Shown here: piece by piece, positions 1-64,000 of the stretch
Numbering within the stretch: position 1 is the stretch's first letter
How the letters are laid out: every line of letters begins with the position of its first letter
Assembly: GCF_048403405.1 (NCBI RefSeq)
Contig: NZ_CP183129.1
Reading direction: 5' to 3' (one strand)
DNA from: Escherichia coli
Lineage (GTDB): Bacteria; Pseudomonadota; Gammaproteobacteria; Enterobacterales; Enterobacteriaceae
DNA length: 64,000 bases
The notes under the pieces: model-generated
Seen by the model: the letters and a program-made list of their open reading frames with translations, nothing else
Database searches by the model: none
Told to the model about the DNA's origin: nothing
Position numbers and translations under genes: made by a program

Positions 1-10
1 TAATAATGTT

Positions 11-142
11 ATGAAAAAGAAACCGGTTGCGCAGTTGGAGCGTCAGCATTCACTGCTGGAAAATCCATGTGCTTATGGGTTGTTATCGCAGTTCCAGGCT
101 GCGATAGTCGTTAACTGTTTTACACTTAATAAAATAATTTGA
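11..142 (+). CDS. yqgB: Small protein YqgB (43 aa)
   Basis: Short ORF not in the track (ATG 11, TGA 140-142). It translates to [43 protein letters not shown], which matches my recollection of YqgB encoded directly upstream of speA. Confidence 0.75.
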
Positions 143-150
143 GGTTCGCT

Positions 151-2127
151 ATGTCTGACGACATGTCTATGGGTTTGCCTTCGTCAGCGGGCGAACACGG
201 TGTACTACGCTCCATGCAGGAGGTTGCAATGAGCTCCCAGGAAGCCAGCAAGATGCTGCGTACTTACAATATTGCCTGGTGGGGCAATAACTACTATGAC
301 GTTAACGAGCTGGGCCACATTAGCGTGTGCCCGGACCCGGACGTCCCGGAAGCTCGCGTCGATCTCGCGCAGTTAGTGAAAACTCGTGAAGCACAGGGCC
401 AGCGTCTGCCTGCACTGTTCTGTTTCCCGCAGATCCTGCAGCACCGTTTGCGTTCTATTAACGCCGCGTTCAAACGTGCGCGGGAATCCTACGGCTATAA
501 CGGCGATTACTTCCTCGTTTATCCGATCAAAGTTAACCAGCACCGCCGCGTGATTGAGTCCCTGATTCATTCGGGCGAACCGCTGGGCCTGGAAGCCGGT
601 TCCAAAGCGGAGTTGATGGCGGTGCTGGCACATGCTGGCATGACCCGTAGCGTCATCGTCTGCAACGGTTATAAGGACCGCGAATATATCCGTCTGGCAT
701 TAATTGGCGAGAAGATGGGCCACAAGGTCTATCTGGTCATTGAGAAGATGTCAGAAATTGCCATTGTGCTGGATGAAGCAGAACGTCTGAATGTCGTTCC
801 TCGTCTGGGCGTGCGTGCACGTCTGGCTTCGCAGGGCTCCGGTAAATGGCAGTCCTCCGGCGGGGAAAAATCGAAGTTCGGCCTGGCGGCGACTCAGGTA
901 CTGCAACTGGTTGAAACCCTGCGTGAAGCCGGGCGTCTCGACAGCCTGCAACTGCTGCACTTCCACCTCGGTTCGCAGATGGCGAATATTCGCGATATCG
1001 CGACAGGCGTTCGTGAATCCGCGCGTTTCTATGTTGAGCTGCACAAGCTGGGCGTCAATATTCAGTGCTTCGACGTCGGCGGCGGTCTGGGCGTGGACTA
1101 TGAAGGCACCCGTTCGCAGTCCGACTGTTCGGTGAACTACGGCCTCAATGAATACGCTAACAACATCATCTGGGCGATTGGTGATGCGTGTGAAGAAAAT
1201 GGTCTGCCACATCCGACAGTAATCACCGAGTCGGGTCGCGCGGTGACTGCGCATCACACCGTGCTGGTGTCAAATATCATCGGCGTGGAACGTAACGAAT
1301 ACACGGTGCCGACCGCACCTGCAGAAGACGCACCGCGCGCCCTGCAAAGCATGTGGGAAACCTGGCAGGAGATGCACGAACCGGGAACTCGTCGTTCTCT
1401 GCGTGAATGGTTACACGACAGCCAGATGGATCTGCACGATATTCATATCGGCTACTCTTCCGGCACCTTTAGCCTGCAAGAACGTGCATGGGCAGAACAA
1501 CTCTATCTGAGCATGTGCCATGAAGTGCAGAAGCAACTGGATCCGCAAAACCGTGCGCATCGTCCGATTATCGATGAATTGCAGGAACGTATGGCTGACA
1601 AAATGTACGTAAACTTCTCGCTGTTCCAGTCGATGCCGGATGCGTGGGGGATCGACCAGTTGTTCCCGGTTCTGCCGCTGGAAGGGTTGGATCAAGTGCC
1701 GGAACGTCGCGCTGTGCTGCTGGATATTACCTGTGACTCTGACGGTGCTATTGATCACTATATTGATGGTGATGGTATTGCCACGACAATGCCAATGCCG
1801 GAGTACGATCCAGAGAATCCGCCGATGCTCGGTTTCTTTATGGTCGGCGCATATCAGGAGATCCTCGGCAATATGCACAACCTGTTCGGTGATACCGAAG
1901 CGGTTGACGTGTTCGTGTTCCCTGACGGTAGCGTAGAAGTAGAACTGTCTGACGAAGGCGATACCGTGGCGGACATGCTGCAATATGTACAGCTCGATCC
2001 GAAAACGCTGTTAACCCAGTTCCGCGATCAAGTGAAGAAAACCGATCTTGATGCTGAACTGCAACAACAGTTCCTTGAAGAGTTCGAGGCAGGTTTGTAC
2101 GGTTATACCTATCTTGAAGATGAATAA
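151..2127 (+). CDS. speA: Biosynthetic arginine decarboxylase
   Basis: Track ORF 139..2127. The ATG at 151 gives [21 protein letters not shown]..., 658 aa, recognised as E. coli SpeA. Confidence 0.97.
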
Positions 2128-2144
2128 TTAAGATTATTCCGCTG

Positions 2145-2185
2145 GCGGGTCAATTTATTTACGTAAATCGGCCCGCTTTCTTTTT
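2145..2185 (+). terminator. Putative rho-independent terminator after speA
   Basis: gcggg (2145-2149) pairs with cccgc (2172-2176). An inner perfect palindrome atttacgtaaat lies between them, and tttcttttt follows. Confidence 0.55.
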
Positions 2186-2272
2186 ATATATTCTTAAAAA
2201 TAATTTAGCTGCTTTTCTTATTAAATAATCCCCCTACAATCGCTGCATTAATTAAATACAGAGGGAACGGTT

Positions 2273-3004
2273 ATGAAAAAAGGGAAAGTACGTAGCGCGT
2301 TGATAGCATTAGCCGTGCTGCTGGCCGGTTGTTCCAGTAATGCGCAGTATAATAGCAGTGCATCAGGCAATGTCGGCACCGCCTGGGGTGGGGATGTACA
2401 CTCATCGGTTCAGGGCGTATCTGCTGAGCGAGCCTGGCGCGATCCGGCAGAGATGATCGTTATTAGTTATTCGACTAATGTTCCTTCCGGCTATGACCGC
2501 GTTTATAGCATTCGTATTAACGAACTGGAATATGCTATTCGCGATGGTAATTTTAATTCTCTACCTATTACGCGTGTTTATGATTCATCCAATAATGAAC
2601 CACGCTATATTGTCCATGCCAGAGTCGGAATGAATTATCAATTATATGTCCGTAATTACAGTCGTAACACCAACTACGAGATCGTTGCTACGGTTGATGG
2701 CCTGGATGTGCTGAACGGCAAGCAAGGTTCGCTGAATAACAACGGCTATATTGTGAATGCCGGAGATTCGTTAGCGATTAAAGGATTCCGCAAAGATAAA
2801 CATACCGAAGCGGCTTTTCAGTTCGCCAACGTTGCTGATTCCTACGCAGCCAATTCGGCGCAAGGCGATGTGCGTAATACCGGGGTAATCGGCTTTGCCG
2901 CCTTTGAATTACAAGGCCCGGCGCAAAACGCGATGCCACCGTGCTCTGGACAAGCCTTTCCGGCAGATAACAATGGCTATGCACCGCCACCGTGCCGGAA
3001 ATAG
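2273..3004 (+). CDS. Uncharacterised lipoprotein (243 aa)
   Basis: Track ORF. A gagggaacgg SD-like stretch precedes the ATG. The N-terminus MKKGKVRSALIALAVLLAG|C has a basic n-region, a hydrophobic core and a lipobox with Cys20. I do not recall this gene at this position in K-12. Confidence 0.75.
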   Translation: MKKGKVRSALIALAVLLAGCSSNAQYNSSASGNVGTAWGGDVHSSVQGVSAERAWRDPAEMIVISYSTNVPSGYDRVYSIRINELEYAIRDGNFNSLPITRVYDSSNNEPRYIVHARVGMNYQLYVRNYSRNTNYEIVATVDGLDVLNGKQGSLNNNGYIVNAGDSLAIKGFRKDKHTEAAFQFANVADSYAANSAQGDVRNTGVIGFAAFELQGPAQNAMPPCSGQAFPADNNGYAPPPCRK

Positions 3005-3070
3005 CAACCTCGCTTGATGCCTCGTCCATTTAAGGCGATAATTAGCGCAAACTTGTGTTTCGCAAATCCA

Positions 3071-3111
3071 ACCCTTCCTCGTCGGGCCTAACGACGCGGA
3101 AGGGTTTTTTT
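3071..3111 (+). terminator. Rho-independent terminator upstream of speB
   Basis: cccttcc (3072-3078) pairs with ggaaggg (3098-3104). There is additional inner pairing (gtcg/cgac), followed by a run of seven T. Confidence 0.7.
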
Positions 3112-3139
3112 ATATCGACTTTGTAATAGGAGTCCATCC

Positions 3140-4060
3140 ATGAGCACCTTAGGTCATCAATACGATAACTCACTGGTTTCCAACGCCTTTGGTTTTTTAC
3201 GCCTGCCGATGAACTTCCAGCCATATGACAGCGATGCTGACTGGGTGATTACTGGCGTGCCGTTCGATATGGCCACTTCTGGTCGTGCGGGGGGACGCCA
3301 CGGTCCGGCAGCGATCCGTCAGGTTTCGACGAATCTGGCCTGGGAACACAATCGCTTCCCGTGGAATTTCGACATGCGTGAGCGCCTGAATGTCGTGGAC
3401 TGCGGCGATCTGGTATATGCCTTCGGCGATGCCCGTGAGATGAGCGAGAAGCTGCAGGCGCACGCCGAGAAGCTGCTGGCTGCTGGTAAGCGTATGCTCT
3501 CCTTCGGTGGTGACCACTTTGTTACGCTGCCGCTGCTGCGTGCTCATGCGAAGCATTTCGGCAAAATGGCGCTGGTACACTTTGACGCCCACACCGACAC
3601 CTATGCGAACGGTTGTGAATTTGACCACGGCACCATGTTCTATACCGCGCCGAAAGAAGGTCTGATCGACCCGAATCATTCCGTGCAGATTGGTATTCGT
3701 ACTGAGTTCGATAAAGACAACGGCTTTACCGTGCTGGACGCCTGCCAGGTGAACGATCGCAGCGTGGATGACGTTATCGCCCAAGTGAAACAGATTGTGG
3801 GTGATATGCCGGTTTACCTGACCTTTGATATCGACTGCCTGGATCCTGCTTTCGCGCCGGGAACCGGTACGCCAGTAATTGGCGGCCTGACCTCCGATCG
3901 CGCTATTAAACTGGTACGCGGCCTGAAAGATCTCAACATTGTTGGGATGGACGTAGTGGAAGTGGCTCCGGCATACGATCAGTCGGAAATCACCGCTCTG
4001 GCTGCGGCGACGCTGGCGCTGGAGATGCTGTATATCCAGGCGGCGAAAAAGGGCGAGTAA
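3140..4060 (+). CDS. speB: Agmatinase (agmatine ureohydrolase)
   Basis: Track ORF of 306 aa, [23 protein letters not shown]... It has arginase-family Mn-binding motifs (GGDH, DAHTD, DIDCLDP) and matches E. coli SpeB. Confidence 0.97.
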
Positions 4061-4096
4061 GCGCCGGATAAGATGCGTTATGCGTCAAATCCGGCG
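4061..4096. repeat. REP-like palindromic element
   Basis: gcgccggataagatgcgttatgcgtcaaatccggcg has gccggat...atccggc arms typical of enterobacterial REP units. It lies between the convergent genes speB and loiP. Confidence 0.5.
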
Positions 4097-4107
4097 TAAT
4101 AAAATGC

Positions 4108-4866
4108 TTACTTAACTCCATCCGCGCTCATACGATCGCGAATATGCTGGGCGCGTTCGGCGGATGCTGGATGGTCGTCAAACATTGAGCTTTGACGGCC
4201 TTCTTCCAGCTTCGCCAGTTTTTCAAAGCTGGTGGCAAGACCTGCCGGGTTGATGCCGCGTTGGCGCAGAAGATCGTAAGAATAATCATCGGCTTCTGCT
4301 TCCTGGCGCTGGGAGAATTGCGAATTAACTAATTTCTCGCCCAGATCACCGAGTTGTGATTGAGATAAACTGCCGACAATCCCGCCCGCAGAGGCCGCAG
4401 CTACTCGCACGGCATTTGTACCAAGTGCCACCTGCATCCCTTTTTTCACATGGCCTAACGCCACGTGCCCCATCTCGTGACCGATCACCGCTTCGACTTC
4501 GTTATCCGTCATCATATCCATCAGCCCGCTATAGACGCGGATACAACCGTTAGCCATTGCAAAGGCGTTCACATCCTTCGCCATATACACTTTGTAATTC
4601 ACCGGCTGACCGTTGATATTGTTGCCTAGCGCATTGGCAATAGTTGTCAGACGTTTAGCGTATTCGCTATTGGCTGGCGCAATCGTCGCCTTGCTGTCCA
4701 TCTCCTGACATGCCTGATCGCTCAGGGTTTTCACCTGCGCATCACTCAAACTGTAAGCCTGAAAAGCTTCCGCTCCTGATGAGAGCAGTCCGTTGGAGTC
4801 CATATTCTGGCAACCGGTCAGTACCGTTGCCACGCTCATTGCTACCAATAAGGCGCGAATTTTCAT
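4108..4866 (-). CDS. loiP: Outer-membrane lipoprotein metalloprotease LoiP (YggG), M48 family
   Basis: Track ORF 4108..5085. The internal ATG at 4866 gives MKIRALLVAMSVATVLTGCQ... (252 aa) with a lipobox LTGC and the HEMGH zinc motif. The upstream extension is probably not translated. Confidence 0.92.
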   Translation of the reverse strand: MKIRALLVAMSVATVLTGCQNMDSNGLLSSGAEAFQAYSLSDAQVKTLSDQACQEMDSKATIAPANSEYAKRLTTIANALGNNINGQPVNYKVYMAKDVNAFAMANGCIRVYSGLMDMMTDNEVEAVIGHEMGHVALGHVKKGMQVALGTNAVRVAAASAGGIVGSLSQSQLGDLGEKLVNSQFSQRQEAEADDYSYDLLRQRGINPAGLATSFEKLAKLEEGRQSSMFDDHPASAERAQHIRDRMSADGVK

Positions 4867-5143
4867 GTTTTCTCTTCCGCACAAGGTCAGGATTATTCTA
4901 AAAATGCGCCGTTTGCAGGTGAATCGACGCTTAGTCTCAGTATAAGGAAAAGCGCAGCGGACGGGCGAGTAGATTGCGCAACATGCGAGCATGATCCAGA
5001 GATTTCTGAAGCGGCAAAAGGATGTTCCATGTACATGACGCGCGGCTTGCGGTAAATTGTTGGCAAATTTTCCGGCGTAGCCCAAAACGCGCTGTCGTCA
5101 AGTCGTTAAGGGCGTGCCCTTCATCATCCGATCTGGAGTCAAA

Positions 5144-7135
5144 ATGTCCTCACGTAAAGAGCTTGCCAATGCTATTCGTGCGCTGAGCATGGACGCAGTA
5201 CAGAAAGCCAAATCCGGTCACCCGGGTGCCCCTATGGGTATGGCTGACATTGCCGAAGTCCTGTGGCGTGATTTCCTGAAACACAACCCGCAGAATCCGT
5301 CCTGGGCTGACCGTGACCGCTTCGTGCTGTCCAACGGTCACGGCTCCATGCTGATCTACAGCCTGCTGCACCTCACCGGTTACGATCTGCCGATGGAAGA
5401 ACTGAAAAACTTCCGTCAGCTGCACTCTAAAACTCCGGGCCACCCGGAAGTGGGTTACACCGCTGGTGTGGAAACCACTACAGGTCCGCTGGGTCAGGGT
5501 ATTGCCAATGCAGTCGGTATGGCGATTGCAGAAAAAACGCTGGCGGCGCAGTTTAACCGTCCGGGCCACGACATCGTCGACCACTACACCTACGCCTTCA
5601 TGGGCGACGGCTGCATGATGGAAGGCATCTCTCACGAAGTTTGCTCTCTGGCGGGTACGCTGAAGCTGGGTAAACTGATTGCGTTCTACGATGACAACGG
5701 TATTTCTATCGATGGTCACGTTGAAGGCTGGTTCACCGACGACACCGCAATGCGTTTCGAAGCCTACGGCTGGCACGTTATTCGCGACATCGACGGTCAT
5801 GACGCAGCATCCATCAAACGCGCAGTAGAAGAAGCGCGCGCAGTGACCGACAAACCGTCCCTGCTGATGTGCAAAACCATCATCGGTTTCGGTTCCCCGA
5901 ACAAAGCCGGTACGCACGACTCCCACGGTGCGCCGCTGGGCGACGCTGAAATCGCCCTGACCCGCGAACAGCTGGGCTGGAAATATGCACCGTTCGAAAT
6001 CCCGTCTGAAATCTATGCTCAGTGGGATGCGAAAGAAGCAGGCCAGGCGAAAGAATCCGCATGGAACGAGAAATTCGCTGCTTACGCGAAAGCTTATCCG
6101 CAGGAAGCCGCTGAATTTACCCGCCGTATGAAAGGCGAAATGCCGTCTGACTTCGACGCCAAAGCGAAAGAGTTCATCGCTAAACTGCAGGCTAATCCGG
6201 CGAAAATCGCCAGCCGTAAAGCGTCTCAGAATGCTATCGAAGCTTTCGGTCCGCTGTTGCCGGAATTCCTCGGCGGCTCTGCTGACCTGGCACCGTCTAA
6301 CCTGACCCTGTGGTCTGGTTCTAAAGCAATCAACGAAGATGCTGCGGGTAACTACATCCACTACGGTGTTCGCGAGTTCGGTATGACCGCGATTGCTAAC
6401 GGTATCTCCCTGCACGGTGGTTTCCTGCCGTACACCTCCACCTTCCTGATGTTCGTGGAATACGCACGTAACGCCGTACGTATGGCTGCGCTGATGAAAC
6501 AGCGTCAGGTGATGGTTTACACCCACGACTCCATCGGTCTGGGCGAAGATGGCCCGACTCACCAGCCAGTAGAGCAGGTCGCTTCACTGCGCGTGACCCC
6601 GAACATGTCCACATGGCGTCCGTGTGACCAGGTTGAATCCGCGGTCGCGTGGAAATACGGCGTTGAGCGTCAGGACGGCCCGACTGCGCTTATCCTCTCC
6701 CGTCAGAACCTGGCGCAGCAGGAGCGTACTGAAGAGCAGCTGGCAAACATCGCGCGCGGTGGTTATGTGCTGAAAGACTGTGCCGGTCAGCCGGAACTGA
6801 TCTTCATCGCGACCGGTTCGGAAGTTGAACTGGCGGTTGCCGCCTACGAAAAACTGACAGCCGAAGGCGTGAAGGCGCGCGTGGTTTCCATGCCGTCTAC
6901 CGACGCGTTCGACAAGCAGGATGCGGCTTACCGTGAATCCGTCCTGCCGAAAGCGGTTACTGCACGCGTTGCGGTAGAAGCGGGTATTGCTGACTACTGG
7001 TACAAGTATGTTGGCCTGAACGGTGCTATCGTCGGCATGACCACCTTCGGTGAATCTGCTCCGGCAGAGCAACTGTTTGAAGAGTTTGGTTTCACCGTTG
7101 ACAACGTTGTTGCGAAAGCCAAAGCGCTGCTGTAA
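5144..7135 (+). CDS. tktA: Transketolase 1
   Basis: Track ORF 5114..7135. The ATG at 5144 gives [32 protein letters not shown]..., 663 aa, recognised as TktA. Confidence 0.97.
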
Positions 7136-7156
7136 TCAGTAAGACGTTTTGTGAGA

Positions 7157-7182
7157 AGGGCCGCGAAAGCGGCCCTTTTTTT
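7157..7182. terminator. Bidirectional terminator hairpin between tktA and the SPFH gene
   Basis: gggccgc gaaa gcggccc (7158-7175) is followed by a run of seven T. The A-rich 5' flank would serve the opposite strand. Confidence 0.75.
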
Positions 7183-8089
7183 ACTTAGTAGAGATAAACG
7201 GAACTGTACTGCCGGGGATCATGGTATCGGGTAGCTTACCGTCCCAACGCTCAGCAGTGGTGAGGGCAACAAGTCCGGGATTATCCCGCAGAGCTTCACC
7301 GCGCAGGCGGATAGCTTCTGCTTCAGCCGCACTTTTTAAACGAATAGTTTCAGCCTCTGCCGCGCCTCTTACGCGAATGGTCTCAGCTTCTGCTTTGGCC
7401 GCTGCAAGTTTACTGTCTGCTTCTGCCTGGGCCTGAGTTACCGCTATTTGCGCCTGGATTTTCTCTGTTTCCAGATTTTGCTTACGCGTGGCAATTGCAA
7501 CTTCCGCTTTCATTCGGTCTTCAATCGACTTTTCATAAGCGTCAGAAAAGTCAATATTTTCAATCTGGACCCCGTCAATCACCACCGGACCAACAACGGC
7601 TTTACGCATAGCATTTTGCAGATCCTGAACCAATTTTGTACGATCCTGTACGGCGCTGATGGCGGTATATTGGCCGAAAACGTTCTCCAGTTGAGTTGGC
7701 AACTGACGGACAATCAGACGATCTTTTAATGCTTCAATGGTGTTGTAGGTGGTATAAACCGCGCCTGCTTCTGAAGGTTTAATGTGGAAGCTGACTGATA
7801 CTGTCATTTGTGCCGGTTGCTGGTCGCGGCTGTAGGCCTGTAATCCTTGATAAACCACAGCCTGATTACGCGTGGAAATTTTCTCCACGCTTTCCATAAA
7901 AGGGATCTTAAAACCCAGACCCGGCTCGGCAACTTTTACGATTTTTCCGTAGCGCAGCAAAATGCCGCGTTCACCTTCATTAACGGTGTAATACGAGAGA
8001 AATGGCAGCACAACCACGGCAAGCACGCCAATGACGATAGCAATAGATTTTTGTGGGCGAAATGAGGTTATTGAAACAGGTGCTTTCAT
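7181..8089 (-). CDS. SPFH / band-7 (prohibitin-HflC-like) membrane protein, 302 aa
   Basis: Track ORF. It has one N-terminal TM segment (IAIVIGVLAVVVLPFLSYY). The core is typical SPFH (VNEGERGILLRYGK...GLGFKIPFMESV...). The C-terminus is Ala/Glu-rich coiled coil. It is not one of the four K-12 SPFH genes I know (hflK, hflC, qmcA, yqiK). Confidence 0.85.
   Translation of the reverse strand: MKAPVSITSFRPQKSIAIVIGVLAVVVLPFLSYYTVNEGERGILLRYGKIVKVAEPGLGFKIPFMESVEKISTRNQAVVYQGLQAYSRDQQPAQMTVSVSFHIKPSEAGAVYTTYNTIEALKDRLIVRQLPTQLENVFGQYTAISAVQDRTKLVQDLQNAMRKAVVGPVVIDGVQIENIDFSDAYEKSIEDRMKAEVAIATRKQNLETEKIQAQIAVTQAQAEADSKLAAAKAEAETIRVRGAAEAETIRLKSAAEAEAIRLRGEALRDNPGLVALTTAERWDGKLPDTMIPGSTVPFISTK
7298..7396. 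repeat. Three imperfect 33-bp tandem repeats inside the SPFH gene
   Basis: Units 7298-7330, 7331-7363 and 7364-7396 encode AAEAEAIRLRG, AAEAETIRLKS and KAEAETIRVRG on the minus strand. Confidence 0.8.
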
Positions 8090-8264
8090 GACAATCTTCC
8101 TTGAGTAAAGTGTGGGAATATGTCACATGAGGTGAGGAGAAAACAGCCGACAGGTGAGAATTCAGAATCTATAAAGGGGTATAGCGAAAAAACATTGCAT
8201 TAAAAAGTATGCTTTCGGACATTCAATAAATAAATAGAGACATGCATCACAAATACAATAACAA

Positions 8265-8315
8265 ACAAAATGTTGATTTTGTGATAAACATAACAAATAC
8301 AAAGTTGACTTTGTA
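8265..8315. promoter_or_regulatory. Two 7-4-7 palindromes flanking a CRP-like half-conserved site in the SPFH/cmtB divergent region
   Basis: ACAAAAT-GTTG-ATTTTGT lies at 8265-8282 and TACAAAG-TTGA-CTTTGTA at 8298-8315. Both have perfect arms and their centres are 33 bp apart. TGTGA-TAAACA-TAACA (8280-8295) resembles the CRP consensus TGTGA-N6-TCACA. Confidence 0.35.
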
Positions 8316-8465
8316 AGTATTTATTTCATGTTGTTGTTATTTAAAGTTTTATTATTTTTGTTCATGGGGTTTTTCTTCTCGCGTACCCAATTGCTTTCAT
8401 TAAACCGCACGAGTATTTTATTTTTACCGCCGGACGGTACCCTAAAAATAAAATAAGGATAATTT

Positions 8466-8909
8466 ATGCGGCTTAGTGATTATTTTCCAGAATCATCAAT
8501 CTCAGTTATACATTCAGCAAAAGATTGGCAGGAAGCTATCGATTTCTCGATGGCATCATTGCTGGATAAAAACTATATCAGCGAGAATTACATTCAGGCA
8601 ATTAAAGATTCCACCATTAACAATAGCCCTTATTATATTCTCGCGCCAGGTGTGGCAATGCCTCATGCGCGACCGGAATGTGGGGCGCTTAAAACCGGGA
8701 TGTCTTTGGCGTTACTTAAACAAGGCGTTTATTTTCCGGGGAATGACGAACCGATTAAATTACTCATCGGGCTTTCTGCTGCCGATGCCGATTCGCACAT
8801 TGGCGCTATTCAGGCGTTAAGTGAATTACTGTGCGAAGAAGAAATACTCGAACAACTCTTAACAGCATCATCAGAAAAACAATTAGCGGACATTATCAGC
8901 CGCGGATAA
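8466..8909 (+). CDS. cmtB: PTS mannitol-family enzyme IIA (cryptic)
   Basis: Track ORF of 147 aa, MRLSDYFPESSISVIHSAKDWQEAIDF... It has a PTS EIIA type-2 fold with the phosphorylatable His in GVAMPHARPE, and matches CmtB. Confidence 0.93.
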   Translation: MRLSDYFPESSISVIHSAKDWQEAIDFSMASLLDKNYISENYIQAIKDSTINNSPYYILAPGVAMPHARPECGALKTGMSLALLKQGVYFPGNDEPIKLLIGLSAADADSHIGAIQALSELLCEEEILEQLLTASSEKQLADIISRG

Positions 8910-8936
8910 TTACTCTCTCCTCTACAGGATAATATT

Positions 8937-10325
8937 ATGGAAAACAAGTCTGCTCGTGCAAAGGTCCAGGCTTTTGGGGGTTTTTTGACGGCAATGGTCA
9001 TCCCCAATATCGGTGCTTTTATTGCCTGGGGCTTTATAACTGCGTTATTTATTCCCACCGGTTGGCTGCCGAATGAACATTTCGCCAAAATTGTCGGCCC
9101 GATGATTACCTATTTATTGCCCGTGATGATTGGTTCTACCGGTGGTCACCTGGTCGGCGGTAAACGCGGCGCGGTCATGGGCGGAATTGGTACGATTGGT
9201 GTGATCGTCGGCGCAGAGATCCCGATGTTCCTTGGCTCGATGATTATGGGGCCGCTCGGTGGTCTGGTGATTAAATATATCGACAAGGCGCTGGAAAAAC
9301 GCATACCTGCCGGTTTTGAGATGGTTATCAATAACTTCTCATTAGGTATCGCGGGGATGCTCCTTTGTCTGCTGGGTTTTGAAGTTATCGGCCCGGCGGT
9401 GTTAATTGCCAATACTTTCGTCAAAGAGTGTATCGAGGCGCTGGTACATGCGGGTTATCTGCCTCTGCTGTCAGTCATCAATGAACCGGCGAAAGTGCTT
9501 TTCCTCAATAATGCGATCGATCAGGGCGTCTATTATCCGCTGGGAATGCAACAGGCTTCGGTTAACGGTAAATCTATCTTCTTTATGGTGGCGTCCAATC
9601 CTGGGCCTGGCTTAGGGCTGCTGCTGGCGTTTACCTTGTTTGGTAAAGGGATGAGTAAACGTTCTGCGCCCGGGGCGATGATTATTCACTTCCTCGGTGG
9701 GATCCACGAACTGTATTTCCCGTATGTGCTGATGAAGCCGCTGACCATTATTGCCATGATTGCGGGCGGTATGTCTGGCACCTGGATGTTTAACTTACTG
9801 GACGGTGGTCTGGTGGCTGGCCCAAGTCCGGGGTCTATCTTTGCTTACCTGGCGCTGACGCCGAAAGGCTCATTCCTGGCGACAATTGCTGGTGTTACGG
9901 TAGGTACCCTGGTGTCCTTTGCTATCACTTCGCTGATACTGAAGATGGAAAAAACGGTGGAAACGGAGAACGAAGATGAGTTTGCTCAGTCAGCCAATGC
10001 GGTTAAGGCGATGAAACAAGAGGGTGCATTCTCGTTAAGCCGGGTTAAGCGTATCGCCTTTGTTTGCGATGCGGGGATGGGCTCCAGCGCGATGGGCGCG
10101 ACCACCTTCCGTAAACGCCTGGAAAAGGCGGGGCTGGCAATAGAAGTAAAACATTACGCGATAGAAAACGTGCCTGCGGATGCCGATATCGTCGTTACTC
10201 ATGCCAGTCTGGAAGGGCGCGTGAAACGTGTGACGGATAAACCGCTGATATTGATTAATAACTATATTGGCGATCCAAAACTCGACACTTTATTTAATCA
10301 ATTAACCGCCGAACATAAAAACTGA
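8937..10325 (+). CDS. cmtA: PTS mannitol-family enzyme IICB (cryptic)
   Basis: Track ORF of 462 aa. It is a polytopic membrane domain followed by an EIIB domain (IAFVCDAGMGSSAMGAT), and matches CmtA. Confidence 0.93.
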   Translation: MENKSARAKVQAFGGFLTAMVIPNIGAFIAWGFITALFIPTGWLPNEHFAKIVGPMITYLLPVMIGSTGGHLVGGKRGAVMGGIGTIGVIVGAEIPMFLGSMIMGPLGGLVIKYIDKALEKRIPAGFEMVINNFSLGIAGMLLCLLGFEVIGPAVLIANTFVKECIEALVHAGYLPLLSVINEPAKVLFLNNAIDQGVYYPLGMQQASVNGKSIFFMVASNPGPGLGLLLAFTLFGKGMSKRSAPGAMIIHFLGGIHELYFPYVLMKPLTIIAMIAGGMSGTWMFNLLDGGLVAGPSPGSIFAYLALTPKGSFLATIAGVTVGTLVSFAITSLILKMEKTVETENEDEFAQSANAVKAMKQEGAFSLSRVKRIAFVCDAGMGSSAMGATTFRKRLEKAGLAIEVKHYAIENVPADADIVVTHASLEGRVKRVTDKPLILINNYIGDPKLDTLFNQLTAEHKN

Positions 10326-10339
10326 TTGCCGAGGTAAAA

Positions 10340-11617
10340 ATGAAAACCAAAGTTGCTGCTATTTATGGCAAGCGGGATATCCGTCTGCGCGAATTTGAAC
10401 TGCCAGAAATTACCGATAATGAACTGCTGGTGAGTGTAATTTCTGACAGCGTCTGTTTATCGACCTGGAAAGCGGCGTTACTCGGTAGTGAACATAAACG
10501 CGTACCCGACGATTTAGAAAATCATCCGGTCATTACCGGGCATGAATGTGCCGGGGTTATTGTTGAAGTGGGTAAAAATCTCACTGGCAAATATAAAAAA
10601 GGCCAGCGTTTTGTATTGCAACCGGCGATGGGGTTACCAAGCGGATATTCAGCGGGCTACAGCTACGAATATTTTGGCGGCAATGCCACTTATATGATTA
10701 TTCCCGAAATCGCCATTAATTTGGGCTGCGTATTACCGTATCACGGCTCTTATTTTGCTGCGGCGTCGCTGGCAGAGCCTATGTGCTGCATTATTGGCGC
10801 TTATCATGCCAATTATCACACCACGCAATATGTTTATGAGCATCGCATGGGCGTTAAACCTGGCGGCAATATTGCGCTGCTGGCATGTGCTGGTCCGATG
10901 GGCATTGGCGCTATCGATTATGCTATTAACGGCGGCATACAACCGTCGCGGGTGGTGGTGGTCGATATCGACGACAAACGCCTGGCGCAGGTACAAAAGC
11001 TGCTGCCGGTGGAACTGGCGGCCAGTAAAGGCATTGAGCTGGTGTATATGAATACCAAAGGGATGAGCGATCCGGTCCAGACGCTGCGGGCGCTGACGGA
11101 TGATGCCGGATTTGATGACGTATTTGTCTATGCAGCGGTGCCTTCAGTCGTCGAGATGGCTGATGAATTACTGGCGGAAGATGGCTGCCTGAACTTCTTT
11201 GCCGGGCCGACGGATAAAAACTTCAAAGTGCCGTTTAATTTCTACAACGTCCATTACAACAGCACGCATGTCGTCGGTACGTCCGGCGGTTCAACGGACG
11301 ACATGAAAGAGGCGATTGCGCTTAGCGCCACAGGGCAGTTGCAGCCGTCGTTTATGGTGACCCATATCGGTGGGCTGGATGCGGTGCCTGATACCGTGCT
11401 CAATCTGCCGGATATCCCCGGCGGTAAAAAACTCATTTATAACGGCGTCACCATGCCGCTCACTGCCATTGCCGATTTTGCCGAAAAAGGCAAAACCGAT
11501 CCGCTGTTTAAAGAGCTGGCGCGGCTGGTTGAGGAAACGCACGGCATCTGGAATGAGCAGGCCGAGAAATATCTGCTGGCGCAATTTGGCGTTGATATCG
11601 GGGAGGCCGCACAATGA
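10340..11617 (+). CDS. yggP: Zn-dependent alcohol/polyol dehydrogenase family protein
   Basis: Track ORF of 425 aa. It has the MDR-family motifs GHECAG and a GPMGIGA Rossmann loop. It starts 14 bp after cmtA and matches YggP. Confidence 0.9.
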   Translation: MKTKVAAIYGKRDIRLREFELPEITDNELLVSVISDSVCLSTWKAALLGSEHKRVPDDLENHPVITGHECAGVIVEVGKNLTGKYKKGQRFVLQPAMGLPSGYSAGYSYEYFGGNATYMIIPEIAINLGCVLPYHGSYFAAASLAEPMCCIIGAYHANYHTTQYVYEHRMGVKPGGNIALLACAGPMGIGAIDYAINGGIQPSRVVVVDIDDKRLAQVQKLLPVELAASKGIELVYMNTKGMSDPVQTLRALTDDAGFDDVFVYAAVPSVVEMADELLAEDGCLNFFAGPTDKNFKVPFNFYNVHYNSTHVVGTSGGSTDDMKEAIALSATGQLQPSFMVTHIGGLDAVPDTVLNLPDIPGGKKLIYNGVTMPLTAIADFAEKGKTDPLFKELARLVEETHGIWNEQAEKYLLAQFGVDIGEAAQ

Positions 11618-12579
11618 TGTCCCTGGCGTGGCCATTATTTCGCGTTACGGAACAGGCAGCGTTGGCTGCCTGGCCGCAAACCGGATGTGGCGACAAAAAT
11701 AAAATTGATGGCCTGGCGGTCACCGCGATGCGCCAGGCATTAAACGACGTCGCTTTTCGTGGGCGAGTGGTTATCGGCGAGGGAGAGATTGACCATGCGC
11801 CGATGCTGTGGATTGGCGAAGAGGTGGGCAAAGGCGATGGGCCAGAAGTCGATATCGCGGTTGACCCGATTGAAGGTACGCGGATGGTGGCGATGGGGCA
11901 GAGCAATGCGCTGGCGGTCATGGCTTTCGCCCCTCGAGATAGCCTGTTACACGCGCCCGATATGTATATGAAAAAACTGGTTGTTAATCGGCTGGCGGCG
12001 GGCGCGATTGATCTGTCCATGCCTCTGGCGGACAACTTGCGCAACGTGGCGAAAGCGTTAGGCAAACCGCTGGACAAGCTGCGTATGGTTACGCTGGATA
12101 AACCGCGCCTGAGTGCCGCAATTGAGGAAGCAACACAGCTGGGCGTGAAGGTTTTTGCCCTGCCGGATGGCGATGTCGCCGCCAGCGTGCTGACCTGCTG
12201 GCAGGATAATCCTTACGATGTGATGTACACCATCGGCGGTGCGCCAGAAGGCGTGATTTCTGCCTGTGCCGTTAAAGCATTAGGCGGGGATATGCAGGCC
12301 GAGCTGATTGACTTTTGTCAGGCTAAAGGGGATTACACGGAAAATCGGCAGATTGCAGTGCAGGAGCGCAAGCGTTGCAAGGAAATGGGCGTTGACGTTA
12401 ACCGTGTGTACTCGCTCGATGAACTGGTGAGGGGGAACGATATCCTCTTTAGCGCTACGGGCGTGACGGGCGGCGAGCTAGTGAACGGTATCCAACAGAC
12501 GGCGAATGGGGTGCGGACGCAGACATTACTGATCGGCGGCGCGGACCAAACGTGTAATATAATAGACTCCCTGCATTGA
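11614..12579 (+). CDS. yggF: Class II (GlpX-like) fructose-1,6-bisphosphatase
   Basis: Track ORF of 321 aa, MMSLAWPLFRVTEQAALAAW... It overlaps yggP by 4 bp (ATGA) and matches YggF. Confidence 0.92.
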   Translation: MMSLAWPLFRVTEQAALAAWPQTGCGDKNKIDGLAVTAMRQALNDVAFRGRVVIGEGEIDHAPMLWIGEEVGKGDGPEVDIAVDPIEGTRMVAMGQSNALAVMAFAPRDSLLHAPDMYMKKLVVNRLAAGAIDLSMPLADNLRNVAKALGKPLDKLRMVTLDKPRLSAAIEEATQLGVKVFALPDGDVAASVLTCWQDNPYDVMYTIGGAPEGVISACAVKALGGDMQAELIDFCQAKGDYTENRQIAVQERKRCKEMGVDVNRVYSLDELVRGNDILFSATGVTGGELVNGIQQTANGVRTQTLLIGGADQTCNIIDSLH

Positions 12580-12600
12580 TGGTGATCTATCGGAAGACCA

Positions 12601-13110
12601 ATGGCGACGCTGACAGAAGATGATGTGCTTGAGCAACTGGAGGCACAGGACAATTTATTTTCATTTATGAAAACTGCGCATACCATTTTGCTCCAGGGGA
12701 TACGCCAGTTTCTGCCGTCGCTGTTTGTCAATAACGATGAAGAGATCGTGGAATATGCAGTGAAGCCGTTACTCGCCCAAAGCGGCCCGCTTGACGATAT
12801 TGATGTTGCGCTGCGTTTGATTTATGCGCTGGGGAAAATGGATAAATGGCTGTACGCCGATATCACGCATTTTTCCCAGTTCTGGCATTACCTGAACGAA
12901 CAGAATGAAATGCCCGGATTTGCCGATGACATGACCTGGGATTTTATTAGCAACGTCAATAGCATAACCCGCAATGCGACTCTCTATGACGCGTTGAAAG
13001 CGATGAAGTTCGCCGATTTCGCCGTCTGGTCAGAGGCGCGTTTTAGCGGGATGGTCAAAACGGCGCTGACGCTGGCAGTAACGACAACCTTAAAGGAATT
13101 AACGCCGTGA
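12601..13110 (+). CDS. yggD: MtlR-family (mannitol repressor-like) protein
   Basis: Track ORF of 169 aa, MATLTEDDVLEQLEAQDNLFSFMK..., recognised as YggD. Confidence 0.9.
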   Translation: MATLTEDDVLEQLEAQDNLFSFMKTAHTILLQGIRQFLPSLFVNNDEEIVEYAVKPLLAQSGPLDDIDVALRLIYALGKMDKWLYADITHFSQFWHYLNEQNEMPGFADDMTWDFISNVNSITRNATLYDALKAMKFADFAVWSEARFSGMVKTALTLAVTTTLKELTP

Positions 13111-13820
13111 AAATCGAACTGACGGTGAATGGACTAAAGGTACAGGCGCAGTACTCTGATGATGAAATTGAGAATGTTCATAAACCGCTACTGCGTATGC
13201 TGGCGGCCTTACAGACGGTAAATCCGCAGCGGCGTACGGTGGTTTTTCTTTGCGCTCCGCCTGGTACAGGAAAATCGACTCTGACCACCTTCTGGGAATA
13301 TCTTGCGCAACAAGACCCCGAACTGCCCGCTATTCAGACGCTGCCGATGGATGGTTTTCATCATTACAATAGCTGGCTGGATGCGCATCAATTGCGCCCC
13401 TTCAAAGGCGCACCAGAGACATTTGACGTTGCGAAACTGGCGGAAAATCTGCGCCAGGTAATGGAAGGGGATTGTACGTGGCCGCAGTACGATCGACAAA
13501 AGCATGATCCTGTTGAAGATGCGCTGCACGTTACCGCACCCCTCGTCATCGTCGAAGGAAACTGGCTATTACTGGATGATGAAAAGTGGCAGGAGTTGGC
13601 ATCTTTCTGCGATTTTTCTATTTTTATTCATGCACCTGCTCAAATTCTGCGGGAGCGCTTGATTAGTCGTAAAATTGCGGGAGGATTATCGCGGCAAGAA
13701 GCCGAAGCTTTTTATGCCCGAACCGATGGTCCCAATGTCGAGCGTGTGCTGGTGAATAGTCGTCAGGCCAATCTGATATTAGAGATGACCGAAGAAGGCA
13801 GATATCACTTCAAAAGCTGA
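13107..13820 (+). CDS. yggC: P-loop nucleoside/sugar kinase-like protein
   Basis: Track ORF of 237 aa with a GTG start that overlaps the yggD stop (GTGA). It has a Walker A motif APPGTGKST and matches YggC. Confidence 0.9.
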   Translation: MKIELTVNGLKVQAQYSDDEIENVHKPLLRMLAALQTVNPQRRTVVFLCAPPGTGKSTLTTFWEYLAQQDPELPAIQTLPMDGFHHYNSWLDAHQLRPFKGAPETFDVAKLAENLRQVMEGDCTWPQYDRQKHDPVEDALHVTAPLVIVEGNWLLLDDEKWQELASFCDFSIFIHAPAQILRERLISRKIAGGLSRQEAEAFYARTDGPNVERVLVNSRQANLILEMTEEGRYHFKS

Positions 13821-13967
13821 CAATTTATTCCAGTTATTGCAGGGGTATTATTACGCCAGCCTGGAATAAAGCCCCCTACAAAAGGGGATAAAAGTGTGAT
13901 GTAAGTCAGATAAATGTCTTCTTCGGCTGGACAATCATTCCTTTTATTCCACGTTTCGCTTATCCTA

Positions 13968-13984
13968 GCTGAAGCGTTTCAGTC
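13968..13984. promoter_or_regulatory. Probable Cra (FruR) operator upstream of epd
   Basis: gctgaagcgtttcagtc is a near-palindrome resembling the Cra consensus GCTGAAACGTTTCA. As I recall, the epd-pgk-fbaA operon is a described Cra target. Confidence 0.55.
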
Positions 13985-14104
13985 GATTAAATGTTCGACA
14001 ATTAACCAATCAGTCGCAGTTTGCGACAGGTAAGGTTTCCCCGGACGATTTGCTGGATTACTCTGTCTGGCAAATTTGCTCAGGGAAAACCTTGCAGGAG
14101 ATCT

Positions 14105-15124
14105 ATGACCGTACGCGTAGCGATAAATGGCTTCGGTCGCATCGGGCGTAATGTGGTTCGTGCTTTGTATGAATCCGGACGCCGGGCGGAAATTACCGTG
14201 GTGGCAATCAACGAACTGGCGGATGCTGCGGGCATGGCGCATTTGTTGAAATATGACACCAGCCATGGCCGTTTTGCATGGGAAGTACGACAGGAACGCG
14301 ATCAACTTTTTGTTGGTGATGACGCCATCCGCGTATTGCATGAACGTTCACTGCAATCGCTCCCCTGGCGTGAACTTGGCGTTGATGTAGTCCTCGACTG
14401 CACCGGCGTATATGGCTCCCGCGAGCATGGCGAAGCGCATATTGCCGCCGGGGCCAAAAAAGTGCTCTTTTCACATCCTGGCAGTAACGATCTCGACGCG
14501 ACCGTTGTTTACGGCGTCAATCAGGATCAACTTCGTGCGGAACACCGCATCGTTTCTAACGCTTCCTGTACCACGAATTGCATAATTCCCGTCATCAAAT
14601 TGTTAGATGATGCGTACGGTATTGAGTCCGGCACTGTGACCACAATTCACTCCGCCATGCACGATCAACAGGTTATTGATGCATACCATCCTGACCTGCG
14701 TCGCACCCGGGCAGCCAGCCAGTCGATCATTCCGGTCGATACTAAACTGGCCGCCGGTATCACACGATTTTTTCCGCAATTTAACGATCGCTTTGAAGCG
14801 ATTGCGGTACGTGTGCCAACCATAAATGTGACGGCAATCGATTTAAGCGTGACGGTGAAGAAACCTGTAAAAGCCAATGAAGTCAACCTGTTGCTGCAAA
14901 AAGCAGCACAAGGTGCATTTCATGGTATAGTTGACTATACGGAATTGCCGTTGGTCTCTGTAGATTTTAACCACGATCCGCACAGTGCCATTGTCGATGG
15001 CACCCAAACCCGGGTCAGTGGCGCACACCTGATCAAAACGTTGGTCTGGTGCGATAACGAATGGGGCTTTGCTAACCGAATGCTCGACACGACGTTAGCT
15101 ATGGCTACTGTTGCTTTCAGGTAA
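14105..15124 (+). CDS. epd: D-erythrose-4-phosphate dehydrogenase
   Basis: Track ORF 14021..15124. The ATG at 14105 gives [25 protein letters not shown]..., 339 aa, GAPDH family (SCTTNC active site), and matches Epd. Confidence 0.95.
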
Positions 15125-15173
15125 GACGCAAGCAGCGTCTGCAAAACTTTTAGAATCAACGAGAGGATTCACC

Positions 15174-16337
15174 ATGTCTGTAATTAAGATGACCGATCTG
15201 GATCTTGCTGGGAAACGTGTATTTATCCGTGCGGATCTGAACGTACCAGTAAAAGACGGGAAAGTAACCAGCGACGCGCGTATCCGTGCTTCTCTGCCGA
15301 CCATCGAACTGGCCCTGAAACAAGGCGCAAAAGTGATGGTAACTTCCCACCTGGGTCGTCCTACCGAAGGCGAGTACAACGAAGAATTCTCTCTGCTGCC
15401 GGTTGTTAACTACCTGAAAGACAAACTGTCTAACCCGGTTCGTTTGGTTAAAGATTACCTCGACGGCGTTGACGTTGCTGAAGGTGAACTGGTTGTTCTG
15501 GAAAACGTTCGCTTCAACAAAGGCGAGAAGAAAGACGACGAAACTCTGTCCAAAAAATACGCTGCACTGTGTGACGTGTTCGTAATGGACGCATTCGGTA
15601 CTGCTCACCGCGCGCAGGCTTCTACTCACGGTATCGGTAAATTTGCTGATGTTGCGTGCGCAGGTCCGCTGCTGGCAGCTGAACTGGACGCGCTGGGTAA
15701 AGCACTGAAAGAACCTGCTCGCCCGATGGTGGCTATCGTTGGTGGTTCTAAAGTATCTACCAAACTGACCGTTCTGGACTCCCTGTCTAAAATCGCTGAC
15801 CAGCTGATTGTTGGTGGTGGCATCGCTAACACCTTTATCGCGGCACAAGGCCACGATGTGGGTAAATCTCTGTACGAAGCTGACCTGGTTGACGAAGCTA
15901 AACGTCTGCTGACCACCTGCAACATCCCGGTTCCGTCTGATGTTCGCGTAGCAACCGAGTTCTCTGAAACTGCACCGGCTACCCTGAAATCTGTTAACGA
16001 TGTGAAAGCTGACGAGCAGATCCTGGATATCGGTGATGCTTCCGCTCAGGAACTGGCTGAAATCCTGAAGAATGCGAAAACCATTCTGTGGAACGGTCCG
16101 GTTGGCGTGTTCGAATTCCCGAACTTCCGCAAAGGTACTGAAATCGTGGCTAACGCTATCGCAGACAGCGAAGCGTTCTCCATCGCTGGCGGCGGCGACA
16201 CTCTGGCAGCAATCGACCTGTTCGGCATTGCTGACAAAATCTCCTACATCTCCACTGGCGGCGGTGCATTCCTCGAATTCGTGGAAGGTAAAGTACTGCC
16301 TGCAGTAGCGATGCTCGAAGAGCGCGCTAAGAAGTAA
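15174..16337 (+). CDS. pgk: Phosphoglycerate kinase
   Basis: Track ORF 15111..16337. The ATG at 15174 gives [25 protein letters not shown]..., 387 aa. Confidence 0.97.
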
Positions 16338-16346
16338 AAAAATCAC

Positions 16347-16370
16347 AGGGCAGGGAAACCTGCCCTTGTT
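16347..16370 (+). terminator. Hairpin after pgk (weak terminator or attenuator)
   Basis: agggcagg-gaaa-cctgccct forms a stem-loop but is followed only by ttgtt. This fits partial termination ahead of fbaA. Confidence 0.45.
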
Positions 16371-16400
16371 GCAGCGCGCTTTTAAAGCACGCACTTTTTC

Positions 16401-16525
16401 ATACTCTAAATAATTCGAGTTGCAGGAAGGCGACAAGAGAGTGAATCCCATGAGCTTACATAAGTAAGTGACTGAGGTGAGCGAACGCAGACGCAGCACA
16501 TGCAACTTGAAGTATGACGAGTATA
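16401..16525. repeat. ERIC / IRU intergenic repeat
   Basis: gtgaatcccatgagcttacataagtaagtgactgaggtgagcg matches the ERIC core (the ERIC1R/ERIC2 primer region) with a few mismatches. The terminal inverted ends are atactc...gagtat. Confidence 0.8.
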
Positions 16526-16551
16526 AGGCCCGACGATACAGGACAAGAGAC

Positions 16552-17631
16552 ATGTCTAAGATTTTTGATTTCGTAAAACCTGGCGTAATCACTGGTGATG
16601 ACGTACAGAAAGTTTTCCAGGTAGCAAAAGAAAACAACTTCGCACTGCCAGCAGTAAACTGCGTCGGTACTGACTCCATCAACGCCGTGCTGGAAACCGC
16701 TGCTAAAGTTAAAGCGCCGGTTATCGTTCAGTTCTCCAACGGTGGTGCTTCCTTTATCGCTGGTAAAGGCGTGAAATCTGACGTTCCGCAGGGCGCTGCT
16801 ATCCTGGGCGCGATCTCTGGTGCGCATCACGTTCACCAGATGGCTGAACATTATGGTGTTCCGGTTATCCTGCACACCGACCACTGCGCGAAGAAACTGC
16901 TGCCGTGGATCGACGGTCTGCTGGACGCGGGTGAGAAACACTTCGCTGCTACCGGTAAGCCGCTGTTCTCTTCTCACATGATCGACCTGTCTGAAGAATC
17001 TCTGCAAGAGAACATCGAAATCTGCTCTAAATACCTGGAGCGCATGTCCAAAATCGGCATGACTCTGGAAATCGAACTGGGTTGCACCGGTGGTGAAGAA
17101 GACGGCGTAGACAACAGCCACATGGACGCTTCTGCACTGTACACCCAGCCGGAAGACGTTGATTACGCATACACCGAGCTGAGCAAAATCAGCCCGCGTT
17201 TCACCATCGCTGCGTCCTTCGGTAACGTACACGGTGTTTACAAGCCGGGTAACGTGGTTCTGACTCCGACCATCCTGCGTGATTCTCAGGAATATGTTTC
17301 TAAGAAACACAACCTGCCGCACAACAGCCTGAACTTCGTATTCCACGGTGGTTCCGGTTCTACTGCTCAGGAAATCAAAGACTCCGTAAGCTACGGCGTA
17401 GTGAAAATGAACATCGATACCGATACCCAATGGGCAACCTGGGAAGGCGTTCTGAACTACTACAAAGCGAACGAAGCTTACCTGCAGGGTCAGCTGGGTA
17501 ACCCGAAAGGCGAAGATCAGCCGAACAAGAAATACTACGATCCGCGCGTATGGCTGCGTGCCGGTCAGACTTCGATGATCGCTCGTCTGGAAAAAGCATT
17601 CCAGGAACTGAACGCGATCGACGTTCTGTAA
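16552..17631 (+). CDS. fbaA: Fructose-bisphosphate aldolase class II
   Basis: Track ORF 16468..17631. The ATG at 16552 gives MSKIFDFVKPGVITGDDVQKVFQ..., 359 aa. Confidence 0.97.
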   Translation: MSKIFDFVKPGVITGDDVQKVFQVAKENNFALPAVNCVGTDSINAVLETAAKVKAPVIVQFSNGGASFIAGKGVKSDVPQGAAILGAISGAHHVHQMAEHYGVPVILHTDHCAKKLLPWIDGLLDAGEKHFAATGKPLFSSHMIDLSEESLQENIEICSKYLERMSKIGMTLEIELGCTGGEEDGVDNSHMDASALYTQPEDVDYAYTELSKISPRFTIAASFGNVHGVYKPGNVVLTPTILRDSQEYVSKKHNLPHNSLNFVFHGGSGSTAQEIKDSVSYGVVKMNIDTDTQWATWEGVLNYYKANEAYLQGQLGNPKGEDQPNKKYYDPRVWLRAGQTSMIARLEKAFQELNAIDVL

Positions 17632-17655
17632 GTCATTCCTTTCTGCTTATCTCAA

Positions 17656-17679
17656 GGCCCGCTCTGCGGGTCTTTTTTT
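17656..17679 (+). terminator. Rho-independent terminator after fbaA
   Basis: The ggcccgc-tct-gcgggtc hairpin is followed by a run of seven T. Confidence 0.75.
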
Positions 17680-17821
17680 CGCCAAAAGCAAGGTGATGCA
17701 GATGAGAAATCTGTGATCTATTTGGCAAAATTATGCTTTATTGTTTACCCTTGTCAGACTGCCCGTCATAAGGCGGCGGAGTGTATTTCTCCATTTTGAG
17801 TCAGTTGAAAAGGAATATTGA

Positions 17822-18682
<861 letters not shown>

Positions 18683-18820
18683 TCAACGCTGAGGCCAGAT
18701 AATACTCTCTGGCCTCTCTCTTATTAGTTTTTCTGATTGCCAATTAATATTATCAATTTCCGCTAATAACAATCCCGCGATATAGTCTCTGCATCAGATA
18801 CTTAATTCGGAATATCCAAC

Positions 18821-19456
18821 GTGTTTTCTTATTACTTTCAAGGTCTTGCGCTTGGCGCAGCTATGATCCTACCGCTCGGTCCACAAAATGCTTTTGTGAT
18901 GAATCAGGGCATTCGTCGTCAGTACCACATTATGATTGCCTTACTTTGCGCTATCAGCGATTTGGTCCTGATTTGCGCCGGGATTTTTGGTGGCAGCGCG
19001 TTATTGATGCAGTCGCCGTGGTTGCTGGCGCTGGTCACCTGGGGCGGCGTAGCCTTCTTGCTGTGGTATGGTTTTGGCGCTTTTAAAACAGCGATGAGCA
19101 GTAATATTGAGTTAGCCAGTGCCGAAGTCCTGAAGCAAGGCAGATGGAAAATTATCGCCACCATGCTGGCAGTGACCTGGCTGAATCCGCATGTTTACCT
19201 GGATACTTTTGTTGTACTGGGCAGCCTTGGCGGGCAACTTGATGTGGAACCAAAACGTTGGTTTGCGCTCGGGACTATTAGCGCCTCTTTCCTGTGGTTC
19301 TTTGGTCTGGCTATTCTCGCAGCCTGGCTGGCACCGCGCCTGCGCACGGCAAAATCACAACGCATTATCAATCTGGTTGTGGGATGTGTTATGTGGTTTA
19401 TTGCCTTGCAGCTGGCGAGAGACGGTATTGCTCATGCACAAGCCTTGTTCAGTTAG
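18821..19456 (+). CDS. argO: Arginine exporter (LysE family)
   Basis: Track ORF of 211 aa with a GTG start, [25 protein letters not shown]..., and matches ArgO. Confidence 0.94.
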
Positions 19457-19548
19457 GCGCTATCTGATGGAAAAATAAAACAGAGGCGCTAAGCTTGCCT
19501 CCAGAGGTCCTGAATTTTAGGCAAGTCAATTAACACGGAGAGACTAAC

Positions 19549-20289
19549 GTGAAGTTCAAAGTTATCGCCCTGGCGGCATTAATGGGTATTAGCGGGATGG
19601 CAGCGCAGGCTAACGAATTGCCGGATGGACCGCATATTGTCACCTCCGGTACGGCAAGCGTGGATGCGGTGCCAGACATTGCCACTCTTGCGATTGAAGT
19701 CAACGTGGCCGCGAAGGATGCCGCTACTGCCAAGAAACAGGCGGATGAGCGCGTCGCACAATACATTTCCTTCCTTGAACTCAATCAGATCGCGAAAAAA
19801 GATATCAGCTCAGCGAACTTACGCACCCAGCCAGATTATGATTATCAGGATGGTAAAAGTATCCTGAAAGGCTACCGTGCTGTGAGAACGGTGGAAGTCA
19901 CGCTCCGTCAGTTAGACAAACTGAATTCCTTGCTGGATGGCGCGCTGAAGGCGGGTCTTAACGAAATTCGTTCTGTGTCGCTGGGCGTGGCGCAGCCGGA
20001 TGCCTATAAAGACAAAGCGCGTAAGGCAGCGATTGATAACGCGATTCATCAGGCGCAGGAACTGGCGAACGGCTTTCATCGTAAACTGGGGCCGGTATAT
20101 AGCGTGCGCTACCATGTTTCCAACTATCAGCCCAGCCCAATGGTGCGGATGATGAAAGCCGATGCCGCGCCGGTGTCCGCCCAGGAAACTTACGAGCAGG
20201 CCGCTATTCAGTTTGATGATCAGGTCGATGTGGTCTTCCAGTTAGAACCTGTGGATCAACAACCCGCTAAAACACCTGCAGCACAATAA
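19549..20289 (+). CDS. yggE: Periplasmic SIMPL-domain (DUF541) oxidative-stress protein
   Basis: Track ORF of 246 aa with a GTG start and signal peptide MKFKVIALAALMGISGMAAQA, and matches YggE. Confidence 0.92.
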   Translation: MKFKVIALAALMGISGMAAQANELPDGPHIVTSGTASVDAVPDIATLAIEVNVAAKDAATAKKQADERVAQYISFLELNQIAKKDISSANLRTQPDYDYQDGKSILKGYRAVRTVEVTLRQLDKLNSLLDGALKAGLNEIRSVSLGVAQPDAYKDKARKAAIDNAIHQAQELANGFHRKLGPVYSVRYHVSNYQPSPMVRMMKADAAPVSAQETYEQAAIQFDDQVDVVFQLEPVDQQPAKTPAAQ

Positions 20290-20456
20290 TATTTATAGCC
20301 CGACGTATTCGTCGGGCTAATGCCTTTACCCGATATTGCCTCCTTTTTCTGTAATTTTCTGTAAAACCATGACGTAATCACCTATCTTTGCTCGCGGTTT
20401 CATCAAGGATAGGCTGACTGAAACGGTTAAGCGGACAAGGATGCGGGGGAGCGGGG

Positions 20457-21353
20457 ATGGACATTTTTATTTCGAAAAAGATGCGCAATTTCATTTTATT
20501 AGCGCAAACCAATAATATTGCCCGGGCGGCAGAAAAAATCCATATGACGGCTTCGCCATTTGGTAAAAGCATTGCCGCGCTGGAAGAACAAATTGGCTAT
20601 ACGCTATTTACCCGCAAAGATAATAATATCAGCCTCAATAAAGCCGGACAGGAACTGTATCAAAAACTGTTCCCGGTTTATCAACGACTTTCTGCGATTG
20701 ATAATGAAATCCATAACTCAGGGCGTCGTTCACGAGAAATTGTGATTGGCATAGATAATACTTATCCGACAATTATTTTTGATCAGTTGATTAGTCTCGG
20801 AGATAAGTATGAAGGCGTGACCGCCCAGCCAGTTGAGTTCAGCGAAAACGGCGTTATCGATAATCTTTTTGACCGTCAGTTAGATTTTATTATCTCCCCA
20901 CAGCATGTATCTGCACGAGTTCAGGAACTGGAAAACCTGACTATCAGTGAACTACCACCGCTGCGATTGGGCTTTCTCGTTTCTCGCCGTTATGAAGAGC
21001 GACAAGAGCAAGAGCTGCTTCAGGAGCTACCCTGGCTGCAAATGCGCTTTCAGAACCGGGCCAACTTCGAAGCAATGATTGATGCGAATATGCGACCTTG
21101 TGGGATCAATCCCACCATTATTTATCGTCCCTACAGTTTTATGGCCAAAATCAGCGCCGTGGAGCGCGGACATTTTCTGACGGTGATCCCGCATTTTGCC
21201 TGGCGACTGGTGAATCCGGCAACGCTGAAATATTTTGATGCGCCGCACAGGCCGATGTATATGCAGGAATATCTTTATTCAATCAGAAATCATCGTTATA
21301 CCGCCACGATGCTTCAGCATATTGCTGAAGATCGTGACGGGACGAGTCATTAA
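20457..21353 (+). CDS. ygfI: LysR-family transcriptional regulator
   Basis: Track ORF of 298 aa. It has an N-terminal wHTH (LLAQTNNIARAAEKIHMTASPFGKSIAALE). Its position next to the sbm operon matches YgfI. Confidence 0.88.
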   Translation: MDIFISKKMRNFILLAQTNNIARAAEKIHMTASPFGKSIAALEEQIGYTLFTRKDNNISLNKAGQELYQKLFPVYQRLSAIDNEIHNSGRRSREIVIGIDNTYPTIIFDQLISLGDKYEGVTAQPVEFSENGVIDNLFDRQLDFIISPQHVSARVQELENLTISELPPLRLGFLVSRRYEERQEQELLQELPWLQMRFQNRANFEAMIDANMRPCGINPTIIYRPYSFMAKISAVERGHFLTVIPHFAWRLVNPATLKYFDAPHRPMYMQEYLYSIRNHRYTATMLQHIAEDRDGTSH

Positions 21354-22828
21354 CCCAGCATCGAGCCGGTTGCAATTAAATTACGGTGTAAATCGAAGAC
21401 GTGGCTAAGATCGTGGTGAATATGTCCGCCGGGCGCATTTTCCAGATAGCGATGCAGATAATCCCGATACATAGGATGTGCACAATTATCAATGATAGTG
21501 CGGGCGCGTTGAAGCGGGGAAAGACCACGCAGATCGGCGATGCCTTGTTCGGTGATGATCACTTTGACGCTGTGTTCGCTGTGATCAACATGGCTGCACA
21601 TTGGCACGACGGTTGAGATCTTGCCTTCTTTAGCAATCGACGGGGCCATAAAGATCGACAGATACGCGTTGCGTTCAAAATCACCGCTGCCACCGATGCC
21701 GTTCATCAGATCGACCCCGGCTACGTGCGTTGAGTTGGCATGCCCGTAAATATCAAACTCCAGGCCGACGTTCAGAGCGATGACGCCCAGACGACGGATG
21801 ATTTCCGGGTTATTGGAAATTTCCTGCGGACGCAACACAATGCGGCTGGCAAAGTAATCCATATTGTCGTAAATCTTGCGCAGGGAATCGGCCGAGATAG
21901 TCAGGCTGGAGGCGCTGGCCCCGCTGATTTTGCCGGTTTCCAGTAAATGCACCACCGATTCCTGTAGCACTTCCGAATACATCATAAACGGAGGAATTTC
22001 CGGGTTTTCCCCTAGTCGCGCCATGACTGCATTATTGATGTTGCCTACGCCACTTTGCAGCGGCAGAAATTCCGGCGGAATACGCCCATGCGCCATTTCC
22101 TGCAACAAGAACGTGACCACGTTATCGGCAATCTGCTGGCACATGGGATTTTGCTTATCCAGCATATTACCGGCGTCAGGCAAGTTGGTTTCCACGACGG
22201 CGACAATCTTTTTCGGATCGATTTGCACATAGCGGGTACCGACGCGATCCATTGCATGGAAGATCGACACGCTATTGCGCCGCGGTGGCGCGCCAGGAAT
22301 CACAATATCTGCCAGTTCTGCAACGCGCGGATCGTGATAGTGATTAAGTTCAATGATCACTTTCTTCGCTCGCAGCAGCCAGGTCGGCGCATTACCGATC
22401 CCGCTGGTTAACCAGACTCGACCATCCGGTGCCAGTGCCGATGCTTCGATGACGGCAACATCAATGTCGCCGAAGAAACCGTAATTGACCATTTGCGCCA
22501 CTTCGCTCAAATGCAGGTCAACGAAACTCACCGCGCCCTGATTGATCTTTTTACGTAAACCGGACGATGTTTGATATGGCGCACGCCAGGAAACAGCATC
22601 GGCGTCAGAAAGTACATCGTCAGCGGCGGCGCTGATTGACGCCCCCGTCAGCAGGCGAATTTGATACGGCTTTTTGGCCTCATGCTGTTCGTTAGCTCTG
22701 CGGGCAATCGCGGTGGGTAAGGCTTTCGGCGAACCCGCTGGGGTAAAGCCGCTAAATGCCACCATGTCGTTATGCTGGATAATTTCTGCCGCTTCATCGG
22801 CGGTCATCCTTGTCCACTGAGTTTCCAT
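21350..22828 (-). CDS. scpC: Propionyl-CoA:succinate CoA-transferase
   Basis: Track ORF of 492 aa, METQWTRMTADEAAEIIQHNDMVAFSGF... It belongs to the acetyl-CoA hydrolase/transferase family and matches ScpC (YgfH). Confidence 0.94.
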   Translation of the reverse strand: METQWTRMTADEAAEIIQHNDMVAFSGFTPAGSPKALPTAIARRANEQHEAKKPYQIRLLTGASISAAADDVLSDADAVSWRAPYQTSSGLRKKINQGAVSFVDLHLSEVAQMVNYGFFGDIDVAVIEASALAPDGRVWLTSGIGNAPTWLLRAKKVIIELNHYHDPRVAELADIVIPGAPPRRNSVSIFHAMDRVGTRYVQIDPKKIVAVVETNLPDAGNMLDKQNPMCQQIADNVVTFLLQEMAHGRIPPEFLPLQSGVGNINNAVMARLGENPEIPPFMMYSEVLQESVVHLLETGKISGASASSLTISADSLRKIYDNMDYFASRIVLRPQEISNNPEIIRRLGVIALNVGLEFDIYGHANSTHVAGVDLMNGIGGSGDFERNAYLSIFMAPSIAKEGKISTVVPMCSHVDHSEHSVKVIITEQGIADLRGLSPLQRARTIIDNCAHPMYRDYLHRYLENAPGGHIHHDLSHVFDLHRNLIATGSMLG

Positions 22829-22851
22829 TTTAACTCCTTCGTTCGCAGGGA

Positions 22852-23637
22852 TTAATGACCAACGAAATTAGGTTTACGTTTTTCGAGGAAAGCGTTCATC
22901 CCTTCCTGGTAATCTTCGCTGTCATAAACCGCGCGGCGCATCCCCTGAATACGTTCAAATTCATCGGAGTTCATGGTGTGTGCTTCGCCCAGTACACGCA
23001 GCTCTTCTTTGATAACGGCAATGGCTAACGGCGCTTTCTCAGAGATGTGGTGCGCCATTTGTAAGGTGAAATCTTCCAGTTCTTCCACTTCCACAACATG
23101 GTTGAGGATGCCGACAGCCAGCGCGCGCTGGGCGGTGATTGGCGAAGCGGTAAAAATCAGCTCTTTGACAATGTGGAAGCCCGCGTCGCGGGTCAGGTTG
23201 TGAATGCCGACCAGGTTATACGGGACACCGAGGTTTACAGGTGTCATTGAGAAGGTTGAGGTACTGGCGGCGATAATCAGATCGGAACTCATGATCATTT
23301 CAAATGCGCCACCCCAAACACTACCTTCCACCATCGAAATGATCGGTTTCGGGAATTTTTGGATCATGCGGGTGATTTGACGCAATGGATCATCATAGGA
23401 GAGCGGATCGCGACCGCCAGACGGCAGTTCGTGAATATCGTGACCTGCGGAGAAGACTTTGGATCCACTCGGCGCGCGCAAAATGATACAGCGAATTTCC
23501 GGCCGGTTGAGATCGCTTAACGCCTGCATAAGATCATCAATAAAGACTTTACTTAAGGCATTAAGTTTTCGGCCATAGTTAAACTCAATGACCGCCACTT
23601 TGTTGATAGTGACAACGTTCACATACTGATAAGACAT
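22852..23637 (-). CDS. scpB: Methylmalonyl-CoA decarboxylase (crotonase family)
   Basis: Track ORF 22852..23679. The internal ATG at 23637 gives MSYQYVNVVTINKVAVIEFNYG..., 261 aa, and matches ScpB (YgfG). Confidence 0.93.
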   Translation of the reverse strand: MSYQYVNVVTINKVAVIEFNYGRKLNALSKVFIDDLMQALSDLNRPEIRCIILRAPSGSKVFSAGHDIHELPSGGRDPLSYDDPLRQITRMIQKFPKPIISMVEGSVWGGAFEMIMSSDLIIAASTSTFSMTPVNLGVPYNLVGIHNLTRDAGFHIVKELIFTASPITAQRALAVGILNHVVEVEELEDFTLQMAHHISEKAPLAIAVIKEELRVLGEAHTMNSDEFERIQGMRRAVYDSEDYQEGMNAFLEKRKPNFVGH

Positions 23638-23647
23638 AAAAATTCCT

Positions 23648-24643
23648 TTAATCAAAATATTGCGTCTGGATAAATTCACTGAGCTGCCGCAGGCCGGTGC
23701 GCGGTGAGAGCGTATTGTTTTTGACCGCTAAAAGCGTCTGGCGGTAATAGCGATCGAAATCTTCATTCGCGAACAGGTGATTCAGTACTTCTTCTTCGGT
23801 TTGTTTACGCAGCCATTCCACCGATTGTTGTTGCCGCACTTGTTGTAATCGACCACTGGCAGTTAGCGCGGTTTTGAAGTCGATGATGGCGTGCCAGATC
23901 TCATCGATTCCACGTTTTTCCAGTGCGCTACAAGTCAGAACCCGTGGCTGCCATTCGTCGTATTTACGTCGCAGAATATGCAGAGCACTCTCGTACATAT
24001 GCCGGGCAATGGCGACATTGGTATGGTTATCGCCATCGTCTTTGTTGATAACGATCAGATCTGCCACTTCCATCAGCCCCTTTTTAATGCCCTGCAGATC
24101 ATCGCCGCCACCGGCAATTTGCAACGAGATAAAACAGTCCACCATGCGGGCGACTTCCGTTTCTGACTGCCCGACGCCAACCGTTTCGACAATCACTACG
24201 TCATAACCCGCCGCTTCGCATAACAGCATTAATTCCCGCGCTCGCTGACTGGCACCGCCCAGATGGCCGGAGGAGGGTACCGGGCGAATAAACGCCGCCT
24301 CGGCACGCGCAAGGTCATTCATGCGGGTTTTATCCCCGAGAATGCTACCGCCAGTGACCGGGCTGCTGGGATCGACCGCAATAACCGCAACCTTTAATCC
24401 CTCACGAATCAACAACATGCCAAAGGCTTCAAGAAAGGTACTTTTCCCCGCGCCGGGTGTGCCGGTAACGCCCAGTCGCAGGGCGTTACCACAGAACGGC
24501 ATAATGGCGTCAAGCAGCTGAGTACTTAGCGCCTGATGACGCGGGTGACGGCTTTCCACCAACGTCATGGCCTGGGCAAGCGTGGCACGCTCACCCTTAC
24601 GTAAGCGGCGAATACTTTCTGCCAGCGTGGCTTCATTAATCAT
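23648..24643 (-). CDS. argK: MeaB/ArgK-type G3E GTPase, methylmalonyl-CoA mutase chaperone
   Basis: Track ORF of 331 aa with a P-loop GTPGAGKST. It overlaps the scpA stop by 8 bp and matches ArgK (YgfD). Confidence 0.93.
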
Positions 24644-26780
24644 GATGCTGGCTTATCAGATTCAGTGCGTCGCGCACGCTGTCGAGCATAGGTGTACCTG
24701 GACCATAAATCGCCGCCACGCCGCGCTCTTGCAGGAAGGCGTAATCCTGCGGCGGAATGACGCCACCGGCGACTACGCAGATATCTTCGCGTCCCCATTT
24801 TTTCAGCGCTTCGACCAGTTCCGGGATCAGCGTTTTATGACCGGCAGCCAGTGAGGATGCGCCCACTACGTGAACGTCATTTTCTACTGCCAGGCGGGCG
24901 ATCTCTTCAGGTGTAGAGAACATCGGGCTTAAATCTACGTCGAAACCGAGGTCGGAATAGGCGCTGGCGATCACTTTCGCGCCGCGATCGTGCCCATCCT
25001 GACCCATTTTAGCGATCAGAATGCGCGGGCGACGACCATTGTCGGCAAGGAACAGCTCCGTTTGCGCAACAATGGCATCGAACTCGGAGGCCGATTTCTC
25101 AGACTGATGATAGCTTTGCGCAATCACGCCGGTAACACACTGGCTTGGCACCAGATAACGGTCGAAAGCGGCTTCCAGCGCATCGGAAATTTCACCCAGG
25201 GTGGCGCGAACGCGAGCGGCATTAACAGCGGCAGCCAGCAGGTTTTCGTTATGCTGTGCGGCGTGAGTCAGGGCGTTCAACGCGGCGGTTACGGCGGCAT
25301 CATCACGGGTGGCGCGAATGCGTTCCAGCGAAGCAATTTGCTCGTTACGCACCATCACGTTGTCGATCTCAAGGACGTCGGTTTCGTCTTCGTGATCCAG
25401 TTTGTACTTGTTGACACCAACGATGACACGCTTGCCCTGGTCGATCAGCGACTGTTCGCGCGCTGAGGCCTCTTCGATCATTCGTTTTGGCAGACCTGCT
25501 TCGATCGCTTTCGCCATACCACCGGCTTCGTCGATCTGTTGGATAATAGCTCTGGCTTGTTTGACGATTTGATCGGTCAGCGACTCAACGTAATAGGATC
25601 CGGCCAGTGGATCGACGGTGCGGCAGAGTTCTGATTCTTCCTGAATGATGATCTGGGTATTGCGGGCAATGCGTGCTGAGAAATCGGTAGGCAAACCAAG
25701 CGCTTCGTCAAAGGCGTTGGTATGCAGTGACTGAGTACCGCCCAGCGTTGCAGCCAGTGCTTCAATGGTGGTGCGGATAACGTTGTTATACGGATCCTGT
25801 TCAGTCAGGCTCCAGCCTGAGGTCTGGCAGTGGGTACGCAGCGCCAGTGATTTCGGATCCTGTGCGCCAAATCCACTGACCGCTTCGCTCCATAAATAAC
25901 GTGCCGCACGCAACATGGCGACGTTCATAAACAGATCCATGCCAATGCCGAAGAAGAACGACAGGCGAGGAGCGAAGTCATCAATTTTCAGCCCGGCGGA
26001 GATTGCTGCTTTGATGTACTCAATCCCATCAGCGAGCGTAAATGCTACCTGCTGCACGCAGTTGGCACCCGCTTCACCCATATGGTAACCGCTGATACTG
26101 ATGGTATTAAATCGCGGCATGTTGCCGGAACACCAGGCGATGATGTCTGCGATAATACGCATTGACGGTTTTGGCGGGTAAATATAGGTGTTGCGGCAAA
26201 GATACTCTTTGAGGATATCGTTTTGAATAGTGCCGGTCAGTTTATCGGGTGTAACACCTTGCTCTTCTGCGGCGACAATATAAAACGCCAGTACTGGTAG
26301 TACTGCGCCATTCATGGTCATCGAAACCGACATTTTATCCAGCGGGATCTGGTCGAACAGGACTTTCATATCTTCCACGGTGTCGATAGCAACGCCCGCT
26401 TTGCCGACGTCGCCCGCCACGCGCGGGTTATCGGAGTCGTAGCCTCGGTGGGTGGCAAGGTCAAACGCAACGGAAAGACCTTTTTGCCCGGCGGCCAGGT
26501 TACGGCGATAAAAAGCGTTGGACTCTTTTGCTGTTGAAAAACCAGCATACTGACGGATGGTCCACGGTTGGGCGGTATACATAGTGGCACGCGGGCCACG
26601 AACGTAGGGGGGCAAACCAGGAAGGGTACCTGTCACCTCCAGATTATCGAGATCGGCTTCGGTATACAGCGGCTTGATGGCGATCCCTTCCGCGGTTTGC
26701 TGAACCAGCGAGTCGACAGTTTTCTCCCGACGGCTCAATTCCTTGTTGGCAAGCTGTTGCCACTCCTGCACGTTAGACAT
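24636..26780 (-). CDS. scpA: Cobalamin-dependent methylmalonyl-CoA mutase
   Basis: Track ORF 24636..26801. The ATG at 26780 gives [25 protein letters not shown]..., 714 aa, with a C-terminal B12-binding DxHxxG ([11 protein letters not shown]), and matches ScpA (Sbm). Confidence 0.95.
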
Positions 26781-26983
26781 TATTTGCTCCGTAAAACGCA
26801 ATCAAAATGAGGGTATTTGCGCTTACGGTGAGCTTTTTACGTGGGTTTGTCGCCAGCAAAAAAAATGCATTCAGACGTCGTTTTTTGCCGCCTGAGATTT
26901 GTCTATTTTGTGATGTGATTCAAGGAATACAAAAAGACGTGCGGATAATGCCTGATATGTGCTATCAGGCATTATTTGATGGA

Positions 26984-27877
26984 TTAATCCTGACGAAGGA
27001 CTTTGTGACCATAATCGAGTAACGCATCAGTGACTTTACGCATCATGCGGCTTTCAGGAGCAAAGCGGTGCCAGTAGAGCATCCGTCGTTGAAATAGCCC
27101 AGGCGTTAAGTCAATCAGTTCACCGCTGGCCAGCTCTTTCTCGATTTGCAGGTGCGGGATCATACAGCAGGTGGTGCCCTGGCGAGCAAGTTGCACGAAC
27201 GCTTCTGAAGAATTAACGATATGGCAGGGTACGCTGCCAGGAGGCAGATCGAAGTTTTGCTGCAAAAAGGCCTGGTGCATATCGTCAAGATGGTCAAAGG
27301 CGACCACTGGCGCTTTCAATAATGCCGAACGCGTTACGCCGTTAGGGAAATATTTTTCGGCAAACGGTTTTGAGCTGACGAACAGATAGTCGAGCGCACC
27401 AAGTTTATCGACAAGACAACTCGGCAGTGCCTGATGTTGAATACTCACCGCGCCGACCACTTCGCCGCGGCGCAGACGTTCCTGAGTGCGGGTTTCATCT
27501 TCTACCTGCAAGTTGAGGCGGATAGGCGAATCAGCCAACACAGGAGCCAGTGCCGGAAGCAACCACGTCGCCAGACTGTCGGCGTTGACCGCCAGTGAAA
27601 GCAGCAGCGGAGTCGAACCGGTTTGTTCATCGCCCAGCCACTCTTCTTCCAGCAACTCCACCTGGCGCAGCAGTGCCAGCAGTTTTTGCCCTTGTTCCGT
27701 CGGGCGCGGCGGTACGGTACGCACCAACAGCGGCTGCCCGAACATATTTTCCAGTTGCTTAATGCGCTGTGAGACGGCTGATTGTGTAATGCACAGCTTT
27801 TGTGCCGCGCGCTCAAATCCTCGTTCACGTATCACCGCATCCAGTGCCTGTAATGTTCTGTAGTCCGGGCGTTTCAT
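26984..27877 (-). CDS. argP: LysR-family regulator ArgP (IciA)
   Basis: Track ORF 26984..27943. The ATG at 27877 gives [28 protein letters not shown]..., 297 aa. Confidence 0.95.
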
Positions 27878-27985
27878 TGCTGTTGTCTGCTCCTGGTAAA
27901 TGCTTTTTCCTGCACTATGACACAATTTTGTGTCAGGTTGCATATACCGAAGCCGTCGGCGGGTAACATTTGTATTCGTGGTTAA

Positions 27986-28249
27986 ACGCGCAGCTTAAAA
28001 GATCAGGGATTTGCGCTAATGCATTTCGCTCAGCGAGTTCGCGCCCTGGTTGTGTTGAATGGCGTGGCGTTATTGCCCCAATTTGCCTGTAAACAGGGGC
28101 TTGCGAACGGTGAACTGGTGCGCCTGTTTGCACCGTGGAGCGGCATACCCAGATTGTTGTATGCCTTATTTGCGGGGCGAAAGGGGATGCCTGCCATTGC
28201 GCGATATTTTATGGATGAGTTAACCACGCGGCTTGCCAACGGGGTCTGA
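27986..28249 (+). pseudogene. yqfE: C-terminal remnant of a LysR-family regulator
   Basis: The frame is open from 27986 and the track ORF is 28019..28249 (76 aa). It encodes only the tail of a LysR effector domain (...LPQFACKQGLANGELVRLFAPW...) and no HTH region. It matches my recollection of the yqfE pseudogene. Confidence 0.75.
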
Positions 28250-28304
28250 ATCGCTTTTTTTGTATATAATGCGTGTGAAATTTCATACCATAGGCGAAAC
28301 GATC

Positions 28305-28964
28305 ATGACGCAGGATGAATTGAAAAAAGCAGTAGGATGGGCGGCACTTCAGTATGTTCAGCCCGGCACCATTGTTGGTGTAGGTACAGGTTCCACCGCC
28401 GCACACTTTATTGACGCGCTCGGTACAATGAAAGGCCAGATTGAAGGGGCCGTTTCCAGTTCAGATGCTTCCACTGAAAAACTGAAAAGCCTCGGCATTC
28501 ACGTTTTTGATCTCAACGAAGTCGACAGCCTTGGCATCTACGTTGATGGCGCAGATGAAATCAACGGCCACATGCAAATGATCAAAGGCGGCGGCGCGGC
28601 GCTGACCCGTGAAAAAATCATTGCTTCGGTTGCAGAAAAATTTATCTGTATTGCAGACGCTTCCAAGCAGGTTGATATTCTGGGTAAATTCCCGCTGCCA
28701 GTAGAAGTTATCCCGATGGCACGTAGTGCAGTGGCGCGCCAGCTGGTGAAACTGGGCGGTCGTCCGGAATACCGTCAGGGCGTGGTGACCGATAATGGCA
28801 ACGTGATCCTCGACGTCCACGGCATGGAAATCCTTGACCCGATAGCGATGGAAAACGCCATAAATGCGATTCCTGGCGTGGTGACTGTTGGCTTGTTTGC
28901 TAACCGTGGCGCGGACGTTGCGCTGATTGGCACACCTGACGGTGTCAAAACCATTGTGAAATGA
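28305..28964 (+). CDS. rpiA: Ribose-5-phosphate isomerase A
   Basis: Track ORF 28233..28964. The ATG at 28305 gives [31 protein letters not shown]..., 219 aa. Confidence 0.96.
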
Positions 28965-29220
28965 TCTGACGGGGGAACCTCCCCCCGTTAAAAAAATTCT
29001 CTTCATTAAATTTGGTGACATGTGTCACGTTTTTACCTGGCTATTGTCGATTGCTCTAAATAAACCATCTAAACCAGCATATTCATCCAAGAAATACCTT
29101 TGCGTGATATTTCCTCAACATCGCGACGCAAACGTTCATATTGCCGCAATATTATTTTTTGATATGTTGAAAGGCGGATGCAAATCCGCACACAACATTT
29201 CAAAAGACAGGATTGGGTAA

Positions 29221-30453
29221 ATGGCAAAGGTATCGCTGGAGAAAGACAAGATTAAGTTTCTGCTGGTAGAAGGCGTGCACCAAAAGGCGCTTGAAAGCCT
29301 TCGTGCAGCTGGTTACACCAACATCGAATTTCACAAAGGCGCGCTGGATGATGAACAATTAAAAGAATCCATCCGCGATGCCCACTTCATCGGCCTGCGA
29401 TCCCGTACCCATCTGACTGAAGACGTGATCAACGCCGCAGAAAAACTGGTCGCTATTGGCTGTTTCTGTATCGGAACAAACCAGGTTGATCTGGATGCGG
29501 CGGCAAAACGCGGGATCCCGGTATTTAACGCACCGTTCTCAAATACGCGCTCTGTTGCGGAGCTGGTGATTGGCGAACTGCTGCTGCTATTGCGCGGCGT
29601 GCCGGAAGCCAATGCTAAAGCGCACCGTGGCGTGTGGAACAAACTGGCGGCGGGTTCTTTTGAAGCGCGCGGCAAAAAGCTGGGTATCATCGGCTACGGT
29701 CATATTGGTACGCAATTGGGCATTCTGGCTGAATCGCTGGGAATGTATGTTTACTTTTATGATATTGAAAACAAACTGCCGCTGGGCAACGCCACTCAGG
29801 TACAGCATCTTTCTGACCTGCTGAATATGAGCGATGTGGTGAGTCTGCATGTACCAGAGAATCCGTCCACCAAAAATATGATGGGTGCGAAAGAGATTTC
29901 GCTAATGAAGCCCGGCTCGCTGCTGATTAATGCTTCGCGCGGTACTGTGGTGGATATTCCGGCGCTGTGTGACGCGCTGGCGAGCAAACATCTGGCGGGG
30001 GCGGCAATCGACGTATTCCCGACGGAACCGGCAACCAATAGCGATCCATTTACCTCTCCGCTGTGTGAATTCGACAACGTCCTTCTGACGCCACACATTG
30101 GCGGTTCGACTCAGGAAGCGCAGGAGAATATCGGCCTGGAAGTTGCGGGTAAATTGATCAAGTATTCTGACAATGGCTCAACGCTCTCTGCGGTGAACTT
30201 CCCGGAAGTCTCGCTGCCACTGCACGGTGGGCGTCGTCTGATGCACATCCACGAAAACCGTCCGGGCGTGTTAACTGCGCTGAACAAAATCTTCGCCGAG
30301 CAGGGCGTCAACATCGCCGCGCAATATCTGCAAACTTCCGCCCAGATGGGTTATGTAGTTATTGATATTGAAGCCGACGAAGACGTTGCCGAAAAAGCTC
30401 TGCAGGCAATGAAAGCTATTCCGGGTACCATTCGCGCCCGTCTGCTGTACTAA
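29221..30453 (+). CDS. serA: D-3-phosphoglycerate dehydrogenase
   Basis: Track ORF of 410 aa, MAKVSLEKDKIKFLLVEGVHQKALESL..., with a C-terminal ACT domain. Confidence 0.97.
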   Translation: MAKVSLEKDKIKFLLVEGVHQKALESLRAAGYTNIEFHKGALDDEQLKESIRDAHFIGLRSRTHLTEDVINAAEKLVAIGCFCIGTNQVDLDAAAKRGIPVFNAPFSNTRSVAELVIGELLLLLRGVPEANAKAHRGVWNKLAAGSFEARGKKLGIIGYGHIGTQLGILAESLGMYVYFYDIENKLPLGNATQVQHLSDLLNMSDVVSLHVPENPSTKNMMGAKEISLMKPGSLLINASRGTVVDIPALCDALASKHLAGAAIDVFPTEPATNSDPFTSPLCEFDNVLLTPHIGGSTQEAQENIGLEVAGKLIKYSDNGSTLSAVNFPEVSLPLHGGRRLMHIHENRPGVLTALNKIFAEQGVNIAAQYLQTSAQMGYVVIDIEADEDVAEKALQAMKAIPGTIRARLLY

Positions 30454-30472
30454 TTCCCCTTCTCTGAAAATC

Positions 30473-30505
30473 AACGGGCAGGTCACTGACTTGCCCGTTT
30501 TTTTT
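30473..30505 (+). terminator. Rho-independent terminator after serA
   Basis: The aacgggcag-gtcactgac-ttgcccgtt hairpin is followed by a run of eight T. Confidence 0.8.
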
Positions 30506-30640
30506 ATCCCTTCTCCACACCGTTGCCGCGTTGCGCATTCTACTTTGCGAGTCTGCTCCAGAAAATAAATCAAAGTCAGATCAATGCGTTGTGTTTATTT
30601 AATGGGGATTTACGATGGCAGGACAGCATGGGGCTGTAAC

Positions 30641-30782
30641 GGTAAAGCCCTCACCGAAGCGAGGGCTTAAAGGAGAAGGGTTATGATGCGACTTGTCATC
30701 ATACTGATTGTACTGTTACTCATAAGTTTGCCAGCTTATTAACAGTCAGTCACAGGGGAGGAGTAATCCTCCCTTACCCTTA
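30641..30782 (-). ncRNA. sibC: Sib antisense RNA (type I antitoxin)
   Basis: The minus strand begins taagggtaagggaggattactcctcccc... and ends with the hairpin aagccctcgcttcggtgagggcttt. It is fully antisense to ibsC. The ends are approximate and from recollection of Sib RNAs. Confidence 0.7.
30683..30742 (+). CDS. ibsC: Type I toxin Ibs (19-aa hydrophobic peptide)
   Basis: Short ORF not in the track, preceded by aggagaaggg SD, encoding MMRLVIILIVLLLISLPAY. This is the Ibs family signature, and the serA/fau intergenic position is the same as K-12 ibsC. Confidence 0.85.
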   Translation: MMRLVIILIVLLLISLPAY

Positions 30783-30842
30783 CTCACTAAATTAGGTTAA
30801 AGAATCAACGATGTCAATCAGGGCGATGCAGGTGTGTCGCCC

Positions 30843-31391
30843 TCACCACTCCCAGACTTTCGACGGTGTAACCACCGCAGGAAGAGGGATATCCCACTCT
30901 TCAACGGGGAGTTTTTCCACCAACTGACAATCATGCGCATAACCCACCGGTTGCATTTTATAGTGCTGCCAGTTTTGTAAGGTCCGATCATAAAAACCAC
31001 CGCCCATTCCCAGGCGCTGGCCGTACTCATCAAAGGCGACCAGCGGTGTGATCAACACGTCTAATCGGGAAAGGGGGAGCACGTCACGCACATCCAGTTT
31101 TGGCTCATGGATCTTCAACCTGTTCATCACCAGTTCGCTTTGCGGATGGTAATTCAGGAACAGCAAATTACCGGCACTAAAGGGATGCAAAACTGGAAGA
31201 TATACGCGCTTACCGGCGCGCCAGAGTTGTTCTATGAGTGGCTGGGTGTCGAGTTCGCCATCAAAAGAGAGGAATACAGCAACCGTATGTGCCATCATCA
31301 CTGGGGGATAAGTCATCATCCGGGTAGCAGCTTGTTGACCCATTTTCAGCTGTTGTTCCGGCGTTAACGCACGACGACGTTGCCGAATCAT
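30843..31391 (-). CDS. fau: 5-formyltetrahydrofolate cyclo-ligase
   Basis: Track ORF 30843..31589. The ATG at 31391 (MIRQRRRALTPEQQ..., 182 aa) is the K-12 annotated start as I recall. An alternative ATG at 31445 would give 200 aa. The upstream part of the ORF is the 6S RNA gene. Confidence 0.88.
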   Translation of the reverse strand: MIRQRRRALTPEQQLKMGQQAATRMMTYPPVMMAHTVAVFLSFDGELDTQPLIEQLWRAGKRVYLPVLHPFSAGNLLFLNYHPQSELVMNRLKIHEPKLDVRDVLPLSRLDVLITPLVAFDEYGQRLGMGGGFYDRTLQNWQHYKMQPVGYAHDCQLVEKLPVEEWDIPLPAVVTPSKVWEW

Positions 31392-31464
31392 TTTGCGGAT
31401 TTCTTGTCGAGATAATGTCAGTGGGAGTTCTGGTAGTTGCGTCATGGCTGGTGCCAGATAAGAA

Positions 31465-31649
31465 GGGAATCTCCGAGATGCCGCCGCAGGCTGTAACCCT
31501 TGAACCCTTGGTTCAAGGTGAATGTGTCGTCGCAGTTTTAAGGCTTCTCGGACGGACCGAGCATGCTCACCAACCGCGGAGCGCCACATTCTTGTGGTAT
31601 GAAATATCGGCTCAGGGGACTGGCCCGCTTGCGAACATCTCAGAGAAAT
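31465..31649 (-). ncRNA. ssrS: 6S RNA
   Basis: The minus strand reads atttctctgagatgttcgcaagcgggccagtcccctgagccgatatttcataccacaagaatgtggcgctccgcggttggtgagcatgctcgg...ggagattccc. This matches the E. coli 6S RNA sequence I know. The ends are accurate to within a few nt. Confidence 0.93.
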
Positions 31650-31690
31650 TTTGTCTTCACGGTTACTCTACCACAGTAAACCGAAAAGTG

Positions 31691-32086
<396 letters not shown>

Positions 32087-32187
32087 CTATAGCTACCCTG
32101 ATGAGAAGAGACAAGCCCTTTTCTGGTCCACCAGGGCCCAAAGTGGTAGCATATCATGAATATTCCTCCCTTTGACGACGAATGCTT

Positions 32188-32766
32188 ATGTCTATACAGA
32201 ACGAAATGCCTGGTTACAACGAAATGAACCAGTATCTGAACCAACAAGGGACGGGTCTGACCCCAGCTGAGATGCATGGTTTAATCAGCGGGATGATATG
32301 TGGCGGTAACGATGACAGCTCATGGCTGCCGCTACTTCACGACCTGACGAACGAAGGCATGGCTTTCGGTCATGAGCTGGCACAGGCACTGCGTAAAATG
32401 CACTCTGCCACCAGCGATGCCCTCCAGGATGACGGCTTCCTTTTTCAGCTTTATCTGCCTGATGGCGATGATGTCAGCGTTTTCGATCGGGCTGATGCGC
32501 TGGCAGGTTGGGTTAATCACTTCCTGCTTGGTCTTGGCGTTACGCAACCGAAGCTGGACAAAGTGACCGGCGAAACCGGTGAAGCCATCGACGATCTGCG
32601 TAACATCGCGCAGTTGGGCTACGACGAAGACGAAGATCAGGAAGAGCTTGAAATGTCGCTTGAAGAGATCATCGAATACGTTCGTGTTGCCGCGCTGTTA
32701 TGCCACGACACCTTTACTCATCCGCAACCGACCGCGCCAGAAGTACAAAAACCGACTCTACACTAA
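32188..32766 (+). CDS. ygfB: UPF0149 family protein YgfB
   Basis: Track ORF 32182..32766. The ATG at 32188 gives [31 protein letters not shown]..., 192 aa. Confidence 0.92.
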
Positions 32767-32791
32767 AAACAAAAAACGTAAGGAGAGTGTT

Positions 32792-34117
32792 ATGAGTGAG
32801 ATATCCCGGCAAGAGTTTCAGCGTCGCCGTCAGGCCCTGGTGGAGCAAATGCAACCCGGCAGCGCCGCGCTGATTTTTGCTGCACCAGAAGTAACACGTA
32901 GCGCCGACAGCGAATACCCCTATCGTCAGAACAGTGACTTCTGGTACTTCACCGGCTTTAACGAACCGGAAGCGGTGCTGGTGCTGATTAAAAGCGATGA
33001 CACTCATAACCACAGCGTTTTGTTTAACCGCGTTCGCGACCTGACGGCAGAGATCTGGTTTGGTCGTCGCTTAGGTCAGGATGCCGCGCCAGAGAAACTG
33101 GGTGTTGATCGCGCTCTGGCATTCAGCGAAATTAATCAGCAACTTTATCAACTACTTAATGGTCTGGATGTGGTTTACCACGCCCAGGGCGAATATGCAT
33201 ATGCTGATGAAATCGTGAACAGTGCGCTGGAAAAACTGCGTAAAGGCTCGCGGCAAAATCTTACCGCACCGGCAACGATGATCGACTGGCGTCCCATTGT
33301 TCATGAAATGCGCCTGTTCAAATCGCCGGAAGAGATTGCCGTACTTCGCCGCGCGGGGGAAATTACCGCCCTGGCGCATACCCGGGCGATGGAAAAATGC
33401 CGTCCGGGAATGTTCGAGTACCATCTGGAAGGCGAAATTCACCACGAATTTAACCGCCACGGTGCGCGTTATCCGTCCTACAACACCATCGTCGGCAGCG
33501 GTGAAAACGGCTGCATTCTGCACTACACCGAAAACGAGAGTGAACTGCGTGACGGTGACCTGGTGTTGATTGACGCGGGTTGTGAATACAAAGGTTACGC
33601 GGGCGATATTACCCGCACCTTCCCGGTCAACGGCAAATTCACTCAGGCCCAGCGTGAAATCTACGACATTGTGCTGGAGTCTCTTGAAACCAGCCTGCGC
33701 CTGTATCGTCCGGGAACTTCCATGCAGGAAGTCACTGGTGAAGTGGTGCGTATCATGGTTAGCGGCCTGGTAAAACTCGGCATCCTGAAAGGTGATGTTG
33801 ATGAACTGATCGCTCAGAACGCCCATCGTCCTTTCTTTATGCATGGCCTTAGCCACTGGTTAGGACTGGATGTCCATGACGTTGGCGTTTATGGTCAGGA
33901 TCGCTCGCGCATTCTGGAACCGGGGATGGTACTGACCGTAGAGCCTGGTCTGTATATCGCGCCGGATGCGGATGTGCCAGAACAATATCGCGGTATCGGC
34001 ATTCGTATTGAAGACGACATTGTGATTACCGAAACCGGCAACGAAAACCTCACCGCCAGCGTGGTGAAAAAGCCGGAAGAAATCGAAGCGTTGATGGCTG
34101 CTGCGAGAAAGCAATGA
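32792..34117 (+). CDS. pepP: Xaa-Pro aminopeptidase (aminopeptidase P)
   Basis: Track ORF 32579..34117. The ATG at 32792 follows aggagag SD and gives MSEISRQEFQRRRQALVEQM..., 441 aa, with the M24 motif HGLSHWLGLDVHD. Confidence 0.96.
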   Translation: MSEISRQEFQRRRQALVEQMQPGSAALIFAAPEVTRSADSEYPYRQNSDFWYFTGFNEPEAVLVLIKSDDTHNHSVLFNRVRDLTAEIWFGRRLGQDAAPEKLGVDRALAFSEINQQLYQLLNGLDVVYHAQGEYAYADEIVNSALEKLRKGSRQNLTAPATMIDWRPIVHEMRLFKSPEEIAVLRRAGEITALAHTRAMEKCRPGMFEYHLEGEIHHEFNRHGARYPSYNTIVGSGENGCILHYTENESELRDGDLVLIDAGCEYKGYAGDITRTFPVNGKFTQAQREIYDIVLESLETSLRLYRPGTSMQEVTGEVVRIMVSGLVKLGILKGDVDELIAQNAHRPFFMHGLSHWLGLDVHDVGVYGQDRSRILEPGMVLTVEPGLYIAPDADVPEQYRGIGIRIEDDIVITETGNENLTASVVKKPEEIEALMAAARKQ

Positions 34118-35292
34118 GCGTAATCATCGTCGGTGGCGGCATGGCGGGCGCGACGCTGGCGCTGGCTATTTCCCGGTTAAGTCACGGGGCGCTGCCGGTA
34201 CATTTGATTGAAGCGACTGCGCCAGAGTCACATGCTCATCCGGGCTTTGATGGACGAGCTATTGCGCTGGCGGCGGGTACCTGTCAGCAACTGGCGCGCA
34301 TCGGCGTTTGGCAATCTCTGGCGGATTGCGCAACCGCCATCACCAGCGTGCATGTCAGCGATCGTGGTCACGCTGGATTTGTCACCCTCGCCGCAGAAGA
34401 TTACCAACTGGCGGCGCTGGGACAGGTTGTCGAATTGCACAATGTCGGGCAACGGCTGTTTGCATTGCTGCGTAAAGCACCTGGCGTAACGCTGCATTGC
34501 CCTGATCGCGTGGCTAACGTTGCCCGTACTCAGAGTCACGTTGAAGTGACGCTGGAGTGTGGCGAAACGCTGACGGGCCGCGTGCTGGTAGCCGCTGATG
34601 GCACCCATTCAGCGTTAGCCACTGTGTGCGGCGTTGACTGGCAGCAGGAGCCTTACGAACAACTGGCTGTGATTGCCAACGTTGCGACTTCCGTTGCGCA
34701 CGAAGGGCGCGCTTTTGAACGCTTTACGCAACATGGCCCGCTGGCGATGTTGCCGATGTCTGACGGACGCTGTTCGCTGGTCTGGTGTCATCTACTGGAA
34801 CGGCGCGAAGAGGTACTGTCGTGGAGCGACGAGAAGTTTTGCCGTGAACTCCAGTCGGCCTTTGGTTGGCGACTTGGGAAAATTACCCACGCTGGTAAAC
34901 GCAGTGCTTATCCGCTGGCGTTAACCCGCGCCGCCAGACCTATTACCCATCGTACCGTGCTGGTGGGCAATGCGGCGCAAACTCTGCACCCGATTGCCGG
35001 GCAAGGGTTCAACCTCGGTATGCGGGATGTCATGAGCCTTGCGGAAACCTTGACTCAGGCGCAGGAGCGCGGAGAAGACATAGGTGATTACGGCGTATTG
35101 TGCCGTTATCAGCAGCGTCGACAGAGCGATCGCGAAGCAACCATCGGTGTCACGGACAGCCTTGTACATCTTTTTGCCAACCGTTGGACGCCGCTGGTTG
35201 TCGGGCGCAACATCGGGCTGATGACGATGGAATTATTTACCCCGGCACGCGATGTGCTGGCGCAGCGCACCCTCGGTTGGGTGGCGCGTTGA
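34114..35292 (+). CDS. ubiH: 2-octaprenyl-6-methoxyphenol hydroxylase
   Basis: Track ORF of 392 aa, MSVIIVGGGMAGATLALAIS... (FAD GxGxxG). It overlaps the pepP stop by 4 bp. Confidence 0.95.
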   Translation: MSVIIVGGGMAGATLALAISRLSHGALPVHLIEATAPESHAHPGFDGRAIALAAGTCQQLARIGVWQSLADCATAITSVHVSDRGHAGFVTLAAEDYQLAALGQVVELHNVGQRLFALLRKAPGVTLHCPDRVANVARTQSHVEVTLECGETLTGRVLVAADGTHSALATVCGVDWQQEPYEQLAVIANVATSVAHEGRAFERFTQHGPLAMLPMSDGRCSLVWCHLLERREEVLSWSDEKFCRELQSAFGWRLGKITHAGKRSAYPLALTRAARPITHRTVLVGNAAQTLHPIAGQGFNLGMRDVMSLAETLTQAQERGEDIGDYGVLCRYQQRRQSDREATIGVTDSLVHLFANRWTPLVVGRNIGLMTMELFTPARDVLAQRTLGWVAR

Positions 35293-35314
35293 AGGCGGTT
35301 TTAAGGAATAAACA

Positions 35315-36517
35315 ATGCAAAGTGTTGATGTAGCCATTGTTGGCGGCGGCATGGTGGGGCTGGCGGTTGCCTGCGGCTTACAGGGGAGCGGCTTACGCGT
35401 TGCCGTACTGGAGCAGCGCGTACCGGAACCTCTGGCGGCGAATGCACCACCACAACTGCGCGTTTCGGCTATCAATGCCGCCAGCGAAAAATTACTCACC
35501 CGTCTTGGCGTCTGGCAGGACATTCTCTCTCGTAGGGCCAGTTGTTATCACGGTATGGAAGTGTGGGACAAAGACAGCTTTGGTCACATTTCGTTTGACG
35601 ATCAAAGCATGGGCTATAGCCATCTTGGGCATATCGTTGAAAACTCAGTGATTCACTACGCGCTGTGGAACAAAGCGCAGCAGTCGTCAGATATCACTCT
35701 GTTGGCCCCCGCAGAATTACAGCAGGTCGCCTGGGGAGAAAATGAAACCTTCCTGACGCTGAAAGATGGCAGCATGTTAACGGCGCGTCTGGTGATTGGC
35801 GCGGACGGCGCTAATTCCTGGTTGCGCAACAAAGCCGATATTCCGCTGACTTTCTGGGATTATCAGCATCACGCGCTGGTAGCGACCATTAGCACGGAAG
35901 AACCGCATGATGCGGTGGCGCGGCAGGTTTTCCATGGCGAAGGCATTCTGGCCTTTTTACCGCTTAGCGATCCGCATCTTTGCTCGATTGTCTGGTCACT
36001 GTCGCCAGAGGAAGCGCAGCGGATGCAGCAGGCAAGTGAAGACGAATTTAATCGCGCGTTAAATATCGCTTTTGATAATCGCCTTGGCTTATGCAAGGTT
36101 GAGAGTGCGCGTCAGGTGTTCCCACTGACGGGGCGTTATGCGCGCCAATTTGCCGCGCACCGTCTGGCGTTGGTGGGCGACGCCGCGCATACCATTCACC
36201 CGCTGGCGGGGCAGGGCGTTAATCTCGGCTTTATGGATGCTGCAGAGCTGGTTGCTGAACTGAAACGGTTGCATCGTCAGGGGAAAGACATCGGGCAGTA
36301 CATTTATCTGCGTCGCTATGAGCGTAGCCGCAAGCACAGTGCGGCGCTGATGCTGGCTGGTATGCAGGGATTCCGCGATCTGTTTTCCGGTACCAATCCG
36401 GCGAAAAAACTGCTGCGTGATATTGGTTTGAAACTGGCCGACACGCTTCCTGGCGTTAAACCACAACTTATCCGCCAGGCAATGGGATTAAACGATTTGC
36501 CTGAATGGCTGCGTTAA
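35315..36517 (+). CDS. ubiI: 2-octaprenylphenol hydroxylase (VisC)
   Basis: Track ORF of 400 aa, MQSVDVAIVGGGMVGLAVACGLQGSG..., a paralogue of UbiH. Confidence 0.95.
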   Translation: MQSVDVAIVGGGMVGLAVACGLQGSGLRVAVLEQRVPEPLAANAPPQLRVSAINAASEKLLTRLGVWQDILSRRASCYHGMEVWDKDSFGHISFDDQSMGYSHLGHIVENSVIHYALWNKAQQSSDITLLAPAELQQVAWGENETFLTLKDGSMLTARLVIGADGANSWLRNKADIPLTFWDYQHHALVATISTEEPHDAVARQVFHGEGILAFLPLSDPHLCSIVWSLSPEEAQRMQQASEDEFNRALNIAFDNRLGLCKVESARQVFPLTGRYARQFAAHRLALVGDAAHTIHPLAGQGVNLGFMDAAELVAELKRLHRQGKDIGQYIYLRRYERSRKHSAALMLAGMQGFRDLFSGTNPAKKLLRDIGLKLADTLPGVKPQLIRQAMGLNDLPEWLR

Positions 36518-36560
36518 AAATTTCTCTTCTGCTGTTTATTTGATACCCATCACACTTTCA

Positions 36561-36588
36561 TCTCCCGGTTTTTTCGCCGGGAGATTTT
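36561..36588 (+). terminator. Rho-independent terminator after ubiI
   Basis: The tctcccgg-ttttttcg-ccgggaga hairpin is followed by tttt. Confidence 0.75.
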
Positions 36589-36964
36589 CCTCATTTGAAA
36601 TAAACTAATTTCACCTCCGTTTTCGCATTATATTTTCTAATGTCATGATTTTTTGATTTAGTGTTTTTTGACAATTTTTTAGTTCTTAATATTGCATTAA
36701 TCAAATTAACTTTCTCATCTGTTTATCTTTATATAGAGATTTGTTCATTTTTTGGTTTTTTATTCTGTTGTGATTTTGGCGTTTTTTAACCATAAGCTAA
36801 TGTGATGATCAATTTTACCTTATGGTTAACAGTCTGTTTCGGTGGTAAGTTCAGGCAAAAGAGAACGATTGCGTTGGGGACCGGGAGTGGCTCCGATGCT
36901 GGGTTTCGTGGTGATAATTTCGCCATGGAAAAGTTGTCAGCCCCGCTTATTCAATGAGGACAAG
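36589..36964 (+). promoter_or_regulatory. gcvTHP upstream control region
   Basis: This is a long, strongly AT-rich, T-tract-rich non-coding stretch upstream of gcvT. It corresponds to the region known from the literature to bind GcvA, Lrp, PurR and CRP. I did not map individual sites. Confidence 0.5.
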
Positions 36965-38059
36965 ATGGCACAACAGACTCCTTTGTACGAACAACACACG
37001 CTTTGCGGCGCTCGCATGGTGGATTTCCACGGCTGGATGATGCCGCTGCATTACGGTTCGCAAATCGACGAACATCATGCGGTACGTACCGATGCCGGAA
37101 TGTTTGATGTGTCACATATGACCATCGTCGATCTTCGCGGCAGCCGCACCCGGGAGTTTTTGCGTTATCTGCTGGCGAACGATGTGGCGAAACTCACCAA
37201 AAGCGGCAAAGCCCTTTACTCGGGGATGTTGAATGCCTCTGGCGGTGTGATAGATGACCTCATCGTCTACTACTTTACTGAAGATTTCTTCCGCCTCGTT
37301 GTTAACTCCGCCACCCGCGAAAAAGACCTCTCCTGGATTACCCAACACGCTGAACCTTTCGGCATCGAAATTACCGTTCGTGATGACCTTTCCATGATCG
37401 CCGTGCAAGGGCCGAATGCGCAGGCAAAAGCTGCCACACTGTTTAATGACGCTCAGCGTCATGCGGTGGAAGGGATGAAACCGTTCTTTGGCGTGCAGGC
37501 GGGCGATCTGTTTATTGCCACCACCGGTTACACCGGTGAAGCGGGCTACGAAATTGCGCTGCCCAATGAAAAAGCGGCCGATTTCTGGCGCGCGCTGGTG
37601 GAAGCGGGCGTTAAGCCATGCGGTCTGGGCGCGCGTGACACGCTGCGTCTGGAAGCGGGCATGAATCTTTATGGTCAGGAGATGGACGAAACCATCTCTC
37701 CGTTAGCCGCCAACATGGGCTGGACTATCGCCTGGGAACCAGCAGATCGTGACTTCATCGGTCGTGAAGCCCTGGAAGTGCAGCGTGAACATGGCACAGA
37801 AAAACTGGTTGGTCTGGTGATGACTGAAAAAGGCGTGCTGCGTAATGAACTGCCGGTACGTTTTACTGATGCGCAGGGCAACCAGCATGAAGGCATTATC
37901 ACCAGCGGTACTTTCTCCCCGACGCTGGGTTACAGCATTGCGCTGGCGCGTGTGCCGGAAGGTATTGGTGAAACGGCGATTGTGCAAATTCGCAACCGTG
38001 AAATGCCGGTTAAAGTGACGAAACCTGTTTTTGTGCGTAACGGTAAAGCCGTCGCGTGA
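36965..38059 (+). CDS. gcvT: Glycine cleavage T protein (aminomethyltransferase)
   Basis: Track ORF 36842..38059. The ATG at 36965 gives [24 protein letters not shown]..., 364 aa. Confidence 0.96.
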
Positions 38060-38082
38060 TTTACTTTTTTGGAGATTGATTG

Positions 38083-38472
38083 ATGAGCAACGTACCAGCA
38101 GAACTGAAATACAGCAAAGAACACGAATGGCTGCGTAAAGAAGCCGACGGCACTTACACCGTTGGTATCACCGAACATGCCCAGGAGCTGTTAGGCGATA
38201 TGGTGTTTGTTGACCTGCCGGAAGTGGGCGCAACGGTTAGCGCGGGCGATGACTGCGCGGTTGCCGAATCGGTAAAAGCGGCGTCAGACATTTATGCGCC
38301 AGTAAGCGGTGAAATCGTGGCGGTAAACGACGCACTGAGCGATTCCCCGGAACTGGTGAACAGCGAACCGTATGCAGGCGGCTGGATCTTTAAAATCAAA
38401 GCCAGCGATGAAAGCGAACTGGAATCACTGCTGGATGCGACCGCATACGAAGCATTGTTAGAAGACGAGTAA
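38083..38472 (+). CDS. gcvH: Glycine cleavage H protein (lipoyl carrier)
   Basis: Track ORF 38080..38472, [20 protein letters not shown]..., 129 aa, with the lipoyl-lysine motif ESVKAAS. Confidence 0.96.
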
Positions 38473-38482
38473 CGGCTTTATT

Positions 38483-38553
38483 CCTCTTCTGCGGGAGAGG
38501 ATCAGGGTGAGGAACTTTTACGCCTCACCCTCACTCTCTTCGCAAGGAGAGAG
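38483..38553. repeat. Triple-hairpin GC-rich intergenic element (Box C-like?)
   Basis: There are three consecutive stem-loops: cctct...agagg (38483-38500), gggtgagg...cctcaccc (38505-38530) and ctctc...gagag (38534-38552). The motif family resembles dispersed enterobacterial repeats. The name is uncertain. Confidence 0.45.
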
Positions 38554-38590
38554 GTTCACAATTCACTGCACGTTTCAGGAACCATCGCTC

Positions 38591-41464
38591 ATGACACAGA
38601 CGTTAAGCCAGCTTGAAAACAGCGGCGCTTTTATTGAACGCCATATCGGACCGGATGCCGCGCAACAGCAAGAAATGCTGAATGCCGTTGGCGCACAATC
38701 GTTAAACGCGCTGACCGGCCAGATTGTGCCGAAAGATATTCAGCTTGCGACCCCGCCGCAGGTTGGCGCACCGGCGACCGAATACGCCGCGCTGGCGGAA
38801 CTCAAGGCTATTGCCAGTCGCAATAAACGCTTCACGTCTTACATCGGCATGGGTTACACCGCCGTGCAGCTACCGCCGGTTATCCTGCGTAACATGCTGG
38901 AAAATCCGGGCTGGTATACCGCGTATACTCCGTATCAACCTGAAGTCTCCCAGGGCCGCCTTGAAGCACTGCTCAACTTCCAGCAGGTAACGCTGGATTT
39001 GACCGGGCTGGATATGGCCTCTGCTTCTCTTCTGGACGAGGCCACCGCTGCCGCCGAAGCAATGGCGATGGCGAAACGCGTCAGCAAACTGAAAAATGCC
39101 AACCGCTTCTTTGTTGCTTCTGACGTCCATCCGCAAACGCTCGATGTGGTCCGTACTCGTGCTGAAACCTTTGGTTTTGAAGTGATTGTCGATGATGCGC
39201 AAAAAGTGCTCGACCACCAGGACGTCTTCGGCGTGCTGTTACAGCAGGTCGGCACTACTGGTGAAATTCACGACTACACCGCGCTTATTAGCGAACTGAA
39301 ATCACGCAAAATTGTGGTCAGTGTCGCCGCCGATATTATGGCGCTGGTGCTGTTAACTGCGCCGGGTAAACAGGGCGCGGATATTGTTTTTGGTTCGGCG
39401 CAACGCTTTGGCGTACCGATGGGTTACGGTGGCCCACACGCGGCATTCTTTGCGGCGAAAGACGAATACAAACGCTCAATGCCGGGCCGTATTATCGGTG
39501 TATCGAAAGATGCAGCTGGCAACACCGCTCTGCGCATGGCGATGCAGACTCGCGAGCAACATATTCGTCGTGAGAAAGCGAACTCCAACATTTGTACTTC
39601 CCAGGTGCTGCTGGCAAACATCGCCAGCCTGTATGCCGTTTATCACGGCCCGGTTGGCCTGAAACGTATCGCTAACCGCATTCACCGTCTGACCGATATC
39701 CTGGCGGCAGGCCTGCAACAAAAAGGTCTGAAGCTGCGCCATGCGCACTATTTCGACACTCTGTGTGTGGAAGTGGCCGACAAGGCGGGCGTACTGGCGC
39801 GTGCCGAAGTGGCTGAAATCAACCTGCGTAGCGATATCCTGAACGCGGTTGGGATCACCCTTGATGAAACCACCACGCGCGAAAACGTGATGCAGCTTTT
39901 CAGCGTACTGCTGGGGGATAACCACGGACTGGACATCGACACGCTGGACAAAGACGTGGCTCACGATAGCCGCTCTATTCAGCCTGCAATGTTGCGCGAC
40001 GACGAAATCCTCACCCATCCGGTGTTTAATCGCTACCACAGCGAAACCGAAATGATGCGCTATATGCACTCGCTGGAGCGTAAAGATCTGGCGCTGAATC
40101 AGGCGATGATCCCGCTGGGTTCCTGCACCATGAAACTGAACGCCGCCGCCGAGATGATCCCCATCACCTGGCCGGAATTTGCCGAACTGCACCCGTTCTG
40201 CCCGCCGGAACAGGCCGAAGGTTATCAGCAGATGATTGCGCAACTGGCTGACTGGCTGGTGAAACTGACCGGTTACGACGCCGTTTGTATGCAGCCGAAC
40301 TCTGGCGCACAGGGCGAATATGCGGGCCTGCTGGCGATTCGTCATTATCATGAAAGCCGCAACGAAGGGCATCGCGATATCTGCCTGATCCCGGCTTCTG
40401 CGCACGGAACTAACCCCGCTTCTGCACATATGGCAGGAATGCAGGTGGTAGTTGTGGCATGTGATAAAAATGGCAACATCGATCTGACTGACCTGCGCGC
40501 GAAAGCGGAACAAGCGGGCGATAATCTCTCCTGCATCATGGTGACTTATCCTTCCACCCACGGCGTGTACGAAGAAACGATCCGTGAAGTGTGTGAAGTC
40601 GTGCATCAGTTCGGCGGTCAGGTTTACCTTGATGGCGCGAACATGAACGCCCAGGTCGGCATCACCTCACCGGGCTTTATTGGCGCGGACGTCTCGCACC
40701 TTAACCTGCATAAAACTTTCTGCATTCCGCACGGTGGCGGCGGCCCAGGTATGGGACCGATCGGCGTGAAAGCGCATCTGGCACCGTTTGTGCCAGGTCA
40801 TAGCGTGGTACAAATTGAAGGCATGTTAACCCGTCAGGGCGCGGTTTCTGCGGCACCGTTCGGTAGCGCATCCATTCTGCCAATCAGCTGGATGTACATC
40901 CGCATGATGGGCGCAGAAGGGCTGAAAAAAGCAAGCCAGGTGGCAATCCTCAACGCCAACTATATTGCCAGCCGCCTGCAGGATGCCTTCCCGGTGCTGT
41001 ATACCGGTCGCGACGGTCGCGTGGCGCACGAATGTATTCTCGATATTCGCCCGCTGAAAGAAGAAACCGGCATCAGCGAACTGGATATTGCCAAGCGTCT
41101 GATCGACTACGGTTTCCACGCGCCGACGATGTCGTTCCCGGTGGCGGGTACGCTGATGGTTGAACCGACTGAATCTGAAAGCAAAGTGGAACTGGATCGC
41201 TTTATCGACGCGATGCTGGCTATCCGCGCAGAAATTGACCAGGTGAAAGCCGGTGTCTGGCCGCTGGAAGATAACCCGCTGGTGAACGCGCCACACATTC
41301 AGAGCGAACTGGTCGCCGAGTGGGCGCATCCGTACAGCCGTGAAGTTGCAGTATTCCCGGCAGGCGTGGCAGACAAATACTGGTCGACAGTGAAACGTCT
41401 GGATGATGTTTACGGCGACCGTAACCTGTTCTGCTCCTGCGTACCGATTAGCGAATACCAGTAA
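38591..41464 (+). CDS. gcvP: Glycine dehydrogenase (decarboxylating), P protein
   Basis: Track ORF 38507..41464. The ATG at 38591 gives [27 protein letters not shown]..., 957 aa. Confidence 0.97.
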
Positions 41465-41487
41465 TTTACTGATTCGACTATCTTCTA

Positions 41488-41508
41488 AAGGCGCTTCGGC
41501 GCCTTTTT
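41488..41508 (+). terminator. Rho-independent terminator after gcvP
   Basis: The aaaggcgc-ttcg-gcgccttt hairpin has a trailing tt. Confidence 0.75.
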
Positions 41509-41588
41509 AGCTTGTTAATAAAGTGCGCTTTGTGTGTCGGATGAAGCGTAAATATAAACTCCTGGAGTTCAATATATGACAGGAGCGC

Positions 41589-41618
41589 CAGGCCTGATGA
41601 GCGGAGCACATCAGGCAC
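41589..41618. repeat. REP-like hairpin
   Basis: caggcctgatgagcggagcacatcaggcac has gcctgatg/catcaggc arms as in REP units. A further degenerate half (tgtcggatgaagcg) lies at about 41535. Confidence 0.5.
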
Positions 41619-41627
41619 ATCGGCTAA

Positions 41628-43088
<1,461 letters not shown>

Positions 43089-43105
43089 TTACAGGAAATA
43101 GTACC

Positions 43106-43417
43106 ATGCAGCCAAACGACATCACTTTTTTTCAACGTTTCCAGGATGACATTCTGGCTGGGCGTAAAACCATCACCATCCGCGACGAGTCTGAATCGCA
43201 CTTCAAAACGGGTGATGTGCTTCGTGTCGGGCGTTTTGAAGATGACGGTTATTTTTGCACGATTGAAGTCACCGCAACCTCAACCGTAACGCTGGATACA
43301 CTGACGGAAAAACATGCAGAGCAGGAAAATATGACCCTGACTGAACTGAAAAAGGTCATTGCCGACATCTATCCCGGTCAGACACAGTTTTATGTGATTG
43401 AATTTAAATGTCTTTAA
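43106..43417 (+). CDS. yqfB: ASCH-domain protein (N4-acetylcytidine amidohydrolase)
   Basis: Track ORF of 103 aa, [30 protein letters not shown]... Confidence 0.92.
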
Positions 43418-43577
43418 ATTGAACTCACACCTGTTAGTTGAAATTTTGCATTTAATTTCATGATTTTTCGGAGATTAGTCCCAAATCAGAATTTATTTTA
43501 GCTAACAGGTGTTCACTGGAACTATTCTCAGTTACGCTGGAGAGGTTTACACGTGCGTGTACGTTTCTCCGGAGTAA

Positions 43578-44240
<663 letters not shown>

Positions 44241-44253
44241 TGGGTGTGCCTTT

Positions 44254-44310
44254 GTAGGCCTGAAAAGACACACCCGCGTCGCATCAGGCGATAAATGCCT
44301 GATGCGACAC
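44254..44310. repeat. REP pair (BIME-like)
   Basis: gtaggcctgaaaagacacacccgcgtcgcatcaggcg is followed by the inverted tgcctgatgcgacac. This is the classical REP consensus (GCCTGATGCGAC...GTAGGCC). Confidence 0.75.
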
Positions 44311-44316
44311 AGAGAT

Positions 44317-45297
44317 TTACTCTTCGAGCGAATACGGCAGCGGCTCGATACGCAATGTATTCGCATCGTCACGCACGCGGAAGATGCTGTCCGGTTCCAT
44401 ATCGTTATTCATAACGACCTGTACCACGACCTGACCATCTTCCAGTTTGACCGCAGCCAGCACCGTACCGGTACGACGCCAGTTCTCGCCCATTTTCAGC
44501 TCTAAGTCTTCACCGGCTTCCGGCAGTCGGCTGGCGCTACCCGTCAGCAACCAGAGCGCGCGTTTGTTGGCACCACGGAATTTAGCTCGCGCCACCATCT
44601 CTTGTCCGGTATAGCAGCCTTTTTTAAAGCTAATGCCGCCCAGCGCCTGGAGGTTGGTCGCCTGTGGGATAAACTGCCCGCTGTTGGCGGCATCAATCAC
44701 CGGGAAACCCGCTTCAATGTTTAATGCCAGCCACTGTTGGCTATTGTTCAGTTCCGCTTCACCGCGCAGTTTATCGGTCAGCATATTGGCAGTGGCTTCA
44801 TCGGTTACGATCAGGAAACGTTCTGCAGGGTGTTCAAACCATAGCAAAGTGGTCGCGCCTTCTTTAACTACCTGTTTTTCTTTCGAAGGCAGTTCACTAA
44901 AGATATTTGCCAGCGCGGCGCGCGCCTGAAAACCGGCAACACCAAGCAGCACACGCTCGTCGTCTGGCGCGATGATCACTTTAGAGAATACCGCATATTT
45001 TTTCAGTTCAGTCAGCTGCGATTCACGCACGCTGCGCCGTTCAATCCATGCAAAGCCATCGCCGTCGCGGAACAGACGTAAATTGCTCCACATTTTACCT
45101 TTGGCGTCGCAATGGGCGGCGAGCAGGTGCTGATCTTCTGTCATCTGGCTGACATCTGCTGTCACCTGACCCTGCATATATTTTTCGCTGTCCGCGCCAG
45201 TAATGGTGGCAAGCGCCCAGTCATCAAGCGTCATCAGCGTCAGCGGTAAACGGGCAGAAGCCGTAGGCTGACGGGGAGGAAAAGGTGTAAAAGCCAT
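44317..45297 (-). CDS. ygfZ: Folate-binding Fe-S cluster repair protein / tRNA-modifying protein YgfZ
   Basis: Track ORF of 326 aa, [30 protein letters not shown]..., with the conserved KGCYTGQE motif. Confidence 0.95.
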
Positions 45298-45527
45298 AAT
45301 AGAGTCCTGAGTTGCTTAACGGCGTATTAATCACTAATGGTAAAAGAGCTATGAGGCAATGCAAGTGCTTTCACTACGCGATCTGTGCCTTCTGCGAGGC
45401 GACTTCCAAAAAAATGAAGCCCTTGAATTGTTGTGAATTAATTTCGCGATCGCGATGGTGTTTACTGATATTCCCGCAAAAGAAGTCGAAAAACACGTTA
45501 CAATAGCGGGGTACTGGATTTTCGTGA

Positions 45528-46194
<667 letters not shown>

Positions 46195-46233
46195 AGATGA
46201 CGGCAAAGCATATGCGCTAAGCCGTCAGTGACA

Positions 46234-46755
46234 TCAGGCGTAATGCTCTGCCATTTCGTTGAGGATTTGTTCACACCAGCTCTGAATACGCTCGTCGCTA
46301 AGGTCATACTGGTTAGTTTCGTCCAGCGCCAGCCCCACGAACAGTTGCCCGTCAGCAATCACCGGTTTCGGGCTGGTAAATTCATACCCTTCCGTTGGCC
46401 AGTAGCCGACGAACTTCACGCCTTTGGTCGAGAGTTTGTCATGCAGCATACCGAGCGCATCGAGGAACCACTCGCCGTATCCCAGTTGATCGCCAAGCCC
46501 ATACAGCGCAACAATTTTACCTTCAAGGTTCAGGTCGTCGAGCTGATCCCAGACGGCTTCCCAGTCTTCCTGGATTTCACCAAAATCCCAGGTCGGGATA
46601 CCCAGAATGAGCACATCGTACTGCTCCATTAATTTCGGGGAGTCGTCCTTGAGGTTATGTAAGGTCACCAGTTCTGGGCCGATAATATCGCGGATTTTTT
46701 CTGCCGCCATTTCGGTGTAACAGGTGCTGGAACCGTAAAAAAGACCCATATTCAT
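46234..46755 (-). CDS. fldB: Flavodoxin 2
   Basis: Track ORF of 173 aa, [23 protein letters not shown]..., a long-chain flavodoxin. Confidence 0.95.
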
Positions 46756-46866
46756 AACGTAAGCTTCTCGATTCTGCTGTGGCTTTTGCGGCTAGTGTAT
46801 CAGAATCGCTTTAGTCACGGCACAATAAGGCATAATGGATCAAATGAGTGACCATAAGGGGCGCAA

Positions 46867-47763
46867 GTGAAACAGGATCTGGCACGCATCGAGCAGTTTC
46901 TTGATGCTCTGTGGCTGGAAAAAAATCTGGCTGAAAATACGTTGAACGCATACCGTCGCGATCTGTCAATGATGGTGGAGTGGTTGCATCACCGCGGGTC
47001 GACGCTGGCGACGGCGCAAAGTGACGATTTGCAGGCATTACTGGCAGAACGGCTGGAGGGCGGGTATAAAGCCACCAGCTCAGCGCGTTTGCTGAGTGCA
47101 GTGCGTCGATTGTTCCAGTATCTTTATCGCGAAAAGTTTCGTGAAGACGATCCCAGTGCGCATCTCGCTTCACCGAAATTGCCCCAGCGTTTGCCAAAAG
47201 ATTTAAGCGAAGCGCAGGTCGAACGTTTATTGCAGGCACCATTAATTGATCAGCCACTGGAGCTACGCGATAAAGCCATGCTTGAAGTGTTGTATGCTAC
47301 CGGACTGCGTGTCTCTGAACTGGTCGGGCTGACAATGAGTGATATCAGCCTGCGTCAGGGCGTAGTGCGGGTCATTGGTAAAGGCAACAAAGAGCGCCTG
47401 GTGCCGTTAGGTGAAGAGGCGGTTTACTGGCTGGAAACCTATCTGGAACATGGGCGTCCGTGGCTGCTGAATGGTGTGTCAATTGACGTGTTGTTTCCCA
47501 GCCAGCGTGCGCAGCAGATGACGCGACAGACCTTCTGGCACCGCATTAAACATTATGCCGTGCTGGCGGGTATCGACAGCGAAAAGCTGTCACCGCATGT
47601 GTTGCGTCACGCTTTTGCCACTCATTTATTAAATCATGGTGCGGATTTACGCGTGGTGCAGATGCTACTGGGCCACAGCGATCTCTCCACCACGCAAATT
47701 TATACGCATGTCGCTACCGAGCGTCTGCGGCAACTTCATCAACAGCATCACCCGCGGGCGTGA
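46867..47763 (+). CDS. xerD: Site-specific tyrosine recombinase XerD
   Basis: Track ORF of 298 aa with a GTG start, MKQDLARIEQFLDALWLEKNLAENTLNAYRRDL... It has the catalytic R..HxxR..Y tail (HVLRHAFATHLL...TQIYTHV). Confidence 0.96.
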   Translation: MKQDLARIEQFLDALWLEKNLAENTLNAYRRDLSMMVEWLHHRGSTLATAQSDDLQALLAERLEGGYKATSSARLLSAVRRLFQYLYREKFREDDPSAHLASPKLPQRLPKDLSEAQVERLLQAPLIDQPLELRDKAMLEVLYATGLRVSELVGLTMSDISLRQGVVRVIGKGNKERLVPLGEEAVYWLETYLEHGRPWLLNGVSIDVLFPSQRAQQMTRQTFWHRIKHYAVLAGIDSEKLSPHVLRHAFATHLLNHGADLRVVQMLLGHSDLSTTQIYTHVATERLRQLHQQHHPRA

Positions 47764-47787
47764 TGTCTGAAAAGAACGGGAAGATTT

Positions 47788-48498
47788 ATGAAGAAAGGTT
47801 TTATGTTGTTTACTTTGTTAGCGGCGTTTTCAGGCTTTGCTCAGGCTGATGACGCGGCAATTCAACAAACGTTAGCCAAAATGGGCATCAAAAGCAGCGA
47901 TATTCAGCCCGCGCCCGTAGCTGGCATGAAGACAGTTCTGACTAACAGCGGTGTGTTGTACATCACCGATGATGGTAAACATATCATTCAGGGGCCAATG
48001 TATGACGTTAGTGGCACAGCTCCGGTCAATGTCACCAATAAGATGCTGTTAAAGCAGTTGAATGCGCTTGAAAAAGAGATGATCGTTTATAAAGCGCCGC
48101 AGGAAAAACACGTCATCACCGTGTTTACTGATATTACCTGTGGTTACTGCCACAAACTGCATGAGCAAATGGCAGACTACAACGCACTGGGGATCACCGT
48201 GCGTTATCTTGCTTTCCCGCGCCAGGGGCTGGACAGCGATGCAGAGAAAGAAATGAAAGCTATCTGGTGTGCGAAAGATAAAAACAAAGCGTTTGATGAT
48301 GTGATGGCAGGTAAAAGCGTCGCACCAGCCAGCTGCGACGTGGATATTGCCGACCATTACGCACTTGGCGTCCAGCTTGGCGTTAGCGGTACACCGGCAG
48401 TTGTGCTGAGCAATGGCACACTTGTTCCGGGTTACCAGCCGCCGAAAGACATGAAAGAATTCCTCGACGAACACCAAAAAATGACCAGCGGTAAATAA
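47788..48498 (+). CDS. dsbC: Periplasmic disulfide isomerase DsbC
   Basis: Track ORF of 236 aa with a signal peptide and a CGYC active site. Confidence 0.96.
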   Translation: MKKGFMLFTLLAAFSGFAQADDAAIQQTLAKMGIKSSDIQPAPVAGMKTVLTNSGVLYITDDGKHIIQGPMYDVSGTAPVNVTNKMLLKQLNALEKEMIVYKAPQEKHVITVFTDITCGYCHKLHEQMADYNALGITVRYLAFPRQGLDSDAEKEMKAIWCAKDKNKAFDDVMAGKSVAPASCDVDIADHYALGVQLGVSGTPAVVLSNGTLVPGYQPPKDMKEFLDEHQKMTSGK

Positions 48499-48503
48499 TT
48501 CGC

Positions 48504-50237
48504 GTGAAACAACAGATACAACTTCGTCGCCGTGAAGTCGATGAAACGGCAGACTTGCCCGCTGAATTGCCTCCCTTGCTGCGCCGTTTATACGCCAGCC
48601 GGGGAGTACGCAGTGCGCAAGAACTGGAACGCAGTGTTAAAGGTATGTTGCCCTGGCAGCAACTGAGCGGCGTCGAAAAGGCCGTTGAGATCCTTTACAA
48701 CGCTTTTCGCGAAGGAACGCGGATTATTGTGGTCGGTGATTTCGACGCCGACGGCGCGACCAGCACGGCTCTAAGCGTGCTGGCGATGCGCTCGCTTGGT
48801 TGCAGCAATATCGACTACCTGGTACCAAACCGTTTCGAAGACGGTTACGGCTTAAGCCCGGAAGTGGTCGATCAGGCCCATGCCCGTGGCGCGCAGTTAA
48901 TTGTTACCGTGGATAACGGTATTTCCTCCCATGTGGGGGTTGAACACGCTCGCTCGTTGGGCATCCCGGTTATTGTTACCGATCACCATTTGCCGGGCGA
49001 AACATTACCCGCGGCGGAAGCGATCATTAACCCTAACTTGCGCGACTGTAATTTCCCGTCGAAATCACTGGCAGGCGTGGGTGTGGCGTTTTATCTGATG
49101 CTGGCGCTGCGCACCTTTTTGCGCGATCAGGGCTGGTTTGATGAGCGCGGCATCGCAATTCCTAATCTGGCAGAACTGCTGGATCTGGTCGCGCTGGGGA
49201 CAGTAGCGGACGTCGTGCCGCTGGACGCTAATAATCGCATTCTGACCTGGCAGGGGATGAGTCGCATCCGTGCCGGAAAGTGCCGTCCGGGGATTAAAGC
49301 GCTGCTGGAAGTGGCCAATCGCGATCCACAAAAACTCGCCGCCAGCGATTTAGGTTTTGCGCTGGGGCCACGTCTCAATGCTGCCGGGCGACTGGACGAT
49401 ATGTCCGTTGGCGTGGCGCTGTTGCTGTGCGACAACATCGGCGAAGCGCGCGTGCTGGCAAATGAACTCGATGCGCTAAACCAGACGCGAAAAGAGATCG
49501 AACAGGGAATGCAAGTTGAAGCCCTGACCTTGTGCGAGAAACTGGAGCGCAGCCGCGACACGCTACCCGGCGGGCTGGCAATGTATCACCCCGAATGGCA
49601 TCAGGGCGTTGTCGGTATTCTGGCTTCGCGCATCAAAGAGCGTTTTCACCGTCCGGTTATCGCCTTTGCGCCAGCAGGTGATGGTACGCTGAAAGGTTCC
49701 GGTCGCTCCATTCAGGGGCTGCATATGCGTGATGCGCTGGAGCGATTAGACACACTCTACCCTGGCATGATGCTGAAGTTTGGCGGTCATGCGATGGCGG
49801 CGGGTTTGTCGCTGGAAGAGGATAAATTCGAACTCTTTCAACAACGGTTTGGCGAACTGGTTACTGAGTGGCTGGACCCTTCGCTATTGCAAGGCGAAGT
49901 GGTGTCAGACGGTCCGTTAAGCCCGGCCGAAATGACCATGGAAGTGGCGCAGCTGCTGCGCGATGCTGGCCCGTGGGGGCAGATGTTCCCGGAGCCGCTT
50001 TTTGACGGTCATTTCCGTCTGCTGCAACAGCGGCTGGTGGGCGAACGTCATTTGAAAGTGATGGTCGAACCGGTCGGCGGCGGTCCACTGCTGGATGGTA
50101 TTGCTTTTAATGTCGATACCGCCCTCTGGCCGGATAACGGCGTGCGCGAAGTGCAACTGGCTTACAAGCTCGATATCAACGAGTTTCGCGGCAACCGCAG
50201 CCTGCAAATTATCATCGACAATATCTGGCCTGTCTGA
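48504..50237 (+). CDS. recJ: ssDNA-specific 5'-3' exonuclease RecJ
   Basis: Track ORF of 577 aa with a GTG start and DHH motifs (DFDADGATS, VTDHH). Confidence 0.96.
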   Translation: MKQQIQLRRREVDETADLPAELPPLLRRLYASRGVRSAQELERSVKGMLPWQQLSGVEKAVEILYNAFREGTRIIVVGDFDADGATSTALSVLAMRSLGCSNIDYLVPNRFEDGYGLSPEVVDQAHARGAQLIVTVDNGISSHVGVEHARSLGIPVIVTDHHLPGETLPAAEAIINPNLRDCNFPSKSLAGVGVAFYLMLALRTFLRDQGWFDERGIAIPNLAELLDLVALGTVADVVPLDANNRILTWQGMSRIRAGKCRPGIKALLEVANRDPQKLAASDLGFALGPRLNAAGRLDDMSVGVALLLCDNIGEARVLANELDALNQTRKEIEQGMQVEALTLCEKLERSRDTLPGGLAMYHPEWHQGVVGILASRIKERFHRPVIAFAPAGDGTLKGSGRSIQGLHMRDALERLDTLYPGMMLKFGGHAMAAGLSLEEDKFELFQQRFGELVTEWLDPSLLQGEVVSDGPLSPAEMTMEVAQLLRDAGPWGQMFPEPLFDGHFRLLQQRLVGERHLKVMVEPVGGGPLLDGIAFNVDTALWPDNGVREVQLAYKLDINEFRGNRSLQIIIDNIWPV

Positions 50238-50328
50238 CGAATTTAGTATGTATAAAATTGAGCCGGGATCCGGTACAATCCCGCTCTTATCACCGCATTT
50301 TGACTAGCTCAATAAAAGAAATCAGACC

Positions 50329-51427
50329 ATGTTTGAAATTAATCCGGTAAATAATCGCATTCAGGACCTCACGGAACGCTCCGACGTTCTTAGGGGGTAT
50401 CTTTGACTATGACGCCAAGAAAGAGCGTCTGGAAGAAGTAAACGCCGAGCTGGAACAGCCGGATGTCTGGAACGAACCCGAACGCGCACAGGCGCTGGGT
50501 AAAGAGCGTTCCTCCCTTGAAGCCGTTGTCGATACCCTCGACCAAATGAAACAGGGGCTGGAAGATGTTTCTGGTCTGCTGGAACTGGCTGTAGAAGCTG
50601 ACGACGAAGAAACCTTTAACGAAGCCGTTGCTGAACTCGACGCTCTGGAAGAAAAACTGGCGCAGCTTGAGTTCCGCCGTATGTTCTCTGGCGAATATGA
50701 CAGCGCCGACTGCTACCTCGATATTCAGGCGGGCTCTGGCGGTACGGAAGCACAGGACTGGGCGAGCATGCTTGAGCGTATGTATCTGCGCTGGGCAGAA
50801 TCGCGTGGTTTCAAAACTGAAATCATCGAAGAGTCGGAAGGTGAAGTGGCGGGTATTAAATCCGTGACGATCAAAATCTCCGGCGATTACGCTTACGGCT
50901 GGCTGCGTACAGAAACTGGCGTTCACCGCCTGGTGCGTAAGAGCCCGTTTGACTCCGGCGGTCGTCGCCACACGTCGTTCAGCTCTGCGTTTGTTTACCC
51001 GGAAGTTGATGATGATATTGATATCGAAATCAACCCGGCGGATCTGCGCATTGACGTTTATCGCGCGTCCGGCGCGGGCGGTCAGCACGTTAACCGTACC
51101 GAATCTGCGGTGCGTATTACTCACATCCCGACCGGGATCGTGACCCAGTGCCAGAACGACCGTTCCCAGCACAAGAACAAAGACCAGGCCATGAAGCAGA
51201 TGAAAGCGAAGCTTTATGAACTGGAGATGCAGAAGAAAAATGCCGAGAAACAGGCGATGGAAGATAATAAATCCGACATCGGCTGGGGCAGCCAGATTCG
51301 TTCTTATGTCCTTGATGACTCCCGCATTAAAGATCTGCGCACCGGGGTAGAAACCCGCAACACGCAGGCCGTGCTGGACGGCAGCCTGGATCAATTTATC
51401 GAAGCAAGTTTGAAAGCAGGGTTATGA
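50329..51427 (+). CDS. prfB: Peptide chain release factor 2 (requires programmed +1 frameshift)
   Basis: The first 25 codons from ATG 50329 give [25 protein letters not shown] and end at an in-frame TGA (50404-50406). The +1 frame from 50405 is continuous with track ORF 50546..51427. The join 50329..50403 plus 50405..51427 gives 365 aa. The SPF and GGQ motifs are present. Confidence 0.95.
50392..50407 (+). promoter_or_regulatory. prfB +1 frameshift cassette
   Basis: The sequence is aggggg tat ctt tga c. An internal SD-like element lies 3 nt upstream of the slippery CTT-TGA-C, exactly as in the textbook RF2 autoregulation site. Confidence 0.93.
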
Positions 51428-51436
51428 GGAACCAAC

Positions 51437-52954
51437 ATGTCTGAACAACACGCACAGGGCGCTGACGCGGTAGTCGATCTTAACAATGAACTGAAAACGC
51501 GTCGTGAGAAGCTGGCGAACCTGCGCGAGCAGGGGATTGCCTTCCCGAACGATTTCCGTCGCGATCATACCTCTGACCAATTGCACGCAGAATTCGACGG
51601 TAAAGAGAACGAAGAACTGGAAGCGCTGAACATCGAAGTCGCCGTTGCTGGCCGCATGATGACCCGCCGTATTATGGGTAAAGCGTCTTTCGTTACCCTG
51701 CAGGATGTGGGTGGCCGCATTCAGCTGTACGTTGCCCGTGACGATCTGCCGGAAGGCGTTTACAATGAGCAGTTCAAAAAATGGGACCTCGGCGACATCC
51801 TCGGCGCGAAAGGTAAACTGTTCAAAACCAAAACCGGCGAACTGTCTATCCACTGCACCGAGCTGCGTCTGCTGACCAAAGCACTGCGTCCGCTGCCGGA
51901 CAAATTCCACGGCTTGCAGGATCAGGAAGCGCGCTATCGTCAGCGTTATCTGGATCTCATCTCTAACGATGAATCCCGCAACACCTTTAAAGTGCGCTCG
52001 CAGATCCTCTCTGGTATTCGCCAGTTCATGGTGAACCGCGGCTTTATGGAAGTTGAAACGCCGATGATGCAGGTGATCCCTGGCGGTGCCGCTGCGCGTC
52101 CGTTTATCACCCACCATAACGCGCTGGATCTCGACATGTACCTGCGTATCGCGCCGGAACTGTACCTCAAGCGTCTGGTGGTTGGTGGCTTCGAGCGTGT
52201 ATTCGAAATCAACCGTAACTTCCGTAACGAAGGTATTTCCGTACGTCATAACCCAGAGTTCACCATGATGGAACTCTATATGGCTTACGCAGATTACAAA
52301 GATCTGATCGAGCTGACCGAATCGCTGTTCCGTACTCTGGCACAGGATATTCTCGGTAAGACGGAAGTGACCTACGGCGACGTAACGCTGGACTTCGGTA
52401 AACCGTTCGAAAAACTGACCATGCGTGAAGCGATCAAGAAATATCGCCCGGAAACCGACATGGCAGATCTGGACAACTTCGACTCTGCGAAAGCGATTGC
52501 TGAATCTATCGGCATCCACGTTGAGAAGAGCTGGGGTCTGGGCCGTATCGTTACCGAGATCTTCGAAGAAGTGGCAGAAGCACATCTGATTCAGCCGACC
52601 TTCATTACTGAATATCCAGCAGAAGTTTCTCCGCTGGCGCGTCGTAACGACGTTAACCCGGAAATCACAGACCGCTTTGAGTTCTTTATCGGTGGTCGTG
52701 AAATCGGTAACGGCTTTAGCGAGCTGAATGACGCGGAAGATCAGGCGCAACGCTTCCTGGATCAGGTTGCCGCGAAAGATGCAGGTGACGACGAAGCGAT
52801 GTTCTACGACGAAGATTACGTCACCGCACTGGAACATGGCTTACCGCCGACAGCAGGTCTGGGAATTGGTATCGACCGTATGGTAATGCTGTTCACCAAC
52901 AGCCATACCATCCGCGACGTTATTCTGTTCCCGGCGATGCGTCCGGTGAAATAA
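51437..52954 (+). CDS. lysS: Lysine--tRNA ligase (constitutive)
   Basis: Track ORF of 505 aa, [33 protein letters not shown]... Confidence 0.97.
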
Positions 52955-52972
52955 GCATTACGTTATGCTCAC

Positions 52973-52998
52973 AACCCCGGCAAATGTCGGGGTTTTTT
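52973..52998. terminator. Bidirectional terminator between lysS and idi
   Basis: The aaccccgg-caaatgt-cggggtt hairpin is followed by a run of six T and overlaps the idi stop codon. Confidence 0.75.
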
Positions 52999-53545
52999 AA
53001 TTGTGCTGCGCGAAAGCAGACAACAATTTTCTTGCTTCACTATTGGCTGCCTGCATCACCATCCACGGACTGAACGCCCACGGCGTGGCATCAATACCGC
53101 GTAATACATCTGCTAAATCACACCATTGATAATCCATCACTTCATCATCGTTGATCTGTAATGCACTGGTCGTGCGTGCGGCAAATACCGGACACACTTC
53201 ATTTTCCACAATGCCATTCGGATCGGTGGCGCGATAGCGAAAGTCAGGATAGATAGATTCAGGAGGCGTAATTTCCACGCCAAGCTCATAACGGCAACGG
53301 CGGATCACCGCGTCTTCGTTGCTTTCTCCCTGTTGTGGGTGCCCACAAACCGAGTTAGTCCACACGCCAGGCCATGCTTTTTTGCTCAGTGTGCGGCGGG
53401 TAACTAATAATTGCCCCTTGGCATTAAACAGCCAACTGGAGAACGCGAGATGTAAGAGGGTGTCTGCCGTGTGTGCGGCATACTTTTCCAGCGTACCCGT
53501 GGGAACTCCCTGTGCATTCAATAAAATGACGTGTTCCGTTTGCAT
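52997..53545 (-). CDS. idi: Isopentenyl-diphosphate delta-isomerase (type 1, Nudix)
   Basis: Track ORF of 182 aa, [36 protein letters not shown]... Confidence 0.95.
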
Positions 53546-53667
53546 AATTTCTCACATGTAATTCTAATCACTCATCATTATAGATAATTGAAGAGTGAAA
53601 TGATTAACCAAGTGAGCGTTTATCGACAACCGCCCGTTTTGAGCGGATGTCGACAGGTAAAAACCAT

Positions 53668-53793
53668 TTAAAAAAGCAGCATCATATATTTGAAGCGACT
53701 TTCAATGGCCATTGCAACACAGTCAGAAATGACAGGAATAGAGAGAGTAAAAAGCAACAACAGACTGAATATAGCGCGCATTAAAAGATTCAT
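53668..53793 (-). CDS. yqfG: Small hydrophobic protein (41 aa)
   Basis: Short ORF not in the track, MNLLMRAIFSLLLLFTLSIPVISDCVAMAIESRFKYMMLLF. It starts 2 nt after the uacT stop. I believe it corresponds to the K-12 small protein YqfG, but that recollection is not firm. Confidence 0.5.
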   Translation of the reverse strand: MNLLMRAIFSLLLLFTLSIPVISDCVAMAIESRFKYMMLLF

Positions 53794-53794
53794 A

Positions 53795-55243
53795 TTATTC
53801 TCCATGCTCATTTTTCTTCAGCTTGCGCATCAGAAGCCACATACGTACTGTCCTGACTTTTAAATCTTTATCAGAGACGGATTCCTTCACCAGATCAGCA
53901 TGATGCTGATAGCCATTAAAGAAGACGTTCAGCACAACGGCGCTAAGGGTTGCGAGCATAATGCCGCTATGCAGCAACGGTTGCAGTACGGCCGGTAACT
54001 TAGAAAAGAAATCGTGAGAGAGCGTCGGAGTCATGCCAACGCCGAGACTGATCGCCACAATATAGAGGTTGTAACGATTGGTGGTGTAGTTACAGCGCGA
54101 CAGAATTCGAATCCCTGTCGCCAGTACCATGCCGAACATCACCAGCCCAGCACCGCCCAGCACAAATTGCGGAATGGAGGCGACCAGCACCGCCATTTTT
54201 GGCACCATGCCAAACAGGATTAATATAATTCCCGAAGAAATACACACCCAGCGGCTATGAACGCGCGTCACGCTAACCAGGCCAACGTTTTGAGAAAATG
54301 ACGTGTGGGGAAAGCTGTTAAACGTTCCGCCTATCATTGTCCCTACGCCATCGACACGCAGCCCGCGAATAATATCGTGTGAAGAGAGTTTACGACCGAC
54401 TATTTCACCCAGTGCCAGGAACATCCCCATCGACTCGATAAACACGATGATTAACACGGCAGTCATGGTCAGAATGGAAACGGGATCGAAAATCGGCATA
54501 CCAAATGACATCGGCGTGACAATCGCAAACCATGAAGCATCATGTAGCCCGGATAAATTGACTTCATTCATCATCCACGAAAGTAAAAAGCCAAATACAA
54601 TCCCCAGTAATACGGCGACGTTGGACATAAATCCTTTCGCATAGCGAGTAATGAGCAAGATAAAAATTAAGACGGCAAAGGAGATACCTAAATAAACGGG
54701 ATTACCATATTGCGGATTCCCTTTACCTCCGGCGGCCCAGTCAATACCCACCTGAATGATGCTAAGCCCGATAGAAGTAATCACAACACCGGTAACCAGT
54801 GGCGGGAATAAAGGCATCAAGCGACCGATAAGTGGCGCTAATAATGTGGTGATAAAACCCGCGGCGATAGTGGCACCGAATATCCCCAGCAGGCCGATAT
54901 CCGGGTTCATGCCAATGGCTATCATTGGTGTTACAGCGGCGAAGGTCACCGACATAATCACCGGCAGGCGGATCCCCATAAAGCGGCCGATACCGATACA
55001 TTGCAATAATGTGACGATCCCGCAGCAAAAGAGATCCGAGCTAATGAGCATCGCAATAGCTTCTTTTGAGAGGCCCAGTCGGTCACCAATCATAAGAGGA
55101 ACAGCGACTGCACCTGCGTACATGACAAGGACGTGTTGCAGACCGAGTATGATCAGCTTTCCTGGTGATAATATGCGGTCAACCTCATCAGTTGGGCGGT
55201 CTTGCCCTGAAGATGAGGGAAGTTGGGAATCTATGGCGCTCAT
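53795..55243 (-). CDS. uacT: Uric acid:H+ symporter (NCS2/NAT family)
   Basis: Track ORF 53795..55372. The ATG at 55243 gives MSAIDSQLPSSSGQDRPTDEVDRILSPGKL..., 482 aa, and matches UacT (YgfU). Confidence 0.92.
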   Translation of the reverse strand: MSAIDSQLPSSSGQDRPTDEVDRILSPGKLIILGLQHVLVMYAGAVAVPLMIGDRLGLSKEAIAMLISSDLFCCGIVTLLQCIGIGRFMGIRLPVIMSVTFAAVTPMIAIGMNPDIGLLGIFGATIAAGFITTLLAPLIGRLMPLFPPLVTGVVITSIGLSIIQVGIDWAAGGKGNPQYGNPVYLGISFAVLIFILLITRYAKGFMSNVAVLLGIVFGFLLSWMMNEVNLSGLHDASWFAIVTPMSFGMPIFDPVSILTMTAVLIIVFIESMGMFLALGEIVGRKLSSHDIIRGLRVDGVGTMIGGTFNSFPHTSFSQNVGLVSVTRVHSRWVCISSGIILILFGMVPKMAVLVASIPQFVLGGAGLVMFGMVLATGIRILSRCNYTTNRYNLYIVAISLGVGMTPTLSHDFFSKLPAVLQPLLHSGIMLATLSAVVLNVFFNGYQHHADLVKESVSDKDLKVRTVRMWLLMRKLKKNEHGE

Positions 55244-55678
55244 CAGTGTTTCTCCTTTCGCCCGCCAGAGTAAAAAGCAACCGTTTACGTTAATGAAACT
55301 GTCTAAACACATGCTCGTGGAGTGCCAGTTTTTGCGAGGAAGGGGAGTTAGAGACAGGAATTGCGGAGGCAATCACATAATCGTGGTTAAACCACGAAAA
55401 TGAGAAGAGAACCTGACAATGGAATTATCTGTAATTTTCTCATATTGATATTTCATTAATCATTCTGGCATGTCGCACTCTCGCATTTAATCGTTTTTAT
55501 CTGGATAGCGCTCTTTTGGTCGGCAATGTTGAAGTAATGAAAGCGGCACAGATTGAGGGGCAATAATTTGAACTCAGTCGCAAAATTATAATTAAATCGG
55601 CCATGCTACCTAATATATGCCCATTTATTGCATCGCGAAATTTGAGAAGACATAACTCATTAAATGAAAGGGATGCAA

Positions 55679-57598
55679 ATGAATAAGTTTATCGCTGCTG
55701 AAGCTGCGGAATGTATAGGCTGTCATGCTTGTGAAATTGCCTGTGCGATGGCACATAATCAAGAAAACTGGCCGCTGAGTCACAGTGACTTTCGACCGCG
55801 TATCCACGTTGTAGGGAAAGGCCAGGCTGCGAATCCGGTGGCCTGCCATCACTGCAACAATGCCCCTTGCGTTACGGCTTGTCCGGTTAATGCTCTGACT
55901 TTCCAGCCCGATAGCGTACAACTGGACGAGCAAAAATGTATTGGTTGTAAAAGATGCGCAATCGCTTGCCCCTTTGGCGTCGTTGAGATGGTCGATACGA
56001 TTGCGCAGAAATGCGACCTTTGTAACCAGCGCAGTTCCGGCACGCAAGCCTGTATTGAAGTCTGCCCAACACAGGCGTTACGGCTGATGGACGATAAAGG
56101 GTTGCAGCAGATAAAGGTGGCCCGCCAGCGCAAAACGGCAGCAGGAAAAGCGTCATCAGACGCTCACCCATCTCGCAGTGCAGCGTTGCTCCCCGTTAAC
56201 TCGCGTAAAGGCGCAGATAAAATTTCAGCGAGTGAACGGAAAACCCACTTTGGCGAAATCTATTACGGGCTGGATCCACAACAAGCGACTTATGAGAGTG
56301 ACCGCTGTGTTTATTGCGCCGAAAAAGCTAACTGCAACTGGCATTGCCCGCTGCATAACGCTATTCCGGATTACATCCGTCTGGTGCAGGAAGGAAAGAT
56401 TATTGAAGCGGCAGAACTTTGCCACCAGACCAGTTCCTTACCAGAAATCTGCGGCAGGGTATGTCCACAGGACCGTCTTTGTGAAGGCGCATGTACTTTG
56501 AAAGATCACTCTGGCGCAGTCACTATCGGTAATCTGGAACGCTACATCACCGATACCGCGCTGGCGATGGGCTGGCGTCCCGATGTCAGCAAAGTTGTTC
56601 CCCGTAGCGAAAAAGTGGCGGTGATTGGCGCAGGGCCTGCAGGGTTAGGGTGTGCTGATATTCTGGCGCGCGCAGGAGTTCAGGTTGATGTCTTTGATCG
56701 CCATCCAGAAATTGGCGGTATGCTGACTTTTGGCATACCTCCTTTCAAACTCGATAAAACGGTATTAAGCCAGCGGCGAGAGATATTCACCGCAATGGGA
56801 ATCGACTTTCATCTTAATTGTGAAATTGGCCGCGATATTACCTTTGGCGATTTAACTTCTGAATATGATGCAGTTTTCATCGGCGTGGGGACTTACGGGA
56901 TGATGCGAGCAGATCTGCCGCATGAAGATGCGCCCGGTGTCATTCAGGCTCTACCGTTCCTGACTGCCCATACCCGCCAGCTCATGGGGTTGCCGGAGTC
57001 TGAAGAGTATCCGCTGACGGATGTGGAAGGTAAGCGAGTCGTGGTATTGGGCGGTGGCGATACGACCATGGATTGTTTGCGGACTTCCATCCGCCTCAAT
57101 GCCGCCAGCGTGACCTGCGCGTATCGTCGTGATGAAGTCAGTATGCCGGGCTCGCGCAAAGAGGTGGTCAATGCGCGCGAGGAAGGTGTCGAGTTTCAGT
57201 TCAATGTTCAGCCGCAATATATCGCTTGTGACGAAGATGGGCGTTTAACTGCGGTGGGCCTGATTCGTACAGCCATGGGTGAGCCGGGGCCGGATGGTCG
57301 CCGTCGTCCTCGTCCGGTAGCGGGTTCAGAGTTTGAATTGCCCGCCGATGTTCTCATTATGGCCTTTGGTTTCCAGGCGCATGCCATGCCGTGGTTGCAG
57401 GGCAGCGGAATTAAACTCGATAAATGGGGCCTGATTCAAACCGGTGACGTCGGGTATTTACCTACCCAGACGCATCTGAAAAAAGTCTTTGCTGGTGGTG
57501 ATGCTGTTCATGGCGCGGATCTGGTTGTCACTGCAATGGCCGCAGGAAGGCAGGCGGCGCGCGATATGTTAACTCTGTTTGATACGAAGGCATCGTGA
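55679..57598 (+). CDS. ygfT: Fe-S ferredoxin domain fused to GltD-like NAD(P)H/FAD oxidoreductase
   Basis: Track ORF 55664..57598. The ATG at 55679 gives [23 protein letters not shown]..., 639 aa. It has multiple CxxCxxCxxxCP clusters followed by GAGPAGL and GGGDTTMD dinucleotide motifs. Confidence 0.92.
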
Positions 57599-58086
57599 TG
57601 AAATCGTTAATTATCGTTAATCCGGCTGACTGTATTGGCTGCCGTACTTGTGAAGTAGCCTGTGTGGTCGCTCACCCTTCAGAACAGGAGTTGAATGCCG
57701 ATGTCTTTTTACCCCGGCTGAAGGTACAGCGACTGGACAGCATCAGTGCGCCGGTGATGTGCCATCAGTGTGAAAACGCCCCTTGTGTTAGCGCTTGCCC
57801 CGTGGGGGCGCTGACGATGGGCGAGCAGGTGGTGCAGGCCAATTCTGCCCGTTGTATTGGCTGTCAGAGTTGCGTCAGTGCGTGCCCGTTTGGGATGATA
57901 ACCATTCAGTCGTTGCCGGGGGATACCCGGCAACAAATTGTGAAATGCGATCTCTGTGAACAGCGGGAAGAGGGGCCAGCCTGCGTTGAATCTTGCCCGA
58001 CACAGGCGCTGCAGTTGCTTACTGAAAGAGAACTCAGGCGAGTCCGCCAGCAGCGTATTGTTGCCAGCGGTAAGAATCCTCTGTGA
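57595..58086 (+). CDS. ygfS: 4Fe-4S cluster electron-transfer protein (HycB-like)
   Basis: Track ORF of 163 aa with four Cys clusters ([36 protein letters not shown]...C). It overlaps the ygfT stop by 4 bp. Confidence 0.92.
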
Positions 58087-58092
58087 AAGAAA

Positions 58093-58116
58093 TCTCCGCG
58101 CTGAAAGGCGCGGAGA
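58093..58116. terminator. Bidirectional hairpin between the convergent genes ygfS and ghxQ
   Basis: tctccgcgc-tgaaag-gcgcggaga is a perfect 9-bp stem. The flanking U-runs are weak. Confidence 0.5.
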
Positions 58117-58121
58117 ATCTA

Positions 58122-59489
58122 TTAGATTGCCCAACCACCCGCGTAAAATGCGACCAGTGCGGCAGTAATGATCACCGTACCAATATTCAGCTTTTGCCAT
58201 TCGCGTGCAAAGACGCGGCCTACGACCAGTGTCACAAAGCCCAGCATAATACCGGTAACGATATTACAAGTCAGAACGATGAACACGGCACACACCAGGC
58301 CAGCCATTGCGTCAATAAAATCATTGAAATCCAGCTTCGAGACGTTACTTAACATCAGCAAACCTACGTACATCAGAGCGGGTGCAGTGGCGTAACCAGG
58401 GATCAAAAATGACAACGGTGATAAGAACAAAATCAGCAGGAATAACGCCCCCACTACGGTTGCGGTCAATCCTGTTTTACCCCCGGCGGCGGTTCCTGCC
58501 GCTGATTCGATATAAACCGCTGCGGGCGCTGCGCCCACCAGGCCGGAGAATATTGAACTTACTGAGTCACTGGTCAGGGCTTTGCCGCCGTTGATGATCT
58601 GGTTGTCTTTATCCAACAAATTCGCCTGACCGGCGACGGCACGGATGGTACCAGTGGCGTCGAACACTGCGGTCATCACCAATGCTAGTACACTCGGAAG
58701 TACAGTTGGCTGGAGTGCGCCCATAATATCGAGGCTGAAAATCAGAGACTTACCATCTTCGCCAGTCAGGCTTGGCATCGCCACCAGACCGTGGTATTTC
58801 ACCGCTGGATCAAAGATTAAGCCGATGATCGAAATTGCAATAATCACCAACAAGATCCCGCCTGGTACGCGGCACTTTTCCAGACCGAAGATGACCGCCA
58901 GCCCCAGCAAGCTCATCATCACCGGGAAGGAGGTAAACGCACCGAGCGCCACTGGCAAGCCTTCAATCGGGTTTTTGATAACCATTCCCACACCGTTAGC
59001 AGCAATCAGCAGCAGAAACAGGCCGATACCGATACCTGTACCGTGAGCTATCCCCATCGGTAAATTACGTAAGATCCAGGTACGCACACCGGTTACGGAA
59101 ATGGCGGTGAAGATGACGCCCATCAGAAAGACCGCGCCCAGTGCGACAGGAACGCTAATTTGTTGCCCGAGAACCAGACTGAATGCGGTAAACGCCGTCA
59201 AGGAAATCGCGCAACCAATCGCCATTGGCAAATTGGCCCATAATCCCATCAGCAACGAGCCGAAGCCCGCGACCAGACAGGTGGCAACAAACACAGCTGC
59301 GGGAGGAAAACCTGCTTTGCCCAGCATTCCCGGAACGACGATAACGGAATAAACCATGGCCAGAAAGGTCGTTAAGCCAGCCAGTACTTCCTGACGAACG
59401 GTACTGCCACGAGCGGTAATTTTAAAATAATTATCCAGCGCGCCCTGTGGCTTTGGTGCGTCCGGTGTTTGTAGGATGTCTCCAGACAT
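58122..59489 (-). CDS. ghxQ: Guanine/hypoxanthine permease (AzgA-like NCS2)
   Basis: Track ORF of 455 aa, [34 protein letters not shown]..., and matches GhxQ (YgfQ). Confidence 0.92.
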
Positions 59490-59524
59490 AATGATGTCCT
59501 CACGAGGATGTTAAAGTTTTATTA

Positions 59525-60844
59525 TTAGTTGCGTTCGTACACCAGACGACCATCAACGTAGGTGCGGTAGATCGAACGGTCATCGCCCAACGTCATCATC
59601 ACGAACAATTTGTCGACTAAAGAAACAGAGTTGTCATAGCGCAGCTGCTGTAGCGGAGTGGCGGTGGGTTCCATCACCACGAAATCAGCCTCTTTGCCAG
59701 GTAAAAAGTTGCCAATCAAATCGTCAAGGCCCAGAGATTTCGCTCCGCCGAGCGTGGCCAGGTAAAATGCTTCATATGCCGAGAGGCGATAGCCTTGTAG
59801 TTGCAACACTTTGTAGGCTTCGTTTAGCGTTTGCAGCATGTTGAAAGTTGTTCCGGCACCGATATCCGTTCCCATGCCCACTTTGACTTTCTTCTGCCAT
59901 GCTTTTTTCAAGTTGAATAAGCCGCTGCCGAGGTAAAGGTTGGAGGTCGGACAGAAAGCAATGCTGGATTTGGTTTCGCTGAGACGATCCCACTCTTTTT
60001 CTTCGAGATGGACGCAGTGAGCAAAGACACAGTTTTTACCGGTCAGGCCGTACTGATGGTAAACATCCAGATAGCCATCATGTTCAGGATAAAGTTCTTT
60101 CACCCAGGCAATTTCATCTTTGTTTTCACAGAGATGGGTATGTACCCACGTATCCGGATATTCTTCTTTCAGGCGTTGCGCCATCGCCATCTGTTCAGGA
60201 GATGAGGTAGGGGCGAAGCGTGGCGTAATCGCATACAACAGACGACCATTTTTGTGCCAGCGTTCAATCAGTTCTTTGCTTTGGTGATAGCTGCTTTCGG
60301 CAGTGTCGAGCAGATAATCCGGTGCGTTTCGGTCCATCATCACTTTACCGGCAATCATACGCATATTGATATGACTGGCGGCTTCAAACAGCGCATCAAC
60401 GGATTGCGGATGAACAGTGCCAAACACCAGCGCCGTGGTGGTTCCGTTACGTAAAAGCTGCTTGATGAAGAACGCCGACATCTCGCGGGCGTACTCTAAA
60501 TCCTCATAACGACGTTCAGTAGGGAAGGTGTGTTTATTCAACCACTCCAGCAATTGTTCACCATAGGCCCCCACCATTTCACTTTGCGGATAATGGATAT
60601 GTGTATCGACAAAGCCCGGTACTATCAGTTTGCCGCGATAGTCGCGCACGCGAATGGTGTCAGGAATTTGATGTTTTCCGTCTTCCCATTCGCCAAACCA
60701 TTCCACTTTTCCCTGTTTAATGAGTAATAAACCATCCTCAATAAACCGCAGCGCAGAGGCAATCTCTTCCGGGTTGTCGACCGTACGCGTGACATCAATA
60801 AAACTGCCTCGTACCGCTTTTAACGTGTGTTCTCCTGACATCAT
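59525..60844 (-). CDS. guaD: Guanine deaminase
   Basis: Track ORF 59525..60964. The ATG at 60844 gives MMSGEHTLKAVRGSFIDVTRTVDNPEE..., 439 aa, with the amidohydrolase HxH motif (DTHIHYPQ). Confidence 0.93.
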   Translation of the reverse strand: MMSGEHTLKAVRGSFIDVTRTVDNPEEIASALRFIEDGLLLIKQGKVEWFGEWEDGKHQIPDTIRVRDYRGKLIVPGFVDTHIHYPQSEMVGAYGEQLLEWLNKHTFPTERRYEDLEYAREMSAFFIKQLLRNGTTTALVFGTVHPQSVDALFEAASHINMRMIAGKVMMDRNAPDYLLDTAESSYHQSKELIERWHKNGRLLYAITPRFAPTSSPEQMAMAQRLKEEYPDTWVHTHLCENKDEIAWVKELYPEHDGYLDVYHQYGLTGKNCVFAHCVHLEEKEWDRLSETKSSIAFCPTSNLYLGSGLFNLKKAWQKKVKVGMGTDIGAGTTFNMLQTLNEAYKVLQLQGYRLSAYEAFYLATLGGAKSLGLDDLIGNFLPGKEADFVVMEPTATPLQQLRYDNSVSLVDKLFVMMTLGDDRSIYRTYVDGRLVYERN

Positions 60845-60858
60845 TGACTCCTTTACTG

Positions 60859-62259
60859 TTAATCCATCTCTTCCGCTGAGGTAATACCAGGCAGAACGTT
60901 TTCCTGTCGGTAGCCACCAGGGAGGATAATATTTAATAAAATCGCAGTTAACCCGCCAGCACAAATAGGGTTTTCAACTAATACATAAATAGAGGCTGGC
61001 AATATTTTAAAAATTTCGGGATCGTAGGAGACGCCAAGCCCTAAACCTAAAGAAGTGGCGACAATAAGTGTTTCACGGCGCTTTAAACCGTTGGTGATGA
61101 TGATGCGAATCCCAGCGATAGCAATCATGGAAAACATCAACGTCATTGCGCCTCCCAGAACTGCCGAGGGTATGGTTGTGAAGAAGCCGCCAATCATCGG
61201 AAACAAGCCGAGGATAACCAGCATTACCGCGATGGTTCGCCCGACATAACGTGAAGCGACGCCAGTCATCTGAATAACCCCATTATTTTGCGCAAACGTG
61301 GTTAAGGGTAATGAACCGACAGCGGAGGCGATAACAGAAACCAGACCATCTGCCAGCACGCCGCCTTTCAGTCGGGACTGATACTCTTCCCCCTGAATAG
61401 GGCGGCGAGAAACCATTGCCGTGGCGGTGATATCGCCGACAGCTTCCAGCACGCTAAGCAAATAAATCGTGCCAACCACCAGGAACTGATGGAAGCTGAA
61501 ACTAAACCCGTATTTGAATGGATGCGGGATGGTGATTAACGGCAAATTGCGCATACTGCTGAAATCCACCATACCCAGGCATAACGACGCGATATAACCG
61601 ACGCATAGCCCAATGGCGATCCCTCCCATGCGTAGCAACGGACTGCGACAGCAGTTAAAGCCGATCACCACAATCAAAACCAATAAACCAACGCCGAGAT
61701 GTTCGTAATTGCCGAACGTACCGCTGCTTTTGGCTGCAAATCCTCCACCAAAATCGATAATGCCGACTTTAATCAGGCTTAAGCCGATCATCAGTACCAC
61801 AATACCGCTGACGGTAGGCGTAATAACCCGACGTAAATAGGGCAAGATAAATGAAGATCCGACAACCAGAAATGCGCCAACGAAGGAGACGCCGAGAAGC
61901 GACGACATGATTAACTCTTCGTGAAAACCGTCGCTTTTCATGCTGCTGCCCAGCGCAATCATGACCGTAACAAATGAAAAATTGACTGACTGAATTGAGA
62001 GTAGGCCAGAACCGACGATGCCGTAGCGGTTTACTTGTAACCAGGTACCAATACCAGAGGCGATCATCGCCATAGAAACAAGATAGGCGGTTGTTTCAGC
62101 GGAAAGCTGTAAGGCCGCACCCACGATTAACGCGGGGGTTACCATCGGAACGAAAATTGCCAACAGATGGGTAATGGCACCAACGAGAGCCTGATGAAAG
62201 GGAGGGCGATCCTCCAGTTCAAATATAAGGTCAGAACCTGCATGGTTTATATCAGACAT
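60859..62259 (-). CDS. xanQ: Xanthine permease (NCS2/NAT)
   Basis: Track ORF 60859..62316. The ATG at 62259 gives MSDINHAGSDLIFELEDRPPFHQALVGAITH..., 466 aa. Confidence 0.93.
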   Translation of the reverse strand: MSDINHAGSDLIFELEDRPPFHQALVGAITHLLAIFVPMVTPALIVGAALQLSAETTAYLVSMAMIASGIGTWLQVNRYGIVGSGLLSIQSVNFSFVTVMIALGSSMKSDGFHEELIMSSLLGVSFVGAFLVVGSSFILPYLRRVITPTVSGIVVLMIGLSLIKVGIIDFGGGFAAKSSGTFGNYEHLGVGLLVLIVVIGFNCCRSPLLRMGGIAIGLCVGYIASLCLGMVDFSSMRNLPLITIPHPFKYGFSFSFHQFLVVGTIYLLSVLEAVGDITATAMVSRRPIQGEEYQSRLKGGVLADGLVSVIASAVGSLPLTTFAQNNGVIQMTGVASRYVGRTIAVMLVILGLFPMIGGFFTTIPSAVLGGAMTLMFSMIAIAGIRIIITNGLKRRETLIVATSLGLGLGVSYDPEIFKILPASIYVLVENPICAGGLTAILLNIILPGGYRQENVLPGITSAEEMD

Positions 62260-62423
62260 CCCTTCACTCCTTTTAAAGTAAATTTGATCATCTGAATCAG
62301 TAAAATAAATTCCCACGAATTTGGGGCGCAGGACGCCTTGAGAACGGCTTATCTCATTTTCGCAGTCACTATTTAGTCATCGTCCAAACAGAGAAACAGG
62401 CCGCCGAAGCGGCCATTTATTAT

Positions 62424-64000
62424 TTATATTTTTTCCAGCGCGGTGAGTATTTTCTCCGGTGTGAAATGCCATTCGCGTAACCAGATGCCGCATGCATCGT
62501 GAATTGCGGTAGCAATCGCCGGAGCTGCGCCATTTACACCGATTTCCGAGATCGATTTCGCCCCGAACGGGCCGACTTTATCGTCGCTCGGCACCAGCAC
62601 AGCGCGGAAATCACGCGGAATATCGCCTATTTTCGGTGCGCCGTAACTGCGTAAATCACGCGTTAACGGGTGACCTTCGGCGTCATAAATGATTTCTTCG
62701 CTCATACTGTGGCCGATTGCACGAAGGGTGGCACCGTAGATTTGTCCCAACGCTAACTCTGGATTGACCGGTGTACCGCAATCCAGCAAGGCGTAGAATT
62801 TATCCAGGCGGATTTCCCCCGTACGCGTGTTGACGGCAACTTCAGCAAAGTTTGCGCCATACGGGAAGGCGAAATCAGGCGTGATATAACTGCCAGTTCC
62901 CACCAGTGAACCAAAGCCGGTGCCGGTTTCGCCTTTATGGGCAATATCCCCGAAACTAACTTCGCCTTTCTTGCCGCGTACGACGCCCGGCGTTGCTAGT
63001 TGGACATCTGCCACTGGCTCACCCAACATTTGCGCACCGTGGAACAGAATTTTCTCCCGCAGATTTTCTGCTGCCAAGCGCGCCGCGTTACCCGAGAAGC
63101 AAGTACCGGACGAGGCATATGCGCCTTTATCAAACAACGCATGATCGGTATCACCGGAGATAACATGCACGTCCTGCGGTGGGCAGTGCAGCACTTCTGC
63201 TGCCAGTTTCGTCACCACCGTATCCAGACCAGTACCAATATCCGCACCGCCAGAATGAACGATAAAGGTACCGTCTGATTCCAGTTTGATCATGCAGTTA
63301 GCCTGATCGATATCTGGGATCCCTGATTTCTGCATGATAATGGCGACGCCACGACCGATGTGCCAGTCACCGTTTTGTGGTTTTGGTGAAGACCATTGGA
63401 TCATCTCGCGACCCTGACGCAGGATCTCTTCCAGTGCGCAGCTGGCGGCGGAAGGAACGGAGGTCGGCGCTTTACCTTCACCGATTGCACCGAGAATTTT
63501 CAGCTCTTGCCCTTCGTGTACCCGGTTACGTTCGATAATTTCCAGTTGGTCGATCTGTAACTGTTCAGCCAGTTCCGCTAATGCCATGGTGATAGCGAAG
63601 TTACCTTTCGGTGCGCCATAACCCTGATAAGCACCATTTGGGCAAATGTTGCTGTAGTAGGTGGTGACCTGGAAATCGACGTTATCGCACGGATATAACG
63701 GCAGCGACAGCGCCGGTCCGTTACACGGTACGGTGAGTGAGTGGTTGCCGTAAGGGCCAGTGTTGGCGCGGAAATCCATCTTCACTGCCGTCAGGCGACC
63801 ATCTTTTTTCGCTCCCAGTTTGACGGTGACTTTCGCGACGTGACGAGAGGTGTTAGCAATAAACTCTTCTTCACGGGTGTAGCGGAACAGTACCGGACGC
63901 CCGGTCACGCAGGTTGCCCAGGCGCACACTTCTTCCAGCAGGATGTCCTGTTTAGACCCAAAACCGCCGCCAACTCGCTCTTTAATGACATGAACTTTAT
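62424..64000 (-). CDS. xdhD: Molybdopterin hydroxylase, xanthine-dehydrogenase-like (3' part; gene continues past the window end)
   Basis: Track ORF 62424..63929, and the frame stays open to position 64000. It belongs to the aldehyde oxidase/xanthine dehydrogenase Mo-binding domain family and matches the C-terminus of XdhD (YgfN). Confidence 0.88.
   Translation of the reverse strand, partial: KVHVIKERVGGGFGSKQDILLEEVCAWATCVTGRPVLFRYTREEEFIANTSRHVAKVTVKLGAKKDGRLTAVKMDFRANTGPYGNHSLTVPCNGPALSLPLYPCDNVDFQVTTYYSNICPNGAYQGYGAPKGNFAITMALAELAEQLQIDQLEIIERNRVHEGQELKILGAIGEGKAPTSVPSAASCALEEILRQGREMIQWSSPKPQNGDWHIGRGVAIIMQKSGIPDIDQANCMIKLESDGTFIVHSGGADIGTGLDTVVTKLAAEVLHCPPQDVHVISGDTDHALFDKGAYASSGTCFSGNAARLAAENLREKILFHGAQMLGEPVADVQLATPGVVRGKKGEVSFGDIAHKGETGTGFGSLVGTGSYITPDFAFPYGANFAEVAVNTRTGEIRLDKFYALLDCGTPVNPELALGQIYGATLRAIGHSMSEEIIYDAEGHPLTRDLRSYGAPKIGDIPRDFRAVLVPSDDKVGPFGAKSISEIGVNGAAPAIATAIHDACGIWLREWHFTPEKILTALEKI

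Follow-up and report, generated by a model that had tools for sequence, protein, structure and literature searches.

In Escherichia coli K-12, putrescine is synthesised via SpeA and SpeB, and SpeA is said in older literature to be located in the cell envelope. Bacterial lipoproteins are acylated at a cysteine residue by Lgt, LspA and Lnt; Asp at position +2 is a signal for retention in the inner membrane, and lipoproteins with another residue at this position are sorted to the outer membrane by the Lol pathway. Braun's lipoprotein, Lpp, ends in ..YRK and is attached to peptidoglycan through the C-terminal Lys by L,D-transpeptidases. Domain DUF7918 (PF25534) is represented by phage and metagenomic proteins (P0310-P0366 in the set analysed).

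In the window, a stretch of 64,000 nucleotides of the E. coli contig NZ_CP183129.1, speA ends at position 2127 and speB begins at position 3140; therefore, the spacer between them is 1012 bp long. It contains an open reading frame for a protein of 243 aa, while the spacer of K-12 (strain DH5alpha) is 137 bp long and contains no gene. Both sizes agree with the first-pass annotation, which had described a spacer of about 1 kb with this reading frame and given about 0.1 kb, with no gene, for K-12. The same CDS is annotated in RefSeq genomes of other strains as 'hypothetical protein', 'lipoprotein' or 'membrane protein'. In the literature on strain CFT073, speB is c3522. The following features were recognised in this region, all on the forward (+) strand.

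151..2127, +, speA, biosynthetic arginine decarboxylase, upstream neighbour (ORF and translation; RefSeq annotation of identical loci)
2144..2188, +, hairpin (2144-2177) with a U-rich tail, read as an intrinsic terminator after speA (RNA fold; equivalent hairpin 3' of speA in other genera)
2189..2260, +, AT-rich upstream region with the -10-like CTACAAT (TACAAT at 2235-2240), putative promoter of the lipoprotein gene (sequence; conservation)
2261..2267, +, Shine-Dalgarno-like GAGGGAA, 5 nt 5' of the ATG of the lipoprotein gene (read from sequence)
2273..3004, +, lipoprotein ORF, 243 aa, stop codon 3002-3004 (ORF list; same CDS in RefSeq; dN/dS; homologues)
2273..2332, +, signal peptide (residues 1-19) and lipobox with predicted lipidated Cys20 and Ser at +2 (sequence; conservation)
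2369..2476, +, N-terminal 'GTxWG' module, residues 33-68, with two modelled beta strands (33-43, 60-67) and invariant T36, W38, G39, R53 and Y66
2522..2920, +, core beta-sandwich domain, residues 84-216, with motifs VDGLDV, GY, GFR, FxF, YA and NxGVIG (pLDDT 90-98; invariant columns)
2936..3001, +, C-terminal tail, residues 222-243, PPC..AFPADNNGYAPPPCRK, with Cys224 and Cys241 (conservation; model pLDDT 60-66)
3014..3042, +, sigma-70-like promoter motif TTGATG-17-GATAAT, located 3' of the lipoprotein stop codon and 5' of speB (promoter scan)
3070..3113, +, strong hairpin (3070-3106) with U7, 27 nt 5' of the speB ATG, in the presumed speB leader (RNA fold; conservation)
3140..4060, +, speB, agmatinase, downstream neighbour (ORF; RefSeq annotation)

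The N-terminus of the protein, MKKGKVRSALIALAVLLAG↓C, comprises a basic n-region, a hydrophobic h-region and a lipobox of the pattern [LVI][ASTVI][GAS]C. Cysteine residues occupy positions 20, 224 and 241, and Cys20 is invariant in 48 aligned homologues, which supports the textbook lipoprotein signal recorded at first pass. A lipobox was found in 210 of 249 relatives, none of these 210 having Asp at +2; the +2 residue of the E. coli protein is Ser21, i.e., the inner-membrane retention signal is absent. NCBIfam matches were limited to lipoprotein signal regions. As read from the sequence, the protein would be exported by means of a Sec signal peptide with the lipobox LLAG↓C20; by analogy with known lipoproteins, Cys20 would be acylated by Lgt, LspA and Lnt, and Ser at +2 would lead to sorting to the outer membrane by the Lol pathway.

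The mature protein is rich in Asn (10.8%), Ser (9.4%), Val (8.1%) and Tyr (6.3%), and it ends, also as previously described, in a Pro-rich tail with two Cys, PPCSGQAFPADNNGYAPPPCRK. The AlphaFold2 model (pLDDT 85.5, pTM 0.76) contains 13 strands, with residues 21-30 disordered, and predicts an all-beta sandwich of about 185 residues, which would be carried on a disordered tether some 12 residues long. Comparison of the model with PDB structures revealed low-score neighbours only and no solved structural relative. In the tail, residues F229, P230, Y236, A237, P239 and P240 are conserved in at least 90% of 48 aligned homologues, and the motif FP..YAPPP is near-invariant and is always located 0-7 residues from the C-terminus. 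The sandwich may represent a non-enzymatic binding module with a putative ligand site formed by T36, W38, D142, D/N145, Y159, R173, Y191 and N202, residues conserved even in phage relatives; such a mix of residues would be typical of glycan- or peptide-binding sites. The FP..YAPPP tail may serve as a short linear interaction motif, probably stapled in enterobacteria by a Cys224-Cys241 disulfide.

The first-pass annotation regarded the gene as bracketed by its own terminators. Two real hairpins with U-runs flank it, namely, that of positions 2144-2177 (dG -20.9 kcal/mol, z -4.4, equal stability in 0 of 200 shuffles) and that of positions 3070-3106 with U7 (dG -24.4 kcal/mol, z -4.3), but the downstream one does not belong to the gene: it is identical in K-12 and is conserved across genera just 5' of speB, 14 pairs being conserved in 10 loci, 2 of them with compensatory changes. 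The hairpin at 3070..3113 can terminate the lipoprotein transcript and, in K-12, the transcript of speA. Both hairpins were missed by a crude terminator scanner, and an Rfam scan of positions 1-5200 of the window detected no family, including at the 3070..3113 hairpin. The upstream region 2189..2260 has a GC content of 0.331. Its element C-TAC(A/T/C)AT is conserved in Escherichia, Klebsiella, Citrobacter and Enterobacter-like loci, where neighbouring bases diverge, and the Shine-Dalgarno element is conserved in orthologous loci as well; CTACAAT was not listed by a consensus promoter scan. The motif GCTTGAwGC..GGCGATAAT at the promoter site 3014..3042 is conserved across genera and is also present in the K-12 spacer. 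The hairpin with a U-run between speA and the gene, together with the conserved promoter-like element, bears on the question of a speAB operon. The lipoprotein gene may constitute its own transcription unit, with the conserved -10-like element on the 5' side and hairpins with U-runs on both sides.

No characterised family could be assigned to the protein, in agreement with the earlier reading: the Pfam scan returned 0 families at E<=1, NCBIfam contains no family model for it, Pfam and NCBIfam scans of divergent relatives yielded no family, and a profile search of PDB sequences gave no match. Literature searches on the gene (locus tags and phrases) and on DUF7918 found nothing. The protein has 290 word-indexed homologues, and the family, clustered at 50% identity, comprises 4278 representatives with E<=1e-3, of which 3309 reach E<=1e-10, spread over alpha-, beta- and gamma-proteobacteria. 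Comparison of the lipoprotein profile with the phage, DUF7918-type profile by hhalign aligned core residues 84-216 (99.8%, E 4.4e-29) and the GTxWG module with phage residues 162-193 (91.5%, E 8.6e-7). The DUF7918 model matches 22 of 35 proteins of the phage set (best E 1.6e-8); its gathering threshold of 27 bits is not reached by the E. coli lipoprotein.

The gene is present in 3543 of 5426 complete E. coli genomes, including B1 strain IAI1 and O157/O55 strains, and 1867 carry a single uniform gene-less K-12 allele with 99-100% identity; therefore, K-12 represents the derived state. Loci L008 and L065 ('Shigella flexneri SFBU') were left out as error-rich assemblies. The order speA-gene-speB is kept in at least eight genera, among them in E. 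ruysiae, E. whittamii, E. albertii and two further Escherichia lineages, as well as in Klebsiella, Citrobacter, Enterobacter, Kosakonia, Phytobacter and Entomohabitans; in Salmonella, the gene is located directly 3' of speA, and an island lies between it and speB. The reading we prefer, with a probability of roughly 0.6, is that of a functional, vertically inherited gene encoding an outer-membrane lipoprotein of a large uncharacterised proteobacterial family, ancestral at the speA-speB site in Enterobacteriaceae and lost by the K-12 lineage.

The alternative suggested by the first-pass annotation is an accessory gene, acquired horizontally and inserted into an originally short speA-speB spacer. 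Absence from K-12 and the other gene-less genomes is compatible with such a gain, as are the scatter of homologues over three proteobacterial classes and the base composition: GC content of the reading frame is 0.486, falling to 0.406 in its central third, compared with 0.543 in speA and 0.557 in speB, so that the central AT-richness noted at first pass is real. However, the gene occupies the same site in every other sampled Escherichia species and in seven or more additional enterobacterial genera; its identity steps down roughly with taxonomic distance (94-96%, then 72-75%, then 53-68%); its dS is similar to that of speB; orthologues in other genera have the same GC deficit; the borders of the locus have neither IS elements nor tRNA genes, nor are they flanked by significant repeats; and the gene-less allele is one uniform haplotype. 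Horizontal gain is thus largely refuted and retains a very slight probability, the direction of evolution being corrected to loss in K-12 rather than gain in the present strain. Even less credible is a decaying or non-functional ORF. The gene is dispensable: 34% of E. coli genomes have lost it, and others have a truncated copy or one interrupted by an IS, as seen in a single case of IS1 insertion and in a shortened allele of 174 aa that has 448 member sequences. Its GC3 is low (0.459 compared with 0.61 in speA and 0.64 in speB). Against decay, full length is conserved in many genera, as are the Shine-Dalgarno and -10-like elements, and dN/dS is 0.06-0.08 over the long divergence from four other Escherichia lineages (full range 0.06-0.21). 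The lipoprotein gene is under purifying selection.

As for the origin of the gene-less allele, a simple deletion was rejected: local similarity between the K-12 spacer and the 936 bp that it replaces does not exceed chance, and identity to the collinear spacer 3' of the ORF is only about 64%. A deletion between the TTTTTATAT repeats located 3' of each hairpin was also rejected, as it would not yield the K-12 sequence.

Neighbourhoods were compared outside Enterobacteriaceae in 16 genera. Crude six-frame ORF clustering was noisy, and a cleaner set of neighbour proteins was scanned against Pfam instead; neighbours are unrelated and have no family in common. In Variovorax and Comamonas, the gene follows hisG-hisD, which is the sole repeated context, and only in Enterobacteriaceae is it linked to spe genes. 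That it lies next to speA throughout this bacterial family could still be of functional significance.

Several functions can be weighed for the protein. Coupling to polyamine synthesis, whether as a periplasmic or envelope partner of SpeA or as a binder of agmatine or putrescine, is improbable. The gene lies directly 3' of speA in every enterobacterial genus examined, including Salmonella despite the island before speB, and the conserved Trp, Tyr and Asp would suit a putative cation-binding site. On the other hand, the promoter-like element of the gene and the terminator-like hairpin separate it from speA, a link to speA or speB is absent from Providencia, Proteus, Gilliamella, Neisseria, Kingella, Ralstonia, Variovorax, Paracoccus, Pseudomonas and others examined, and K-12 produces putrescine without the gene. 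The lipoprotein gene would not be tied mechanistically to polyamine synthesis. A somewhat better, though still unlikely, candidate is envelope protection against competitors or phages, the protein being an orphan immunity protein against a toxin acting in the periplasm or a receptor-masking superinfection-exclusion lipoprotein. Its presence/absence polymorphism as an outer-membrane lipoprotein, evolution faster than that of its neighbours (72-75% identity between genera, compared with 95-98% for SpeA and SpeB) and core-domain relatives in phage genomes are in line with this role. It is opposed by vertical inheritance, by 0 matches in PADLOC and only signal-peptide-level matches in PHROGs (E 0.03-0.04), by the absence of an adjacent effector and of a plasmid or prophage context (matches in the plasmid database are chromosome-like or megaplasmid records), and by the phage relatives themselves, which have no signal peptide and are located in replication or early modules rather than in lysogeny or exclusion modules. 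Given this location and the missing signal, the ligand of the domain need not be envelope-specific. The Pfam, NCBIfam, PADLOC and PHROGs searches point neither to an enzyme nor to a defence system.

Less probable is a second peptidoglycan-tethered outer-membrane lipoprotein, attached through the C-terminal Lys (..CRK) in the manner of Braun's lipoprotein. The E. coli protein ends in R-K like Lpp, the terminal residue is K or R in 54% of sampled relatives, and the conserved tail is always C-terminal. However, Lys is terminal in only 29% of relatives and is therefore not family-defining, the modelled all-beta sandwich is not a coiled coil, and the NCBIfam Lpp/OprI models match the signal peptide only, over residues 8-31 (NF011925, 13 bits with a cut-off of 108; NF040598, 10.9 with a cut-off of 43). 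The best reading of the sequence is a putative outer-membrane-anchored binding module, probably transcribed on its own and probably not tied to polyamines.

A conserved predicted outer-membrane lipoprotein, missing from the model strain, is encoded in about two-thirds of complete E. coli genomes as well as in Salmonella, Klebsiella, Citrobacter and numerous other proteobacteria. Its gene has probably remained unstudied because the K-12 lineage lost it, a clear case of how an inventory of envelope proteins that depends on K-12 stays incomplete. Defining this family, which numbers at least about 4300 clusters, and its link to DUF7918 and phage proteins would fill a gap in domain databases, and the existence of natural presence/absence alleles makes the gene a tractable target for envelope biologists. 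A broader and rather speculative proposal, to which only a small probability is given, is that a DUF7918 superfamily has a new ligand-binding fold, found both in lipoproteins of the outer membrane and, circularly permuted, in cytoplasmic early proteins of phages, and that in Enterobacteriaceae the post-speA position reflects a role in envelope polyamine or agmatine handling, for instance by binding of agmatine or putrescine or by docking of envelope-associated SpeA, a role that work on K-12 would have missed because K-12 deleted the gene.

Among known systems, Lpp/OprI proteins resemble the E. coli protein as outer-membrane lipoproteins with a canonical lipobox, a residue other than Asp at +2 and, in E. 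coli, a C-terminal ..RK. They differ in architecture: the mature E. coli protein is predicted to be all-beta with 223 residues, whereas Lpp is an alanine-zipper coiled coil of 58 residues, and the terminal Lys is not conserved in the lipoprotein family. The best structural neighbours of the model, at low scores only, are peptide-binding MATH/TRAF-type and Ig-like domains (SPOP, USP7, TRAF6; Fusarium Avr2; ToxA), likewise antiparallel beta sandwiches, aligned over about 90-110 residues; the role of those domains is the binding of short peptides. With DUF7918-type phage proteins, the lipoprotein has in common a homologous core beta-sandwich with motifs VDGL(D/N)V, GY, GFR, FxF, YA and NxGVIG, the GTxWG module and a terminal FP..YAxPP motif. 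However, the E. coli protein and all 48 aligned lipoprotein relatives miss the Pfam model at E<=1 (0/48), the phage proteins have no lipobox and contain linkers rich in His and aromatic residues, and the order of modules is circularly permuted, being N-module, core and tail in the E. coli protein and core, N-module and tail in the phage proteins.

The spacer between speA and speB holds a single long ORF, which encodes a lipoprotein. The features of this part of the window are as follows:

11-142, yqgB, the first gene of the window
151-2127, speA
2128-3139, speA-speB spacer, 1012 bp
2273-3004 (+), single long ORF of the spacer, 243 aa, lipoprotein gene
3140-4060, speB
after speB and before tktA, minus strand, loiP
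after loiP, tktA

The sequence GAGGGAA is located 5 nt upstream of the ATG codon of the ORF. The N-terminus of the protein is represented by MKKGKVRSALIALAVLLAG followed by Cys20, a textbook lipobox, and the tail by PPCSGQAFPADNNGYAPPPCRK, containing the remaining two cysteines, Cys224 and Cys241. The mature protein contains 10.8% Asn, 9.4% Ser, 8.1% Val and 6.3% Tyr. The GC content is 48.6% in the ORF and 40.6% in its central third, versus 54.3% in speA and 55.7% in speB; GC3 is 45.9% in the ORF and 61-64% in the flanks. Accordingly, the first-pass annotation was correct in describing a spacer of about 1 kb with a 243-aa ORF, a lipoprotein signal with Cys20, a mature protein rich in Asn, Tyr, Ser and Val, a tail with two cysteines and a centre more AT-rich than speA and speB. 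The finding is real, and the gene is ordinary in kind: a predicted outer-membrane lipoprotein, already annotated, though uncharacterised, in thousands of genomes, with the RefSeq product names ‘hypothetical protein’, ‘lipoprotein’ or ‘membrane protein’.

The pan-genome comparison suggested with that annotation was performed by megablast, with window positions 1900-3400 as the query against 5426 complete E. coli genomes. The full speA-ORF-speB arrangement was found in 3543 genomes, while in the K-12 derivatives DH5alpha and C600, as well as in ATCC 8739, the flanks alone matched, in agreement with the absence of the gene from K-12 stated in the first-pass annotation. Conversely, the K-12 spacer as query revealed the gene-less arrangement in 1867 genomes, essentially all at 99-100% identity, so the locus is a two-allele polymorphism (65% versus 34%) with about 15 rearranged cases. 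The gene is present in strain IAI1 of phylogroup B1 (WP_000758915.1), and the gene-bearing allele also in O157-like and O55:H7 strains. The gene was inactivated independently by an IS1 insertion removing its 5' part in strain 23CRST038 (L003:2248-3434), one of the rearranged cases, and in a truncated allele of 174 aa (P0025), represented by 448 member sequences. Two public ‘Shigella flexneri’ assemblies, SFBU0723 and SFBU1023, appear error-rich here, with broken ORFs and SpeA identity of 53-77%, and are unfit for presence/absence calls. The neighbourhood has the character of an indel hotspot: a D-glucosaminate (dga/dagR) island adjoins speB at its speA-distal end in IAI1 and 23CRST038, lying in IAI1 between speB and loiP, where the window and K-12 have loiP directly.

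Synteny was scanned in one genome per species. Within Escherichia, the gene separates speA from speB in E. ruysiae, E. whittamii, two unnamed lineages and E. albertii, the contig of which stops within the gene and shows the gene-speB side alone. The same position is occupied in Klebsiella (three species), Citrobacter, an Enterobacter-like genome, Phytobacter, Kosakonia and Entomohabitans. Salmonella has metK-yqgC-yqgB-speA-gene, with a GntR/mannitol-dehydrogenase island right behind the gene, a further sign of the indel hotspot. Protein identity drops with taxonomic distance, from 94-96% within Escherichia to 72-75% for orthologues of Salmonella, Klebsiella and Citrobacter and 53-68% for those of Enterobacter, Kosakonia, Phytobacter and Entomohabitans. 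Relative to other Escherichia lineages, the gene has dN/dS of 0.06-0.08 and dS of 0.32-0.35, similar to the dS of speB (0.15-0.26). In Klebsiella, Citrobacter, Kosakonia and Phytobacter, the orthologues fall short of their own flanks by 5-8 GC points; therefore, low GC characterises the gene itself and does not signal recent import. The gene is bordered by no IS, tRNA or significant direct repeats. The state with the gene between speA and speB is ancestral and that of K-12 derived, and the insertion and horizontal acquisition suggested in the first-pass annotation find no support; what is new is a loss in K-12, not a gain by the window strain.

Both hairpins with U-runs described earlier in the spacer are real: the speA-proximal one (2144-2177) folds at -20.9 kcal/mol (z -4.4) and the speB-proximal one (3070-3106, with U7) at -24.4 kcal/mol (z -4.3), stabilities reached by 0 of 200 shuffles in either case, although a simple terminator scanner detected neither. 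The downstream hairpin with U7 lies 27 nt before the speB ATG, is identical in K-12 and is conserved across 10 loci with two compensatory pairs; therefore, it is not the lipoprotein gene's own terminator, as had been claimed. No Rfam family matches it. It is part of the region upstream of speB, and it would stop the lipoprotein transcript too. The speA-proximal hairpin and U-run are followed by a 33%-GC stretch containing the -10-like CTACAAT (2234-2240), the core of which, C-TAC(A/T/C)AT, is retained in Escherichia, Klebsiella, Citrobacter and Enterobacter-like loci with varying adjacent bases. A sigma-70-like TTGATG-17-GATAAT was found by promoter scan at 3014-3042 (+), 3' of the lipoprotein stop codon and 5' of speB, and is kept from Escherichia to Entomohabitans, and also in K-12. 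The layout of these putative signals suggests an independent transcription unit for the lipoprotein gene. With the sigma-70-like motif 5' of it (the two together spanning 3014-3113, +), the terminator-like hairpin falls inside the presumed speB leader, suggestive of attenuation-type control. The same 9-mer, TTTTTATAT, follows both hairpins (2181-2189 and 3107-3115), 926 bp apart.

The K-12 allele has 60 nt between the speA stop and the shared hairpin (L001:1729-1788 in the K-12/DH5alpha locus), collinear with the 58-nt post-ORF spacer (window 3005-3063) and retaining the promoter-like motif. Identity to the gene-bearing post-ORF spacer is only about 64%, on a par with the Klebsiella and Citrobacter spacers, while the window and E. 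ruysiae share 99%; on either side, speA, the hairpin and speB hardly differ from the gene-bearing allele. At the end of speA, 27 of 1728 sites differ between K-12 and an O157-like strain, which is ordinary. Simple in-situ deletion does not account for the divergent spacer, nor for the lack of local similarity above chance between the 60 nt and the 936 bp replaced. Recombination between the 9-mer copies would remove the gene, yet not yield the K-12 sequence. The K-12 spacer may have come from a divergent donor without the gene, through recombinational replacement.

A word-indexed search yielded 290 lipoprotein homologues, none with a Pfam domain, whose source names do not go beyond ‘hypothetical’, ‘lipoprotein’, ‘outer membrane lipoprotein’ or ‘membrane protein’. 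The profile A2, built from 48 diverse members, was searched against 1.84 billion representatives; 4278 representative clusters matched at E<=1e-3, of which 3309 reached E<=1e-10. The family is present in Enterobacterales, Pseudomonas, Gilliamella, Neisseria, Kingella, Ralstonia, Variovorax, Comamonas, Burkholderia, Paracoccus, Inquilinus and others. The large size of the family and its lack of a Pfam or NCBIfam model are new findings. In the A2 alignment, C20, T36, W38, G39, R53, Y66, Y122, N128, V141-D-G-L-x-V146, G158-Y159, G171-F-R173, F182, Y191 and G204/G207 are among the invariant positions, and F229, P230, Y236, A237, P239 and P240 of the tail are at least 90% conserved; the YAxPP motif lies 0-7 residues from the C-terminus in all relatives. 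Outside Enterobacteriaceae, neighbours are unrelated and no neighbour family recurs. In Comamonadaceae (Variovorax and Comamonas), the homologue is directly 3' of hisG-hisD; an aminotransferase gene is nearby, the homologue being wedged in a biosynthetic cluster, as between speA and speB in enterobacteria.

The AlphaFold2 model built with alignment A2 (mean pLDDT 85.5, pTM 0.76) contains a signal helix, disordered residues 21-30, thirteen beta strands at residues 33-213 (pLDDT 90-98) and a tail modelled with lower confidence (60-66). No PDB sequence matches the profile, and the best Foldseek match in PDB has E 0.03 and TM<0.3. The predicted fold is a beta sandwich without a close solved relative, and the earlier failure to assign a family held.

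Among predicted viral structures, five matched the model in Foldseek at E<=1e-3 (best 7e-7, 28% identity). By tblastn, residues ~90-225 have relatives in Rhizobium phage RHph_I1_18, Sinorhizobium phage Phosso and Agrobacterium phage Atu_ph07, and a pattern scan yielded 40 IMG/VR loci. The phage relatives, of about 230-370 aa and without a signal peptide, are located in replication or early gene clusters (L088-L126; L127:4989-5714; L128:3938-4729). In 15 contigs with cyanophage-like neighbours, read from sequence, the next upstream gene looks by eye like a vWA gene with a MIDAS motif. The module order of the phage relatives is core domain, His/aromatic-rich low-complexity linker (poly-His), GTxWG module and terminal FP..YAxPPxxWxG; secreted non-lipoprotein bacterial relatives (P0237, P0249) share it. 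One phage relative matches Pfam DUF7918 (PF25534) at 32.3 bits (cut-off 27), and 22 of 35 aligned phage relatives match this model; none of the 48 lipoprotein-family members matches it directly, even at E<=1. Profile-profile comparison links residues 84-216 to the phage family (99.8% probability, E 4.4e-29); phage residues 162-193 correspond to the N-terminal module (91.5%, E 8.6e-7), and between the tails the alignment is weak. Thus the window protein is a remote, circularly permuted relative of the uncharacterised DUF7918 family; by the Pfam criterion, it is outside that family. No literature on DUF7918 was found.

The gene is under purifying selection, and its product combines the lipobox signal with a folded beta domain and a C-terminal motif, both conserved. 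By the established rules for lipoproteins, Cys20 would be acylated and Ser at +2 would route the protein to the outer membrane via Lol; Asp at +2 was found in no lipoprotein relative. About 12 disordered residues may tether the beta domain, more probably a binding module than an enzyme. T36, W38, D142, D/N145, Y159, R173, Y191 and N202, conserved even in phage relatives, form no recognisable catalytic constellation and would suit sugar, peptide or cation recognition. The terminal FP..YAPPP may be a short linear interaction motif, and in enterobacteria a disulfide between Cys224 and Cys241 could staple it.

Several other, less probable readings were considered. Decay of the ORF is one, and inactivated alleles do occur; the low dN/dS speaks against it. 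Coupling to polyamine synthesis is another, for which synteny is the sole evidence. Lpp-like peptidoglycan tethering was considered together with the final residue (29% of relatives end in K, 25% in R), and a role in immunity or phage exclusion was considered with the phage relatives.

Among known systems, MATH/TRAF peptide-binding sandwiches resemble the lipoprotein model, by analogy only. The family's permutation relative to DUF7918 and phage early proteins is new: the core is shared with the lipoprotein, whereas the module order is circularly permuted.
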